From contig CATNEN010000034.1 in the NCBI GenBank assembly GCA_950097015.1, forward strand, positions 6,944,001-7,008,000: a stretch of 64,000 nucleotides of DNA, given 5' to 3'. Below, piece by piece: positions 1-64,000 of the stretch; positions within the stretch are counted from its first letter, which is position 1, and every line of letters starts with the position of its first letter. The position numbers and the translations under genes were made by a program. The notes under the pieces are model-generated. The model was not told the DNA's origin. It did no database searches and saw only the letters and a list, made by a program, of their open reading frames with translations. This DNA is from Macrostomum hystrix (taxonomy: Eukaryota; Animalia; Platyhelminthes).

Positions 1-44
1 ATAAAAAACATATTAGTTAAAAAACGACACATTGTTGGTCCAAA

Positions 45-845
45 CTAGATTGTTGCCATTTCCGAACTCTTGTTTCCATTTCTAAACTTTTGTTACAATT
101 TATAATCTCTTGTTGCCATTTCTAAACTCTTGTTGCCATTGCCAAACTCTTGTTGTCATTTCTGAACTCTTGTTGCCATTTCTAAACTCTTGTTGTCATT
201 TCTGAACTCTTGTTGCCATTTCTAAACTCTTGTTGTCATTTCTAAACTCTTGTTGTCATTTCTAAACTCTTGTTGTCATTTCTGAACTCTTGTTGCCATT
301 TCTAAACTCTTGTTGCCATTGCCAAACTCTTGTTGCCATTTCTAAACTCTTGTTGTCATTTTAAACTCTTGTTGCCATTTCTGAACTCTTGTTGCCATTT
401 CTGAACTCTTGTTGTCATTTCTGAACTCTTGTTGCCATTTCTAAACTCTTGTTGTCATTTCTGAACTCTTGTTGCCATTTCTAAACTCTTGTTGTCATTT
501 CTGAACTCTTGTTGGCATTTCTAAACTCTTGTTGTCATTTCTAAACTCTTGTTGTCATTTCTGAACTCTTGTTGCCATTTCTAAACTCTTGTTGCCATTG
601 CCAAACTCTTGTTGTCATTTCTGAACTCTTGTTGCCATTTCTAAACTCTTGTTGTCATTTCTGAACTCTTGTTGGCATTTCTAAACTCTTGTTGTCATTT
701 CTGAACTCTTGTTGCCATTTCTAAACTCTTGTTGTCATTTCTGAACTCTTTTTGGCATTTCTAAACTCTTGTTGCCATTTCTGAACTATTGTTGCCATTT
801 ATAAACTCTTGTTGCCATTTCTAAACTCTTATTGTAATTGCCGAA
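45..845. repeat. About 20-bp tandem minisatellite (AAACTCTTGTTGCCATTTCT variants), about 40 copies, presumably in the last intron of ZNF622
   Basis: Directly visible tandem unit, ending about 115 bp before the acceptor of the ZNF622 terminal exon. Confidence 0.95.
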
Positions 846-962
846 GCTAAATTGTCATTAAGAATGTGTTGAATTCAGAAAAGTATACAATTTACTGTAT
901 TCACTTATCTATTTCCATTTCGATATTAAAAGCAAAGCCTTCGCGTCTCGGCCTCCTTCCAG

Positions 963-1328
963 ATTGGCGCGGACGGTGCTGAAGCCGCTGTCGGCGATGA
1001 CGACGACCAGGAGGAGGCGCCAACCGATCTGGAGACCTTCGAGCTGGTGCTACCTTCAGGAGCGGTTGTCGGCCATCGCAGCCTCATGCGCTACTACAGA
1101 CAGTCGCCGGCGCCAACTCGCGCCGTAGCTCTGGCCGGCGGCGGCAGCCAGCGGTTGCTAGCTCAGTACAGGTCCATCGGCTGGCACGGCCCGACCAGAA
1201 CTCAGGCCGAGCTGGCCACCCTGCGCGACAGGGCATTCGTGCAGCGGCATCGGCAGCGCGCGACTGTGCAGCTCGGCATGGGCGCCAACCGGCTGCAGAA
1301 ACATTTCCGGCATCAGAATCCCAAATAG
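963..1328 (+). CDS. ZNF622: Terminal coding exon of ZNF622/Rei1-like pre-60S maturation zinc-finger protein (earlier exons lie outside the window)
   Basis: Translation ...FELVLPSGAVVGHRSLMRYYRQ...LLAQYRSIGW...QLGMGANRLQKHFRHQNPK* matches the ZNF622 C-terminus (ELILPSGARVGHRSLMRYYKQ...QYRALGW...HFRVQ). Acceptor ttccag ends at 962; an alternative in-frame AG lies at 931-932. Confidence 0.9.
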   Translation: MGADGAEAAVGDDDDQEEAPTDLETFELVLPSGAVVGHRSLMRYYRQSPAPTRAVALAGGGSQRLLAQYRSIGWHGPTRTQAELATLRDRAFVQRHRQRATVQLGMGANRLQKHFRHQNPK

Positions 1329-2361
1329 ACTTCTGATAGGTTGTGTGCGTGTCTGGGCTTATGCTTTATTAGTAGCTGGGGATGTTTACCCAAAGATTGG
1401 GTTGCCAGCATAATTAATCTTTTGGTGAAATATCCCATTCACAGAAATCCCACTTTTACTAAAAATCCCAATAACAAAAATTCATTTTTCAAACTAAACG
1501 TACCACTGAATCAAATCCCGAATTTGTCCAATTATCCTATTCACAAAAGCTCCACAACTTACTAAAAATCCCATTTGCAGAAAACACATATTTGAGCAAA
1601 TATCCCATTCCCATAAATCCCTTAAATTTGGCTAATTTTCCCATTCCTATAAATCACATATTTTACTAAATATCCCATTTACAGAAATCCCATTTCAGGA
1701 ATTTCTTTATCTGACCAGATACCGCATGGATGAGACAGTAATTAATTATTATGATCATTGAGTCCAGAAGTAAAGTAACTATTTTTTATTATACTTTTAA
1801 TCAACTGACGTCTTTGTTCCGGTTTAAATGTTGTGCAACAAGAAGAGTGCGACCCGCAGCATCTTCATATCCAGATTCAGTAACTGACAAAATACACAGC
1901 TTTCCGAGTTTAATAAACGTCGTTGTCTGTTATTTTGTTTCTACTAAGGATTAAAACGAGTTTGTCTTGTATCGTATTATTTTCTAAACAAGCAATCTTA
2001 GGTTTAGGTTAGTTTCCTGTAAAGATAGGAAATTTGCCCTGAACCGCATGGTTTTGCAATGCCGTGGGATCGCCAAAGCAGCGGTCAGGTAATTAGTTTT
2101 TTTTGTTCCCAAAGGATTTGAATGTTTCCGATGCCTTGCTTCTGTTTCTGCCCACCTGACTGGCTTAACGGCTAGTTAGTGAAAATGGGAATCTTTGCGA
2201 ACAGATGAGATTGCTTCATGAGGCCATGTCTCCAGTCCTTGCTTTTCTCTCTACCCTTTTTTCTTAATCAGTCTGGTTTGACAGTGGGGACGAATAGAAG
2301 TAGACTTGGGTTTTCTCACTGTTCATACTTTTGTTAAAATGCACCTGCACGAGTCGTTGCT

Positions 2362-2516
2362 TATAAAATGAGGGCATCGACCCCCCGCTTCTTGTCCTCC
2401 TCACTTAATCTGTTGGATTAAAAAAATACTGTGCTCTGATACGCGTGATCTTGAATTTACCCAAGTCTGGCTAAGTTATTACTTTAGATTTTAACAGAAA
2501 TGTTTTCTAGATATCG
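2362..2516 (+). promoter_or_regulatory. Putative ALAS TATA box and first exon ending at donor GTAAGT (2517)
   Basis: TATAAAA at 2362-2368; strong donor CG|GTAAGT at 2516/2517; pyrimidine-rich acceptor ccccccccgcag ending at 3456, 10 nt before ATG 3467. Confidence 0.45.
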
Positions 2517-2574
2517 GTAAGTATGATTTTAGAATGCGCTTTAATTTGCTTAATTCTTTCTTCATTTTTTAGGA

Positions 2575-3075
2575 ATGAACTGACGGATTATTACTGACAG
2601 ACACGTTGCTGACAGATATGTTGCTGACAGGAATGAGCTGACGGATAAGTGTTCACAAGAATGAGCTGACGGATTATTGCTGACAGGATTGATTTGATGC
2701 AATTTTTGATGACAGGATTATGCTGACAAATTGTTGCTGACGGGATTGTGCTCACGGAATATTTGATGACAGGATTATGCTGACAAATTGTTGCTGACGG
2801 GATTGTGCTGACGGATTATTTGATGACAGGATTGTGCTGACGGATTATTGCTGACAGGATTGAGTTGATGGAATATTTGCTGACAGGATTGAGTTGATGG
2901 AATATTTGATGACAGGATTGAGCTGACGGAATATTTGATGACAGGATTGAGCTGACGGAATATCTGAACACAGGATTGTGCTGACGGAATTTTTGATGAC
3001 AGGATTGAGCTGACGGAATATTTGATGACAGTATTGAGCTGATAGATTGTTGCTGACCGGATTTTGCTGACAGAT
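2575..3075. repeat. Degenerate about 20-bp minisatellite (CTGACAGGATTGAGCTGACGGAATATTTGAT-like) in putative ALAS intron 1
   Basis: Directly visible tandem units. Confidence 0.9.
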
Positions 3076-3466
3076 TGCTGCTTCTCCCCTGTGACAGTAC
3101 TCGTAAATTAGATTTCATTCGTTGTAAATCTGACCAGACAGGGCGTGGAAATGACTCAGTTGGAAGTTCTGTCGCTAGAGGAAAGATTAGCCGCAAAGTC
3201 ACATGCTTTTTGGTAGTAAGTTTGGTTGCAAAGCCTGCATTTTGGGTGCCGTCGAGTTGTGAATAGATAAGATGCTATTTATCTTAGCAGCAACTGCTGG
3301 CAAGAGAGTGTGGGAAAATCTAACTCTACTGGGCGTGTCAAGTGCGGTGCCAGCTCGGTTGTCTGCTAAATCATTCGCCTAGGCAGCTATGTGAAAATTA
3401 GGTGAAATTATAGGTGAAAATCTATGTGAAAAAACGTGCCGACCCCCCCCCCGCAGCCCAGTCGCC

Positions 3467-5587
3467 ATGCTGTCCTGCCCGTTCCTGAACCATCTGCCCA
3501 GCGGCCTGATCCAGTCGCGGCCTTGGTCCCTGCTGCGCTTTGCCCAACGCTGCCCCGTCATTGGCAAGCACATCCAGCGAGCCATGACCACCGGGGACCA
3601 GCTAGCGTCTCTGCCGCAGCTGCAGCATCAGCAGCAGTCGGCCTCTCTGCCTCCGCCGCCGCCTCCGCCTTCGCAGGTGCCGCAGCAGAAGCAGGTTGAG
3701 AAGTGCTCAACTAAATCTGCCGCTCCTTCTGGCCACTGTCCGTTTCTTAGCGGCCGCCTTGACGCCGCTGATGCCGCCGTCTGCGGCCTGTCGCCGCCCA
3801 GCCAGTGTCCGTACAGCCGCATGGCCGGCCGGCCCCTCACCGTCTGCTGCATGGCCGAGGAGCGACCGAGCCCTCAGCCGGCGGCTTCGTCCGAGCTGGC
3901 CGCCGCTGTAGCAGCCGCCGCCCCGGCCTATAACTACAAGGCTAAATGCGAGGAACAGCTGCAGCGCAAGCGAGCCGATCACAGCTATCGGGTGTTTCGC
4001 AAGGTCAACAGGCGCGGCCCGAGCTTCCCCCTGGCTGAGGAGCACACCGGCTTCCCTAAGGACATCACAGTATGGTGCAGCAACGACTACCTGGGCATGA
4101 GCTGGCATCCCAGGGTGCAGGAGGCGGTCATTCAGGCCGCCAGGCAGCACGGAGTTGGATCCGGCGGCACGCGCAACATATCGGGCAACACCATTCACCA
4201 TGAGGCTCTGGAGGCAGAACTGGCCGACTGGCACGGCAAGGAGGCCGCCCTGCTCTTCACCTCTTGCTACGTGGCTAATGAGGCCACGCTGCACACGCTG
4301 GGCCAGCTGCTGCCAGGCTTGGTGTTTCTGTCGGATTCTGGCAATCACGCCAGCATGATTCACGGAATACGGACTAGCGGCTGCCGCAAGGTGAGCTTTT
4401 GCGCCCATAAGCATTGACTAGTGTTCCAGTTTATTCAGTTTTTATTGCTTTTAGGGTTAGTTAAGTCCCGTTTTCTTCCCAGATCCCCAGTGAAGTCCCG
4501 TTTTTTCCCAGACCCCAGTGAAGTCCCGTTTTCTTCCCAGATCCCCAGTGAAGTCCCGTTTTTTCCCAGACCCTAGTGAAGTCCCGTTTTCTTACCAGAT
4601 CCCCAATGAAGTCCCGTTTTTTCCCAGACCCCAGTAAGTGTCCCGTTTTATTCCCAGACCCCAGTGAAGTCCCGTTTTCTTCCAAGATCCCCAGTGAAGT
4701 CCCGTTTTATTCCCAAATCCCCAATTAAATCCTGTCTTAACATCCCTAATAAATGAAACACTTATTTCATTCCTCAGATAATTTTCCCGCACAACAATGT
4801 CAACCGTCTGCGCGAGGAGCTGCTGAAGCTGCCACGCGAGGCGCCCAAACTGGTAGCATTTGAGACCGTCCACTCCATGACTGGCGACATCAGCCCGCTG
4901 GGCGATCTGTGCAGCCTGGCCCACCAATTCGGCGCGCTGAACTACGTAGACGAAGTGCACGCCGTCGGCATGTACGGCAGCCAGGGCGCCGGTGTCGGCG
5001 AGCGGGACAACTGCCTGCCCAGCATGGACCTCATCAGCGGCACCCTTGGCAAGGCCATCGGCAACATCGGCGGCTACGTCGCTGGCGACGCCACCGTCAT
5101 CGACGCCATTCGCAGCTACGCCAGCGGCTTCATCTTCACTACCAGCCTGCCGCCGACTGTGCTAGCCGGGGCTCGGGCCTCCCTGGCCGTACTGCGCTCG
5201 GCCGAAGGCGTCGAGCTTCGCCAGCGTCACCAGGCCTCCGTCCGGTTGCTCAGAGACGCCCTGCAGTCCCGCGGCCTACCGGTGATCCCGGCGCCCAGTC
5301 ACATCATACCGCTGCACGTTGGCGATCCGCAGGTTGCTCAGGCCATCTCCGAGCACATGATGCACAAGTGCGGCGCCTACATTCAGGCCATTAATTATCC
5401 CACGGTTGCTAGGGGCGACGAGCGGCTCCGCCTGGCCCCGACTCCGCATCATACCCAGCCCATGATTGAGCGCCTGGCCAACCAGCTGGCTGAAGCCTTT
5501 CGCCTGGAGGGCTCGCACCTTCTGGAGCCCGCCGCCTTATCGGCTGGAGCTCCGCCTCTGTGTCAGCAGCTGGGCATGGCGGCTTGA
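3467..5587 (+). CDS. ALAS: 5-aminolevulinate synthase (mitochondrial, PLP-dependent). Exons 3467-4390 and 4778-5587, 577 aa; possible 9-aa N-terminal extension from 2500-2516
   Basis: Motifs VWCSNDYLGMS, GSGGTRNISG, LFTSCYVAN, SDSGNHASMIHGI, VAFETVHSM, VDEVHAVGMYG, SGTLGKA (PLP lysine), FIFTTSLPP, QAINYPTV and LRLAPTPHH; N-terminal CP heme-regulatory motifs. The phase-0 GT-AG intron 4391-4777 restores ...GCRK|IIFPHNNV. Confidence 0.97.
4455..4735. repeat. About 31-bp minisatellite (CCCCAGTGAAGTCCCGTTTTCTTCCCAGAT-like) filling the ALAS coding intron
   Basis: Directly visible and confined between donor 4391 and acceptor 4777. Confidence 0.9.
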
Positions 5588-5769
5588 TGCTCCACTTGGT
5601 TGCCATTGGTTACTAACTCGGCCCCCCACCTGTGTGCGCTTTTCTGTGTGTGTTAGAAAGCCGCGGTTCGTTTTCCCTATTCTCAGGTCGCTCACGGTAA
5701 AACATTTGCGGGCATTGATGAGTAATTTAAACTAATCTAATACAGCTTCCCTGCCTAAATCTTGCTTCA

Positions 5770-6200
5770 GGAATCCTGTTAGTTTAGGGAATCCCCGAAT
5801 GGAACACGTGACATTCAGGAATCACCAAAAGGGAATCTGACTTTTGTGGATTCCCCAAAGAAATCTAAAATTTGGTTAATTCCTAATGAGAGACTTCTGG
5901 GATTCCCATAAAGAATCTAAACTTGGGGAATACCCAACGAGAGACTTTTGGGATTCCCCTAAAGAATTTAAATTTGGGGAATACCCTAAAAGGGACTTTT
6001 GGGATTCCCATAAAGAATCTAAACTTTGGGAATACCCAACGAGAGACTTTTGGGATTCCCCTAAAGAATCTAAATTTAGGGAATACCCTAAAAGGGACTT
6101 TTGGGATTCCCCTAAAGAATCTAAATTTGGTGAATACCCAATGAGAGACTTTTGGGATTATCTAAGAAACCTAAATATTGGAAATCCCTAATGGGGAACT
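5770..6200. repeat. 51-bp tandem repeat (GAGACTTTTGGGATTCCC...GGGGAATACCC) downstream of ALAS
   Basis: Period of 51 (for example 5890 and 5941). Confidence 0.85.
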
Positions 6201-7084
6201 TTAAATATACAATTGTGGGCGGGATTTAAATCTGTGAAGAGGCCTAGAGAGTTTTGGTGAAACAACTGCTTTAGCTCCCTGTAAGAAATTTGCTTTAAAA
6301 AGCTTTTCGCTCACTTTTTTGTCAAACGAGCTCTTTTTTCCCTTTAGCAGTTTCGCTTTGTTGTTGCAACGCATCGCGTACTGTATGCTGTTGTCCAAGT
6401 TTAACTGCAGTTTCAAAGCCAGCAGCTTATTATGATGATCAAAGTAAAAGATACCTTATTATAGCATTATTGTCCGCACAAAAGCCAATGCTACTCATTT
6501 GTTAAGCGCGTCACAAATTCACGAATTAAATTAAACTATCAATCCATTTTTTAAAGACGGATATTTATCAGTTTTCAATTTTCTGTGTGGAAAATTCTCC
6601 CCGCGAATGTTTGCAGTTTAATTTTTCTTTCTAATTACCAGACATTCACGGGGGGATCAGCCGTGCTTTGCTGTTTTTTTGGTTCTTCTCCGTTTGATTC
6701 CATTTGGCACTCTGTAAATTGTGGGATGTTTGTTGCAGGAGTGCCAAATGGATTCTTTTTCAGCTAAGCAAAGTATTGTTATTTACGGAAAGAATATTTA
6801 TGCTTTAATTTGTAGGACTTTCTGTTCACAAATAGCATTCACATGAGTTTTCTCTCATGTAATCGTCTATGTCTGTGACTGTCATTGTAATGTGCTGTTG
6901 CGCAAAATTTGATTTAATAGATATTTACAAGTAATTTATTTCCGTTTGAAAGCGCAAACATAGCGAATATAGCCATTATTTCACATAGCGGATATCCCTA
7001 ACTGTTTCTTTTGGCGTTTCGTCACCACATGCTGCAGAATGGTTGCTTTCGTGTCTCTTGTTTTCCACTGTCTAATAATCTAGA

Positions 7085-8685
7085 ATGGATTGTTGCTAAC
7101 TGGTAGGATGTGGAATGGATGTTTGCTAACTGGTAGGATGTGGAATGGATGTTTGCTAACTGGTAGGATGTGGAATGGATGTTTGCTAACTGGTAGGATG
7201 TGGAATGGATGGTTGCTAAATCGTAGGATGTGGAATGGATGGTTGCTAACTGGTAGGATGTGGAAGGGATGGTTGCTAACTCGTTGGATCTGGAAGGGAT
7301 GGTTGCTAACTCGTAGGATCTGGAAGGGGTGGTTGCTAACTCGTAGGATGTGGAAGGGGTGGTTGCTAACTCGTAGGATGTGGAAGGGGTGGTTGCTAAC
7401 TGGTAGGATGTGGAAGGGATGGTTGCTAACTCGTAGGATGTGGAAGGGGTGGTTGCTAACTGGTAGGATGTGGAAGGGATGGTTGCTGACTGGTAGGATG
7501 TAAAAGGGATGGTTGCTAACTGGTAGGATGTGGAAGGGATGGTTGCTAACTGGTAGGATGTGGAAGGGATGGTTGCTGACTGGTAGGATGTGGAAGGGAT
7601 GGTTGCTAACTGGTAGGATGTGGAAGGGATGGTTGCTGACTGGTAGGATGTAAAAGGGATGGTTGCTAACTGGTAGGATGTGGAAGGGATGGTTGCTGAC
7701 TGGTAGGATGTGGAAGGGATGGTTGCTAACTGGTAGGATGTGGAAGGGATGGTTGCTAACTGGTAGGATGTGGAAGGGATGGTTGCTAACTCGTAGGATG
7801 TGGAAGGGATGGTTGCTAACTGGTAGGATGTGGAAGGGATGGTTGCTAACTGGTAGGATGTGGAAGGGATGGTTGCTAACTGGTAGGATGTGGAAGGGAT
7901 GGTTGCTAACTGGTAGGATGTGGAAGGGGTGGTTGCTAACTCGTAAGATGTGGAAGGGATGGTTGCTAACTGGTAGGATGTGGAAGGGATGGTTGCTAAC
8001 TGGTAGGATGTGGAAGGGATGGTTGCTAACTGGTAGGATGTGGAAGGGATGGTTGCTAACTGTTAGGATGTGGAAGGGATGGTTGCTAACTGGTAGGATG
8101 TGGAAGGGATGGTTGCTAACTGGTAGGATGTGGAAGGGATGGTTGCTAACTGGTAGGATGTGGAAGGGATGGTTGCTAACTGTTAGGATGTGGAAGGGAT
8201 GGTTGCTAACTGGTAGGATGTGGAAGGGATGGTTGCTAACTGGTAGGATGTGGAAGGGATGGTTGCTAACTGTTAGGATGTGGAAGGGATGGTTGCTAAC
8301 TGGTAGGATGTGGAAGGGATGGTTGCTAACTGGTAGGATGTGGAAGGGATGGTTGCTAACTGGTAGGATGTGGAAGGGATGGTTGCTAACTGGTAGGATG
8401 TGGAAGGGATGGTTGCTAACTGGTAGGATGTGGAAGGGATGGTTGCTAACTGGTAGGATGTGGAAGGGATGGTTGCTAACTGGTAGGATGTGGAAGGGAT
8501 GGTTGCTAACTGGTAGGATGTGGAAGGGATGGTTGCTAACTGTTAGGATGTGGAAGGGATGGTTGCTAACTGGTAGGATGTGGAAGGGATGGTTGCTAAC
8601 TGGTAGGATGTGGAAGGGATGGTTGCTAACTGGTAGGATGTGGAAGGGATGGTTGCTAACTGTTAGGATGTGGAAGGGATGGTTA
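7085..8685. repeat. 30-bp minisatellite (TGGAAGGGATGGTTGCTAACTGGTAGGATG), about 53 copies
   Basis: Highly homogeneous tandem array; it explains the MWKGWLLTGR ORFs. Confidence 0.97.
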
Positions 8686-9976
8686 CCAAGCGCCGGTCAA
8701 AGAGTGTGGAAGTCCATTTGTATGTTGTGTAGCTGTGTAAAGTTTAGGAAGTTAATTAAAAAAATTACTTTCATATCTGCGACAGAAAGTGTATAGTGCT
8801 ACTATTATGGAGTAGTGTACTCCGTATTGCATTAATACGAGCTACATTTCAGTTTTATTTACGAACCTCTTATTTGAAGCTAGCCAAATTGCTCAGCTTA
8901 TTAATTAAGAAGAATCGTCTTGCTGTATTGACCAACTCAAACTCACCACCAGCCAATATTTTGAATCAGCCATCGGGTCTCTATTGAGTTTTCGGCAAGC
9001 TTTAGAATGGAAGGCTGGGCGCATCTCGCATTTTTAAACTAACTAGTGGTCTATAGCCTATAGACTGGCCTGCACTGAAGGCAGGAAGCTCGTCATGTTG
9101 CGGTTCTGACCACTGTCACTGAGTGGAGCTGGGGTAAAGCGTGCGCTGCCACCAGTGCCTGTGTTCCACCGTGAAGCCGGTGACCTGACTGATTTTTTAA
9201 TCTGGATCGGACCTCTATAAAAACCATGTCCATTGCCATTGTATATGAAGTTAAAATGAGTATAACAACTTCTCAAGCTGTAATACGAGTGGATACGAGT
9301 CGTCTTCTGGGACTTCGGTAGCTGATGCGGAGTAAGCTGGTACCTTTTTTAGTACTTTACCATCGGCACAACAGAATCTTTACAGGCATGACCCTACACA
9401 GACCTGAACCTTTTTACATGCCTGAACCTTTTTACATGCCTGAATTTTCTCACAGTTCTGAACCTTTCATCCCTGAACCACTTCACAGACCTGAACCTTC
9501 TCACAGTCCTGAACATTTGACATGCCTAAACTTGAAAAAAAATTAAATAGAGAAGCAGGAGCACTTCATCCACAATGCCCCTTGCAGCTAGGCTTCACTA
9601 AGTCAAGTTAGTGAAGCCTGGATAAGTACTGTTACGTTTCAGTGTATTGAAATTCCATCTTAGATCCAACCCGTCAATAAATGATAGCGTGGCACTGGCT
9701 GCTGCTCCTGTGTTTCGGCGCCTGTCAATATAAAAACTGTTTTGCCTACCAGCGAAATCTTGGGGGGGGGGTAAATCAGCTGCAAGACTTTGTCGTGCTT
9801 TTTTTAATAAGGCAGAAAATATCTGAAAAAATTCAGAAAAGACAATAAAGTGAGCACTTCTTTCTGACAGCTCACAGCAACTGTTCTGCTGTAAATTTTT
9901 CTATGAAAATTTTCGACAGTAAGAAATTCCCGACACCCAAAAATGTATTCGCTGTCACCACGCGATAACCATTCCG

Positions 9977-10545
9977 GCACCCCTCAGTCTCTGCCGACAC
10001 CCTCCACTGTTTCTCCTGACATCCTACTCAGTCTCTAGTGGTACCCTCCTCAGTCTCTCCTGTCACCCTCCCTCTCCTGACACCCTCTCTCCTGACACCC
10101 TCTCTCTCCTGACACCCTCCAATCTTTCTCCTGACATCCTCCTCAGTCTCTAGTGGTACCCTCCTCAGTCTCTCCTGTCACCCTCCCTCTCCTCTCACCC
10201 TCCCTCTCCTCTGTCTCTCCTGACACCCTCCTTCTCCTCTCACCCTCCCTCTCCTCTGTCTCTCCTGACACCCTCCCTCTCCTGACACCCTCCCTCTCCT
10301 CAGTCTCTCCTGTCACCCTCCCTCTCCTCTCACCCTCCCTCTCCTCTGTCTCTCCTGACACCTCCCTCTCCTGACACCCTCTCTCTCCTGGCACCCTCTC
10401 TCTCCTGACACCCTCTCTCTCCTGACACCCTCTCTCTCCTGACACCCTCTCTCTCCTGACACCCCTCTCTCCTGACACCCTCCCTCTCCTGACACCCTCC
10501 CTCTCCTGACACCCTCCCTCTGCTGACAACCTCTCTCTCCTGAAC
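9977..10545. repeat. CT-rich block A, copy 1 (CTCTCCTGACACC units with a complex leader)
   Basis: The leader GGCACCCCTCAGTCTCT...CTCAGTCTCTAGTGGTACCCTCC recurs at 14317. Confidence 0.9.
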
Positions 10546-13437
10546 CAGAACAACCCCTACAAGAACTGCATGCCAACTGTGTGGCCAGGGAACAATTCGA
10601 AGAAAAGGTGAGAGTCCTTAAAAACCTGAGGCGCAGATACAATAGGCTTTTGGCTGCTCATAAGAGATCTAAGAAAAGTGCTAAGGCCATTGAAATCCTG
10701 CGTCGGACGGTACAGAGCAAGTACAGAAAAATTCGATCTCTGCGCTCAAAGCACAGGCAAATTAAACAGAGAGCCAAAACATTGAAGGACGCAATTCTGG
10801 ATCTAAAGGCCAAGTGCATTTTAAACGAAGCTGCAGCATCTCGATTGAATTTCTTGACCTCCGATTCACTGCTGAGCAGCATCGTGCCTTGCAATAGAAA
10901 AAGGACAAAGAGGTTCTCTGACGAAGTGCGCAAATTCGCCTCTGCATTGAATTTCTATAGTCCAAAGGCTTATGAGTATGTACGAAAGTACTTTCAGCTT
11001 CCGCATCCTGCGTCACTTAGAAAATGGCTCTCAAATGCAAAGTGCTTTCCAGGGTTTTGCGATCAGGCTTTCCAGGAACTTTCGCGGCGACGCAGCTCCA
11101 CTGACGGCCAAGCCTTTGACTACTGCAACGTTGTTGCTGATGAAATGTCGCTGGAGTCGATGATTGAATGGAATTCAAGCGAAGGTATGTTTTTGGCTAC
11201 GTTGACAAAGGTGAAGGCAAACCAAGTGATCAGGAGGCATCTTCGGCACTGGTAGTGATGGCAGTGGGGCTTAAGAGCTATTGGAAGCTGCCTTTAGGGT
11301 ATTTTCTAGTGAATGGAGTTGACGGCGAATTTCTTTCGAGCGTTGCAGAGGAATCCATTCAGCGACTGTACCAGGTTGGCGTCATAGCAACATCATTCAC
11401 ATGCGATGGAACTCTGCACAACATTCGAGCGATCGAACTCCTTGGCTCCAGGATAAGTTCTCCGAACGAGGTCGTCGCCTGCTTCCCGCACCCCTGCGAT
11501 CCTAGCATTTAGGTTGCAGCCTTCCTGGATGTGCCTCACATGTTAAAGCTGATTCGCAATCAGTGGCAGTCACTGGGAAGATTTGTTTGGCCGAACAGAG
11601 GAAATATTGAATGGAAATATGTTTCCATGTTGCAGCAAGTACAAGAAAGTCATGGACTCCGACTTGGAAACAAGTTAAGCAGGCATCAACTTTGCTAATT
11701 TAAAGATGAAGGTCTATTTGGCATCACAACTGTTTAGCAAGTCAGTGGCCGACTCTTTGCGATGGGTGCATCAGCAAGGTGTGATCGGATTTGAGCACTC
11801 TGATGTGCTAGTCACCGCAGATTTCGTTGAGCACATGAATGATTTGTTCGACGCTTTCAATTCCAAGCGGCTGGTCAGTTATGGCGCCAAAATGGCTCTT
11901 AGAGCTGACAATCAGTCGGATTGGATCGGTTTCTTCTCTAGCTCGATCGAACTTCTCTGTAGCCGGCTGCTACTCCGGCTGGCTGCAAGATAGTAGAAAC
12001 CGCAAAGAAGACTTCCTAGGCTTCATCACCAACTGCCATGGCATTATGGAGCTCGCTTACTTACTTTGCAGGGGGGCCTGGGGCACTTGACGCACAAACA
12101 CAGGAACGGCATGCCCCCAGGCCGGCGAACTAGGCGAGAGCCGCCCATCGCGCCGCCTCCCCTGAGCAGGCACCTCACACACACAGCAGCAAGCCAAGCG
12201 GGGAAGGGGGCGGCAGCCGGAGTGCCTCTCACCCCAGGCCCGCACACGCACAGAGCAGACCAAGCCGGGGCGGAAGGCTGATAGAAATCAGTCCTCAGGG
12301 GGGGGGGCGGGTGACGAGTGTACACTTTATCCAATCGCGCTGACGGAAATCCAGATGAGCGCGCGGCGGTGTACACCCGCCCCCCAGCCACCCCCCCGCA
12401 AGGTCTAACGCCCCAGCGCCAACGCACAAGCTCAAACAACGCAGAACAGGCACACAGAAGGTAGGAGCGAAGCTATTTTTCAAGCTTTGATTGCACGAAA
12501 TAAGGTGCACCTCCGCCGGTCGCTACTGTCCAAACCCCCCCAACAAGTCCCGAAATTAATCGTGACCTGAAGGGTGAATCGAACTAGCGTCCTTTGGAGT
12601 GCGAGGCAGCGACGTTAGCCCGTGACCCCCCTCGCCCCTTTATGGAGCTCGCTAAGTATTTATTTTCAACTGGCGAAGTCTTCTTTCTTTGCACTTACAA
12701 GCTTTCGCAGGATTTTCTCGAACTGTTTTTTAATGCAGTAAGGCTACGAAATGGCTGGAACCATAACCCAACGCCCACGAAATTTCGCTCAGCATTCAGG
12801 CAGCTGTTGGTGCATGCCGGAGGTGGAATTCTACAGTCCGTGAGTCCGAATGTGAGGCAGCAGGATGCCACTATTCAGTTATCATTGTCTTGTCTGCCAT
12901 CATCATCAGGGACAGCAGCCATGGAAGCAGATGAAAGCTCAAAATGAAATGGGACTGAGTCTGGGTTCAATCCAACACTGCAAGAATGCATCGGTGTGTG
13001 AAATTTGCCAGTCCATCGTGTGCTATATCGCAGGCGCGGTCTTCCGAAGAATGATGAAAGCAGTTGAATGTGCTCCGTGCAGGTCAGCTCTGATCGCAAG
13101 CTCTGAGACGCCAGGAGCTTCACGCGGACCATGCTCACTCGTTGCCATAAAAAATGTTTTGAACAAGAAAGGAACTGGCGGCCTGATTTTTCCTAGCAGC
13201 AATGTCCTGTGGGTGCTGCTCAATGCAGAGACTGTTGTTCGGCGTGCCAGCTACTGCAGCAGCGGATTCTCTAGTGCTGTAGCTGTTGAGGAGATTCTGC
13301 GCATGTCAATCGATCTGTTCCCTGAACTGGACTCTCATTCGGCATCCGCGAGTATCAGCATTGAGTCTCACAAGCTGCATTTGATTCGAGTAATGGCTAT
13401 GCTTTATAAAAAATATTCGAATGAAGAAGCTGGCTAA
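10546..13437 (+). mobile_element. Decayed P-element/THAP9-like DDE transposase (several frameshifts, stop at about 11510, SINE insertion; no THAP domain or TIRs found)
   Basis: Motifs across ORFs 10581-11255, 11168-11512, 11706-11993, 11839-12090, 12594-12947 and 12865-13437: FYSPKAYEYVR..LPHPASLRKW, VADEMSL, WKLPLGYF, FTCDG, LDVPHMLKLIRN, KMKVYLASQLFSKSVA, MNDLFDAFNS, TYKLSQDFLELFFNAVR..GWNHNPT, YIAG..CAPC, GGLIFPS. Confidence 0.9.
12058..12639 (-). mobile_element. tRNA-derived SINE-like insertion (about 582 bp) inside the transposase, with a 14-bp TSD
   Basis: TTATGGAGCTCGCT is duplicated at 12044-12057 and 12640-12653. Minus-strand B-box GTTCGATTC lies about 55 nt from the 5' end, and there is an (AAGT)n-like tail. 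Removal restores CHGIMELA|KYLFSTGEV. Confidence 0.8.
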
Positions 13438-13707
13438 GGATCTTCCAAAAATTCTAGATAAATTGAAAATGAATCTGTAGTTGTTAATTTGCTAATCTTA
13501 TTTCTTACTGAGTCTGAATTTTCACTAGTTACGAATATAAAGAAAAAAGAGACCCCGACAAGCTGAGTTGGCTGAGGGTAACAAGAAAGGCCCGGCCACA
13601 ATTATCGATCGTGGGGGAGTGGGCACTGGGGTGCCACTTTTCCTACTAGGAAAAAGGCACAACTTTTTTACCCTCATGCGCAGTCTAGTTATATTTCTTG
13701 GTCTGTG

Positions 13708-14316
13708 GTATAGATATGGAGTGCAGAGCACTGGCTAATATCAGGTGCATTACCTGCACTGTCCTGTGGAGGGACGGCCGTACCTTATTGCTCCTTCTAT
13801 ACCTTATTGGATTTTCGTTTTGTGTTCGAATGAGATCAAACAATCCTCCACTAGCTGGTGGAAGTATTGGAGGCTCGAGGTGAGTTATCAGCAGTCAGAC
13901 AAGGAGCAGGAAATCAGAGTGAGTCATAGACTGAGTCACACAGTCAGAAAGTGAGTAACAGAGTCATAGAGTGAGTCACACAGTCAGAAAGTGAGTCATG
14001 AGAGTGAGTCACACAGTCAGAAAGTGAGTCATAGAGTGAGTCACGCAGTCAAAAAGTGAGTAACAGAGTCATTAAGTGAGTCACACAGTCAGAAAGTGAG
14101 TCATGAGAGTGAGTCACGCAGTCAGAAAGTAGGTAACAGAGTCATTAAGTGAGTCACACAGTCAGAAAGTGAGTCATAGAGTGAGTCACGCAGTCAAAAA
14201 GTGAGTAACAGAGTCATAGAGTGAGTCACGCAGTCAGAAAGTGAGTAACAGAGTCATTAAGTGAGTCACACAGTCAGAAAGTGAGTCATGAGAGTGAGTC
14301 ACGCAGTCAGAAACTA
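13708..14316. repeat. Duplicated block B, copy 1 (about 200-bp complex leader plus GAGTGAGTCAC/CAGTCAGAAAGT satellite)
   Basis: Nearly identical to 15354 onward; the same 69-aa ORF occurs at 13745 and 15391. Confidence 0.92.
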
Positions 14317-14765
14317 GGCACCCCTCAGTCTCTCCCGACACCCTCCACTGTTTCTCCTGACATCCTCCTCAGTCTCTAGTGGTACCCTCCTCAGTCTCTC
14401 CTGTCACCCTCCCTCTCCTCTTTCTCTCCTGACACCCTCCGTCTCCTGACACCCTCCCTCTCCTGACACCCTCCCTCTCCTGACACCCTCCCTCTCCTGA
14501 CACCCTCCCTCTCCTGACACCCTCCCTCTCCTGACACTCTCCCTCTCCTGACCCTCTGTCTCCTTACACCCTCTGTCTCGTGACGCCCTCTGTCTCCTGA
14601 CACCCTCTCTCTCCTGACACCCTCTCTCTCCTGACACCCTCCCTCTCCTCAGTCTCTCCTGTCACCCTCCCTCTCCTGACACCCTCTCTCTCCTGACACC
14701 CTCTCTCTCCTGACACCCTCTCTCTCCTGACACCCTCTGTCTCCTGACACCCTCTGTCTCCCCTG
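14317..14765. repeat. CT-rich block A, copy 2
   Basis: Same leader and units as 9977-10545. Confidence 0.9.
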
Positions 14766-15353
14766 CCATATATTAACTTTCTACACTAGATACTCAAATT
14801 TTGCATAAAAAACCCGCTTCGCAAACAGAAATAGGAAAGATATCAATTGCGTCTGAAAGTGTTTGCCTACAAGACTGTCACAATCCGATCATAGAAAAAT
14901 GATAAAGTACGCATGCTATATTTGCGCAAACGAAGAAACGGAAAAATGGTCTATTCAATTCTAGAAAAAGCTCACAATGGAAAGAAGAAAATGCGAAATT
15001 GCTGAATTTCGAGAAGCGCCCGCTCTTTCTAAGGCCAGCAAAATTTCGAGTGCCCTCTTTTTGCCAAAGAATTTGCTAAGTAGGGACGCATTCAAAGAAA
15101 AAAGTTTCTCAACGCCAGAAGATGTTGAAATGAGGCACGCCAAGACAAGAGATGCATCCGTATCAGTTTCAGTCATTTATGGACCTGTTTGCTGCCTCAC
15201 ATCCACTCATACATTAGCCAAAAGCTTATCTCTCAATGATTGCTACTAATGATTCCATTCCAAACTAACTGGTTGCATCAAGCAGATCAGTTCCTGATTA
15301 GGCTGCTGGTAGTTCGAAATTTACATTGCTCAACAATTTGCCCAATTAAGTAT

Positions 15354-16330
15354 GTATAGATAAGGAGTGCAGAGCACTGGCTAATATCAGGTGCATTACC
15401 TGCACTGTCCTGTGGAGGGACGGCCGTACCTTATTGCTCCTTCTATACCTTATTGGATTTTCGTTTTGTGTTCGAATGAGATCAAACAATCCTCCACTAG
15501 CTGGTGGAAGTATTGGAGGCTCGAAGTGAGTTATCAGCAGTCAGACAAGGAGCAGGAAATCAGAGTGAGTCATAGACTGAGTCACACAGTCAGAAAGTGA
15601 GTAACAGAGTCATAGAGTGAGTCACACAGTCAGAAAGTGAGTAACAGAGTCATAGAGTGAGTCACACAGTCAGAAAGTGAGTCATGAGAGTGAGTCACGC
15701 AGTCAGAAAGTAGGTAACAGAGTCATAGAGTGAGTCACGCAGTCAGAAAGTGAGTAACAGAGTCATAGAGTGAGTCACACAGTCAGAAAGTGAGTAACAG
15801 AGTCATAGAGTGAGTCACTCAGTTAGAAAGTAGGTATCAGAGTCATAGAGTGAGTCACGCAGTCAGAAAGTGAGTCATGAGAGTGAGTCACGCAGTCAGA
15901 AAGTGAGTCATGAGAGTGAGTCACGCAGTCAGAAAGTGAGTCATGAGAGTGAGTCACGCAGTCAGAAACTAGGTAACAGAGTCATAGAGTGAGTCACGCA
16001 GTCATAAAGTGAGTAACAGAGTCATAGAGTGAGTCACACAGTCAGAAAGTGAGTAACAGAGTCATAGAGTGAGTCACGCAGTCAGAAAGTGAGTCATGTA
16101 AGTGAGTCACGCAGTCAGAAGCTAGGTAACAGAGTTATAGAGTGAGTCACGCAGTCAGAAAGTGAGTCATGAGAGTGAGTCACGCAGTCAGAAGGTAGGT
16201 AACAGAGTCATAGAGTGAGTCACTCAGTTAGAAAGTAGGTAACAGAGTCATAGAGTGAGTCACGCAGTCAGAAAGTAGGTAACAGAGTCATAGAGTGAGT
16301 CACGCAGTCAGAAAGTGAGTCATAGAGTTA
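15354..16330. repeat. Duplicated block B, copy 2, with an expanded TGAGTCA-rich satellite
   Basis: Leader nearly identical to 13708; about 28 TGAGTCA heptamers counted by eye. Confidence 0.92.
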
Positions 16331-16566
16331 GGGAGTGAGTCGGATAAAATGAATCGGGTATTGATCTGTGAGTTCGGTAATGACCAGTGAGGGTCAGTGA
16401 ATGAGCAGTGAGTCAGTGAATGAGCAGTGACTCAGGCAAGGACCCAATCTGTCCGATTGAATCGCTCAAGGTATTCAGTTAGTCTGCTTAAGTCCGTATT
16501 GGTGACTCCACCCGGTCTTCGATCTAATAGTCGGGCCTCTGCAATGTCCCAATGCTGCACGCACGC

Positions 16567-16713
16567 GGCCAATCAGAACAGTCACCGGGAGCAGTGGGGT
16601 AACAGTTCTCCTACTGGGGACCAGGCAAGGAAGAGGGCCGCGCGGAGATGAGAAGAAATGGGAGCGCGTCTTGTTTCCAAGCTAGCATTTAACCAAACAT
16701 TGCATTATAAAAA
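16567..16713 (+). promoter_or_regulatory. Core promoter of the WSSGFamide prohormone gene: CCAAT box (16567-16576) and TATA box (16706-16713)
   Basis: GGCCAATCAG and TATAAAAA, the latter about 85 nt upstream of ATG 16795. Confidence 0.6.
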
Positions 16714-16794
16714 GGATAAGCCAGCAGGCCGCGCACCTTCACGTTGGATCACTTAAGCAGGACGGGCATTCAAAGCGACCCTTTGACAAAGAAA

Positions 16795-18105
16795 ATGACA
16801 AAGCTGCTGCTGCTGTTGCTGCTGGCTGCCATGCTGGCTGCTGCTGTGCTTATCCGCACCGCCAGTGCCAGAGGTGAGTTCGTTTGGCAGCCTTGCCTCA
16901 GAGGCTCAGCGCGAAAAATAGCGCCAATTTAAATTTTAAGCGACGAACGAAAATTTTTTTCCAATTTAGAACTTCTGGAAGATGACAGGCTGGACCATGA
17001 AGTCACTGATGCCGCTGTGTGGCGAGGTGGGGACAAACGCGCGGGAGGCTGGAGCAGCGGATTCGGCAAACGTGCTGGAGCCTGGAGCAGCGGATTCGGA
17101 AAACGTGCTGGAGCCTGGAGCAGCGGATTCGGCAAACGTGCTGGAGCCTGGAGCAGCGGATTCGGCAAACGCCCTGCTTGGAGCAGCGGATTCGGCAAAC
17201 GTGCTGGAGCCTGGAGCAGCGGATTCGGCAAACGTGCTGGAGCCTGGAGCAGCGGATTCGGAAAACGCCCTGCTTGGAGTAGCGGATTCGGCAAACGTGC
17301 TGGAGCCTGGAGCAGCGGATTCGGAAAACGTGCGGGAGACTGGAGCAGCGGATTCGGAAAACGTGCTGGAGCCTGGAGCAGCGGATTCGGAAAACGCCCT
17401 GCTTGGAGCAGCGGATTCGGAAAACGTGCTGGAGCCTGGAGCAGCGGATTCGGAAAACGTGCTGGAGCCTGGAGCAGCGGATTCGGAAAACGCCCTGCTT
17501 GGAGCAGCGGATTCGGAAAACGTGCTGGAGCCTGGAGCAGCGGATTCGGAAAACGTGCTGGAGCCTGGAGCAGCGGATTCGGAAAACGCCCTGCTTGGAG
17601 CAGCGGATTCGGAAAACGCCCTGCTTGGAGCAGCGGATTCGGAAAACGTGCTGGAGCCTGGAGCAGCGGATTCGGAAAACGTGCGGGAGCCTGGAGCAGC
17701 GGATTCGGAAAACGTGCTGGAGCCTGGAGCAGCGGATTCGGAAAACGTGCGGGAGCCTGGAGCAGCGGATTCGGAAAACGCCCTGCTTGGAGCAGCGGAT
17801 TCGGAAAACGTGCTGGAGCCTGGAGCAGCGGATTCGGAAAACGTGCTGGAGCCTGGAGCAGCGGATTCGGAAAACGTGCGGGAGCCTGGAGCAGCGGATT
17901 CGGAAAACGTGCTGGAGCCTGGAGCAGCGGATTCGGAAAACGCCCTGCTTGGAGCACCGGATTCGGAAAACGCCCTGCTTGGAGCAGCGGATTCGGAAAA
18001 CGTGCTGGAGCCTGGACCAGCGGATTCGGCAAGAGGCTTATCAAATACCAGCCCGAAAGCTCAGAGACAGAACTTGATGCCGAGATCGAGTCACCGCTGG
18101 ATTAA
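16795..18105 (+). CDS. Multi-copy prepro-neuropeptide, 404 aa. Exons 16795-16873 and 16970-18105; 31 amidated peptides (AGAWSSGFa, PAWSSGFa and variants)
   Basis: Signal peptide MTKLLLLLLLAAMLAAAVLIRTASA. The phase-1 GT-AG intron (gtgag...tttag) joins it in frame to ELLEDDRLDHEVTDAAVWRGGDKR, then 31 units each ending G-K-R, then an acidic tail. AATAAA at 18251. Confidence 0.95.
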
Positions 18106-18250
18106 CATGAATTTCCCAAACTGATTAGCTGCAGTACAAAGCACACCAACTTTAACCCTACAATAATTGCCTAAGCTTTAACAGCGCGCATAAGCAATTG
18201 TAATATCAAATATGCGGTCAGATCAGAGTCATGATCAATTGGCTAATTCT

Positions 18251-18256
18251 AATAAA
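18251..18256 (+). terminator. Polyadenylation signal of the prohormone gene
   Basis: AATAAA about 145 nt after the stop codon. Confidence 0.6.
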
Positions 18257-18689
18257 AGCTGCTTAGCGCATCGATGCCTAGAAGAGCATGAGGTCTCCGC
18301 TGGTGTCCTTTGTCTGCATTGAGCACTTTAACTGTATATCTGGGATGCCACCTGGGCCAAGTTTTCAGTTCCCACCGAAAAGAAATATCCTCATTATGAT
18401 GAGCCCAGTTGAGGCATTGTTGAATCCTTCCTGCAGCTGTCGATGCGTTCCCACGAGTCGAAGGATTCCGTGACGCATTTGCAGCCTGCCGCCCCCAGCA
18501 TTGTCTTCATAGATTAGTGAAAGAATGCAGGTGAAATTTATGGACCTGATTGCAAGCTTGCAATCTTGGAACTGCAGTCAGCTTTGCTTAGGGCCGAATT
18601 CCGTTCGAATTATCTTGATTTCACTTTCCCAGACCCAGTTCGCGACCGGCCCATTGCCCAGAGCATTGCCCAGAGGATTAATGGAATGT

Positions 18690-19076
18690 CCGTGATGGGA
18701 TCACAGTGGGATCAATGTGATATCCGTGATGGGATCACTGTAGGATCAATGTGATATCCGTGATGGGATCACTGTAGGATCAATGGGATATCCGGGATGG
18801 GATCACTGTAGGATCAATGGGATATCCGGGATGGGATCACTGTAGGATCAATGGGATATCCGGGATGGGATCACTGTAGGATCAATGGGACATCCTGGAT
18901 GGGATCACTGTAGGATCAATGGGATATCCGTGATGGGATCACTGTAGGATCAATGGGATATCCGGGATGGGATCACTGTAGGATCAATGGGATATCCGTG
19001 ATGGGATCACTGTAGGATCAATGTGATATCCGGGATGGGATCACTGTAGGATCAATGGGATATCCGTGATGGGATC
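18690..19076. repeat. 34-bp minisatellite (GGGATCACTGTAGGATCAATGGGATATCCGTGAT)
   Basis: Period of 34, about 11 copies. Confidence 0.93.
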
Positions 19077-20509
19077 TGTGTACAGGGAAGAATGGGATCC
19101 AAAGTATGGAAATTGCTGAGATGAGAAGCAGTTTGTCAGCTGTCAGACCATTGCTGACTGCTGTCAGGCTATAAAGAGCACAAAATCGATGGCTCTGCAA
19201 GTAACGAACTTAACTGAAATCCCTTTACGGATGAGATTTTTTTCTGCACGGTGGGAGGCGGTTGTGCGATTGCAGTACCATTCCCTGCTGTGCAATTCAG
19301 GGCAGTTTTACTGCTCTGCTTCCCCACCCAGGATCAGTGCCCGATGTCTTTATTCGCCAAAGACCAATTGAAATTTATGACCGGCTGGTCTGGGCCAGGA
19401 GGGGAAGATTCTGCCAGTTTCGTAGCGGGGAGTTTAAGCTGCCTCATAGTGGGCTTGCTAACAGTAGAAATTGATGAACAGCTGAATGCATCAACTGCAG
19501 TTGCTTGCAAACTATTTTTACACGCGTACACGCGCACTTCGCTATCGAACCGAACGCCACCTCATTGAATTTATTTCCGCCAACAAAGCTGAAGAAGTTA
19601 ATCAGCTTCTAATGCCCTAATCATCTGCTAGGTCTGAGCAGCGGATGTCAGTCCTTTTGATAAATAGTTGCGATATACTTTTTAAAGAGAGACATGACTG
19701 AACAAGAGGAATATCGATCGATGCATTCCGACTGAGTCCGAACAGGTGCTCGAGAGATCTGATCGATTGCACAATGGGACACGGCCTGAGAATAAGTTAC
19801 GACCGGAATATTTTTTGAGGAAAAACTTTTTTTTAAACCCAAATGTAGAGAACTTAAAATATTCCGATAATACTACTTACATTTCCAGCAGTAGAAACAA
19901 TCGAGTTTTTCACATTTTTCATATCCAATAACAGGTCTCAGATTTAAAAAACTATAAAATACAAGGGAAGCAGGGAAATGGAAAGCAACTGGAAACAAAC
20001 AGTCAGTTAGGAGCAACAAGAAAAAGCAAGCAATAAAAGAGAGACTGTATTCTGAGAACCAGATAAAACAAATACTAAGAATGATTGCCGCTCTGTAGCT
20101 GCGGGGGATAATACTGAATAGCGTCTAGATTAAAGCAAATTAAAGCTTCGAAACTGTTTTTTAAACTCGCGCTTTCAAATGCAGACAAAAGTCCATCTAT
20201 CTTGTGCAGAGACTGCGCGCGTGTCGCACTCAGTGGATCAATAATACTAGCTAGAACTTGCATTCGGAAAGCATATAAGTAAAACTGAAGGATAAATAAT
20301 TATAGAATTGTAGCAACTTTGACTGCATATTCGTTGTTTGAAAATATCATAGCCAAAAAGCACTGAGACGAATGGAGCTAGTTACTAGTGAAAGAGATTC
20401 AGATTCTTTTAAGAGACGAATGACTAGAACATTGCGAACAGCTCATCATTTCCTGGAGTATATATACAGCTTGTAGGCGCGATGAGTGGCAGTGGCTGGA
20501 AAACAGATG

Positions 20510-21190
20510 GGAGATGAGAGAGATTTGAGAGATGGGAGAGAGCGGAGAGAGAGATGCGAGAGAGTGGAAGAGAGCGGAAGAGAGTGAAAGAGAGCGAAGT
20601 TAGATGGGAGAGAGCGGAAGAGAGAGATGGGAGAGAGCGGAAGAGAGAGATGGGAGAGAGCGGAAGAGAGAGAGATGGGAGAGAGCGGAAGAGAGAGATG
20701 GGAGAGAGCGGAAGAGAGAGATGGGAGAGAGCGGAAGAGAGAGATGGGAGAGAGCGGAAGAGAGAGATGGGAGAGAGCGGAAGAGAGAGATGGGAGAGAG
20801 CGGAAGAAAGAGATGCGAGAGAGTGGAAGAGAGTGAAAGAGAGCGAAGTTAGATGGGAGAGAGCGGAAGAGAGAGATGGGAGAGAGCGGAAGAGAGAGAT
20901 GGGAGAGAGCGGAAGAGAGATGGGAGAGAGCGGAAGAGAGAGATGGGAGAGAGCGGAAGAGAGAGATGGGAGAGAGCGGAAGAGAGAGATGCGAGAGAGT
21001 GGAAGAGAGTGAAAGAGAGCGAAGTTAGATGGGAGAGAGCGGAAGAGAGAGATGGGAGAGAGCGGAAGAGAGAGATGGGAGAGAGCGGAAGAGAGAGATG
21101 GGAGAGAGCGGAAGAGAGAGATGGGAGAGAGCGGAAGAGAGAGATGGGAGAGAGCGGAAGAGAGAGATGGGAGAGAGCGGAGGAGAGAGC
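20510..21190. repeat. GA-rich 21/23-bp satellite (GGGAGAGAGCGGAAGAGAGAGAT) just downstream of the X11/Mint stop codon
   Basis: Directly visible; it explains the ERWERAE/MGESGRE ORFs. Confidence 0.95.
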
Positions 21191-21252
21191 GGAATTGTGT
21201 AGAAAGAGACTGCGTGAGAAGCGAAGCAGTGTCAGTGGCTGAGGCTGAATGC

Positions 21253-24200
21253 TCAGATGTAGTGGGGAGTCTCCTGCCCAGTTAGCAGGCGAAACACCGA
21301 GGTTGGCATAGTCTTCATGTGGATTTCGCCAACTCCCGAAGCCAGCATGGCAACTATTTTGTCATGCGGCGTGGCCACCACCGACTGGCCGTTGATCTCG
21401 ATGATTCGGTGACCAACTCGCACGCCGCCTCGTTCGGCGATGCCGCCGCGCAGCAAGGAGCAGATGACGCCATTCTGTACGCTGAATCCCAGCTGGTACT
21501 TGGCGTCTGGTCGACGGATTAGCACCTGCCACATCGGCGAAGGAGGGATCCGTGAGTGGGAAATTTGAGGATTGGGAATCAGTGAAGGGGATATTTGAGG
21601 ATTGGGAATCAGTGAAGGGATATTTGAGGATTGGGAATCAGTGAAGGGGATATTTGAGGATTGGGAATCAGTGAAGGGGATATTTGAGGATTGAAAACCA
21701 GTGAATGGGATATTTGAGGATTGGGAATCAGTGAATTGGGAATCAGTGAATGGGAAATCAGTGAATGGAAAATCGGTAAATTGGTGTATCAAAGATTTAA
21801 AGTCGACTCACCTGAACCACCGGCGGGCAGGACACGAGGCTGAGCTGCACCGCTGTGCTGGGCCGGCAGTTCTTCAGCAGCTGCTGACAGGCGGCCAGCG
21901 GCAGGCCGACTAGGCTGACGCCGTTCACCGCCAGCAGCTGGTCGCCGATGTTGAGCTGGCCGCAGCGGGCCGCCGGGCCGGAGGGCTGCATGTTGGCCAG
22001 CACGGCTGTTGGCAGCAGGGAGCCCCAGCCGCTCTCCACCACAACAACACCGAGTGGCTCGCCTTTGGCCTTGGGCACCACGACCTCCTTCTGAGTCTCT
22101 GGCCGGCTGAACAGCGCCAGCTCTTCGCCGAGGAGGTCCTGCGCCTCCAGTACGTCTTGGTAGGCGGCGTCGCGCAGTTCGCGCCGGTGCGGCCGATCCA
22201 CGCCGTTTGCGCGTAGAAACTCCAGGTATGCGGATTGGAAGGCCTGCCCGATGGACTGCGCTACTAGGCCGGCCTAGTAGGTTGGAGGGTGGAGTGGGAG
22301 AGTAGCTTGTAGGGTGGAGTGGGAGAGTAGCTGGTAGGGTGGAGTGGGAGAGTAGCTGGTAGGGTGGAGTGGGAGAGTTGCTGGTAGGGTGGAGTGGGAG
22401 AGTAGCTGGTAGGGTGGAGGGGAGAGTAGCTGGTAGGGTGGAGGGGAGAGTAGCTGGTAGGGTGGAGTGGGAGAGTAGCTGGTAGGGTGGGGTGAGAGAG
22501 TAGCTGGTAGGGTGGAGTGGGATAGTAGCTTGTAGGGTGGAGTGGGAGAGTAGCTGGTAGGTTGGTAGGCAAGGCGGGTAGTCAGGGGCACCAGAAAGCG
22601 CTGGATTGGCTGACGCACCTCGTCAGTCTCGAAGACGTGGCAAACGATGCGGGCCTGCCGCTTCTCCGGGCTGTGCAGGAAGCGCCGGCGGGCCATGAAG
22701 ACCAGCAGACTGCCGATGTCAGCGATGTAGGCAACAGTCTTGAGCGCGTGGTCCATCATGATCTCCTGCAGGTTGGCGTTCAGCACCAGAATTTTCTCCT
22801 TGGAGATGAACAGGTCCACGGGCACACATGGCTGCTGCTCCCCGTCAGGCGCCTGAATAGTGAGCAACAGGGAGGACGCGAGGCTTTGGAACTGTTCCCT
22901 GAGGATAATTGCATCAGAAACACAGGATCTGGGAAAATAGTATCACAAATGGCATCCAAAATTGGGATTTAGATCTAGGATCCAGAATCGTATTTCGAAT
23001 GAGGATCTGAGCAGATAATCCCAAATGAGGATTTAGGGTGGATGGCGTCCAAAACTGAGGATCTGGGTAGTCATGGTGTTTCGACTTGAGAACTCATCAT
23101 ATCCATAGTTTGTAGCAACAGTCTAAAATAATTAGATAATTAAAAATCACCTTGACCCTGTCGACAGCCTCCTGAGCTTGAGTCATGCGGGCCGACTTGC
23201 TTGGCTGTCCCTCGGTGACCAGCTGGGTGGAGCCTAGGTACAGCGCACGGAATAACAGGCCCTCGATCAGCACTGTTCGATCGGAAGGAGGTTAATAGAC
23301 TAAGATGAAAATTTGTCTTAAAATTGCAAACAAAAAGCTATACTTGCTACTGCTGCAAGTAGACTAGCTGGGTCATTTATAAGTCTGGTTAAGCTTCGCC
23401 CAAAGGGCGAACGCACAGAGCAGTACAGGGGTGGTAGAGAGCGATATACGGGTGGTAGGGAGTGGAAGAGGGTGGTCGAGGAGGGTATGGTAGAGAGCGG
23501 TAGAGGGTGGAAGAGAGCGGTAGAGGTTGGTAGAGAGCGGTAGAGAGTGGAAGAGAGCGGTAGAGGTTGGTAGAGAGCGGTAGAGGGTGGAAGAGAGCGG
23601 TAGAGGTTAGTAGAGAGCGGTAGAGGGTGGAAGAGAGCGGTAGAAGTTGGTAGAAAGCGGTAGAGGGTGGAAGAGAGCGGTAGAGGTTAGTAGAGAGCGG
23701 TAGAGGGTGGAAGAGAGCGGTAGAAGTTGGTAGAAAGCGGTAGAGGGTGGAAGAGAGCGGTAGAGGTTGGTAGAGAGCGGTAGAGGGTGGAAGAGAGCGG
23801 TAGAGGGTGGAAGAGAGCGGTAGAGGTTGGTAGAGAGCGGTAGAGGGAGGAAGAGAGCGGTAGAGCTTAGTAGAGAGCGATAGAGGGTGGAAGAGAGCGG
23901 TAGAGGTTAGTAGAGAGCGGTAGAGGGTGGAAGAGAGCGGTAGAAGTTGGTAGAAAGCGGTAGAGGGTGGAAGAGAGCGGTAGAGGTTGGTAGAGAGCGG
24001 TAGAGGGTGGAAGAGAGCGGTAGAGGGTGGAAGAGAGCGGTAGAGGGTGGAAGAGAGCGGTAGAGGTTGGTAGAGAGCGGTAGAGGTTGGTAGAGAGCGG
24101 TAGAGAGCTATAGAGGATGCAAGAGAGTGGTAGAGCGTGGTAGAGCATGGTAGAGAGTGGTAGGGTGATGAGACATGGCGATAGAGCCAGCAAACTTTAT

Positions 24201-27200
24201 AGCAGGCATGTAAAGAACTTGTTACTCGTAAAAAATCCGATATAAAGTAAAAAAACCCGACTCTCCTAACTAGAAGAAAAAGACCAGGGACAACCTTGAA
24301 GTAGATATTAAAAGAAAAAATGGGAAGCGCGTGATTGGGATGGAGCTCGGCGGCTGAGCCAGGGAAAGCTATTATGCGCCCAGCAATGAACAACAGTGGA
24401 TGTGTGTGTGTGGGTGAGAAAAATTAAATCGAAAGCGGGCAAAGCTGAAGAGGAAGGGGATTTCAAAGGCCGGCTTATCAGGCATCAGTAGTGCAATGAG
24501 CGGAGTCGGAATTGAAACCTTTTAGTGGACGAAGGGGGGCAGAGGCCAAGCAAAAGGACTTATAAAAAATTCGGCCCGAATAGCTCGAAGGCGTTTATCC
24601 TGAGAGAAAAGCAGGCAGGAAATGATGAAGAAATGGAGGTCGCCGCTCCGGCGGGGGCGGGAATCACGAGTCAGAGATGGAGGGAGGGGGAGAACGGTCG
24701 CTGACTGAATCCGCGAGGAGGGGAGGGTGAAATTCTTCATTCTTTTTCTAAGATGCAAATTTGGCTCCCATCCTCCTCAGCCAAGCGGACAAGAATTTCT
24801 AATTAGGCAGAAAATGCTAAATGGATGGAATGAGTCTAGGCTAAATATACACAGGACACAATCGGGCAGACAGATATGCCAAAGGCACTTGGTCTTGTTT
24901 TTAATGGCTTTAAAAAACATGGGTTTCGTTGGTTTGAAAAGAAGCCGAAATAGCGCAGACTGTTTCAGAGACTCCACAGATATGCGAATTGTTCCTTAGA
25001 TGTCTGGATGCTTAATGAAACAGTCTGGGCGGAGGACAGCATTTATTTTTCCCTTCTTTCTTGGAAAACGATCCCACCTTCTCCGCCGCTCCCATCTCCG
25101 ACGCTTGTCAGTTGCTTTGATGTTGCTTGCTGCTGCCGCTGCTGCTGCGGAGACGTTTTCTTCGCCGCTACGCGCGCATCAGGAGCAGCTGCGGAGGCAC
25201 CAGCCGGGGTTGCAGCCCCAACGGCTGAGCCCCGCAGCTCCGGAATGTGCAGGCGAACCTCCCGGCAGTAGGGCTTCTTCAACAAGCCGTCGGTGTCGCC
25301 GTCGCTATCGTAACTATCGGCTGTCGCCGCCGTGGTCGACGCTGAAGAAATGCGGTCACGAGAGTTTTGTTTGTTTATCGTGTTGTATTATGCGGCAGTT
25401 TAAGGCAAAGTGCTTCACATTGTACGGTCTGGGGCTAAGTTATAGATGGGGTAGAGAGTGGGACAGGCAAAAGATAAGCTGGCCATGGCTTAGATAAGTG
25501 AGGTCAGGGGAGGCAGTATAGCTGGCGTGAGTTAGAGAATCAGGGCAGAGAGAGTGAGCAGCCGGATGAAGCCATGGCCGGTATTTTCGCAGCTTCCCTT
25601 TTAGCCGAACGTAACGGAAGGGATATAGAAGGGAGTAAGAGAGGAAGCAGGGCACTGCAATGCTGAAAAGGGGGCCGCTGGGAGAGGGGGAAATCAAGCA
25701 GGGGAAGAGAGAGAGCGGGACGTTTTGAACCTTCGGAGGCTTCCAGGCCCGGGCAGAAGAGATGATGGCTGCGGCATGGCTAGTCAACACGGTGCCCGAC
25801 CAGACAGACTGAGGCATAGGCGGGGTCTGAGAGGGCGAGAGCGAGCTCAAGAGGGGCTTTAGTGTCCGAGGACAGGGTATTAACGCCCAGTCGAGGCAGC
25901 AGTAAGCGGACATTATTAACATAATTAGGCTGGGGTACTCCACGCGGATGCAAGGGTAAGAGAAGTGGAGTACGGCTGCAAAAAGAACAACATGACGCAC
26001 TGCTATAGCCGGCTCGATTTGGAAGCCGCAGCAAAGCAGATAGGGAGGGGGAAGAAGCCACGATATACTAAGGAAACTGACTGACGGACACGCCAAACTG
26101 AAACCTTTACTAAAGACTTGGCGGGAGGTCCAAGCTAAGCCTGATCAGCTGGCGCATCTGTGCTGCTGGCCCTGGGTGTCCCGCAGAGAGGGAGACAATC
26201 GACAGACGGACAGCCGGCAGGGCCAGATCCGCGGAGGCAGATAAGGAGGCAGTGGAGGAAATTAGCTGCTGGAATCTGACAGGGAAATTGGTAGGGGCTC
26301 CCAGATCAGATGACCAGGGCCTCCCCTGGTTTTAAGTGCTATTTGAAAAATGTTAAAATCGGAGGCGAGGCCACATGCCTTTCGCTACAAGGCTCGCAGT
26401 GCAATTTTTTATGATGCACTTTGTGCTGGGATTGTTATTAGATACAAATCACACAGAGCAACGATCGATTCAACTAACCGACGGGCCCCTGCTGCTGCCT
26501 CTTAGAGCTGGCAGAGCTCACTACAACAGCCGCTGTCGGCGACTTGTTGGCTCCGACGCTACCGACGCTGATGTCGTCGACACCGCACTGCAGCGGCACC
26601 CGGCGATACCGGCCGCGCTGCCTGTCTCCAGTTAGCAGCGATGTCAGGTAGCGCTTGCCGCCTTCGAGGCGGCCGCCGCGTCGAGTCCGATTCTTCAACG
26701 ATCCGGTCGTGTTCGCGGAGGATGACGATGAAGCGGCTGAAGAGGCGGGATCCTCTTCCTCCTCCTCGGCTGACGACGCCGATGTTGGCGACGCTGCGCC
26801 GCTGTCGTCTGAATTGGCGGCTGCCGCGACTGGCGGGAATGTCCAGATTCGAACTGGGGAGCCCCCTGTACGCTGCTGCTGCTGCTGCTGCTGAACGGGG
26901 AATTTCTGCTTGGGATGCGGCCCAGATTTCGCAGTAGCCATTGCTGTAGACGGAGATGCGAATGAACAATTGGAGATTTATTGTCCGCAATCAAATATGC
27001 TCAGTCAGGAAAAATCTGAATGAAAAATAAACTTGATCGAAAAAATCGGTTGATCGAAAATTCTTTTTGCCTGTGTTCTGCACTTTCATGGCGATTGGTT
27101 GAATATTTTGGGAGATACAGAAAAACGAAATATGAGTGAGGGTTGAAATAACCCGTTGTCTATCTACTGTTGAGAAAAGTTTTTTAGCCCACCACGATTG

Positions 27201-30115
27201 TAGCATCAAGCTAGAACTAATTTTAATCATGAAAAAGCACACAAAAACAATACGATCTGAAAACGCGGCGTTCGTGCTAGGATTAATCAGGCTAAAAGAG
27301 GAAACTATAACAATTCTTGTGGACACAGAGTTTCAATTAGGAAACAGCGATTGTGCCAGTCTGATTCCGGACACGAAAGTTGACTTAAAAAATAATGCAA
27401 TCCACGATGGGTGGGACCAGGTGCGGATGTAAGGAGGGAAGAGAAACACAATCGGAGACACGGTAGGGAAGAAGAGATGGGGAGTCAGAGAGCAGGAAGG
27501 GGAGGAGAGATGGGAAGTCAGAAAGCAGGAAGGGGAGGAGAGATGGAAAGTCAGAAAGCAGGAAGGGGAGGAGAGATCGGAAGTCAGAAAGCAGGAAGGG
27601 GAGGAGAGATCGGAAGTCAGAAAGCAGGAAGGGGAGGAGAGATGGGAAGTCAGAAAGCAGGAAGGGGAGGAGAGATGGGAAGTCAGAGTAGGAAGGGGAG
27701 CAGAGATGGGAAGTCAGAGTAGGAAGGGGAGCAGAGAGGGGAAGTCAGAGTAGGAAGGGGAGCAGAGATGGGAAGTCAGAGCAGGAAGGGGAGGAGAGAG
27801 GGGAAGTCAGAGCAGGAAGTGGAGGAGAGATGGGAAGTCAGAACAGGAAGTGGAGGAGAGAGGGGAAGTCAGAGAGCAAGAAGGGGAGGAGAGAGGGAAG
27901 TCAGAGAGCAAGAAGTGAAGGAGATAGGGGAAGTCAGAGAGCAGGAAGGGCAGGAGGGATGAGATGTAGGGCCGAAGGAGAGGAGAATTAAGACAGCAGT
28001 AGACCACAGCAGTTGTAGGCAGATTCTGTCCAACTGTGAGCCTAATGCCAGCTGGCCAGGCGAGCTGTAGCATATCACGAGCCGGCAATGCATTAGTAAT
28101 AAGGACCTGAGGGGGGCGGGCTCGGTTGTAGCTGGTAAAAAACGAGTCAGAAACTGGCACGGCCATCATTTCCCAGCCGAACTAGCTGGCAGAAATTTAA
28201 AATAGGAGCGGTATAGGGGAAGCCGACACAAACCAAGCACTAAAAGATGGGATAAAAATTTTAACAGCTTCTAACGCAATTAACTGCTGGATGGGCCTGC
28301 GTGTCGGGCGGCACCGCAGGATGTCGCTGTACATCCTCATCCTGTGGGAAATTTTTCCGGATACCAACATGGGACATACGAGTCAGAGGGGGGAGAGAGG
28401 AGACACTTCGGACCCAGCCGGGAATCAAGTACCTGCCATGCGGTACTAATGGCATGCGGTGCCATTAGAATCGCATCACGAAATGAACTCCATCTAGTCC
28501 TGCCAGGTTTTATGGCAATAGTACCTGCCGATTTTTTAGTATATGGCGAATCTCTCTGCGGAGCAGATACACGGAAATAAGGAACTATGGTCAGGACTTT
28601 TTGTTCTAAAATACTGTCGGCCCTGCAAAAAAAGCACAGGAAAATAGGCTCGACTGTCTAAGCGTGGACTGACACCAAGCCAGCCGCGCAGCTGCTCGTT
28701 CGATCGAGTCGGCCGACAGCAGATTGGCTTCGGAGAGACCCGCTCCTCATTGATAAGAACATATAGGAACTGAGTGGCCGAGGGGAGGAGGGAGGCAGAG
28801 CGAAAGGTAAACACAAGAATTTCCCCCAAAATGAGTGCAACAGCAGCAGCAGCAGAAGCAGTAGCAAGCTGTCTGCGCAGAAGCGAGCAAGCGAGAGAAC
28901 AGCCATGAAGCGGCAGTGCATGCAAGAAGAAGGCTGCTTGCTTGCTATATTTGCAGATCTTCTGGGCCCTCCGATACACTGGGGGCGAAGCTGATTAGAG
29001 TCCCACTGAACAGCTTTCCAGCTAAAGCATACTGGGTCTTCCATTCTGTATCCATTGCAGTGCGCAGATTTTAACAGTTGCGCATCGTGGGTAGCTGGCC
29101 AGTTACCATGGGATAAATATCCCACCGATTGTAATGAAATATTCCGAAGCCTAATGACTATAGACGCAGGGCAAAAAGCAGAGTGACAGGTTTCGATGAA
29201 AGTATAAATACAGATGGCAAACGATAATGATGCTGTGCTGCATGAAATGATTTCACCCACATACCCTGCTTAATTATGAATCTGCTATGCTTTCTTTATT
29301 TTCTTGTTTCGGTTCGAAGCAATGGAGGGGGTGAGTGGCAGAGCGATTGATGCGCTTGCCTCTGGCACCAAGGAACCTGAGTTCGATTCCGCGGCGAGGC
29401 CACATTAATTTGTGGCGCAGCCGCGGAGAGAAGGCTTTGGGGTTTGTCGGAGGGGCCAACCTCCAAGACACAGTGAGAGTACACACTGCCTGACGATGAG
29501 AAAGTCAGGGCAGATGTACACACCTGTGTGAGCATGTGCCTGCGTACAGTATCTGTGTGAGTGTGTACTCAGGAGTCAGCGAAACGGGCGGAATAGCCTC
29601 CTCGATGGCTGCGGGTCTAGTGTCACCAAATGATGTGCCCATTGCCCTCAGCCCTCCTGCAATTATTAGTTATATGAATATCTAAAGCAATGGACCAAAA
29701 AAGAATAACTTAATTTTTATAATCAGTCAGTCTCACCATCGATACCATCATTCGCCATTAATTTGCCGTTTCCATGACAACTGGCACCGCTGCCGGCAGC
29801 CAGCGCGGCCCGAATCTCGGCAATGTCGCTGACAATGTCTTGAGCCAAACCGGCAGTAGCGACATTGGGATTAGCCTCGCCCACACGATTGACGCCATCA
29901 TCCTCTTCCGCATTGTTATCTTCGCCGTTGTCGTCGTTGTTGTCGGCAACTGTGTCATCGAGAGGAATGTCCGACAGGCCGCAGAGGCCGGCCAGCGGGT
30001 GGCTCAGCAGCGGCGGAGGAGCGCACGTGAAGCCGCCGCCGCCGCGGCCGGGCGAAGCGGCCATGAAGTCGGCCACTTCCCGGTCAGTGAGGCCGCTAGA
30101 CAACCATTGGGTCAT
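21253..30115 (-). CDS. APBA: X11/Mint/LIN-10 (APBA) adaptor with PTB and 2 PDZ domains. Exons (minus strand) 30115-29737, 26943-26479, 25341-25078, 23272-23151, 22852-22619, 22273-21812, 21525-21253; about 732 aa
   Basis: PTB: [27 protein letters not shown]|[38 protein letters not shown]|[15 protein letters not shown]1: [29 protein letters not shown]2: [59 protein letters not shown]. All listed junctions are GT-AG and phase-compatible. The four 3' exons are near certain; the three N-terminal low-complexity exons rest on phase and splice signals only. Confidence 0.92.
21550..21780. repeat. About 31-bp minisatellite in the last Mint intron
   Basis: GATATTTGAGGATTGGGAATCAGTGAAGGG units. Confidence 0.9.
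22281..22565. repeat. 25-bp minisatellite in a Mint intron
   Basis: GTAGCTGGTAGGGTGGAGTGGGAGA units. Confidence 0.9.
23440..24170. repeat. GA-rich minisatellite (GAGAGCGGTAGAGGGTGGAA-like) in a Mint intron
   Basis: Directly visible; it explains ORF 23389-24393. Confidence 0.92.
27470..27960. repeat. GA-rich about 33-bp repeat in a Mint intron
   Basis: GGAAGTCAGAAAGCAGGAAGGGGAGGAGAGAT units. Confidence 0.88.
29327..29684 (+). mobile_element. tRNA-derived SINE (about 358 bp) with a 10-bp TSD in Mint intron 1
   Basis: A-box-like AGTGGCAGAGCG (29334) and B-box GAGTTCGATTCC (29379); AAGCAATGGA duplicated at 29317-29326 and 29685-29694; AT-rich tail. Confidence 0.75.
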
Positions 30116-33100
30116 GCCGCGGACAGGATCGGCTTGAAATGGTGCGGATCGGGCTGCCCGAGTCAGCTGCTGGACTCTGCAGAGAGTAGAAAATAAGAAA
30201 ATAAGAAAATTATTTCTACTTGTTTAGGCCAATCAGTTAATAGCTCTATACTCGTATAAGCGGTTGATCTGTAAGCGAAAAGAAGCAGATAGACTTTCCA
30301 CTTTTCTTAAAATATTTATCGCTTAGTTGCAGCTGCTGCAATTCTTGAAAGATTTTCAAAAAGTACTTTACAGAAGGCTAGTCTTCGTTACCAAATGGAA
30401 AAGCCCAATTAAATATGTAAACAGGAGGCGAAAGTAAAAGATTGCTGCGTGGCTGGCGAGGTCTTGCGCTGTCCCCTGGGGGGTCGCGGACTGTGTTTCC
30501 CAGAATTCCAAGGAAATAGGAGTCAAGACGCTTGGGCAAGGAAAGTGGTTGAAAGAGGGGAAGATAAGAAATCAGGCGTGAAGCTGCGATTTCACAAAAC
30601 AGTGGTTCACAATTTCTTAGTGAAAAAACGTTGGATTTTTTTAACTTTCTTTAAACTTTTCTAAACATACTATGTCAGACAATTTTTTTACTATTTTCAC
30701 TAAATATTGAATATCAAGGACAAACCTCAACTAAAAAAAGCTTTTAATATTTCATACACAAGCAAAAATATAACTGAAAAGTATATAGTCTTTGCATGAT
30801 TAAATATGTAGAGCAATATATCAAGCATATGAAATGACATGAAGATTTAAAATGAACTTTATCTTCATGAATAAAAAAGACATTTTCCCTACTTTTTGGC
30901 ATACTAACTATTATCCAGCAGTTACAATACTATTTAAAATGGTATTATTTAATGAGGCATAGAATAAAACTTCAGAATATTTTTTGTGATTATACTTATA
31001 CTTTCCAATTTAGTTTGTAGATAGAATAACCAAAACAACTAAATGTAGAATATTCTAGTACTATTACTAGGAGCTTAAAAAACTCATGGCTAGGGTAGAG
31101 ATACCTACCATATAATAAAAATTATTTAAACTAGCTATAGATATTAATTTATCAATTTGTTTGATTAACAGGAAAAATATGGAAGTATGAAAATGATAAA
31201 CTAAAGGCTTCAGCTATGCTATATTTTATAAAATTATTGAGATGTTTATTTATTAGCTATGGTAATTTATAATATTTACAATCATACCAACAATGTAAAA
31301 ATTATTAAATGATTCAGGCCCAATTCAGATTCCTACATTTCAGAGTATATTCTATAAATGATTAAAATAAACTTTTTTCCTCATCAATTCAGTTTATTAA
31401 AAGTTTGGACATAAATATATAGAAATTGGTCTTGCCAATATAGGCTACTGCATTTCTTTGGTATTCTAGATTCTAATTCAGATGTCAATAGAAGATTCTT
31501 AAGTAAAAAAGTAAACATGTAAATATTCAGTAATTCAAAATATGTAGCTTCTTTCTGATGTCTTCATTTGATTAAGCATGATAGCATTTTTATGAATTAT
31601 CAAAAAACAATAGCAACTATTTATAAGTACAATAGCTATTGTGTACTTGTTTAAAGTAATATCTTGATTTCGATGTCCAATACATATATATATATATATA
31701 AAGTACTAAAAATTAAATTTATCAGGGATACTCGAACATATAAATGTTTTAAATTGAAATAGGAAACATAAATGGTAGAGTAAATGAAGATTTTGTTTCA
31801 AAAAAGTTTGTTCAAAAAATCAAAATAGTTTGTTCTGAACTATTTCGTTCGTACACCTATATAGTAAGAAATCCTAACACCCGTCGACACGGTGACATGG
31901 AACCTAGACCCGCGAAAACAAAGAAGCAACAGGCTCTGTAGGATAATTTCGTGTTGATTCCAGAAAATTCAAAATTATATTTTTACTAATTTCGAAGTGG
32001 TAAAACTAAAGTGCTAGATTTTTTTAATTTTGAGAAAAGTGAGAAAAAAATAATATTTTTTGGCGATAGATATAGTTTAACAAATTACATTTTAGCTTTT
32101 CTAGGCTTCGATTAGCCTTTTTCTATTATCGTGAGTCAACTTTCACCCCGTTCGTAACACCCGCGACAAATCTCGCCAAAGTTTTATTCAACGCCCACTA
32201 GGAGTAGGCGAGACTAGAGTCTTCTTCTAGTGGTCCTTGGTATTATTACCTAGAATTAAAGATCCCTAATTACGAAATCCAACGGAGAAATTATACCTTC
32301 ATTGTCTAGTTTCTTCAGTTCCATGTACCCCAAAATTTACAAGCTTTATCAAGCTATTATAACTATATAACGATTGTTATTTTCTTAACCATTGTATATT
32401 TATCTATAGTTAAGTCTTACGTGTGGATTTTTCATTATTTTTATAAGATTACGCAAGCATATGAAGAGTTTTGATTATCATTTGAAGCTCACAGCCTGAT
32501 AATATGAATGAGAGCTTTGTTGTCTAATTACTAAATTAGTCAGTTAACAATCAAGTCAGTCAAATCTTAGCAGCAAGCACTTAGCTTCGCTGCTCTTCTT
32601 GCTGGGTAAAAGCATAATTCCGATGTATGTATTTCATAGCGCATCTGTGGTACAAACGCAAGTAAAGATGTAAAATAAACAAAAGTTCACTCTTGCAGAA
32701 ATAAAATTTCTTGCGGTAGATTTTGATAATTCTCGAAGAAGAATATAGATAATAGAGGATCTTGGACAATCCGGCGATCAAACCCTTAGACTGCAGCTAG
32801 TAGATGACTTGTTAGGTGTAAAAAACATTTGCTATTGATTCACTAATAATTGAGACAAAAGCAATAATTCAAGAAAGTCGACTAATTGAATTGATGAGTG
32901 AAGGGATCGAGTGCACATTGAGAAATGGAAGTCTTGCAATGCGGCAGACAAAGCAAGCTATAGCTAGCACTAAATTGAAACAAAAATTCACTCTAAGCTA
33001 AACAGGAGTGGCTTGTGATTTGAATGAAAGGTCGAAACTTTTGGATTGTGACCTCCATACGATCATTTGTACTTGTATTAGGAGTAACAGATTGAAGCGG

Positions 33101-33147
33101 GACAACGAGGTTGGCGCTAAAAATGGTTAATTATCATTGCAGTTCAT

Positions 33148-36100
33148 TTAAGCGATGTTTAACAATTTCTTAAACGCCTTCCTGAATTCATTATTGAATA
33201 TAGTATATATGAGAGGGTTGAGGGTGCTATTCACATAGCCCAGCCAGACTATGAACACGGATATGCGCCTGTCGTACTTGCACAGCGAGCTCTTGAATAG
33301 TTCGTTGTCGATGTTCTTCAGGCAGGCGGCCCACATCAGGTTGGAGATAAAGAAAGGCAGCCAACAGAGTAGGAACACGCCTGCAATGGTTGAGTTGAAA
33401 ATCTATTCAGATTTAGTTTATACTTGTAGAAACAAAAATGGATAAAATACAATTTAGATTTAGCTTTAGATTTAGCTTTAGATTTAGCTTTAGATTTAGC
33501 TTTAGATTTAGCTTTACATTTAGCTTTAGATTTAAATTTAGATTAGATTTAGATTAAACTCTTTAGGAGCCTATCTTCGAAGTCGTTAGACTTTGTCTTT
33601 ATTAAGGTTCTTCTCTGAGACATCTTGGGAGAATGCAGCTACGACTTTCACCACCTCAGTGACATCATTCTGCGTGAAGAGGATGTCAGTGAGACGGAAA
33701 GTATCGCAGGTCAATCTAATGGCGTCAGAACTAGAAGACAGCTCCTGACACAACCTGTCATGACATAATAGTAGCTGCCTTCGAAATTCTTCATTGAAAG
33801 TCAAGCCTGCCTCACTGGCTTTCTCACCTGACATTTTCCTTCGCCGTGGCACCCCAACCTGACCTGTGTTCTCCCAAGAGTAGCATCGCTACTGTGTCAC
33901 GTGATGCTTGTCTAAAAATAGTCTAAAGTATTTGGACTATTTTTAGTATCTCAGGGTCATCTGTCACGTGGTGTCTCTCTTTCATGGCTATTTTTAGCAA
34001 ACCGGAGTGATATTTCGCTAAACCCTGATCTCAGTGCCTATGCATACAAATTATAAAATGGTAATATCCTATGCCCTTTCCAGTTACATATCTATTCTTT
34101 ATGAAGATATGTAACATATTATTGACCATTGTAGATTTATTATACATTTTAGATAAAAATGAAAAAAGAATTGCGCTTAAGTTAAAAATGCAAAAGGGAA
34201 TTCAAATTTTTCTAAGAAATATGATAGCTTCGATGACGACTTGAATTGTTAATTTTCTCACCAATAAAATTGAAATTGCGAATAGTCTAGCCCAACGACA
34301 AAAGATAAGACGAGACAGAAAAAAAATTGCAACCAAATTACATATAAAAACATAACATAAGAGCACCAAATCACGACATACGCGATAAAATGTATAAAAT
34401 TGTATGTAAAGGGAAATGCTCTGCTTGTCTCACAGTCTCTCTGCTTATCTCACAGTCTCTCTGCTTATCTCACAGTCTCTCTGCTTATCTCACAGTCTCT
34501 GCTTATCTCACAGTCTCTCTGCTTATCTCACAGTCTCTCTGCTTATCTCACAGTCTCTGCTTATCTCACAGTCTCTCTGCTTATCTCACGGTCTCTCTGC
34601 TTATCTCACAGTCTCTGCTTATCTCACAGTCTCTCTGCTTATCTCACAGTCTCTCTGCTTATCTCACAGTCTCTGCTTATCTCACAGTCTCTCTGCTTAT
34701 CTCACAGTCTCTCTGCTTATCTCACAGTCTCTGCTTATCTCACAGTCTCTCTGCTTATCTCACGGTCTGTCTGCTTATCTCACAGTCTCTCTGCTTATCT
34801 CATAATCTCTCTGCTTATCTCACAGTCTCTCTGCTTATCTCACAATCTCTCTGCTTATCTCACGGTCTGTCTGCTTATCTCACGGTCCGTCTGCTTATCT
34901 CACAGTCTCTCTGCTTATCTCACAATCTCTCTGCTTATCTCACAGTCTCTCTGCTTATCTCACAGTCTCTGCTTATCTCACAGTCTCTCTGCTTATCTCA
35001 CGGTCTCTCTGCTTATCTCACAGTCTCTGCTTATCTCACAGTCTCTCTGCTTATCTCACAGTCTCTCTGCTTATCTCACAGTCTCTCTGCTTATCTCATA
35101 ATCTCTCTGCTTATCTCACAGTCTCTCTGCTTATCTCACAATCTCTCTGCTTATCTCACGGTCTGTCTGCTTATCTCACAGTCTCTCTGCTTATCTCACA
35201 GTCTCTCTGCTTATCTCGTCTCTCTGCTTATCTCACAATCTCTCTGCTTATCTCACGGTCTGTCTGCTTATCTCGCAGTCTCTCTGCTTATCTCACAGTC
35301 TCTCTGCTTATCTCACGGTCTGTCTGCTTATCTCACAGTCTCTCTGCTTATCTCACAGGTCTCTCTGCTTATCTCACAGTCTCTCTGCTTATCTCACAGT
35401 CTCTCTGCTTATCTCACGGTCTGTCTGCTTATCTCACAGTCTCTCTGCTTATCTCACAATCTCTCTGCTTATCTCACGGTCTGTCTGCTTATCTCACAGT
35501 CTCTCTGCTTATCTCACAGTCTCTCTGCTTATCTCACAGTCTCTCTGCTTATCTCACAGTCTCTCTGCTTATCTCACGGTCTGTCTGCTTATCTCACAGT
35601 CTCTCTGCTTATCTCACAGTCTCTCTGCTTATCTCATAATCTCTCTGCTTATCTCACAGTCTCTCTGCTTATCTCACAATCTCTCTGCTTATCTCACGGT
35701 CTGTCTTCTTATCTCACAGTCTCTCTGCTTATCTCACAATCTCTCTGCTTATCTCACGGTCTGTCTGCTTATCTCACAGTCTCTCTGCTTATCTCATAAT
35801 CTCTCTGCTTATCTCACAGTCTCTCTGCTTATCTCACAGTCTCTCTGCTTATCTCACAATCTCTCTGCTTATCTCACGGTCTGTCTGCTTATCTCACGGT
35901 CTGTCTGCTTATCTCACAGTCTCTCTGCTTATCTTACAATCTCTCTGCTTATCTCACGGTCTGTCTGCTTATCTCACAGTCTCTCTGCTTATCTCACGGT
36001 CTGTCTGCTTATCTCACAGTCTCTCTGCTTATCTCACGGTCTGTCTGCTTATCTCACAGTCTCTCTGCTTATCTCACAGTCTCTCTGCTTATCTCACAGT

Positions 36101-39100
36101 CTCTGCTTATCTCACAGTCTCTCTGCGTATCTCACGGTCTCTCTGCTTATCTCACAGTCTCTCTGCTTATCTCACAATCTCTCTGCTTATCTCACGGTCT
36201 GTCTGCTTATCTCACAGTCTCTCTGCTTATCTCACAGTCTCTGCTTATCTCACAGTCTCTCTGCTTATCTCACAGTCTCTCTGCTTATCTCACGGTCTGT
36301 CTGCTTATCTCACAGTCTCTCTGCTTATCTCACAGTCTCTCTGCTTATCTCATAATCTCTCTGCTTATCTCCCAGTCTCTCTGCTTATCTCACGGTCTGT
36401 CTGCTTATCTCACGGTCTGTCTGCTTATCTCACAGTCTCTCTGCTTATCTCACAATCTCTCTGCTTATCTCACGGTCTGTCTGCTTATCTCACAGTCTCT
36501 CTGCTTATCTCACAGTCTCTGCTTATCTCACAGTCTCTCTGCTTATCTCACAGTCTCTCTGCTTATCTCACAGTCTCTGCTTATCTCACAATCTCTCTGC
36601 TTATCTCACAGTCTCTCTGCTTATCTCACAGTCTCTCAGCTTATCTCACAGTCTCTCTGCTTATCTCACAGTCTCTGCTTATCTCACAGTCTCTCTGCTT
36701 ATCTCACAGTCTCTCTGCTTATCTCACAGTCTCTGCTTATCTCACAGTCTCTCTGCTTATCTCACAGTCTCTCTGCTTATCTCACAGTCTCTGCTTATCT
36801 CACAGTCTCTCTGCTTATCTCACAGTCTCTCTGCTTATCTCACGGTCTGTCTGCTTATCTCACAGTCTCTCTGCTTATCTCACAGTCTCTCTGCTTATCT
36901 CACAATCTCTCTGCTTATCTCACAGTCTCTGCTTATCTCACAGTCTCTCTGCTTATCTCACAGTCTCTCTGGTTATCTCACAGTCTCTGCTTATCTCACA
37001 GTCTCTCTGCTTATCTCACAATCTCTCTGCTTATCTCACGGTCTGTCTGCTTATCTCACAGTCTCTCTGCTTATCTCATAATCTCTCTGCTTATCTCACA
37101 GTCTCTCTGCTTATCTCACAGTCTCTCTGCTTATCTCAAAATCTCTCTGCTTATCTCACGGTCTTTCTGCTTATCTCACGGTCTGTCTGCTTATCTCACA
37201 GTCTCTCTGCTTATCTCACAATCTCTCTGCTTATCTCACGGTCTGTCTGCTTATCTCACAGTCTCTCTGCTTATCTCATAATCTCTCTGCTTATCTCACA
37301 GTCTCTCTGCTTATCTCACAATCTCTCTGCTTATCTCACGGTCTGTCTGCTTATCTCACAATCTCTCTGCTTATCTCACGGTCTGTCTGCTTATCTCACA
37401 GTCTCTCTGCTTATCTCACGGTCTGTCTGCTTATCTCACAGTCTCTCTGCTTATCTCATATTCTCTCTGCTTATCTCACAGTCTCTCTGCTTATCTCACA
37501 GTCTCTCTGCTTATCTCACAATCTCTCTGCTTATCTCACGGTCTGTCTGCTTATCTCACGGTCTGTCTGCTTATCTCACAGTCTCTCTGCTTATCTCACA
37601 GTCTCTCTGCTTATCTCACGGTCTGTCTGCTTATCCCGCATTCCGTCAGCTCTTTCCATAACAGCGTTGTTTTCATTTCTTATTCGACAATGAGGCCCAC
37701 CCTAACCCATCGCTCGCAGAGTTAATTTTACAGACTTCTTTGGCGTGCCTAATCTACATTTTTGCATGAGGCCGCTAATCAAGCTGTCGTAGCTGTTCCG
37801 ATCGAATCTGAAGGAAAAAAACTTTCAGGAAAACAACTTCGCAATAAGGAGAGGCCGAGGGGTAGCGCTGAGCTCACTTGAATGGTACTATACGAAATAC
37901 ACAATTGTATGCGACAATTACTGCCGCAGAGATGAAAGCAGCAGTGAAATATGAGATAAGATTGAACTCAAAATTAGATTTATAAAAGCTATATAGTTTG
38001 CTTATAATATTAATTGTCAAAAAAGTGAAAGTGAAAAGCACTATCAAAGTTGGCACAGTTAGCATTAAGACTGAAAAATCTAAGGATTGCTGGGTCCTGG
38101 TACAGCCCAGCTCCCAATAGCTCCCAATCCGAATGACCGATTTCCTTGAAAGTCTTAACGCTCATTACGATGAACTAACTTTCAAAGCCATCCGACATCA
38201 CCATCATCGAGATATTCAGCGATTCTCTGTATAACCCTCAATGGCGAATCCATATTAGTTTAATAATATCACACTTCATGCCCGCTTCTAGCATCCTTCA
38301 GACCCGCTTCTAGCATCCTTCAGGCCCGCTTCTAGCATCCTTCAGACCCGCTTCTAGCATCCTTCAGACCCGCTTCTATCACACTTCATGCCCGCTTCTA
38401 GCATCCTTCAGACCCGCTTCTAGCATCCTTCAGACCCGCTTCTATCACACTTCATGCCCGCTTCTATCACACTTCATGCCCGCTTCTAGCATCCTTCAGA
38501 CCCGCTTCTATCACACTTCATGCCCGCTTCTATCACACTTCATGCCCGCTTCTAGCATCCTTCAGACCCGCTTCTATCACACTTCATGCCCGCTTCTAGC
38601 ATCCTTCAGACCCGCTTCTAGCATCCTTCAGACCCGCTTCTATCACACTTCATGCCCGCTTCTAGCATCCTTCAGACCCGCTTCTATCACACTTCATGCC
38701 CGCTTCTAGCATCCTTCAGACCCGCTTCTAGCATCCTTCAGACCCGCTTCTATCACACTTCATGCCCGCTTCTAGCATCCTTCAGACCCGCTTCTATCAC
38801 ACTTCATGCCCGCTTCTAGCATCCTTCAGACCCGCTTCTATCACACTTCATGCCCGCTTCTAGCATCCTTCAGGCCCGCTTCTAGCATCCTTCAGGCCCG
38901 CTTCTAGCATCCTTCAGACCCGCTTCTATCATCCTTCAGGCCCGCTTCTATCATCCTTCAGGCCCGCTTCTAGCATCCTTCAGACCCGCTTCTATCATCC
39001 TTCAGGCCCGCTTCTAGCATCCTTCAGACCCGCTTCTATCATCCTTCAGGCCCGCTTCTATCATCCTTCAGGCCCGCTTCTATCACACTTCAGACCCGCT

Positions 39101-42100
39101 TCTATCATCCTTCAGGCCCGCTTCTAGCATCCTTCATGCCCGCTTCTAGCATCCTTCAGACCCGCTTCTATCATCCTTCAGGCCCGCTTCTAGCATCCTT
39201 CAGACCCGCTTCTAGCATCCTTCAGACCCGCTTCCAGTATCCTTCAGACCCACTTCTATCATCCTTCAGGCGCTCTTCTTTCATCCATCAGGCGCTCTTC
39301 TTTCATTCTTCAGACCCGCTTCTATCATCCTTCAGGCCCGCTTCTAGCATCCTTCAGACCCGCTTCTATCATCCTTCAGGCCCGCTTCTAGCATCCTTCA
39401 GGCCCGCTTCTAGCATCCTTCAGACCCGCTTCTAGCATCCTTCAGGCGCTCTTCTTTCATCCATCAGGCGCTCTTCTCTCATTCTTCAGACCCGCTTCTA
39501 TCATCCTTCAGGCGCTATTCTATCATCCTTCAGACCCGTTTCTATCATCCTTCAGACCCGCTTCTAGCATCCTTCAGACCCGCTTCTAGCATCCTTCAGG
39601 CGCTCTTCTTTCATCCATCAGGCGCTCTTCTCTCATTCTTCAGACCCGCTTCTATCATCCATCCTTCAGGCGCTATTCTATCATCCTTCAGACCCGCTTC
39701 TATCATTCTTCAGGCGCTCTTCTTTCATCCTTCAGACCCGCTTCTATCATCCTTCAGACCTGATACTATTATCTTTCAGTCCCGCTTCTAACAATAAAGC
39801 AAACGATCAATAAAATATAATCAGCAATGATAGCCGAGATGGTTATACGATGCAATTTTGTGAGCAGAAAAATGATACCCATATTGGTGGTTTTTGCCAC
39901 CAGTCACCCCGACGAGAATCGTTGAATATCCCATGGTCCATCGACTGTTAATGCGTTGTAGATACGAGTAGTACATTCGAACTCCGAGATGCTAGCTCTA
40001 AGCTATTGTTCTGCTGATAAAGTTTTATCGATAATTAACTTGAGAAGTTGTTGACACTCACCGCAAACTTCAAATTGTCCGGCGGGAATCACAACACGCA
40101 TGCGGGTAATTGGGAATTAAACAAGAGCTTTTACATCTCATTGTGATTATGGTGGACATTTCAATCAGGAAATTATAATCTTCTGATAAAGCTTAAAGTG
40201 CAACTGTTGCTATAAACTGAGAGTGCTAAAAGTGAGCACTAAGAGTGAGGTGGGTGTAGGAAGTGAGGGTTTGGAGGGACATGATGTGAGGTGGCTGTAG
40301 GGAGTTGGGGTTTAGGAATGGCATAGAGTGAGGTGGGTGTAGGAAGTGAGGGTTTGGAGGGACATGATGTGAGGTGGCTGTAGGGAGTTGGGGTTTAGGA
40401 ATGGCATAGAGTGAGGTGGGTGTAGGAAGTGAGGGTTTGGAGGGACATGATGTGAGGTGGCTGTAGGGAGTTGGGGTTTAGGAATGGCATAGAGTGAGGT
40501 GGGTGTAGGAAGTGAGGGTTTGGAGGGACATGATGTGAGGTGGCTGTAGGGAGTTGGGGTTTAGGAGAGGCGTTGTGTGAAGTGGGTAAGGAAGCTAGGT
40601 TTTTTAGTTCCATGGATTGAGGTAGGTGCAGAAACGGGCTTCCTAGGTGGCGTGGAGTAAGGTGGGTGGGGAAGTGGGGATTCTATTTAGGCAGGACTGG
40701 GGTGGGTGTAGGAATGTCTGTTTATCAGTGGCTAGATAACACTTTATAGTTACACACTCCGTTTAAGATCAAGGTACAAGTTTTGCCGGGGATATCAGAA
40801 TGCTATTGAAGCCATTTTGTTGTGCCATTAAGTAGCAAATAGGAATAATCTCAGAAATGTGTTTTTACAACTCACCCAACACAATGGCCAGCGTTTTGGT
40901 AGCCTTCTTCTCACGTCTGGCGGCCGATCGCTCAGCCTTGGTGCCGGCGGATTTTCGCTTCTTCTTTTTGATCTTCATTCGGAACATTTGCTGCTGCTGC
41001 TGCTGCTGCTTTCCAGGTCGCTCCGGTGGGCCCTCAGTTAGACGGGTCTCGCAAGCGTCGCTATGAGCTACGCTGTTGTCAGAGGTTGACGGCCCGGCAA
41101 AGTTCATGCTCTCGTTTAACGGCACTGAATTGTTCGTCGACAAAGTGAAGTCGTCATCGGCGTCGAGATCGACGATGCCAGACGGGCTCCGGCCGGCGAG
41201 TCGCTGCTGTTGAGTTGTGAGTGCGGAATGAGTGCGCCTGTCCACTAGCTTTGTTGTCACGTTAGTGCAACTTTGTCAAGATTTCCTTATGCCCTAACTC
41301 ACGGAGCAACATCTGACTCTCAACTCCTAGCCGCCACCACTCATGTGCTAACCTCCCTCCCTGCCTTCTAGATATACACCCACCTCAGTTCTTGCCCCTC
41401 CAAACATATCATCTACACTCACCTCACTTCTTGCCCCTCCAAACATATCATCTACACTCACCTCACTTCTTGCCCCTCCAAGCATATCATAAACACCCAC
41501 CTCACGCCCTGTCCCTCTGCCCCTTTTGATACACCTACCTAAACCTATCATAGGCACCTACCTGACTGCCTGTCCCTCTGCCCTCATCTGCTCCCCGTCT
41601 GATACACCCACCTCACTCCCTGTCCCTCTGCCCCAATCTGATACACCCACCTCACTCCCTGTCCCTCTGCCCCAGTCTGATACACCCACCTCACTCCCTG
41701 TCCCTCTGCCCCAATCTGATGCACCCACCTCACTCCCTGTCCCTCTGCCCCAGTCTGATACACCCACCTCACTCCCTGTCCCTCTGCCCCAATCTGATGC
41801 ACCCATCCTCACTCCCTGTCCCTCTGCCCCAGTCTGATACACCCACCTTTACTCCCTGTCCCTCTGCCCCAATCTGATACACCCACCTCTCTTACTGACA
41901 AACTCTTATGCATCCGACTCCCTCTGTCTTTCTGACCCACTAAGGTCGCCCCGACTGTTTGATATACGAGTATCAATAAGACTTTGTCAGCAAAAGCCCT
42001 GCCTTTGCATTGAGTTGAGGCTGCTGCAGATGGTCGTTGCCGGTGCGGGCAACGCTAACGCTGAGGTTATTGGGCCTTTTCGGGTTCGTCCGCACGAGCA

Positions 42101-45100
42101 GCGTGGCCTTCTTGGCTGGCTGCCGGGCTCCGCCAGACTTCGCTCGCCTGCCATCGACGCTTCGCTCTAAGTCGTCGATGTCGTCATCTTCATTGTCGTC
42201 GGCGGCGACCTTCTGGTTCTGGTAGATCTTTCCTCGTTTAGCTGCCGCAGCCTTCTTGGCTCTCTGCCAGATGACCTTGAAGATGCGATAGTACAGGATC
42301 AGCATGACGAAGCACGGGATGTAGAAGCTTCCGAGACTTGAGTAGATCAGGAAGTCGCCGTGAAAGAAGGTGCAGGTGTTTTTGAACATCGGCCTGTTTC
42401 GGATGCCGTTGAGGTTCTGCAGGCCGCAGCCGATAGGCAGAGCGATGGCGATGGACAGAAGCCAAGTGGCTGCGATGGTAAACTGGGTGCGCTTTGAGTT
42501 CTTGTGCTTCGAATACTTGATTGGCTGGGTCACTGCGATGAACCTAAAAATGTGTGATTGGCTGGGTCACTGCGATGAACCTAAAAATGTGTGATTGGCT
42601 GGGTCACTGCGATGAACCTAAAAATGTGTGATTGGCTGGGTCACTGCGATGAACCTAAAAATGTGTGATTAGGCTGGGTCACTGCGATGAACCTAAAAAT
42701 GTGTGATTGGCTGGGTCACTGCGATGAACCTAAAAATGTGTGATAGGCTGGGTCACTGCGATGAACCTAAAAATGTGTGATTGGCTGGGTCACTGCGATG
42801 AACCTAAAAATGTGTGATAGGCTGGGTCACTGCGATGAACCTGTGAACCTGTGCGAACTGTGCGGCTGTTCAGGCCGGCAAATCAGCAACAGTACGCAAG
42901 CTCGCAGTGACAGAGGGTTGTGCACAACTGCCAGACTCAAAGTACTAATCGTTTGGTTCTCATTACGAGCGTAACTCATTGCTAAATTATGCACAATAGT
43001 TGCTGAATGCAAACAGCGGCAAAAAATCTAGTGCGTCATTTAAATTTTAATTTAAATCATTTAAAGTCGGTCCGGCGAAGGCACAAAATTCTAAAAGTAC
43101 ATTCAGCTACTTCTGGATATATTAAAGCAGAGCGAGACTGAGACAGTCCGACAAGCACATTGTCAAATGCCTTAGATGACTCAGAGAGTCGGAGAGAGTC
43201 TTGACGGCGACAAGTTTTGCACTTCAACTTCAACTGGCAGCGGTTGAAATCCGACGCCACAGGGGGCTCTCAGAATTCCCTCAAGACTCCTGTCTTCAGA
43301 ATTTCTGACCAGTTGTTTAATTAAATGGTCTGCGGCCTGTATAGAACCAACAAGAGCTAGCAAATTTGAGAGAAGTCTAAAAAACACATATCGGATGAGA
43401 CCAATCAGCAGGACTATCAAAGGCTTTGAAGGACTGGATGTTGACATAAAAATCTGCAACGCCTGAATCTCGGGTCAACGAAACCTGACCGCCAAAATCT
43501 GACAGACACAATCTGACAGACACAATCTGACAGACACAATCTGACAGACACAATCTGACAGACACAATCTGACAGACACAATCTGACAGACACAATATGA
43601 CAGACACAATCTGACAGACACAATCTGACAGACACAATCTGACAGACACAATCTGACCGCCACAATCTGACAGACACAATCTGACAGACACAATCTGACA
43701 GACACAATCTGACAGACACAATCTGACAGACACAATCTGACAGACACAATCTGACAAACACAATCTAACAACATAATCTGACAGACACAATCTGACAAAT
43801 ACAATCTGAAAGACTCAATCTGACCGCCACAATCGGACAGACACAATCTGACAGACACAATCTTGACCGACACAATCTAACAGACACAATCATAATACAT
43901 ATTATACGTAATTTAGTTCTATGTAGGTAGGCCGCATATGTGTAAGCCTCCTTCAAAGTCAGTTGTGATTTAAAAAAACAAAAGCATCATTTGAAGGCTT
44001 GCAGACTTCCTGCTCAGCGAGTATTTCAGTTCCTGGGTGTCACACAAAAACATGTGGCCTAGAAATGTTGCATAAAGTTCGCATTGGTGTGATCCCGCCT
44101 CAGTTGGGTGCTGTTCAGCTGACGTGAATAAAAAGTAGACGCTGACAACATCTATTGGAAACCTGTTTAGCTAATACAATTGAATTTTTCAGTTTTGCAA
44201 AATCGCGCGGATTAAAAAAGCATGGGGTGAGCCAGATGAAGGCCTACAGTTGTAAAATATAATTTCTGGCCTCAACATCAGACTCAGCCAGCCGCTAAGG
44301 CAGGACAACCCGTGCTCCAGAAACCAATGCCAGCCCCCCCCTGCTTTGCATACGCTTAATATCCATTGCCTGTGCTGCGTGCACCATTTTACAATCCATT
44401 TGCGAATTAAATTGATGCCAAGCCCATCGGACTAAGAAGGCCTCTGAGACTGCTCTGGGACTCATATAGCATACACAATGGTACTTGCTCATTGCGAAAC
44501 ACTATTTTTTTACTGTTCAGAGCACATTCTGAGCATGAGATGAGGAAGAGGATAGTTTGATTTTTTTTACTTTTGTTACACTGAAGTCGGAATGATCCTA
44601 AAGGAAGAGGTGAAAAAGACAAATTTTCATAGAGCGCTTCCCAGAACACACACGGAAGTTGTCTCATTGTGGAAGGGAGCCTTGTCTTATCCTATTGTCT
44701 CAATTCAAAATATGACAGTGCCATGACAGTGAAAAATCTATTCATAACAGTTCCTTGTACCAGAACAAAACAATGTCGAAGCCATCCTTTACCACAGTCA
44801 GTGTCGTGAAACACAGTCAAAGCCATCCTTTACCACAGTCAGTGTCGTGAAACACTGTCAAAGCCATCCCTTACCACAGTCAGTGTCGTGAAATGCTGTC
44901 AAAGCCATCCCTTACCACAGTCAGTGTCGTGAAACACTGTCAAAGCCATCAGTTACCACAGTCAGTGTCGTGAAACACTGTCAAAGCCATCCTTTACCAC
45001 AGTCAGTGTCGTGAAACACTGTCAAAGCCATCCTTTACCACAGTCAGTGTCGTGAAATGCTGTCAAAGCCATCCCTTACCACAGTCAGTGTCGTGAAACA

Positions 45101-48100
45101 CAGTCAAAGCCATCCTTTACCACAGTCAGTGTCGTGAAACACTGTCAAAGCCATCAGTTACCACAGTCAGTGTCGTGAAACACTGTCAAAGCCATCCTTT
45201 ACCACAGTCAGTGTCGTGAAACACTGTCAAAGCCATCCCTTACCACAGTCAGTGTCGTGAAACACTGTCAAAGCCATCAGTTACCACAGTCAGTGTCGTG
45301 AAACACTGTCAAAGCCATCCCTTACCACAGTCAGTGTCGTGAAATGCTGTCAAAGCCATCAGTTACCACAGTCAGTGTCGTGAAATGCTGTCAAAGCCAT
45401 CAGTTACCACAGTCAGTGTCGTGAAACACTGTCAAAGCCATCCCTTACCACAGTCAGTGTCGTGAAATGCTGTCAAAGCCATCAGTTACCACAGTCAGTG
45501 TCGTGAAATGCTGTCAAAGCCATCAGTTACCACAGTCAGTGTCGTGAAATGCTGTCAAAGCCATCAGTTACCACAGTCAGTGTCGTGAAATGCTGTCAAA
45601 CAATGTGGAGCACACGGACACTTCTTTCAATTTAGATTTGACAGATGAGTAATGTGAAGTATATCCGAAGTTAAGTCCCTCGAGACTTTTTGTAGTTGAC
45701 ACCGAAGGGACAGCACCCCAACAGCAGGCGACTGCCTCTGCAATTACCTTGATTAACAAACTGTTCGCTGCAGAAATCTGGTGCGATAGTTGAGCAGCAC
45801 TCATCACTCAATGTTTGTTCTTTTCAGCTTTGTCATCTCAATCACTAGCTGGAGCCAAGCCCGGCTACAGTTGCCAAGGTGGCTATGACATAGAATGAGG
45901 AGTGCACGATTTTCATCAACAAATGTCAACCGAATCGAAAATTACAGCCTGCTGTGCTGTGCAAAAAATGAAAAGTCTATGATTTGGCTATGCGTGATGA
46001 ATTCTTTTGTACTGATTATTTTAGATGACAAATTGAATAAAGAAATGTCTCACAGAAATAGGAGAAAATGCGCACATCTTTGGATCAATTTCGACCCCCG
46101 TCTATCGTTAAGGAATATCAAACGAATAACTTATCAATAGTAAACAGAACAGTGCTTGAGGGACCTGTATCCCACCCTGACCAACTATTCGACCATATTG
46201 ACCGATTTGCTGCATCCCTTCAACTTGTGTGAGTCGCCTATATTGGTTTCACGTGGTATTCCATTGTTTTTTTAAGGATCTTGCGGAAGATAAATCCTTG
46301 CCGGTGAAAAACCCGATAAAAATGTTTCGCTTCATTTCATTCCAGACTATTCGCATAAATAAATGGTACACCAAAGCTTGAAGTACGGTAGTCAAAGTGC
46401 ATGAAGCACGAGCCAGCCTCGGGGCTCGTACATGTAGTTGGAACAATTATTCAAATTTATGTGCTACAAAATTATGCCACTAACAAAATAGGCCTGTTTC
46501 AAAACTAACTTGTCCCTTACTCACCTGTCTATGCTGATTGCCACCAGATTGAGTATGGAAGCAGTGGAGAACAAGGCGTCGCACATAATCCACAGGTCGC
46601 ATAGTACGGTCGCGAAAGACCAGACCCCATCCATTACCTGAAAAATGTGAATTCGAAATTAGATTATCTACTCACTTGTTCGATAACAGCATCAGGTCCT
46701 GCTAGCATTCTGGCTAGGGCATCAGGTCCTGCTAGCATTCTGGCTAAGGCATCAGGTCCTGCTAGCATTCTGGCTAAGGCATCAGGTCCTGCTAGCATTC
46801 TGGCTAGGGCATCAGGTCCTGCTAGCATTCTGGCTAAGGCATCAGGTCCTGCTAGCATTCTGGCTAGGGCATCAGGTCCTGCTAGCATTCTGGCTAGGGC
46901 ATCAGGTCCTGCTAGCATTCTGGCTAGGGCATCAGGTCCTGCTAGCATTCTGGCTAGGGCATCAGGTCCTTATAGCATTCTGGCTAAGGCATCAGGTCCT
47001 GCTAGCATTCTGGCTAGGGCATCAGGTCCTGCTAGCATTCTGGCTAAGGCATCAGGTCCTGCTAGCATTCTGGCTAGGGCATCAGGTCCTGCTAGCATTC
47101 TGGCTAGGGCATCAGGTCCTGCTAGCATTCTGGCTAGGGCATCAGGTCCTGCTAGCATTCTGGCTAGGGCATCAGGTCCTGCTAGCATTCTGGCTAGGGC
47201 ATCAGGTCCTGCTAGCATTCTGGCTAGGGCATCAGGTCCTGCTAGCATTCTGGCTAGGGCATCAGGTCCTGCTAGCATTCTGGCTAGGGCATCAGGTCCT
47301 GCTAGCATTCTGGCTAGGGCATCAGGTCCTGCTAGCATTCTGGCTAGGGCATCAGGTCCTGCTAGCATTCTGGCTAGGGCATCAGGTCCTGCTAGCATTC
47401 TGGCTAGGGCATCAGGTCCTGCTAGCATTCTGGCTAGGGCATCAGGTCCTGCTAGCATTCTGGCTAGGGCATCAGGTCCTGCTAGCATTCTGGCTAGGGC
47501 ATCAGGTCCTGCTAGCATTCTGGCTAGTTAGAAACCAAGTACACCTAATCTAGAGTCAATTATTCAATCATAGTTTCAACAATTTCTCGCTTAAACTGAG
47601 ATTCAAACCCTAGACCTTTCGCTTGGGATTTTGAAGCTGTAGCAGCATTTTGTACAATAAAACAATTAGTTCACTACTAAAAAGCTTGATTATATTCCAG
47701 TGCCAGCTATACAGGCAGTATTTTCTGAACAAAGTGCTTTGCAAGACTGAATTCAAGGACACTATGCTTAATACAGCGGCTATACTGAAAGGAGTACATA
47801 TTGTCAATCGAGCAAATCGATTTATCCGGATTATAATCGCTGAAAGAGATGTCCTGCAACCAGAGCTGACACACATGAGCTGGCACAACCACACGCCCAC
47901 CTATATATTATATTTATACTCGGCCTTAGCTAAACATCTCACTGATTTCAATTGATAGCAATGATTGCACTGACAAATCAAAGATAAAAAATACCTTTGC
48001 AGCATGATCAAATGCGTCAAGGAAATGACACCTGAGTCCATGTTTTCAGAGATATTAATTTTCACCTCTACACGATAAATTATTCGACCAAAAACCTCGC

Positions 48101-48401
48101 TTGAGTTAACTTTGTGGCAGTCTGGCACAACGACACTGACATCCTCGAGCTCGCTGCTCCCCAGAGTCCGGCCAGGCCAGTGTCAGGTTGTTCATCAAAA
48201 GTTGGCTGACACCTTCTCTTCAAAGTATTCTCAACTGTCCAGCCGTAGCTCGATCAATCACTGGCGAGTCGCAAATATAAAAGTGCCCCCCACCCGGGTC
48301 TTGTCCCCAGTGCCAGTCATTGCCAAATCTTATTTTCACTCACAGATTGCAGTGGGGCAGAGGCAAAGCGGAAGGTATAAAATGTGAGGGCGCCTCGTAG
48401 C

Positions 48402-48442
<41 letters not shown>

Positions 48443-51400
48443 GTGTCTGCTTACTAAAGCGCCTTTCAAGACACAGCTTGGGGGGGACAAAAGGGCCGTT
48501 CCTCCCTCCTCAGAGTGGCGGAGTTTCATCCCAAGAGGACCGTTTCCGGACTGCGGGTCCCCCGACGAGAATCCTGCAGAGAGGGGAGCATGCATTCAAC
48601 TAGCCAGGGTCGGCCAACGCTGCTCCGACTAAAGAAATCCCACTTCCCATGTTCGCCCCTCACTCTTTTCCTACACATCCAATTGGCTTCTTGACGGGTG
48701 CAGCGGCATGCCACAATACAATGGCCGCTGAAGGTCGGCTGATTCTTACAAGGTTGAAGACCAGGCACTGCACTGTCTCACTAACAATGGCACTTTACTT
48801 GGCTGAGCATTAATGACAACAACAAAATAGGCCTGGTGTGCTCCCTGGAGTTCGATTCTGCCGCGGATAAAAACTCAGCTAGACCCTATGGAGCTGGTAG
48901 CTCAGTGGTTAGAGCACATGGCGTCTGAGGTCGAGGTTTGAGTCCCAGCCCAAGGGAAACCGTTTGTGTCCCAAACAGTAGAAAGGCAGCGCTATTTTTC
49001 CCCTGGGGAAAGAACACGGGGGGACATTTCAAAGTACCCGCTGCCTACTTCAAGGTAGCTCCCAAACCGAATGACCGATTTTCGTGAGAAAGTCCACCAT
49101 TTGGATCCAAATTTTCTCCCTTTACGATGAACTAACTTTCAAAGCCGTCCGAGCCAAGGACAACTGACATAGCTCTGGATAAGCCTCCATTGTAAATCCT
49201 TATTGGCTCAAAGAAAAAAAAAGTATTTTATCAATCCCAAATAGTCTAAAATGATAGCTGACATGATGAAATTTTGTGAGTCGAAAAATGATGCCGATAT
49301 TCGCGGTTTTTGCCACCAGACACCCCGACGAGAAACGTTGAATATCTTGACGATGCTGATGTTTTGTGATTCGGAAATTGTTCGGAATTTCGGAATTAGT
49401 CATTTAGGAATTCGTCTTCTCTATTCCTAAATGAAATCACCGAATAATTGTCCTGGAGAAATTCTCGATCCTTTTCATTCGTGTTGCCTCCCAAAGCGAT
49501 TAATCTTCCAATCCCTTTTCGTGCTCTCCTTTAAGCTTTCAGCAAACAATGCGCATGAAATTGACTCAGGAAGTTTTGCTGGAAAGATTTACTTGACAAG
49601 CTCAACTGAGTCGCAACTGGTGATTCTATTGAGCAGTAAATTCTGCGTGTTGGATCATTCTAGAAGGGATCAAAGGGCCCCGACACTGTCTGAGGAAAAT
49701 TTTCAAGGTCAAAACTGTTAAGCAAACTCTTTCTCTCACCTATTTGCATTCTTTCGCACATCCGGTCTGGTAAATTTTTTATCAAATAATTAGCAAGCAC
49801 TCAGGTAAGGGTAGGTGAGCGCCCTTCTATTATGAATTTCTTAATAGAAATTGTGGCGAGCAAGTTGCAAGCACTACACTGCGCTAGTTTTTGGAAATTA
49901 ACAGTAGAACTACCAGGGGGGCCAATTGTCTGTGCTGCCCCCGAACGGAGCAAAGCAAGCACACGAAACTCAAGAGCACGGGCCAACATTTTGTTGCGCA
50001 TCTTCTGAAATAATAATCAATTGGCCAGCTCTTCAGACCGTCGAGACATTCAATGGTTCTGGCGTAAGGTCTGATTTTTCCCATAAGCGCTAGTGTATTT
50101 CATACACCCCTAATCAGCACTGCACCTCAGTGCGGCCTTGCCAGGCCTTCAAAATTTATCAGCATGTCACCCGAATGTGCCTGCATCGTCTCCCGTCATC
50201 GGTGGTCACTCACCATTATATAGACGGACTGCTGGACTGTTATAGGGCTACAACACACTTGAATTTCTTCAATTTCACAGATCAAGCCAAAATATTTGGA
50301 CACCCTCGCCTAGTCTGTCAACCAATCAGTCACCACCTCGCCTAGTCTGTCAACCAATCAGTCACCACCTCGCCTAGTCTGTCAACCAATCAGTCACCAC
50401 TTCGCCTAGTCTGTCAACCAATCAGTCACCACCTCGCCTAGTCTGTCAACCAATCAGTCACCACCTCGCCTAGTCTGTCAACCAATCAGTCACCACCTCG
50501 CCTAGTCTGTCAACCAATCAGTCACCACCTCGCCTAGTCTGTCAACCAATCAGTCACCACCCAGCGCTGTTAGCAGTCAGCCGCTTCCAAAAATGTTTCA
50601 GGGGGGGAATCTCCCCCTTTGTATAAAAACGGGCGGCAAAATGGCGTTGTAGTCCTACTGTTAATAATTCACAGGTGAGTGTATTTCAAGTGCAGTTAAT
50701 TCCCAGATTAGCGCTGTTCATCCTGCCTCATTATATCGATCATATTTTAGCATCATTGGCGATGACATAATTTCGCGATTGGCTCAGCAGTGGGGCTGGC
50801 AGATAAGCTGCGGAGATTAGTAACAAGAGCTTATCGACTGCAGTCGACGAAAGTGCAGAGCAGAGCTTGCCGCTGTCTCTGAGAACTGCCACCGGAGACT
50901 GAGTAGTGTAGGAGTGGGGGATAGGTGGGCTCCCAGAGACACGACAGTCGTGCAGGAAGCTGCAGACTCAGTAAGGAGGAACTAATGGACTTCCTTATTT
51001 CTCCTGGAGGCGGGGCGGCGGGGTGAGGCGGCCTCCTTCTGATAAGAAAATCGGTCTAATCCATTGGGCGGGGGCCGAGGCCTGTGTATGCACAGACATG
51101 CGCGCAAATATACAAACAGCTCAACTGCGATCGGCCCCCCGGACTAAAAAAACCGTAATAGCATCGAGATCCCACTTCTCGGGCCGATGGATCGGCAGGG
51201 AGAAAATCCCATTTGACTGTCCCAAAAAGGGGAATCGGCAAGTTTACTCCCCCGCCACTATTCGCATGATCTCCCCTCTCCCACTCAAGCAGGAGTCTAA
51301 CGATGTCATTTAGACCCGTCCAGTTGTAATCCAAGAGTTCTCAATTCGCCGTGCATAGAGAGCTGCGTGGGACTTGCCTAGGAGCTCAGGAGCCGCTCAG

Positions 51401-53628
51401 GTAGCACACGCAACTCAGGCTACCAAAAGTGCCGCAAGCTGAAAACAGAGAGCGTAACTAACTACAGGAAATCAGGCCCCTAATCACGGATGGCAGGGAC
51501 AAGAATTATGATATACTGCACGACCTGAACAAAATGATGTACACTGCAGTTTCATGACACATCAAACTGACACTGCAGTTTCATGACACATCAAACTGAC
51601 ACTGCAGTTTCATGACACATCAAATTGACACTGGAGTTTCATGACACATCAAACTGACACTGCAGTTTCATGACACAAAAACTGACATTGCAGTTTCATG
51701 ACACATCAAATTGACACTGGTGTTTCAGTACACCGTATAGATTGACACTAGCTTTCTCATAGCCAATTTTGACACCTTGATTTCTGGTGTGCTCGTGATG
51801 ACTTCAGATTTCCGACTACCGAGAGGTATTTAGTTTTTCCTGAAGACTTGTGTGCTAATTTCTAATGCTTATATATAATATTAAGCAGCGATCTCTAATA
51901 CTTCACCCTGGCTTTGCGGCCGGGAATTTAGTGACAGGGCCAGTCTGAGTTATAATAGACTCCCTGAGCCAGCCTCACAGCCAGGTGCAGAATGAACAGG
52001 CCCTTCCTCATCATTATTCCCTCTTGTAGCCCGGAGCCCAGAGAGGCCCGGACACCGGCCTGTCCCGGAAGCAAGCTCCGGGCAAACCCGGCCCCTTCAT
52101 AGCAAGTAGAAGCGCAGAGGCAGGTGGCGTCGGCTGCTCCGGCGGCGGCGATGTCGGGGTAGAGAGGCTGGAGTCTCAACCATAGCTGGAGTTTGCCGGT
52201 AAGAAGCCATCGGTAAAAGTTAATTTAATTCAGGTAACAATCAACTGGAGAAAAAGCGGAGTCGCCAGAGCTGCCGTGAGTGTCTGCTATCCTTCTCCTC
52301 TCCCTCCCTCCCACGCCAATAACAATGGGATATCGCCCAGGGTCTCCTATCCTCCCAACGTCCGCAGTCCGCAGAAGAATTTCTTCAAGGCTCCAACCAC
52401 TCAAACCATTATATCAATTTACCTCCATTGTAATAGAGTCTTGATGGCAAGGCAGAGGCTGAAACTGCTGATTTGGGGCTGTGCATTGGTGCAGAACAGC
52501 CTGGTTGTGCTAGAATGGAAGTCGAGCGGGAGGGCAAATATAGGATGCCAAGATGAGGAGGGAGACACCGTTGCCACATATCCTCACTGTAATCAGATTT
52601 GGGTCGCAAAAGTGCTTTAACCCTCCGCCCCCCAATCCCCCTCGGCGCGGGCCGTTTGCCGTCCGGCTTTATATGCAAAGCGGCAACTGTCCTCATGTTT
52701 GTGTATCGTTTGAGCATGAGTCTGCTCTCTCTCAGTCCAGCCCCCCCCCAGTTTTCCTGTCGTATCAGTATCAAGACCGAAATCCCTGCCGGTCGCTGCC
52801 AGAAATTACGCGACGGAAATCTCTTTCAGTCTCTCTCTCTCTGTGTATGTGTGTGCCGTATTTGCACAGGACAGCCAGTGCCCCTTCTGGTCCTCCCATT
52901 GTTTTCTGCCTGCAGACTGGTTAGTTAGACAAGGAAAACAAGTCGACGAGCTGCTGCTGCTGCTGCTGTCATGTGCACTGAGAAGCTCTTAGAGATAAAA
53001 CTAAAAACCCAGGGAGAAAAAAAAGAAGGAAAGTAATTTCCCGAAAACTCAAAGGTCCTGAGAAACGTAGCACAGCCTAACGAGCTGGTTGGCGTGACAC
53101 CTTCAATTGCTGCTTGTCGCTTCAGAAATTTTAATTAGCCCTAAACCCTTATTAATCCTAATAAGCAATAATCTATTAATTGCACTCTGCTGACCTTAGG
53201 TCCGCGGGCTGGCTAAAAATAGACATCAAATTCCAAGACATCGTTGGGTGCGATTGTTGCGATAGATTCCTGATGTGTCTGGTGCAGATTTATTTGCACT
53301 CACCTCAACGTAGACAGAGATCGGCATGACAATGGCGCCCACCAGGATGTCCGCAAAGGCCAGGGACACTATGAAATAGTTGGTGACTGACTGCAGACTG
53401 CGCTCTCTGTACACGGCCATTGCAACCAGGATGTTGCCGAAAATAGTGAAGCAGGGGAACACCAGCAGACCGAGCACCCAGAAGCGTCGCTCGGCTTGCA
53501 GCTCCTCCGGAGCAGATGTGGCGTTGAGCGATGCTGTTGAGTTCAGCAGTAGGCTAATGTTGGACAGCGCCAGCTGCGACAAGTTGCTGAAACTGCTGCC
53601 GTTATTGCTCACCAGTTGCTGCTGTGGA

Positions 53629-53659
<31 letters not shown>

Positions 53660-53729
53660 GCGCATTGACAGGCGAGGAAGAGTCAAGCAGCAAGGCTCTG
53701 AGAAAGTTCTGCCTATCTAAGGCGGTCAT
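33148..53729 (-). CDS. DRD2: D2-like dopamine receptor (invertebrate Dop2R/DOP-3 type). Exons (minus strand) 53729-53304, 46637-46525, 42543-about 41982, about 41270-40876, 33380-33148; about 575 aa
   Basis: TM1-2: [38 protein letters not shown]3: [26 protein letters not shown]|[20 protein letters not shown]5: [15 protein letters not shown] (three serines). TM6: [14 protein letters not shown]|[12 protein letters not shown]7: [27 protein letters not shown]. Short C-tail and long ICL3. The ICL3 junction is unresolved. Confidence 0.9.
33455..33560. repeat. 12-bp (TTTAGATTTAGC)n repeat next to the last receptor exon
   Basis: Directly visible. Confidence 0.85.
34425..37636. repeat. 3.2-kb satellite of 18/20-bp units (CTCTCTGCTTATCTCACAGT) in the last receptor intron
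   Basis: Directly visible; it explains ORFs 34390-35799. Confidence 0.97.
38270..39780. repeat. 22-bp minisatellite (CCCGCTTCTAGCATCCTTCAGA variants) embedded in a dispersed repeat
   Basis: Tandem units; the flanks at 38110-38190 and 39830-39930 match 49060-49150 and 49250-49350. Confidence 0.92.
40240..40575. repeat. 83-bp tandem repeat, about 4 copies
   Basis: Period of 83 (about 40242, 40325, 40408, 40491). Confidence 0.9.
41350..41890. repeat. About 39-bp C-rich repeats filling the ICL3 intron of the receptor
   Basis: CTGATACACCCACCTCACTCCCTGTCCCTCTGCCCCA units. Confidence 0.9.
42520..42845 (-). repeat. 9 tandem copies of a 37-bp unit made of the receptor exon-3 splice acceptor plus the first exon codons
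   Basis: Minus-strand unit CACACATTTTTAG|GTTCATCGCAGTGACCCAGCCAAT; only the copy at 42543 continues into the ORF. Confidence 0.92.
43057..43480 (-). mobile_element. Possible degenerate P-element-like transposase C-terminal fragment
   Basis: [20 protein letters not shown]...[14 protein letters not shown] loosely resembles the YIAG..CxxC..GGLIFPS..AE segment of the element at 12865-13437. Weak similarity. Confidence 0.3.
43490..43890. repeat. 14-bp repeat (ACAATCTGACAGAC)n
   Basis: Directly visible. Confidence 0.93.
44780..45600. repeat. 41-bp minisatellite with an internal hairpin (CAGTGT-CGTGAA-ACACTG), about 20 copies
   Basis: Period of 41; no unique spacers. Confidence 0.95.
46690..47528. 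repeat. 30-bp minisatellite (GCATCAGGTCCTGCTAGCATTCTGGCTAGG), about 28 copies, next to the acceptor of receptor exon 2
   Basis: Directly visible; it explains the [10 protein letters not shown] ORFs. Confidence 0.96.
48890..49350 (+). mobile_element. tRNA-like SINE head followed by a dispersed repeat shared with 38110-38190 and 39830-39930
   Basis: A-box TAGCTCAGTGG (48898) and B-box-like GGTTTGAGTCC (48935). AGCTCCCAA.CCGAATGACCGATTT, TTACGATGAACTAACTTTCAAAGCC and GGTTTTTGCCACCAG.CACCCCGACGAGAA.CGTTGAATATC occur in both copies. Confidence 0.6.
50304..50560. repeat. 32-bp minisatellite (CCTCGCCTAGTCTGTCAACCAATCAGTCACCA), about 8 copies
   Basis: Period of 32. Confidence 0.93.
51540..51720. 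repeat. 29-bp repeat (ACACTGCAGTTTCATGACACATCAAACTG)
   Basis: About 6 copies. Confidence 0.9.
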
Positions 53730-56700
53730 TTTTCGTGTGAGTCCGTGGGTGTGTGTGAGCTTGTGTGCTGTGTAAACTGTCGGCGGGATCAGCTGGGGAC
53801 AATGAGGGGTTGAATGGCGCGGCGGTTCTCTTCAGTTGCGCAGAATGCGATCAGTCATTCTCGGGCTGGTCACCCAGAGCCGGCTGCGTCCGCATGACTG
53901 CGCTGCACGACGGCTTGGCTCCTTATAGAAAATGCTGCGGGAGTTCATTTTTAAAAGATTTTGCTGAATTCAGGGTTCTGATATATATTAGTAAGTTGAC
54001 TCGGTTCTGGCAGTTTAAAAGTACATTAGCGCCATCTGAGACTCGTCGGTGCCTATTTTAGCCATAAGAGTTACCATCTGATGTCTGGCGCTTTGCATCT
54101 CGAGAAAGACCCCCTGGAGTCCAGCAATCGGCGCAGCAAAACCACCGACAATGCCTGAATGATTAAGATTGGATAAGATTGGATGGTCACCACAGAATGT
54201 GGAATGAGTACAGCAGGCATTGAAGGCTATTTCTTTAGGAAGAAAAAGCTAGGAGAGATAGCAAGTAAGGTAATAGAGCGCTTCATCAAAGCGGGCTGGG
54301 GTATCCCAAGTCGCGCCAATGAAATATTGCAGCCCTTGCGCTACTCAACCGGAGAATGAGATCGGCGGGCCTTTGTTATCTGGGAGAAAGATGCCATCAG
54401 TGCGTATAGGAAATTGCACTAGTTTTATTTTACCAGAAGACTTTAACTTCATCAGCTCTAGGAGCTGCCGTGCCGTGACGCGCTTGTTTGATTTCTAAAA
54501 AGCTCGACCAATTTTGAACGCTTGATTTGCCCACAGCGTTATTGAATATCCTAAATTACTCTTTACCGCTTCGATGCTCTAGCATAGCTTATTGAGCGCC
54601 AGAGAGTGCCGCTGGAAGTTGATTCGAGTGTTCAAGTTGACTATTGAAGAACGAGTGCTGGCGCTCGTTCCGTGAGCGTCCCACCTGAAACACAATCTTA
54701 AACTGGCCTGTAATAAACTTATTTTTGCCTAGAATTTTTTATTGCATTACGGAATGAACTGCGAGAAAAGTTACTGTGCGGGGTGCCATCGTTTGGAGAG
54801 AGGAGAGGAAAATTATTGACCAAAAAATGAGAATCCACTGGGCTACTGGGCCAACAATGGTCGCAAGCTCCTTGGCGATCGTCCTCACTTGCCCTTCCCC
54901 AGCCAAAATCCCTGGTGTCGCTACGCAGCGAACTAAATTAGTCTGGCACAATGCGACTATAGCTAGGGTGAGTGGACTGTTACTACTTAAGGCTATAGTA
55001 CTTTCTTTAGAGCTGAGCTGCCATCCCAGATTCTGCTTGTTTACCGTTCATCCAAATCTGCTCCTAGAACTGGTCAGTGCATACAGGATTGAAAGCTCTC
55101 AGTGCATGCGGTGATGGTACGACTCGTACTATAAAATGCATCTTTAGGCTTCTACATTTATCATCGGCTCGCAAAGTTAGACCTGTCTAAATTTTGTAAA
55201 GAACTTTATTCGCTTTAATTTTTCAGCATGTACTAATGAACGCACATCCTCATGCAGCCATTTACTGCCGCCTATACCCTTCAGAAAGTAGTCTATGGCC
55301 TTGAAGGGAAGTACGATGTTATATAGTTCAATCGAATTACAACCATAGACTATTTGCGGGGTTAAGTATGTTGCATTTAGCCTACGCGTGTAGAAACGGA
55401 TTTGAAACTCACGGCAGCCCACCCGTTGCCGCTGTCTATGGTTGAATTCGATAGATTATACCAGTTGGCAATGAGGCCAGTGCGTAGCTAATGCTACACA
55501 TAGAAGTCATTGGTTCAAGGGCAAAATGCTTAATATTTAATTCTTAATTCTCCCCAACAAAAAAACGACGACTTCTTTTTTCTTGAAGTCGTCGGCTGAG
55601 GCCTGTTTATTGTTAATTCAAGCTAATACGTATTAGTGAGCACTTGGTTCAGTCGCCGATCTATAGGGGTCGAAGCCGGGGCAAAATCTTGAGCAGTCAT
55701 CCTTATTCTGTCAGCCCACGCCGCTTCATGCAGACGGAAAGAAGCAGAAATTTGAGCCTGGAAACAAATTTCCTATCTCCACTCCAAAGGCGATGCCAAC
55801 TTTACATGGGCGGAGTCCGGCGCAATCAGATTTATCATGGCGACCCGATGCTCGAGGATGGCTAGTAATGACTTCTGAGAATTGCTGAGAGCCACTGGCT
55901 CCTAGCCTAGCGCCTTCGAGCTCAGGAGAGATATTTTCTCGCACGTAGGCGAATCCTTGTAAAGATCTATGCCTCCCGGGAGACTGTCCTGTTTGATTGT
56001 GAGTTCCAATTCTGCTCGGGGGATCTTTTCTTTCGATGCCGGCAGTTTTGCCTATCCGGGCTCAGCTGATGACTGACCCACCACAGTCGGCTAGTTTTGG
56101 GCAGAATTCCACCAGCAACTGGCGCTGCCCATCGCTGACTTTTCCACTGTCATATTTTATCCTTCTCCCATATTGTTATTTAATTGATTCGCACCACTCA
56201 GTACATCTGTTCGCATCTCCATGTGTGACAGTTCTAGTTATTCATTCTTACTTCGTTTTTACACCGGAATTCAACCCTACAGCAGGTGTGGCAATGCTGT
56301 AAATACAGACCACAAAATGCACTTGCTCTAGTGGAGTGGCATGCACGAGAAAGTTGTCTGAACTACTGGCGCCAAGTGGAGCAACGCCTTCATTGGGGAA
56401 GAACAGCGGGGATCGGATTTCGTCTCTCGCGGGGCAGTTTCTCCTTCTTGTGCTCAAGCTAGCAATAAAGCACGCTTTCTTCAGACAAGCATAGATAGCA
56501 GGTCATGTAAATCTTTTCTCACCTGATGTCGCTTTTGTTTCGAAAGTCACTATATCACTGGACGACGCAATTTATTGTCCCACTAGACACCTGTCTCCTG
56601 ACTAGCGAAGGCGGATGACTTCAAAATGACTTGAAAAATAGAAGAAGACAACCCTTTCAATATGAAGGACTTTCTTAGAGCTAAATTGTAACAAATACAA

Positions 56701-57432
56701 TCAAGCCCAGCACGTTTTAGTAGTGACTGTCGGCCCCGCTATCCAATGATCTCCTTGACCAATGACGCAGCTTGTTTACAAAAATATACCCCGCTATTTC
56801 GATTGTCCAATTTCGTCGATGTCGCTATTCGCCGCTTTACACAGCCTACTTGCTGCCAGTAGCTAGCTTGGAGTGTAAGAGATGCATGTGTTTGAGAAAT
56901 ATGTCTCCGTGTTAGCACGGGGCCGGCTTATCCATGAGCGCATTGCTTGAAACCACTTTGAAAGAATCAATTAATTCTGCCGAATGAGAGAATCTATTAA
57001 TTATGTTGAATGAGAGAATCTATTTATTCGTCCCATAGTAAATGGAAGTAATTATTTCAGAGTTTTACTACAATTGTCACCGATCTTGTGGTTTCTCCAT
57101 TGAGTGAAGAGCGAATTACCTCCACTAGAATGTATCAAAGCAATACATAGGCGTCAAAATCAAGCAACTGCGTATCTGACAGCAGACATAAAAGATAAGG
57201 GACTAAAACTGCGCTTGAAAAACAAGCCAGCAAAGTGCTTGTCGATGACAGGCGTGACAGGCCATGGGCGGCGTGAGTGTCCGAGACCGCGTCACCTGCA
57301 GCAGCTCAGCCAGTCCATAAATGAGACCTCAGCGACCGACTGAAGCAGCCCAATCATCACAGTCAACACACAGTCGTGTCCTCAGCTCCGCATCAGCGCC
57401 AAAGCACTCTCGCAATCCACAGCACAGCAGCC

Positions 57433-57720
57433 ATGTACAAGCTGATCTGCCTGTTCGCTCTCGTGGCCTTCGCTGCCGCCTCTTACACCCCTGAGCAGAG
57501 GAATGAGGTCGTGAACGACATCATCCACGAGATGGTTCCCGTGCTCAGCATCGACACCAACTGCCTGCTGCAGAACGGCGTCAGCTCCATCACCTGCCTG
57601 GTCAGCAACCTGATCACCTGCTTCTTCTCCCACGGCACCAACATCAGCGGACTGGCCGGCTGCCTGGCCAGCAAGTGCGGCGGCAGCGCCATCCAGATCA
57701 TCGGCTGCATCAAGCTGTAA
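57433..57720 (+). CDS. Orphan small secreted six-cysteine protein, 95 aa, single exon
   Basis: ATG in good context (gcagccATG); signal peptide MYKLICLFALVAFAAA; strong C/G-ending codon bias; 6 Cys in the mature part; AATAAA at 57790. Confidence 0.85.
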   Translation: MYKLICLFALVAFAAASYTPEQRNEVVNDIIHEMVPVLSIDTNCLLQNGVSSITCLVSNLITCFFSHGTNISGLAGCLASKCGGSAIQIIGCIKL

Positions 57721-58613
57721 ATTTCCTACTGGCAGAGCTTCCTACTGACACATCAGAACACATTTTCTGATGTGTTCAAACCGAAACGAAATAAAAAAGT
57801 GACACTATTTGCATGCTGCATTGGTCTTGAATATTTTATTTCGAATGGACTATCGTCATTAGGCAATGAAGGTCACGAGTTCGAACTTCGAACTTCTCAA
57901 ATGCTCCTCAATGTGCACATGTGTGCACAAAACTAGACCGAAGAACTCAAAGCCTGCTTGTTGGCAAACGAGAAAGTAGAAAGTAGAAAGACTCCTGATT
58001 GAAAAAACTTCGTGCATCAGCGATTCTAGATTACAGCCATTCTACAGGTCTCATGAATGTTTGTTGATTCTGTTGCCAACCAGAATGACTGACAGGGCCT
58101 AAAAATATCAGCCCGGGGGCAATAAAAAACTGCTTTTATTAACGAGACTTTGTTCCACACACACCTGAGAGCGATAATGGACTTCCATTTGCCGTTGGGC
58201 CATCAAGGTTCAGGCATGGTTTCATTCAGGGAGCTAAATTTCGCTTTCCATCGCTCAGAAAATTTCCCAATGCCAAAAATAACACCCCTATTACGAAGTT
58301 TTTCTTTATTAGCAACATTCCGAGCCAGCTATTGTCCCACAATAAAAAATTCTCTCAACCGCAAGGATGAGCCAAGCCACGCAGAGACAACAGGAAACCG
58401 AGCCTAGGTCCTCCGCTAATAGGCCTGCCATGATGGGAGGCGGTCTGCTCAGGCTAGGAGGTATATTGGTAAACAAAAGCGGAAATATTCACTTCTCTCC
58501 TAGTCAGTTGATACTTTCCACATCGCATCCAGCAGCTTATTCTGTGTTTTTAAGGTGGGCAATAGACGCCAGCATATCTGAACATTAGAATATTTGAACT
58601 TCTAGGGTGAGAA

Positions 58614-59059
58614 ATGATTTCGCTAGGAGCCAAAGGCTGGCTGCCGCTGACAGCAATCCTGCTCGCAGGCCTCCTGGCTGAGCAGCTGGCAGCCAAGCCG
58701 ATGAGTGAAGTCAGCGCAGCTCACTTGGAAGAAGCGGAGGAAAGGCAGGCTGATTCGCAGCACCAGCAGCTGCAGCAGCAACAGCAAAACCTGCCGGAGA
58801 AGGAGACGTTCATGGAGAAAGCTGCAAACAAACGAAATCGCGACGGTCTGGACGAGCAGAAGGCCCGCCTGATGTCCAGCCTGCTTAACAGCCTTCGGTG
58901 GGCTGGGCACATGAGGTGAGCTGTTTTAAGGAAATTAACTTGCATGGCTTTCTTAAAAAACTAGCTAATTACTAATTTTGACCGAAATCTCGAATATCTT
59001 TATGGTTCGTTAAAAGAGAATGCTTTGCTCCATTTGATTTTTTCAGATTCGGTCGCTGA
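58614..59059 (+). CDS. Prepro-RFamide neuropeptide, 104 aa. Exons 58614-58915 and 59047-59059; predicted NRDGLDEQKARLMSSLLNSLRWAGHMRF-amide
   Basis: Signal peptide MISLGAKGWLPLTAILLAGLLAEQLAA; acidic Gln-rich spacer; KR site. Donor AG|gtgag at 58915 and acceptor tttcag|A at 59047 give R-F-G-R-stop (amidation signal). AATAAA at 59150. Confidence 0.88.
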
Positions 59060-59453
59060 AGAACCCGGCAGTTACCGGCTCAGGCTGAGCAGTTGGGCAA
59101 CTTCTGAACTTGTTTTTTAAGCCTCAGTAATCATGAATACGCCCAGTAGAATAAAACTGCAGCGAAATTGCTGTGTCTGTGAGCTTTAGATATTGTGCAA
59201 CTCAATGGCAGCTCCTTTTCTCCGTATTTTTGAAAACAAAAATCTTTTCAGTGAAGACTGAAGGTTGCTGAAGTATATTCTAGTTTACGCATGCTAATCT
59301 GAATGCTAAGCTGAAGTTTACATTTTGACGATTAAAAATCCAAATGGATTAAAAAAAGAATAGTTTCGTTTTCGTGTCTTTGAAACGACACTTAAAAGTT
59401 AAAGCAATTTTCGGGCAGCAGATGGTCTTCGGTGAGCAAATTTGTTGACATGT

Positions 59454-62027
59454 TCAAAGCAAGACGCAAGACTTCAGCTTCTCCTGGAGATCCTCATCAG
59501 CGACGGCCACCTCCGTTCTGTCCGCGCTGGTCTCAGTGATGGTCTCATCTCTGTCGCCTCCTTGTTGGCTTGACTCGCTTCTGGCTTGAGCGGCCTGCAT
59601 GAGCCGGATGTCCTCCTGGGTGACGGCGGCCCCCGCCAGGGCGGCGTTCTGCCGCTGCTCCTCGGCCAGCGCAGTCCAGAATGTGGAGGCGGGCGGGAAG
59701 CCGATGAAGCCGTACACCCGCTGGTGGCCCTTGAAAGCGTAGCTGTGTTGCAGGCTGAGGTTCACGGTGCAGCTGAGGTCCTCCTTGCCATCCAGGCGCC
59801 TCTGCCGGGTGTTGACGTGCTTCCTCACGTACGAGTTCATCGCGTGCAGCAGCCTGTCCAGGAACTTGATGTCTGTCTGCGGTGATCGCGAGTCCGAGGC
59901 GTGCGCCGGATGCTGCACTGAGCCGAAGCCCAGCAACGGCTGCTCCTGATGCGGGATGAGCACAAAGTCCTCGAAGATGTCGAAGTCTCCCCTCTGCTGG
60001 CGAGCTGGCTTCCGACCAGGAGAGGCGAGCTCCGGCGGCGGGTTCCGGCGGGTCACCAGCAGCTCCGGCATCTGGACCAGCTGCAGCTTCCGCCTGACGT
60101 TCTTCTCATACAGGTTGGACGCCAGGCGCGGGTCCTTGTCGCTGGGGCTGGAGCTCTCCTTGGAGTAGGTCCAGAACTCGGTCACGTAGCTCTTGTCTGG
60201 CCAGTTGGGGATCGCGCAGCTGTTTTTCTTCTGGCGCTCACCGGGTTTGACTGGCGGATTGCAGACCTCGAAGATCTCCAGGTATCTGGCAGGATCAGGC
60301 ACGATGATGTACGCGAAGAATGCCGGGAATGCATTGGTTCGGTACTTGCCGTAGGGCATCTGCAGCGTGCAGTGGTTGAGGTTGTAGCTCAGCACGATGT
60401 CTGTTGCCGCCTTGACAAGGTCTTTGCGCTCTGTTGCGTCCAGACAGTCGTAGAGCTGCTTATGGAACTTGTAGTGCAGCAGGAACCTGGGCAGGCAGTG
60501 CACCATATCGAATCGCACCGTGAAGCTGTCGTTTTTTCTGTGTGCGAACAAAAGGTCGTAGTACCTAGCAGGTCTGTCCATTGGGCTACTGGTACTACTT
60601 CCATCTTTCCTCTCACAGCATTCGCATGGATATCGTTCTTCACTTCCGTCCACAGTGTCTTGACGGAGCTCTTCTCGAAACCTATCTCGCGCTGCTTGCT
60701 CTTCTGGGCTAAGCGCGTCGGAAGTTGGGGGTGCCACCAGGCCACACAGACTGAGCAGCTGGGCTTTGCGCGCCTTCTCCTGCTCCGATTGCCTCTGAAC
60801 CTCCGTGGGATTTTCGAGCGACTCCTTTTTGATCGGCCTAATAAATCTATCAATACGCAGGTTGAAATCGACCGTATCAGATCCCACCTTTGACTGGTGC
60901 GTATTACCGGTAGTCTTTAGCGCCTCGCCATTTTCATTTATGCCTGAGTTGCTTTCGTCGTCTTCTCGAATGACCATGCCGTCAGGCCGGTCCAGTCCAG
61001 CACCTCCGGTACGTCCAGCGAGACTGCGCCAGTCGTCAGCAACGCTAGGCCCAACGCTTTTGGATTTCCTCTTGACCAACCAGGCGAATTCGTAGTCGTC
61101 AACGCTTTCACCTGTCGCATGTGGATGCTTGGACCTCTGCTTGTGCTGAAGGTTGCGATCTTGCAGCTGCAGCTGCTCATGCCTAGCGAGGCGGAACAGT
61201 TGCTGACTTGGCAGTAATCCGGAGTCGTGATCCTCTCTGGCCTGAACGCATGGATCCATCGGTAATTCAACGTTGCCTTGTTCGTCTGTCACCTGCCCCA
61301 CACGGTCCTCGTGAAAGAAGTTCTTTACGTGCTTTTTTAGCGACCCGAGTACGTTCGTTTTCTTTTTCTGTTCATTCTTGGTTATCTGGATGCTTTGCGA
61401 GAGGATCCTAGAGAAGTCGATCGTCTGCACGCGCTCGGTAGTTGGGGCGAAAATGTCTTCATCTGCTACTGAGGTATCACTTTGTTCTGTCGCAGAGGCG
61501 CTCGACATCTCGTCTGCTTTCGAGATTGAGAAATCTTCAGAAACTTTCTCGCCCTTTCTTTCACCATCCTTCGACAAAGATTGTGATGAGCCGGTTTGTT
61601 TGACCAACTCCGATGGCCCTAGAACTGAAGCTCGGGCTGCATTGGACTGCGAGCTTCGAATGCTCGCTGCGCTGGGTGTGCGAGATTCGATGCGAGTAGC
61701 TTGCGACACTGTTGAAGTGGGGTGCGATTCGGCACTTCCAAAACTGCGCCGCGAATGTGCCTTACTTCCTGGAACCTTTAAGTACAAATCGCTTCTGCTT
61801 ACAGCCAACGATTCAACCTTTTTTGTTAAATCACTTTGGCTTGGAAGCTGGGTAATTGACGCTGTTCCGACATTGCCTGGCGGCCGCAAGCTCTGCGTTC
61901 CGCTGGTTGACCGCTGGCCAAGCAGTCCGATGGCCGATGCCGCCCTATGCTGAAGGCGCGGCCCAGTTGGCGAGGTCCTGATGCCAATGGACGACGCTGA
62001 GCATTTGTTAATCTCTGGAGAGAGCAT
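59454..62027 (-). CDS. Uncharacterised 857-aa single-exon protein: Ser/Thr-rich disordered N-half and globular C-terminal about 300 aa (possibly tandem HIT-like)
   Basis: 2574-nt uninterrupted, non-repetitive ORF starting at ATG; strong C/G third-position bias in the 3' half; no family recognised with confidence. Confidence 0.8.
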   Translation of the reverse strand: MLSPEINKCSASSIGIRTSPTGPRLQHRAASAIGLLGQRSTSGTQSLRPPGNVGTASITQLPSQSDLTKKVESLAVSRSDLYLKVPGSKAHSRRSFGSAESHPTSTVSQATRIESRTPSAASIRSSQSNAARASVLGPSELVKQTGSSQSLSKDGERKGEKVSEDFSISKADEMSSASATEQSDTSVADEDIFAPTTERVQTIDFSRILSQSIQITKNEQKKKTNVLGSLKKHVKNFFHEDRVGQVTDEQGNVELPMDPCVQAREDHDSGLLPSQQLFRLARHEQLQLQDRNLQHKQRSKHPHATGESVDDYEFAWLVKRKSKSVGPSVADDWRSLAGRTGGAGLDRPDGMVIREDDESNSGINENGEALKTTGNTHQSKVGSDTVDFNLRIDRFIRPIKKESLENPTEVQRQSEQEKARKAQLLSLCGLVAPPTSDALSPEEQAARDRFREELRQDTVDGSEERYPCECCERKDGSSTSSPMDRPARYYDLLFAHRKNDSFTVRFDMVHCLPRFLLHYKFHKQLYDCLDATERKDLVKAATDIVLSYNLNHCTLQMPYGKYRTNAFPAFFAYIIVPDPARYLEIFEVCNPPVKPGERQKKNSCAIPNWPDKSYVTEFWTYSKESSSPSDKDPRLASNLYEKNVRRKLQLVQMPELLVTRRNPPPELASPGRKPARQQRGDFDIFEDFVLIPHQEQPLLGFGSVQHPAHASDSRSPQTDIKFLDRLLHAMNSYVRKHVNTRQRRLDGKEDLSCTVNLSLQHSYAFKGHQRVYGFIGFPPASTFWTALAEEQRQNAALAGAAVTQEDIRLMQAAQARSESSQQGGDRDETITETSADRTEVAVADEDLQEKLKSCVLL

Positions 62028-64000
62028 TGCGAGTAAAGCTTACATAGGCAAAGGGACTGAATGCGCCAAGCCCTGAGCTTGAATACTTCTCAAACTGGTT
62101 AACTGCAGGACCTTTTATTTCATGCTAGGCTGTGCGAAGCAGAAGCAATTGTGCTAGGCGTGTTTAAGATGCACATCAACCTGAATAAACTGGTGGCTGT
62201 ATACTAGCATGAGAGCACGATATATGTATAGTAAAGGCTCTATTGTGCTACGAGCTTTAAATAGTGTCGAAGTCTTTGCCTAAGCTTTAGATGATGTAGA
62301 TTTTGCTCTGCTTAAATTAACAGTTCACTGCTAGCAGAATTCGGCGAGTCTATACGTATAGAGGTGACGTATTAATACCAGGTATATACTATACTCGTAT
62401 GCGAGTGCACTCAAAATTGTCTTCGAGACCCTTTTTTAGGTCTGTAATATAGAGACTTGAATTGGAGTGAAATCAACTATTATTAAGTAAAATTTGTTTA
62501 AATTTGGATTTTTCCACAGATATAAAATGGGTACCAGCATTAGCTGGGGTAAGAAGTTGAGTGGGCTGTATATCTGGCCCAACTGAGTCAGGTACCAATT
62601 TCCTTTCCATCTATGTAGACATTCTGCTCTAGCCAGTAGTCAACTAGTGAAGAATTTATCCCTTTTGTTTATAACAGACACGCTTTTGTTTAAATAATAA
62701 CTTGAGTGTCATTTGTTCAACGAAAAGAGTTCGAAAAGTTTTGTGCAGAAGCATGTACTGTGTATGTGTTGTTGCGTACTAAAAACTCAAGTTGCCTAAT
62801 TCATAGACAAAATCGGAATATTGCTGGTGCAGTGGAACACCACCATGCATGTAGATGAATGCAATGCGTGTCGGAACGCGAAATTAATCTCATTTGCACT
62901 GAAATTATTTCTCCTTACATTTCAGCATTTTACAATGGGACTGCATGATTATCTACAGTTTTGAAAATGATATAGTTTTAGAAAATTGATTAGAATTAAC
63001 GTAATAAGTTAACGTAATCGTTGTGTTTTTTACTATACTTTTTAATTATCGATCTGTCAATTTTCTTACGACTTTTGAACCAATCTATAAATTAACAAAA
63101 CAAATTTCAAAGTTGATCCGCAACATTTGCAGAGTAATTACTATAAACATAATTATTGCTATTAGAACCTGTCTTGCTGCTGCTCCTGCTTGACCGAGCT
63201 AGTATAGCAGTCATTTGTACAAGCTTCTTTAATTCTTTCACTCCAATTTTAATTGCCAAAAGTAAACACATAATAATACAGATTTTTAGATAAGTCTCGA
63301 AATTTTGCTGATTTCAGCAATAGAGCAATACGCGTCCTGCCTTTTGGCACGAGTTGACATTATTCCGGACTTAAACCGTACTTTAAAAGAACAAAGCATA
63401 CTTTTTCAATTCGAGGTTTTAGCACTGCAGTAGTAGCCATGTAAATGAAAGCGTTAATAATTAATAAAAATCAGATAAAATTTGGAACATATTTTAAATA
63501 TGACTTCTTCTGTTACTATGGTCAAGTACAAACAAAAACTCATTTTAAGATGCTGGATTGCTTAATTTTTAACTTTGGAAGAGCATTGAGGGTTCAATAC
63601 AGGCCACATATTAAACTCTTTGTACACGCTCATAATATGTTCTTTTCTCGCTTTCCTTTCCTTAAAAAACTTACATAATTTAAGAGTTTGGTGCCTTTTA
63701 GACTTCAGCCATTGTCATTGAAGAGCGATCTATTCTCTTTCATTTGATCTTGAACTAGTGAATGCAAACTATATTGAGTCTATATTTAACCCTAACTAAC
63801 GAATTTATTTGCAAGTAGTTATTATACTTTATAACTCAGAAGGAGAAATATACAGAAGAAATTTTACATCAGTCTATTTGCGATTATTTTAACTATTCTA
63901 ATCTTGATCATTGGCTTTGTCAAGTTGAAACATAAGCAACAATTTACTTTATTTATAATTATATTTAGAATATATTTGTTCTTTTATAGCTTTTATAGCT

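Follow-up and report, generated by a model that had tools for sequence, protein, structure and literature searches.

A segment of 1.3 kb (positions 16795-18105, forward strand) in a 64 000-nucleotide stretch of the Macrostomum hystrix genome, hereafter the window, reads as a prohormone with many short tandem W-S-S-G-F peptides. Two questions arise from it: whether such a repeat is a gene at all and, if so, to which neuropeptide family its products belong. An initial annotation made from the sequence alone considered W-x-x-G-F-amide to be undescribed in flatworms and named allatostatin-A (AstA) and buccalin as the closest family.

A spliced, transcribed two-exon gene

The region was read and translated and the gene model was rebuilt by script, giving a product of 404 residues with the following features.

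16706-16712, forward strand: TATA-like box TATAAAA, 83-89 nt 5' of the ATG, from sequence reading only
16795-16873, forward strand: coding part of exon 1, 79 nt, from translation, a model check and spliced contigs of runs X4, X5 and X1
16874-16969, forward strand: intron, 96 nt, GTGAGT...TTTAG, phase 1, from contig joints
16970-18105, forward strand: exon 2, with the TAA stop at 18103-18105
16970-17040, forward strand: first part of exon 2, encoding the acidic propeptide (E)LLEDDRLDHEVTDAAVWRGGD at the N-terminal side of the array, from translation, in a region covered by spliced contigs
17041-18036, forward strand: array of 31 peptide units, from TRF, translation and a pattern search
18037-18105, forward strand: C-terminal acidic propeptide LIKYQPESSETELDAEIESPLD and TAA, from translation
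18251-18256, forward strand: AATAAA polyadenylation-signal candidate, about 146 nt 3' of the stop, read from the letters alone

Exon 1 encodes 26 residues, MTKLLLLLLLAAMLAAAVLIRTASA-R, comprising the initiator Met and a Leu/Ala-rich signal region whose hydrophobicity was judged by eye, and closes one base into a Glu codon that the intron splits. The N-terminal propeptide that follows ends in the first Lys-Arg cleavage site. In each of three public runs from two studies (X4, X5 and X1), one contig joins 16873 to 16970 exactly, with 96 nt between GT and AG skipped; the runs are typed '?' or 'RNA?', but such an exact skip is otherwise hard to explain. The locus is a real, spliced and transcribed two-exon gene. 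The initial annotation had allowed for there being no spliced transcript, and it had given the intron as 16873-16970: the intron exists, but those ends are each off by one base. Two of the spliced contigs start at 16763/16764, 3' of the TATA-like box, and the third at 16661, 5' of the box, so that the transcription start is not settled.

The peptide array and its paralogue

TRF resolves the array into a 33 bp period with 31 copies (17035-18029) and higher-order periods of 96 and 129 bp; the copy number of 31 is that of the assembly only, as short-read contigs collapse the repeat. Each unit has the form x(2-3)-W-S-S-G-F followed by Gly-Lys-Arg and is 33 or 30 nt long. Lys-Arg stands in front of and Gly-Lys-Arg at the end of all 31 units, and Trp and Gly-Phe are likewise kept in every one. 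The predicted peptides are AGAWSSGF (19 copies), PAWSSGF (eight) and one each of AGGWSSGF, AGDWSSGF, PAWSTGF and AGAWTSGF; the calculated [M+H]+ values are 781.363 for AGAWSSGF-NH2 and 750.357 for PAWSSGF-NH2. Retranslation and the scripted model bear out every count of the initial annotation, from the 404 residues and signal peptide to the 31 units ending in GKR and this full tally. The units exist in 14 DNA versions and only six peptide versions, with nearly all of the variation synonymous; only four changes, each in a single unit, are nonsynonymous, namely one A to G, one A to D and two S to T. The features of an amidated multi-copy neuropeptide precursor, namely a signal peptide, repeats flanked by dibasic sites and a Gly amide donor, are all present.

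An open frame alone proves nothing at this locus, because the window contains more than 25 other minisatellites, with periods that are mostly not multiples of three, and because the array is open in all three forward frames as well as in one reverse frame. What sets the array apart from chance is the spliced in-frame signal exon, the dibasic and Gly-bearing units, the synonymous variation and a recoded paralogue. A genome-wide search for W-x-x-G-[FY]-G-K-R gave 80 matches versus three in the reversed control, and in-frame arrays of this motif were found only in the window gene and its paralogue. Two other arrays, at C33:1266125 (period 44 nt) and C25:775721 (period 28 nt), spell the motif by chance with periods that are not divisible by three. 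The other candidate loci (L002, L004, L005, L007-L010, L012-L015 and L024-L026) were rejected as members of the family, being minisatellites or having stop-broken frames or periods not divisible by three, and L006, which carries a K-R-S-S-M-G-F-G-K-R frame, was not accepted as a gene: TAG stops interrupt it and no signal-peptide exon was in view.

The paralogue (G000:C39:1440551-1441084; locus L003) encodes 228 residues with 15 units of (A/S)GQRWSSGF and has the layout of the window gene, with a signal-peptide exon, an 87-nt phase-1 intron and a single repeat exon. Trp lies at position -5 from the amidated end in all 15 units, and the element ATTATAAAAGGA, which is similar to the TATA-like box of the window gene, is found 5' of the ATG. 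For the predicted peptide AGQRWSSGF-NH2 the [M+H]+ value is 994.485. The stretch W-S-S-G-F-G-K-R is written TGG AGC AGC GGA TTC GGA AAA CGT in the window gene and TGG TCC AGT GGA TTC GGC AAG CGA in the paralogue. Five of the eight codons differ and none of the differences is nonsynonymous, which indicates that the peptide core is under selection. We conclude that the locus very probably encodes a real neuropeptide precursor. It was absent from the protein collections searched and was thus probably missed by gene predictors, as had been anticipated.

Family relationships

An exhaustive HMMER search of the precursor against 1.84 billion representatives, in which the E values are inflated by the repeats, placed Wx3Yamide-type precursors at the top (the bivalve precursor P0002 with E = 9e-55, the next at 7e-32 and onward). 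The named Wx3Yamide matches (from Dreissena, Mya, Potamilus, Haliotis, Littorina and Batillaria) are all molluscan, with none from arthropods, nematodes or deuterostomes and no annelid or other spiralian link among them. Molluscs and flatworms both belong to the Lophotrochozoa. In the reciprocal search of this genome P0002 retrieved the window gene first (E = 3e-30); the gastropod precursor P0045 gave no match to this genome, probably because of its long spacers. P0045 carries QQGWHSGF-amide, one residue off the window core, and Potamilus carries LQSWMSGY-amide. Wx3Yamide precursors have been described in molluscs (Stewart et al., 2014, PMC4200219), including a scallop (PMC5996578), as an orphan family without an assigned function (PMC8398477), and the literature calls them a 'mollusc or lophotrochozoan innovation'; no paper in the literature searched ties them to flatworms.

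The similarity was quantified with a position matrix built from 184 mollusc copies, a set that is W-x3-terminal by construction. It gives the window peptides +6.3 to +10.4 bits, while its own members, left out one at a time, score 18.6 bits on average (5th percentile 8.5, minimum 1.9). The Trp column by itself contributes most of the window score; without it, -0.1 to +4.0 bits remain. A permuted-core control showed a similar dependence on residue order for Wx3Yamide (z = 2.6, 3/150) and AstA (z = 2.4, 3/150); HMMER matches to leucokinin (FNSWG-amide) were rejected, their similarity being independent of residue order (z = 0.3). Trp is invariant at -5 from the amidated C-terminus in 31/31 window units. 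The C-terminal residue is Phe in all 31, compared with Tyr in 178/184 and Phe in 4/184 copies of the mollusc set; the strict Tyr-amide of Wx3Yamide is therefore lacking and the aromatic Y/F position is retained. We treat the window gene as a Phe-amide variant of a wider W-x3-[Y/F]-amide group and not as a typical Wx3Yamide. Ahead of the Trp, the 184 mollusc copies mostly have Pro (91) or Gln (74) at W-2 and Gly (126) or Ala (20) at W-1. Position W-2 fits this pattern in the nine P-A-W units and in the G-Q-R-W of the paralogue, but is an off-pattern Gly in the 22 AG-x-W units (19 A-G-A-W and one each of A-G-G-W, A-G-D-W and A-G-A-W-T-S-G-F).

The Haliotis rubra gene (locus L027) has a 91-nt exon 1, a single phase-1 intron three residues past the signal peptide and one exon that holds all of the copies. 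This match in layout to the window gene and its paralogue is given low weight as support for a family; a signal-peptide exon followed by a phase-1 intron is common among secreted-protein genes. Outside the repeats no similarity to Wx3Yamide precursors was found, and the window precursor lacks LPGWxVYY-amide, the first peptide conserved among bivalves.

A second probable relative is found within the flatworms. The planarian precursor NPP-8 was reportedly predicted by McVeigh et al. in 2009, before its description by Collins et al. Smed-npp-8 (GenBank GU295189) encodes peptides ending in QVWHSGY-amide and GQAWYSGY-amide (Collins et al., 2010, PMC2953531, supplement), is expressed in the lateral cephalic ganglia and the intestine and was filed under 'miscellaneous amidated peptides' (PMC2953531). 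In this one NPP-8 sequence, from Schmidtea, AWYSGY is identical to AWSSGF at A, W, S (-3) and G (-2), with Y/F at the end, so the view that the motif was undescribed in flatworms does not hold. On the mollusc matrix the Smed-npp-8 peptides reach +14 to +15.5 bits. Gln two residues before Trp is common to the paralogue, NPP-8 and the gastropod and unionid peptides. What is new here is a very high-copy Phe-amide tandem expansion; the W-x-S-G-aromatic-amide family had already been described in flatworms. The window gene and its paralogue are thus probably the macrostomid representatives of the W-x3-[Y/F]-amide peptides, with NPP-8 as the planarian and Wx3Yamide as the molluscan ones, a homology that we infer from their sequences. 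We consider it evenly poised whether WSSGF-amide, NPP-8 and Wx3Yamide make up a single neuropeptide family of ancient lophotrochozoan origin that has a receptor of its own.

The alternative that survives best is a lineage-specific macrostomid family, a real amidated-peptide precursor that came to resemble NPP-8 and Wx3Yamide by convergence, given that short aromatic-amide motifs arise repeatedly. It would account for a similarity limited to 5-8 residues and dominated by one Trp, for the lack of conservation outside the repeat and for the terminal Phe in place of Tyr. A word search of 5.8 billion clusters yielded no homologue: exon 2 matched only a termite AstA prohormone (E = 1e-5) and exon 2 of the paralogue matched nothing, each among 8000 candidates. 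These word-index searches are uninformative on absence because G-K-R words are very common and the candidates were limited to 8000. A protein language-model search (ESM Atlas features) likewise placed the precursor only among generic multi-copy neuropeptide precursors of arthropods and nematodes (prothoracicostatic peptide/MIP, tachykinin, helicostatin, AstA and FLP-1), all below 0.9 and to be taken as leads only. No M. lignano orthologue was seen, although M. lignano proteins were in the collection searched. The neighbouring ALAS exon of the window marks the host as a Macrostomum-type flatworm: it shares 75% identity with the ALAS of M. lignano, with the next named matches at about 41%. The strings WSSGF, GF-amide and the like occurred in no neuropeptide paper in the full-text literature search. 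Convergence has to contend with an A-W-x-S-G-aromatic-amide that is common to a planarian of the same phylum, with a Q-x-W-x-S-G-[YF]-amide that recurs in the paralogue, NPP-8, a gastropod and a unionid, with the reciprocal best matches of the bivalve precursor and the window gene, and with the restriction of the named matches to a lophotrochozoan phylum. We regard it as unlikely, although it retains an appreciable share of the probability.

AstA peptides have the motif [Y/F]-x-F-G-[L/I/V]-amide, in which Phe at -3 and the amidated Leu/Ile/Val at -1 are defining residues, and Aplysia buccalin A ends in A-F-S-G-G-L-NH2. The gene could be a highly divergent flatworm precursor of this type, with an AstA/galanin-type receptor as the target of its peptides. 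Both kinds of peptide have an aromatic residue at -5, Gly at -2 and a hydrophobic amide, buccalin A matches the core at A, S and G, the likeness depends on residue order as noted above, the termite prohormone was the only word-index match, and the best match of an AstA precursor query in this genome is the window gene (E = 2e-7). The AstA slot of the genome also looks empty: no canonical F-x-G-G-L-G-K-R array was found (two matches versus three in the control), nor any genome-wide match to the Pfam Allatostatin model. Such an empty slot is not unexpected, because AstA/buccalin has been lost in many freshwater and parasitic flatworms according to a review (PMC13551398). Against this origin, positions -3 and -1 of W-S-S-G-F are occupied by Ser and Phe, so that only Gly at -2 fits and two of the three defining residues are missing; an AstA matrix on which AstA members never fall below +9.1 bits gives the window peptides -4.4 to -8.4 bits. 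AstA precursors were the second-ranked family in the HMMER search, from E = 1e-17, and the best Wx3Yamide lies ahead of every one of them by about 37 orders of magnitude, which displaces AstA/buccalin as the closest family. The exon-2 product gave no match to Pfam PF05953 at E up to 10, with a model of 11 positions and low power; its sole Pfam match, to the Spt5 CTD repeat, was a spurious low-complexity artefact. Compared by eye, the window units end in S-G-F and not in the G-x-L-amide or F-x-G-G-L-amide of buccalins, those of scallop ending in FFGSL, FFGTL and FYGSL. In oysters and scallops, moreover, buccalin and Wx3Yamide are separate genes (PMC4200219, PMC5996578). A divergent AstA/buccalin precursor is accordingly improbable, and we give slightly less credence still to the bolder proposal that WSSGF-amide, NPP-8 and Wx3Yamide together form a Trp-type sister group of AstA/buccalin acting on AstA/galanin/kisspeptin-type receptors. 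A non-functional, coding-looking minisatellite or decaying gene that makes no bioactive peptide would suit the many minisatellites, the open frames and the two chance arrays described above but is highly improbable, given a unit length that is a multiple of three, an array in frame with the signal-peptide exon across an intron removed in transcripts, Trp, Gly-Phe and Gly-Lys-Arg intact in every unit and the same eight residues kept in the paralogue through five synonymous codon changes.

Proposed processing and comparison with known systems

By the usual route for neuropeptides, the product would be directed into the secretory pathway by its signal peptide and cleaved by prohormone convertases at each Lys-Arg; a carboxypeptidase would remove the basic residues and peptidylglycine alpha-amidating monooxygenase would convert the exposed Gly to a C-terminal amide. 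Genes with Cu2_monooxygen (PHM-type) and proprotein-convertase P domains are present in the genome. The predicted output is up to 31 heptapeptides or octapeptides with the core A-W-S-S-G-F-NH2, which may act as neuronal or endocrine messengers via a G-protein-coupled receptor. Cleavage and amidation are predicted from sequence rules, and neuronal expression and the receptor type are presumed.

Catalogues of flatworm neuropeptides are drawn mainly from planarians and parasites, and macrostomids are early-branching and include a genetic model. The locus adds to these catalogues a 31-copy precursor that looks highly expressed and is missing from the public protein sets searched, and it illustrates how coding minisatellites in this genome can conceal real peptide genes from repeat-masking pipelines. 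In sequence it bridges two orphan families, NPP-8 and Wx3Yamide, that have been treated apart in the literature searched. If the bridge is true, the family would be older than the split between flatworms and molluscs, and a single receptor hunt would do for molluscs and flatworms alike, with parasitic flatworms among them where the family has been kept. Should all belong to one family, the most practical way to deorphanize it and to find its function would be through the macrostomid genes, whose host lends itself to RNAi and transgenesis.

Among the known systems, AstA/buccalin resembles the window gene in its multi-copy amidated peptides of similar unit length, with an aromatic residue at -5 and a hydrophobic amide, and AstA and Aplysia buccalin also have Gly at -2. 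It differs in having Phe at -3, a Leu/Ile-amide and Tyr/Phe at -5 where the window gene has Ser, Phe-amide and Trp, and in molluscs this family occurs in addition to Wx3Yamide. NPP-8 is from the same phylum and is likewise a secreted precursor with peptides terminated by Gly-Lys-Arg, its C-termini A/V-W-x-S-G-Y-amide resembling AWSSGF-amide. It is, however, a precursor of 92 residues with three Tyr-amide peptides of 13-15 residues separated by spacers, whereas the window gene has 31 back-to-back Phe-amide peptides of 7-8 residues; NPP-8 expression has been mapped to tissues, while that of the window gene is known as presence in whole-run contigs. Wx3Yamide precursors, from a different phylum, have units of 10-11 residues, usually Thr, Met or Asp at -2 instead of Gly, long acidic spacers and, in bivalves, the LPGWxVYY-amide first peptide. 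They share with the window gene the multi-copy K-R...G-K-R units, the invariant Trp at -5 and an aromatic amide, as well as two coding exons with a phase-1 intron (Haliotis), resemble the PAWSSGF units in having P-A-W or P-G-W ahead of the core, and include rare natural Phe-amide copies (QQGWHSGF and QQGWHSHF) and W-x-S-G-Y copies (Potamilus).

Gene structure, transcripts and predicted processing

The WSSGF-amide precursor gene (window positions 16795-18105) consists of two coding exons arranged as follows.

16795-16873: coding part of exon 1, read and translated as MTKLLLLLLLAAMLAAAVLIRTASAR, followed by the opening base of a split codon
16874-16969: intron of 96 nt, GTGAGT...TTTAG, phase 1
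16970-18105: exon 2, with an acidic propeptide ending in KR, 31 back-to-back units, an acidic tail of 22 residues and the TAA stop

The exons joined in a local script give a product of 404 aa; on retranslation both this size and the 31-unit tally of the initial annotation were reproduced exactly, and the intron proposed there was present, with each end displaced by one base. The units comprise 19 copies of AGAWSSGF, eight of PAWSSGF and one each of AGGWSSGF, AGDWSSGF, PAWSTGF and AGAWTSGF, every one followed by G-K-R. TRF describes the array as 31 copies of a 33-nt period with higher-order periods of 96 and 129 nt, which fits growth in steps of three or four units.

The spliced transcript anticipated across the intron is present in public contigs. 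Three runs, belonging to two studies, yield contigs in which 16873 is joined precisely to 16970, with 96 nt skipped between GT..AG ends and 99-100% identity to the window; this exact skip is the mark of a spliced transcript, though the runs carry no formal RNA label. One spliced contig (public sequencing run X4) extends to 16661, upstream of a TATA-like box at 16706, and two others begin at 16763/16764. Use of an alternative start further upstream, read-through or the way the contig was assembled could each account for the end at 16661.

From established prohormone biology, the signal peptide would be removed first, convertases would cut the precursor at 32 Lys-Arg sites, a carboxypeptidase would trim the basic residues and the exposed Gly would be converted to a C-terminal amide, with a predicted yield of up to 31 peptides of 7-8 residues each. 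PHM-type copper monooxygenase domains and proprotein-convertase P domains are present in this genome, so the processing machinery is available.

Coding status of the array and a paralogue

Whether the array is a gene or a minisatellite matters here, since tandem arrays are numerous in the 64-kb window (more than 25) and this one can be read through in several frames, on either strand. The reading frame is singled out by the intron skip, by mostly synonymous variation among units, by the core of a paralogue and by a genome-wide pattern scan. The 31 units occur in 14 DNA versions and six peptide versions; each of the four amino-acid changes occurs once and leaves Trp, Gly-Phe and Gly-Lys-Arg untouched. 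In the 220 Mb scanned (42 contigs), W-x-x-G-[FY]-G-K-R occurs 80 times versus three times in the reversed control, and only the window gene and the paralogue carry it as in-frame arrays. Two further clusters, with 44- and 28-nt periods, cannot be coding. The paralogue is located as follows.

G000:C39:1440551-1441084: paralogue in this genome (locus L003: exon 1 1270-1339, intron 1340-1426, exon 2 1427-2043)

It has the same layout, with a 70-nt signal-peptide exon, an 87-nt phase-1 GT..AG intron and a single repeat exon; its product of 228 aa holds 15 units, most of them AGQRWSSGF or SGQRWSSGF ahead of G-K-R. W-S-S-G-F-G-K-R is encoded by TGG AGC AGC GGA TTC GGA AAA CGT in the window gene and by TGG TCC AGT GGA TTC GGC AAG CGA in the paralogue. 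Five of the eight codons thus differ, including a Ser codon-box switch, with no amino-acid change, which shows purifying selection on the peptide core and its processing signals. In two paralogue units G-K-R is replaced by G-K-P; cleavage should fail at these sites and leave fused peptides. We regard the window gene, with high confidence, as a real neuropeptide precursor.

Other features of the window and genome

3467-5587, plus: 5-aminolevulinate synthase gene, presequence and aminotransferase domains, at least two exons
10581-11255, plus: ORF with P-element transposase-like HTH and TNP-like RNase H N-terminal domains
59454-62027, minus: 857-aa ORF, no Pfam match, adjoining an NPF-like candidate at 58614-59059
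34419-37635 (20 nt x 163), 7083-8684 (30 nt x 53) and 38267-39790 (22 nt x 69): example minisatellites
G000:C8:2719117-2719896, minus (locus L006, about 1170-2150): array with one frame repeating K-R-S-S-M-G-F-G-K-R-L many times
G000:C24:4539427-4540313 (loci L025 and L026): array repeating A-V-R-W-V-A-S-Y-D-K-Q, with W-x3-Y spacing

The first exon of the synthase gene is 75% identical to the Macrostomum lignano protein, the next named matches (flukes and snails) being at about 41%. This places the genome as that of a macrostomid flatworm related closely to M. lignano yet distinct from it. From its domains, the ORF at 10581-11255 is classed as a THAP9/P-element-type transposase remnant. Minisatellites are very dense across 1-64000 (more than 25 arrays scoring at least 300) and account for pronounced blocks of GC skew at 20-28 and 34-40 kb. 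The SSMGF-amide-like repeat of L006 recalls nematode MGF-amides; TAG stops break its frame, the longest ORF lies in a different frame and a signal-peptide exon was not seen there. L006 is probably either a minisatellite or a gene that is no longer functional. The L025/L026 array has neither a Gly amide donor nor a dibasic site and is taken as a chance minisatellite.

Family relationships

When the exon-2 product was searched exhaustively with HMMER against 1.84 billion representatives, the top protein matches were P0002 (E 9e-55) and P0003 (7e-32), followed by P0006, P0008, P0009, P0011, P0013-P0016, P0021 and P0045. These carry runs of A-P-[GA]-W-x-x-x-Y-G-K-R or Q-Q-G-W-x-x-x-Y-G-K-R and, where named, come from bivalves (Dreissena, Mya, Potamilus) and gastropods (Haliotis, Littorina, Batillaria); they belong to the Wx3Yamide family. 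That family was named in oysters, with no obvious similarity to known peptides (Stewart et al. 2014, PMC4200219), was found again in scallop (PMC5996578) and is still without a function (PMC8398477). In the reverse direction, the best match of P0002 in this genome is the window gene (E 3e-30). Allatostatin-A (AstA) precursors, which with buccalin the initial annotation had considered closest, first appear at E 1e-17, and insect leucokinin precursors are also among the matches. No M. lignano orthologue appeared among the matches, although M. lignano proteins are included in the collection, and the searches run retrieved no links in annelids, nemerteans or other flatworms.

Peptides were scored with C-terminally anchored matrices, from 16 mollusc precursors for Wx3Yamide and from insects for AstA.

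Matrix scores (bits; Wx3Yamide, then insect AstA)
Planarian NPP-8 peptides: +14.0 to +15.5; -14.0 to -16.3
Window gene and paralogue peptides: +6.3 to +10.4; -4.4 to -8.4
Family's own members: leave-one-out mean 18.6, 5th percentile 8.5, minimum 1.9; minimum +9.1

NPP-8 thus falls well within the Wx3Yamide range; the macrostomid peptides lie on the lower edge of that range and fall outside the one for AstA. We lean towards filing the window gene in a W-x3-[Y/F]-amide group that includes NPP-8 and Wx3Yamide, as a new member with Phe-amide and a very high copy number. Convergence, with a macrostomid-specific family, is a less probable but appreciable alternative: the evidence for the link is a short motif, with the Trp column removed the macrostomid peptides score only -0.1 to +4.0 bits on the Wx3Yamide matrix, and nothing is conserved outside the repeats. 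When the seven core residues were shuffled identically in all units (150 permutations), the real order beat 147 for the Wx3Yamide set (z 2.6) and did likewise for the AstA set (z 2.4); with order-dependence nearly equal, alignment scores alone cannot tell the two apart.

An AstA/buccalin precursor is improbable. The peptides do share with AstA an aromatic residue at position -5, a Gly at -2 and an amidated hydrophobic C-terminus; an AstA prohormone is the sole protein word-search match for exon 2 among the matches listed, the best match of an AstA query in this genome is the window gene, and no canonical F-x-G-G-L or Y-x-F-G-L array occurs elsewhere in it. Against this, the peptides lack the two residues most diagnostic of AstA, the Pfam Allatostatin model gives no match and scores on the AstA matrix are negative. 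Buccalin and Wx3Yamide coexist in oysters and scallops (PMC4200219, PMC5996578), so a member of the Wx3Yamide group is not the AstA orthologue, and a recent review reports AstA/buccalin in a polyclad and its loss in many other flatworms (PMC13551398). A leucokinin relation is rejected, its similarity being independent of residue order (z 0.3).

No paper in the literature searched contains the WSSGF-amide peptide or connects NPP-8 with Wx3Yamide. The initial annotation did not recognise the pattern as a described flatworm family, but planarian Smed-npp-8, of the A-W-Y-S-G-Y-amide type, had been predicted from the genome already before Collins et al. (2010); its three predicted peptides are DPRFSDQVWHSGY-amide, NYYNRFDGQAWYSGY-amide and NDAGDQAWYSGY-amide, and it is expressed in the lateral cephalic ganglia and intestine (Collins et al. 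2010 and supplement, PMC2953531).

Within the proposed W-x3-[Y/F]-amide group, A-W-Y-S-G-Y of NPP-8 and A-W-S-S-G-F of the window gene share four of their six residues, and one aromatic is conservatively exchanged for another. The Haliotis gene shares a phase-1 intron three residues past the signal peptide, which adds little because such a layout is common among secreted proteins. Every window-gene unit has Phe where Wx3Yamide has Tyr, and mollusc copies close to the flatworm core include QQGWHSGF-amide and QQGWHSHF-amide (P0045) and LQSWMSGY-amide (Potamilus). Gln precedes Trp by two residues in the paralogue (G-Q-R-W), NPP-8 (G-Q-A-W, D-Q-V-W), gastropods (Q-Q-G-W) and a unionid (L-Q-S-W).

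What the first reader, a model, noticed from the sequence alone, without database searches (positions are those of the whole stretch)
58614..59059. Cryptic RFamide: sulfakinin-like GHMRF-amide end on an NPY/NPF-type gene structure
The amidated end exists only after splicing: ...WAGHM-AG|A-TTC-GGT-CGC-TGA. A phase-2 intron inside the Arg codon of the terminal RF/RY-amide is a known hallmark of NPY/NPF genes. The 28-aa product has an amphipathic helix (LMSSLLNSL) and an AGxxRF end resembling nematode NPF-type FLP-34 peptides (..NNAGRLRY-amide). Yet GHMRF-amide is the arthropod sulfakinin signature (DYGHMRF-amide), here lacking the sulfatable Tyr. Unlike canonical NPF it lacks RPRF and follows a long acidic spacer instead of the signal peptide. 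It may be a new divergent NPF/sNPF/PrRP-type subfamily or a convergent sulfakinin mimic. A monobasic cut could also release WAGHMRF-amide.
Basis: partly seen in the sequence, partly recalled or inferred. Interest (0 to 1): 0.8.

Follow-up and report, generated by a model that had tools for sequence, protein, structure and literature searches.

The report
Conserved Macrostomum long RFamide neuropeptide gene
This is a real, spliced and expressed flatworm (Macrostomum) gene for a secreted precursor of one 28-residue amidated RF-amide peptide; its gene layout matches neuropeptide Y/F genes, its sequence does not, and its likeness to insect sulfakinin is a species-specific coincidence.

Summary
The ORF at 58614-58915, the 131-nt GT..AG intron and the 13-nt last exon (A-TTC-GGT-CGC-TGA) are all there. 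Contigs from four public runs in two studies carry exactly the 58915|59047 junction and no intron-retaining form.

The gene is single-copy in this 220-Mb genome. It has a syntenic orthologue in Macrostomum lignano, deposited as a "hypothetical protein". That orthologue has the same phase-2 intron in the Arg codon, a dibasic site at the same place and a 28-residue peptide: ...DEQRAKLMSSLLNSLRWSGQMRF-G-R. The spacer has diverged while the peptide is under purifying selection.

The His of "GHMRF" is Gln in M. lignano and neither peptide contains a Tyr, so the sulfakinin reading fails.

The NPY/NPF link rests on gene structure, size, a predicted helix, Gly at -5 and the RF-amide end. It fails on RxRF, on Tyr-10/Tyr-17 and on the Pfam NPY profile, which does recognise this genome's ordinary NPFs.

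Best reading: a strongly derived offshoot of the expanded flatworm NPY/NPF family (about 0.5). The rival is an unrelated Macrostomum RFamide (about 0.3). The scan has already noted other odd NPF-like genes (RIRM- and RIRF-amide) elsewhere in this genome. I found no published description, but two key flatworm papers were not readable.

The parts
58506..58613 (+). 5' UTR. RNA contigs begin at 58506-58508, and a TATA-like GGTATATTGG lies about 40 nt upstream.
58614..58694 (+). Signal peptide, residues 1-27 (MISLGAKGWLPLTAILLAGLLAEQLAA). The predicted cut aligns with A-S-A|R in M. lignano.
   Evidence: helix 5-26 in the orthologue model
58695..58829 (+). Acidic, Gln-rich spacer (residues 28-72). 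It is poorly conserved and contains a CAG repeat at 58757-58794.
58830..58835 (+). Dibasic cleavage site K73-R74, aligned with R-R in M. lignano.
58836..58915 (+). First 26 residues of the peptide (NRDGLDEQKARLMSSLLNSLRWAGHM) plus the first two bases (AG) of the Arg codon. This is the end of exon 1.
58916..59046 (+). Phase-2 intron of 131 nt (gtgagc...ttttcag), absent from all RNA contigs.
59047..59059 (+). Coding part of the last exon: third base of the Arg codon, Phe, Gly (amide donor), Arg, TGA.
59060..59198 (+). 3' UTR with AATAAA at 59150. Contigs of X3, X4 and X1 end at 59195-59198.

Best explanation
This is a two-exon gene of a Macrostomum flatworm encoding a 104-residue prepropeptide. 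The parts, in order, are a signal peptide, a fast-evolving acidic/Gln-rich spacer, a dibasic KR site, one 28-residue peptide, a Gly amide donor, Arg and the stop. A prohormone convertase would cut after KR. Carboxypeptidase would remove the final Arg, and PAM would convert the Gly into a C-terminal amide. The product would be NRDGLDEQKARLMSSLLNSLRWAGHMRF-amide, a largely helical amphipathic peptide with an x-M-R-F-amide end that should act on a GPCR. The gene and its splicing are shown; the processing and the receptor are inferred. Its most likely origin is the expanded flatworm NPY/NPF family. It keeps that family's hallmark phase-2 intron in the penultimate Arg codon, the single long helical peptide at the precursor's end, Gly at -5 and the RF-amide. 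It has lost Arg-4/Pro-3 and the helix tyrosines. My confidence that it is a real conserved amidated-peptide precursor is about 0.93. My confidence that it derives from NPY/NPF is about 0.5.
For: The junction is seen in RNA-derived contigs from 2 studies. The gene is single-copy. There is a syntenic M. lignano orthologue with the same intron position and phase, the same dibasic site and the same 28-residue length. In the last 22 codons of exon 1, 12 are identical, 6 differ synonymously and 4 differ conservatively, while the spacer is barely alignable. An AF2 model of the orthologue puts a helix on residues 70-93 at pLDDT about 80. The hydrophobic moment of RLMSSLLNSLRWAG is 0.57, reached by 2.4% of shuffles. 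The NPY/NPF intron is defined as lying between nt 2 and 3 of the Arg codon of the terminal RF/RY, and it is kept in 10 of 11 planarian npy genes. This genome also holds a canonical RPRY gene with the same predicted intron (L020). A spacer plus KR before the peptide also occurs in Smed-NPY-10 and in L018. C-anchored similarity to 12 NPFs of this genome is weakly above shuffles (p about 0.025).
Against: The peptide lacks the RxRF end (H/Q-M stands in place of R-P). It lacks Tyr-10 and Tyr-17 (Ser and Leu instead) and has no Pro. Pfam Hormone_3 (PF00159) scores this genome's ordinary NPFs at E 2e-17, 1e-28 and 2.6e-4, but gives nothing for this protein or for the full M. lignano protein at E<=10. 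hhalign of the two orthologues against 12 NPFs of this genome scores 2.96, no better than column shuffles. AG|R is a natural proto-splice site, so independent intron gain in an AGR Arg codon is possible. No receptor or peptide data exist.
Confidence: 0.55

Rival explanations
1. It is a Macrostomum- or flatworm-specific long RFamide precursor unrelated to NPY/NPF. On this view the intron in the Arg codon was gained independently at an AG|R proto-splice site.
For: No sequence-level similarity to NPFs is detectable: Pfam PF00159 is silent and hhalign equals shuffles. The RxRF end and the Tyr-10/-17 hallmarks are absent. phmmer against 1.84 billion representatives finds only the M. lignano orthologue.
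Against: The exact position and phase match the NPY/NPF hallmark intron. The layout is the same: one long helical peptide, then Gly, then a basic residue at the precursor's end. Flatworm NPY families are large and already include odd ends, such as npy-11 RPRL. Earlier scan notes, untested here, report RIRM- and RIRF-amide genes with the same intron in this genome.
Confidence: 0.3
2. It is a sulfakinin/CCK-type peptide, or a functional mimic of one, acting through a CCK/SK-type receptor.
For: The last five residues, GHMRF-amide, equal the arthropod sulfakinin end. HMRFamide occurs in the literature only in sulfakinin papers. The language-model feature search lists a gastrin/CCK cluster among many other prohormone clusters, at 0.88, which is only a lead.
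Against: The orthologue reads GQMRF, so the His is not conserved. Neither 28-mer contains a Tyr, so no sulfation site exists. The product is a single 28-residue helical peptide rather than short DY-containing copies. There is no Pfam Gastrin match. Whether a CCK/SK-type receptor exists in this genome was not tested.
Confidence: 0.02
3. The main bioactive product is the short heptapeptide WAGHMRF-amide, released by a monobasic cut after Arg95. That would make the gene a single-copy FLP-type (xMRF-amide) gene.
For: The Arg before Trp is conserved in both species. xMRF-amide ends are typical of short FMRFamide-like peptides (own knowledge).
Against: There is no basic residue at P4, P6 or P8 of that Arg, which the usual rule for monobasic sites expects (own knowledge). 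LMSSLLNSL upstream of it is 100% conserved with only synonymous changes, which suggests the long form is the selected unit. The dibasic site and the 28-residue length are conserved.
Confidence: 0.1

Closest known systems
Flatworm NPY/NPF family (Schmidtea mediterranea npy-1 to npy-11; Moniezia NPF; the canonical NPFs of this genome at L011, L015, L017, L018, L020)
   Same: Phase-2 intron between nt 2 and 3 of the penultimate Arg codon. One long (about 28-40 aa) helical peptide ending R-F-amide, followed by Gly plus a basic residue at the end of a small precursor. Gly at -5. Some members likewise have a spacer plus KR before the peptide (Smed-NPY-10, L018).
   Different: H/Q-M replaces R-P at -4/-3. 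There are no Tyr at -10/-17 and no Pro. It is not recognised by Pfam PF00159 or by profile comparison with this genome's NPFs.
Macrostomum lignano PAA48789.1 / PAA50541.1 (BOX15_Mlig011138g1/g3/g4; UniRef auto-name 'Pro-FMRFamide-related neuropeptide FF')
   Same: Syntenic orthologue with the same two-exon structure, the same intron phase and position, a dibasic site at the same place and a 28-residue peptide. In an ungapped alignment the last 23 peptide residues match 19/23, and the four differences are conservative.
   Different: 36-41% identity overall. The spacer is Pro-rich rather than Gln-rich. The end is SGQMRF rather than AGHMRF. The intron is 64 nt rather than 131 nt. It is deposited only as a hypothetical protein, and its automatic NPFF name has no Pfam support.
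Arthropod sulfakinins (…DY(SO3)GHMRF-amide)
   Same: An identical last five residues in this species only.
   Different: No Tyr or sulfation site, and the His is not conserved in the sister species. The peptide is long and helical, present as a single copy, with a different precursor layout.
Nematode FLP-34 (NPY/NPF-type, …NNAGRLRY-amide) and sNPF/PrRP-type peptides
   Same: All have an RF/RY-amide end.
   Different: FLP-34 keeps the RxR motif. sNPF/PrRP genes have a phase-1 intron in the N-terminal or central part of the peptide, not this one.

Membership tests
NPY/NPF | Intron between the 2nd and 3rd nucleotide of the Arg codon of the C-terminal RF/RY (Mair 2000, as quoted in PMC7314547; Collins 2010) | tested here: met
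   AG|gt...ag|A in the sequence. The junction is seen in RNA contigs and is the same in M. lignano. Definition.
NPY/NPF | C-terminal RxR[FY]-amide (flatworm: GRPRF-amide) | tested here: not met
   The end is G-H-M-R-F-G-R here and G-Q-M-R-F-G-R in M. lignano. Gly-5, Arg-2, Phe-1 and the amide donor are present. Arg-4 and Pro-3 are absent.
NPY/NPF | Tyr at -10 and -17 from the C-terminus (flatworm NPF hallmark, PMC10783048) | tested here: not met
   Ser at -10 and Leu at -17 in both species. Definition.
NPY/NPF | Match to the Pfam Hormone_3 (PF00159) profile | tested here: not met
   No hit at E<=10 for exon 1 or for the full M. lignano protein. Controls from the same genome hit at 2.3e-17, 1.3e-28 and 2.6e-4. 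hhalign against 12 NPFs of this genome equals shuffles.
NPY/NPF | Single peptide of about 28-40 residues with a C-terminal amphipathic helix | tested here: met
   28 residues in both species. Hydrophobic moment 0.57. AF2 helix 70-93 in the orthologue. Both are predictions only.
NPY/NPF | Peptide follows the signal peptide directly | tested here: not met
   A 45-residue spacer plus KR precedes it. The feature is not strict within flatworms: Smed-NPY-10 and L018 also have a spacer plus KR.
NPY/NPF | Activates an NPY/NPF-type GPCR | not testable with these tools
   This needs receptor assays.
Sulfakinin/CCK | Sulfatable Tyr next to the C-terminal G-H-M-R-F-amide (DYGHMRF-amide) | tested here: not met
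   Neither 28-mer contains a Tyr.
Sulfakinin/CCK | Conservation of the HMRF-amide end among orthologues | tested here: not met
   M. lignano has GQMRF.
Sulfakinin/CCK | Match to Pfam Gastrin (PF00918) | tested here: not met
   No hit.
sNPF/PrRP | Phase-1 intron in the N-terminal or central part of the peptide-coding region | tested here: not met
   The only intron is phase 2, in the penultimate Arg codon. Definition.
NPFF/FMRFamide-related (UniRef automatic name of the orthologue) | PQRF-amide end; match to Pfam NPFF (PF15085) | tested here: not met
   The end is H/Q-M-R-F. There is no Pfam hit at E<=10.

The most novel reading that the evidence does not exclude
The gene founds a separate, so far undescribed family of long RFamide peptides in Macrostomorpha. 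It would have arisen from an NPY/NPF gene and then exchanged the RxRF pharmacophore for an xMRF-amide one. It would therefore signal through a different receptor (FLP-type, or a private member of the expanded NPYR-like set) than canonical NPFs. That would be a natural case of ligand re-targeting inside the flatworm NPY expansion.
Probability: 0.25. Interest if true: 0.55.

Novelty: new variant of a known kind. Interest (0 to 1): 0.4.

Why it matters
Flatworms carry unusually large NPY/NPF ligand and receptor families: 11 ligands and 16 receptors in planarians, and NPY-8/NPYR-1 controls germline maturation there. A conserved, expressed peptide that keeps the NPY-type gene structure but has lost the residues used to recognise the family shows how far members can drift. 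It also shows that motif- or profile-based neuropeptide surveys will miss such genes. It gives Macrostomum, a genetic model flatworm, a defined orphan peptide to pair with a receptor. Its relevance beyond flatworm neuropeptide biology is modest.

Tried and rejected
- **Word-index search:** the search with exon 1 found nothing. Repeating it with the peptide end of P0001 found only P0001 itself.
- **Paralogues in this genome:** the DNA and protein searches gave only CAG-repeat or low-complexity hits, so there is no paralogue.
- **Pfam:** only sub-threshold noise, such as Unstab_antitox.
- **ESM-Atlas feature search:** it returned a mix of unrelated prohormone clusters (Frey, DH31, PDH, gastrin, UTS2B, NPFF, NPF, QRFP) at 0.86-0.90, with recognition below the useful level. 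It says "small prohormone-like" and no more.
- **Literature:** no paper holds GHMRF together with flatworm except sulfakinin reviews, and none holds GQMRF, LLNSLRW or Mlig011138. Collins 2010 supplements contain no MRFG prohormone. McVeigh 2009 and Koziol 2016, the main flatworm neuropeptide catalogues, are not held, so prior description there cannot be excluded.
- **Alternative donor:** an in-frame donor CG|GTGG at 58897 would give ...LLNSLRF-G-R. It is not used in the RNA contigs and is not conserved in M. lignano, so I rejected it.
- Exon 1 was searched by reference, and exon 2 (4 codons) is too short to search.
- **Receptor:** I did not look for a CCK/SK-type receptor in this genome.

Full report

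Yes. The + strand carries an ATG at 58614 and a 101-codon frame. Read through, that frame ends ...WAGHMR-stop.

The last codon straddles a consensus donor, CAC ATG AG|gtgagc, at 58915|58916. A polypyrimidine tract and acceptor, ttttcag|A, lie at 59046|59047. They are followed by TTC GGT CGC TGA. Spliced, the frame therefore ends H-M-R-F-G-R-stop.

There is no ATG in the 108 nt between the transcript start and the initiator. An in-frame TGA sits two codons upstream of the initiator.

Read laying put contigs of four public runs from two studies on the stretch:
- Three runs (X2-X4) give contigs identical to the window that run 58506/58508-58913 and continue at 59045, skipping 131 nt with GT..AG ends. 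Two bases fit on either side of the joint, so the junction is 58915|59047.
- X1, from another study, shows the same joint.
- No contig covers the intron.

The genome holds this sequence once, with the intron. The intron-less form is therefore transcript-derived. The contigs of X3, X4 and X1 end at 59195-59198, downstream of an AATAAA at 59150.

**2. What organism, and is the gene conserved?**

phmmer of exon 1 against 1.84 billion representatives gave a single hit, P0001 (E 3.5e-5). This is Macrostomum lignano PAA48789.1, a "hypothetical protein". A near-identical copy, P0002, exists, and UniRef automatically names both "Pro-FMRFamide-related neuropeptide FF".

Its locus (L021) is syntenic with the window:
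- Upstream small secreted Cys-rich protein: 83% identical.
- Convergent 850/857-residue protein downstream: 63% identical.

The window therefore comes from a Macrostomum species other than M. lignano, with a 220-Mb genome.

The M. lignano gene has the same structure: CAG ATG AG|gtgaac...gtttcag|A TTT GGC CGC TGA. The intron is 64 nt, and the deposited protein ends QMRFGR.

| Feature | This window | M. lignano |
|---|---|---|
| Signal-peptide cut | LAA\|KP | ASA\|RP |
| Dibasic site | KR | RR |
| Peptide | NRDGLDEQKARLMSSLLNSLRWAGHMRF | TVENPDEQRAKLMSSLLNSLRWSGQMRF |
| Peptide length | 28 | 28 |
| Intron length | 131 nt | 64 nt |

The spacer is barely alignable. In the last 22 codons of exon 1, 12 are identical, 6 differ synonymously and 4 differ conservatively: two K/R swaps, A/S and H/Q. 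A diverged spacer next to a constrained peptide is the usual signature of a neuropeptide precursor.

**3. How it most likely works**

Shown so far are the gene, its splicing, its expression and its conservation. The following steps are inferred:
- Signal-peptide removal after residue 27.
- Prohormone-convertase cleavage after K73-R74.
- Removal of the terminal Arg by a carboxypeptidase.
- Conversion of Gly to the amide by PAM.

The product would be a 28-residue RF-amide. In this species a further cut after the K-R-N-R stretch could trim two residues. That site is not conserved.

The peptide is predicted to be helical and amphipathic:
- The AF2 single-sequence model of the orthologue has a helix over residues 70-93 at pLDDT about 80.
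- The hydrophobic moment of RLMSSLLNSLRWAG is 0.57, reached by 2.4% of shuffles.

A heptapeptide released at the conserved Arg before Trp is possible but unlikely to be the main product. The invariant LMSSLLNSL lies upstream of that Arg, and no basic residue sits at P4/P6/P8.

**4. Comparison with known families**

*NPY/NPF.* The defining intron lies between nt 2 and 3 of the Arg codon of the terminal RF/RY (PMC7314547). It is kept in 10 of 11 planarian npy genes (PMC2953531). It is present here and in M. lignano.

This genome has many ordinary NPFs. Following earlier scan notes, I fetched two intronless multi-copy precursors (L011). From those I found further members: L015, L017, L018, L019, and L020, an RPRY gene with the same predicted phase-2 intron. 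A spacer plus KR before the peptide occurs in L018 and in Smed-NPY-10, so the spacer is no argument against membership.

The sequence tests, however, fail:
- H/Q-M stands in place of R-P.
- Ser and Leu stand where flatworm NPFs have Tyr-10 and Tyr-17 (motif as given in PMC10783048).
- Pfam PF00159 scores the genome's own NPFs at 2.3e-17, 1.3e-28 and 2.6e-4, but gives nothing for this protein or the full orthologue at E<=10.
- hhalign against 12 NPFs of this genome is no better than shuffled columns.
- A C-anchored BLOSUM comparison is only weakly above shuffles (p about 0.025).

Descent from an NPF gene is therefore an inference from gene structure and layout. I give it about 0.5.

*Sulfakinin/CCK.* The GHMRF identity is confined to this species (GQMRF in M. 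lignano). No Tyr exists in either peptide, the architecture differs, and Pfam Gastrin is silent. I reject this reading.

*sNPF/PrRP.* These genes have a phase-1 intron elsewhere in the peptide. Not met.

*NPFF.* This is only the orthologue's automatic UniRef name. The peptide has no PQRF end and there is no PF15085 hit. Not met.

**5. Novelty**

No paper in the searchable library holds either peptide. Collins 2010 lists no MRFG prohormone. The M. lignano protein is deposited only as hypothetical.

McVeigh 2009 and Koziol 2016 could not be read, so an earlier name cannot be excluded.

Earlier notes of this scan, which I did not test, report other odd NPF-like genes in the same genome: RIRM-amide and RIRF-amide ends with the same intron. 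This gene therefore looks like one more, and more extreme, derived member of a family known to be large in flatworms. That makes it a new variant of a known kind.

**6. Limits**

- Exon 1 was searched by reference, and exon 2 (4 codons) is too short to search.
- The runs are contigs, so they give no expression level or strand.
- Peptide processing and the receptor are untested.
- Whether a CCK/SK-type receptor exists in this genome was not examined.

**Verdict:** Interest is 0.4.

Noticed in passing
window 57376-57720 (+), likely start at the second Met, about 57433: A small secreted Cys-rich protein (MYKLICLFALVAFAAA|SYTPEQ...) with no Pfam family. It is 83% identical to the gene in the same position in M. 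lignano.
   Followed up: partly
window 59454-62027 (-): An 857-residue protein encoded in one open frame, with no Pfam family, 63% identical to its M. lignano orthologue. Its 3' end converges on the neuropeptide gene, and RNA contigs of the two genes touch around 59200-59290.
   Followed up: partly
window 58757-58794: The CAG/Gln repeat in the spacer attracts many short contigs from unrelated transcripts (90-95% alike). This produces a depth spike in all runs that says nothing about this gene.
   Followed up: yes
window 58897-58898: An in-frame alternative donor, CG|GTGG, would yield ...LLNSLRF-G-R with the same acceptor. It is not seen in the RNA contigs and is not conserved in M. lignano (CGATGG).
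   Followed up: yes
window 3467-5587 and 10581-11255: Exons of a 5-aminolevulinate synthase (Preseq_ALAS plus Aminotran_1_2) and a P-element-transposase-like fragment (Tnp_P_element HTH, RNase H N-terminal).
   Followed up: no
L018 (G000:C7:6425484-6425654), L019 (C1:8082632-8082763), L020 (C41:2343989-2344108), L015 (C38:10193169), L017 (C5:5302711): Further NPF/NPY genes of this genome. L018 is a single NPF after a spacer plus KR, ending RPRFG-stop. L015 and L017 are two-copy intronless precursors. L020 is an RPRY gene with a predicted 88-nt phase-2 intron. In L019 the read-through ...LVGRPRY is not followed by Gly, which suggests an intron there as well.
   Followed up: partly
P0001/P0002 (M. 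lignano): UniRef's automatic name, 'Pro-FMRFamide-related neuropeptide FF', has no support from Pfam NPFF or from the C-terminal motif. The gene is present in at least three or four near-identical copies in the M. lignano assembly (g1, g3, g4).
   Followed up: partly
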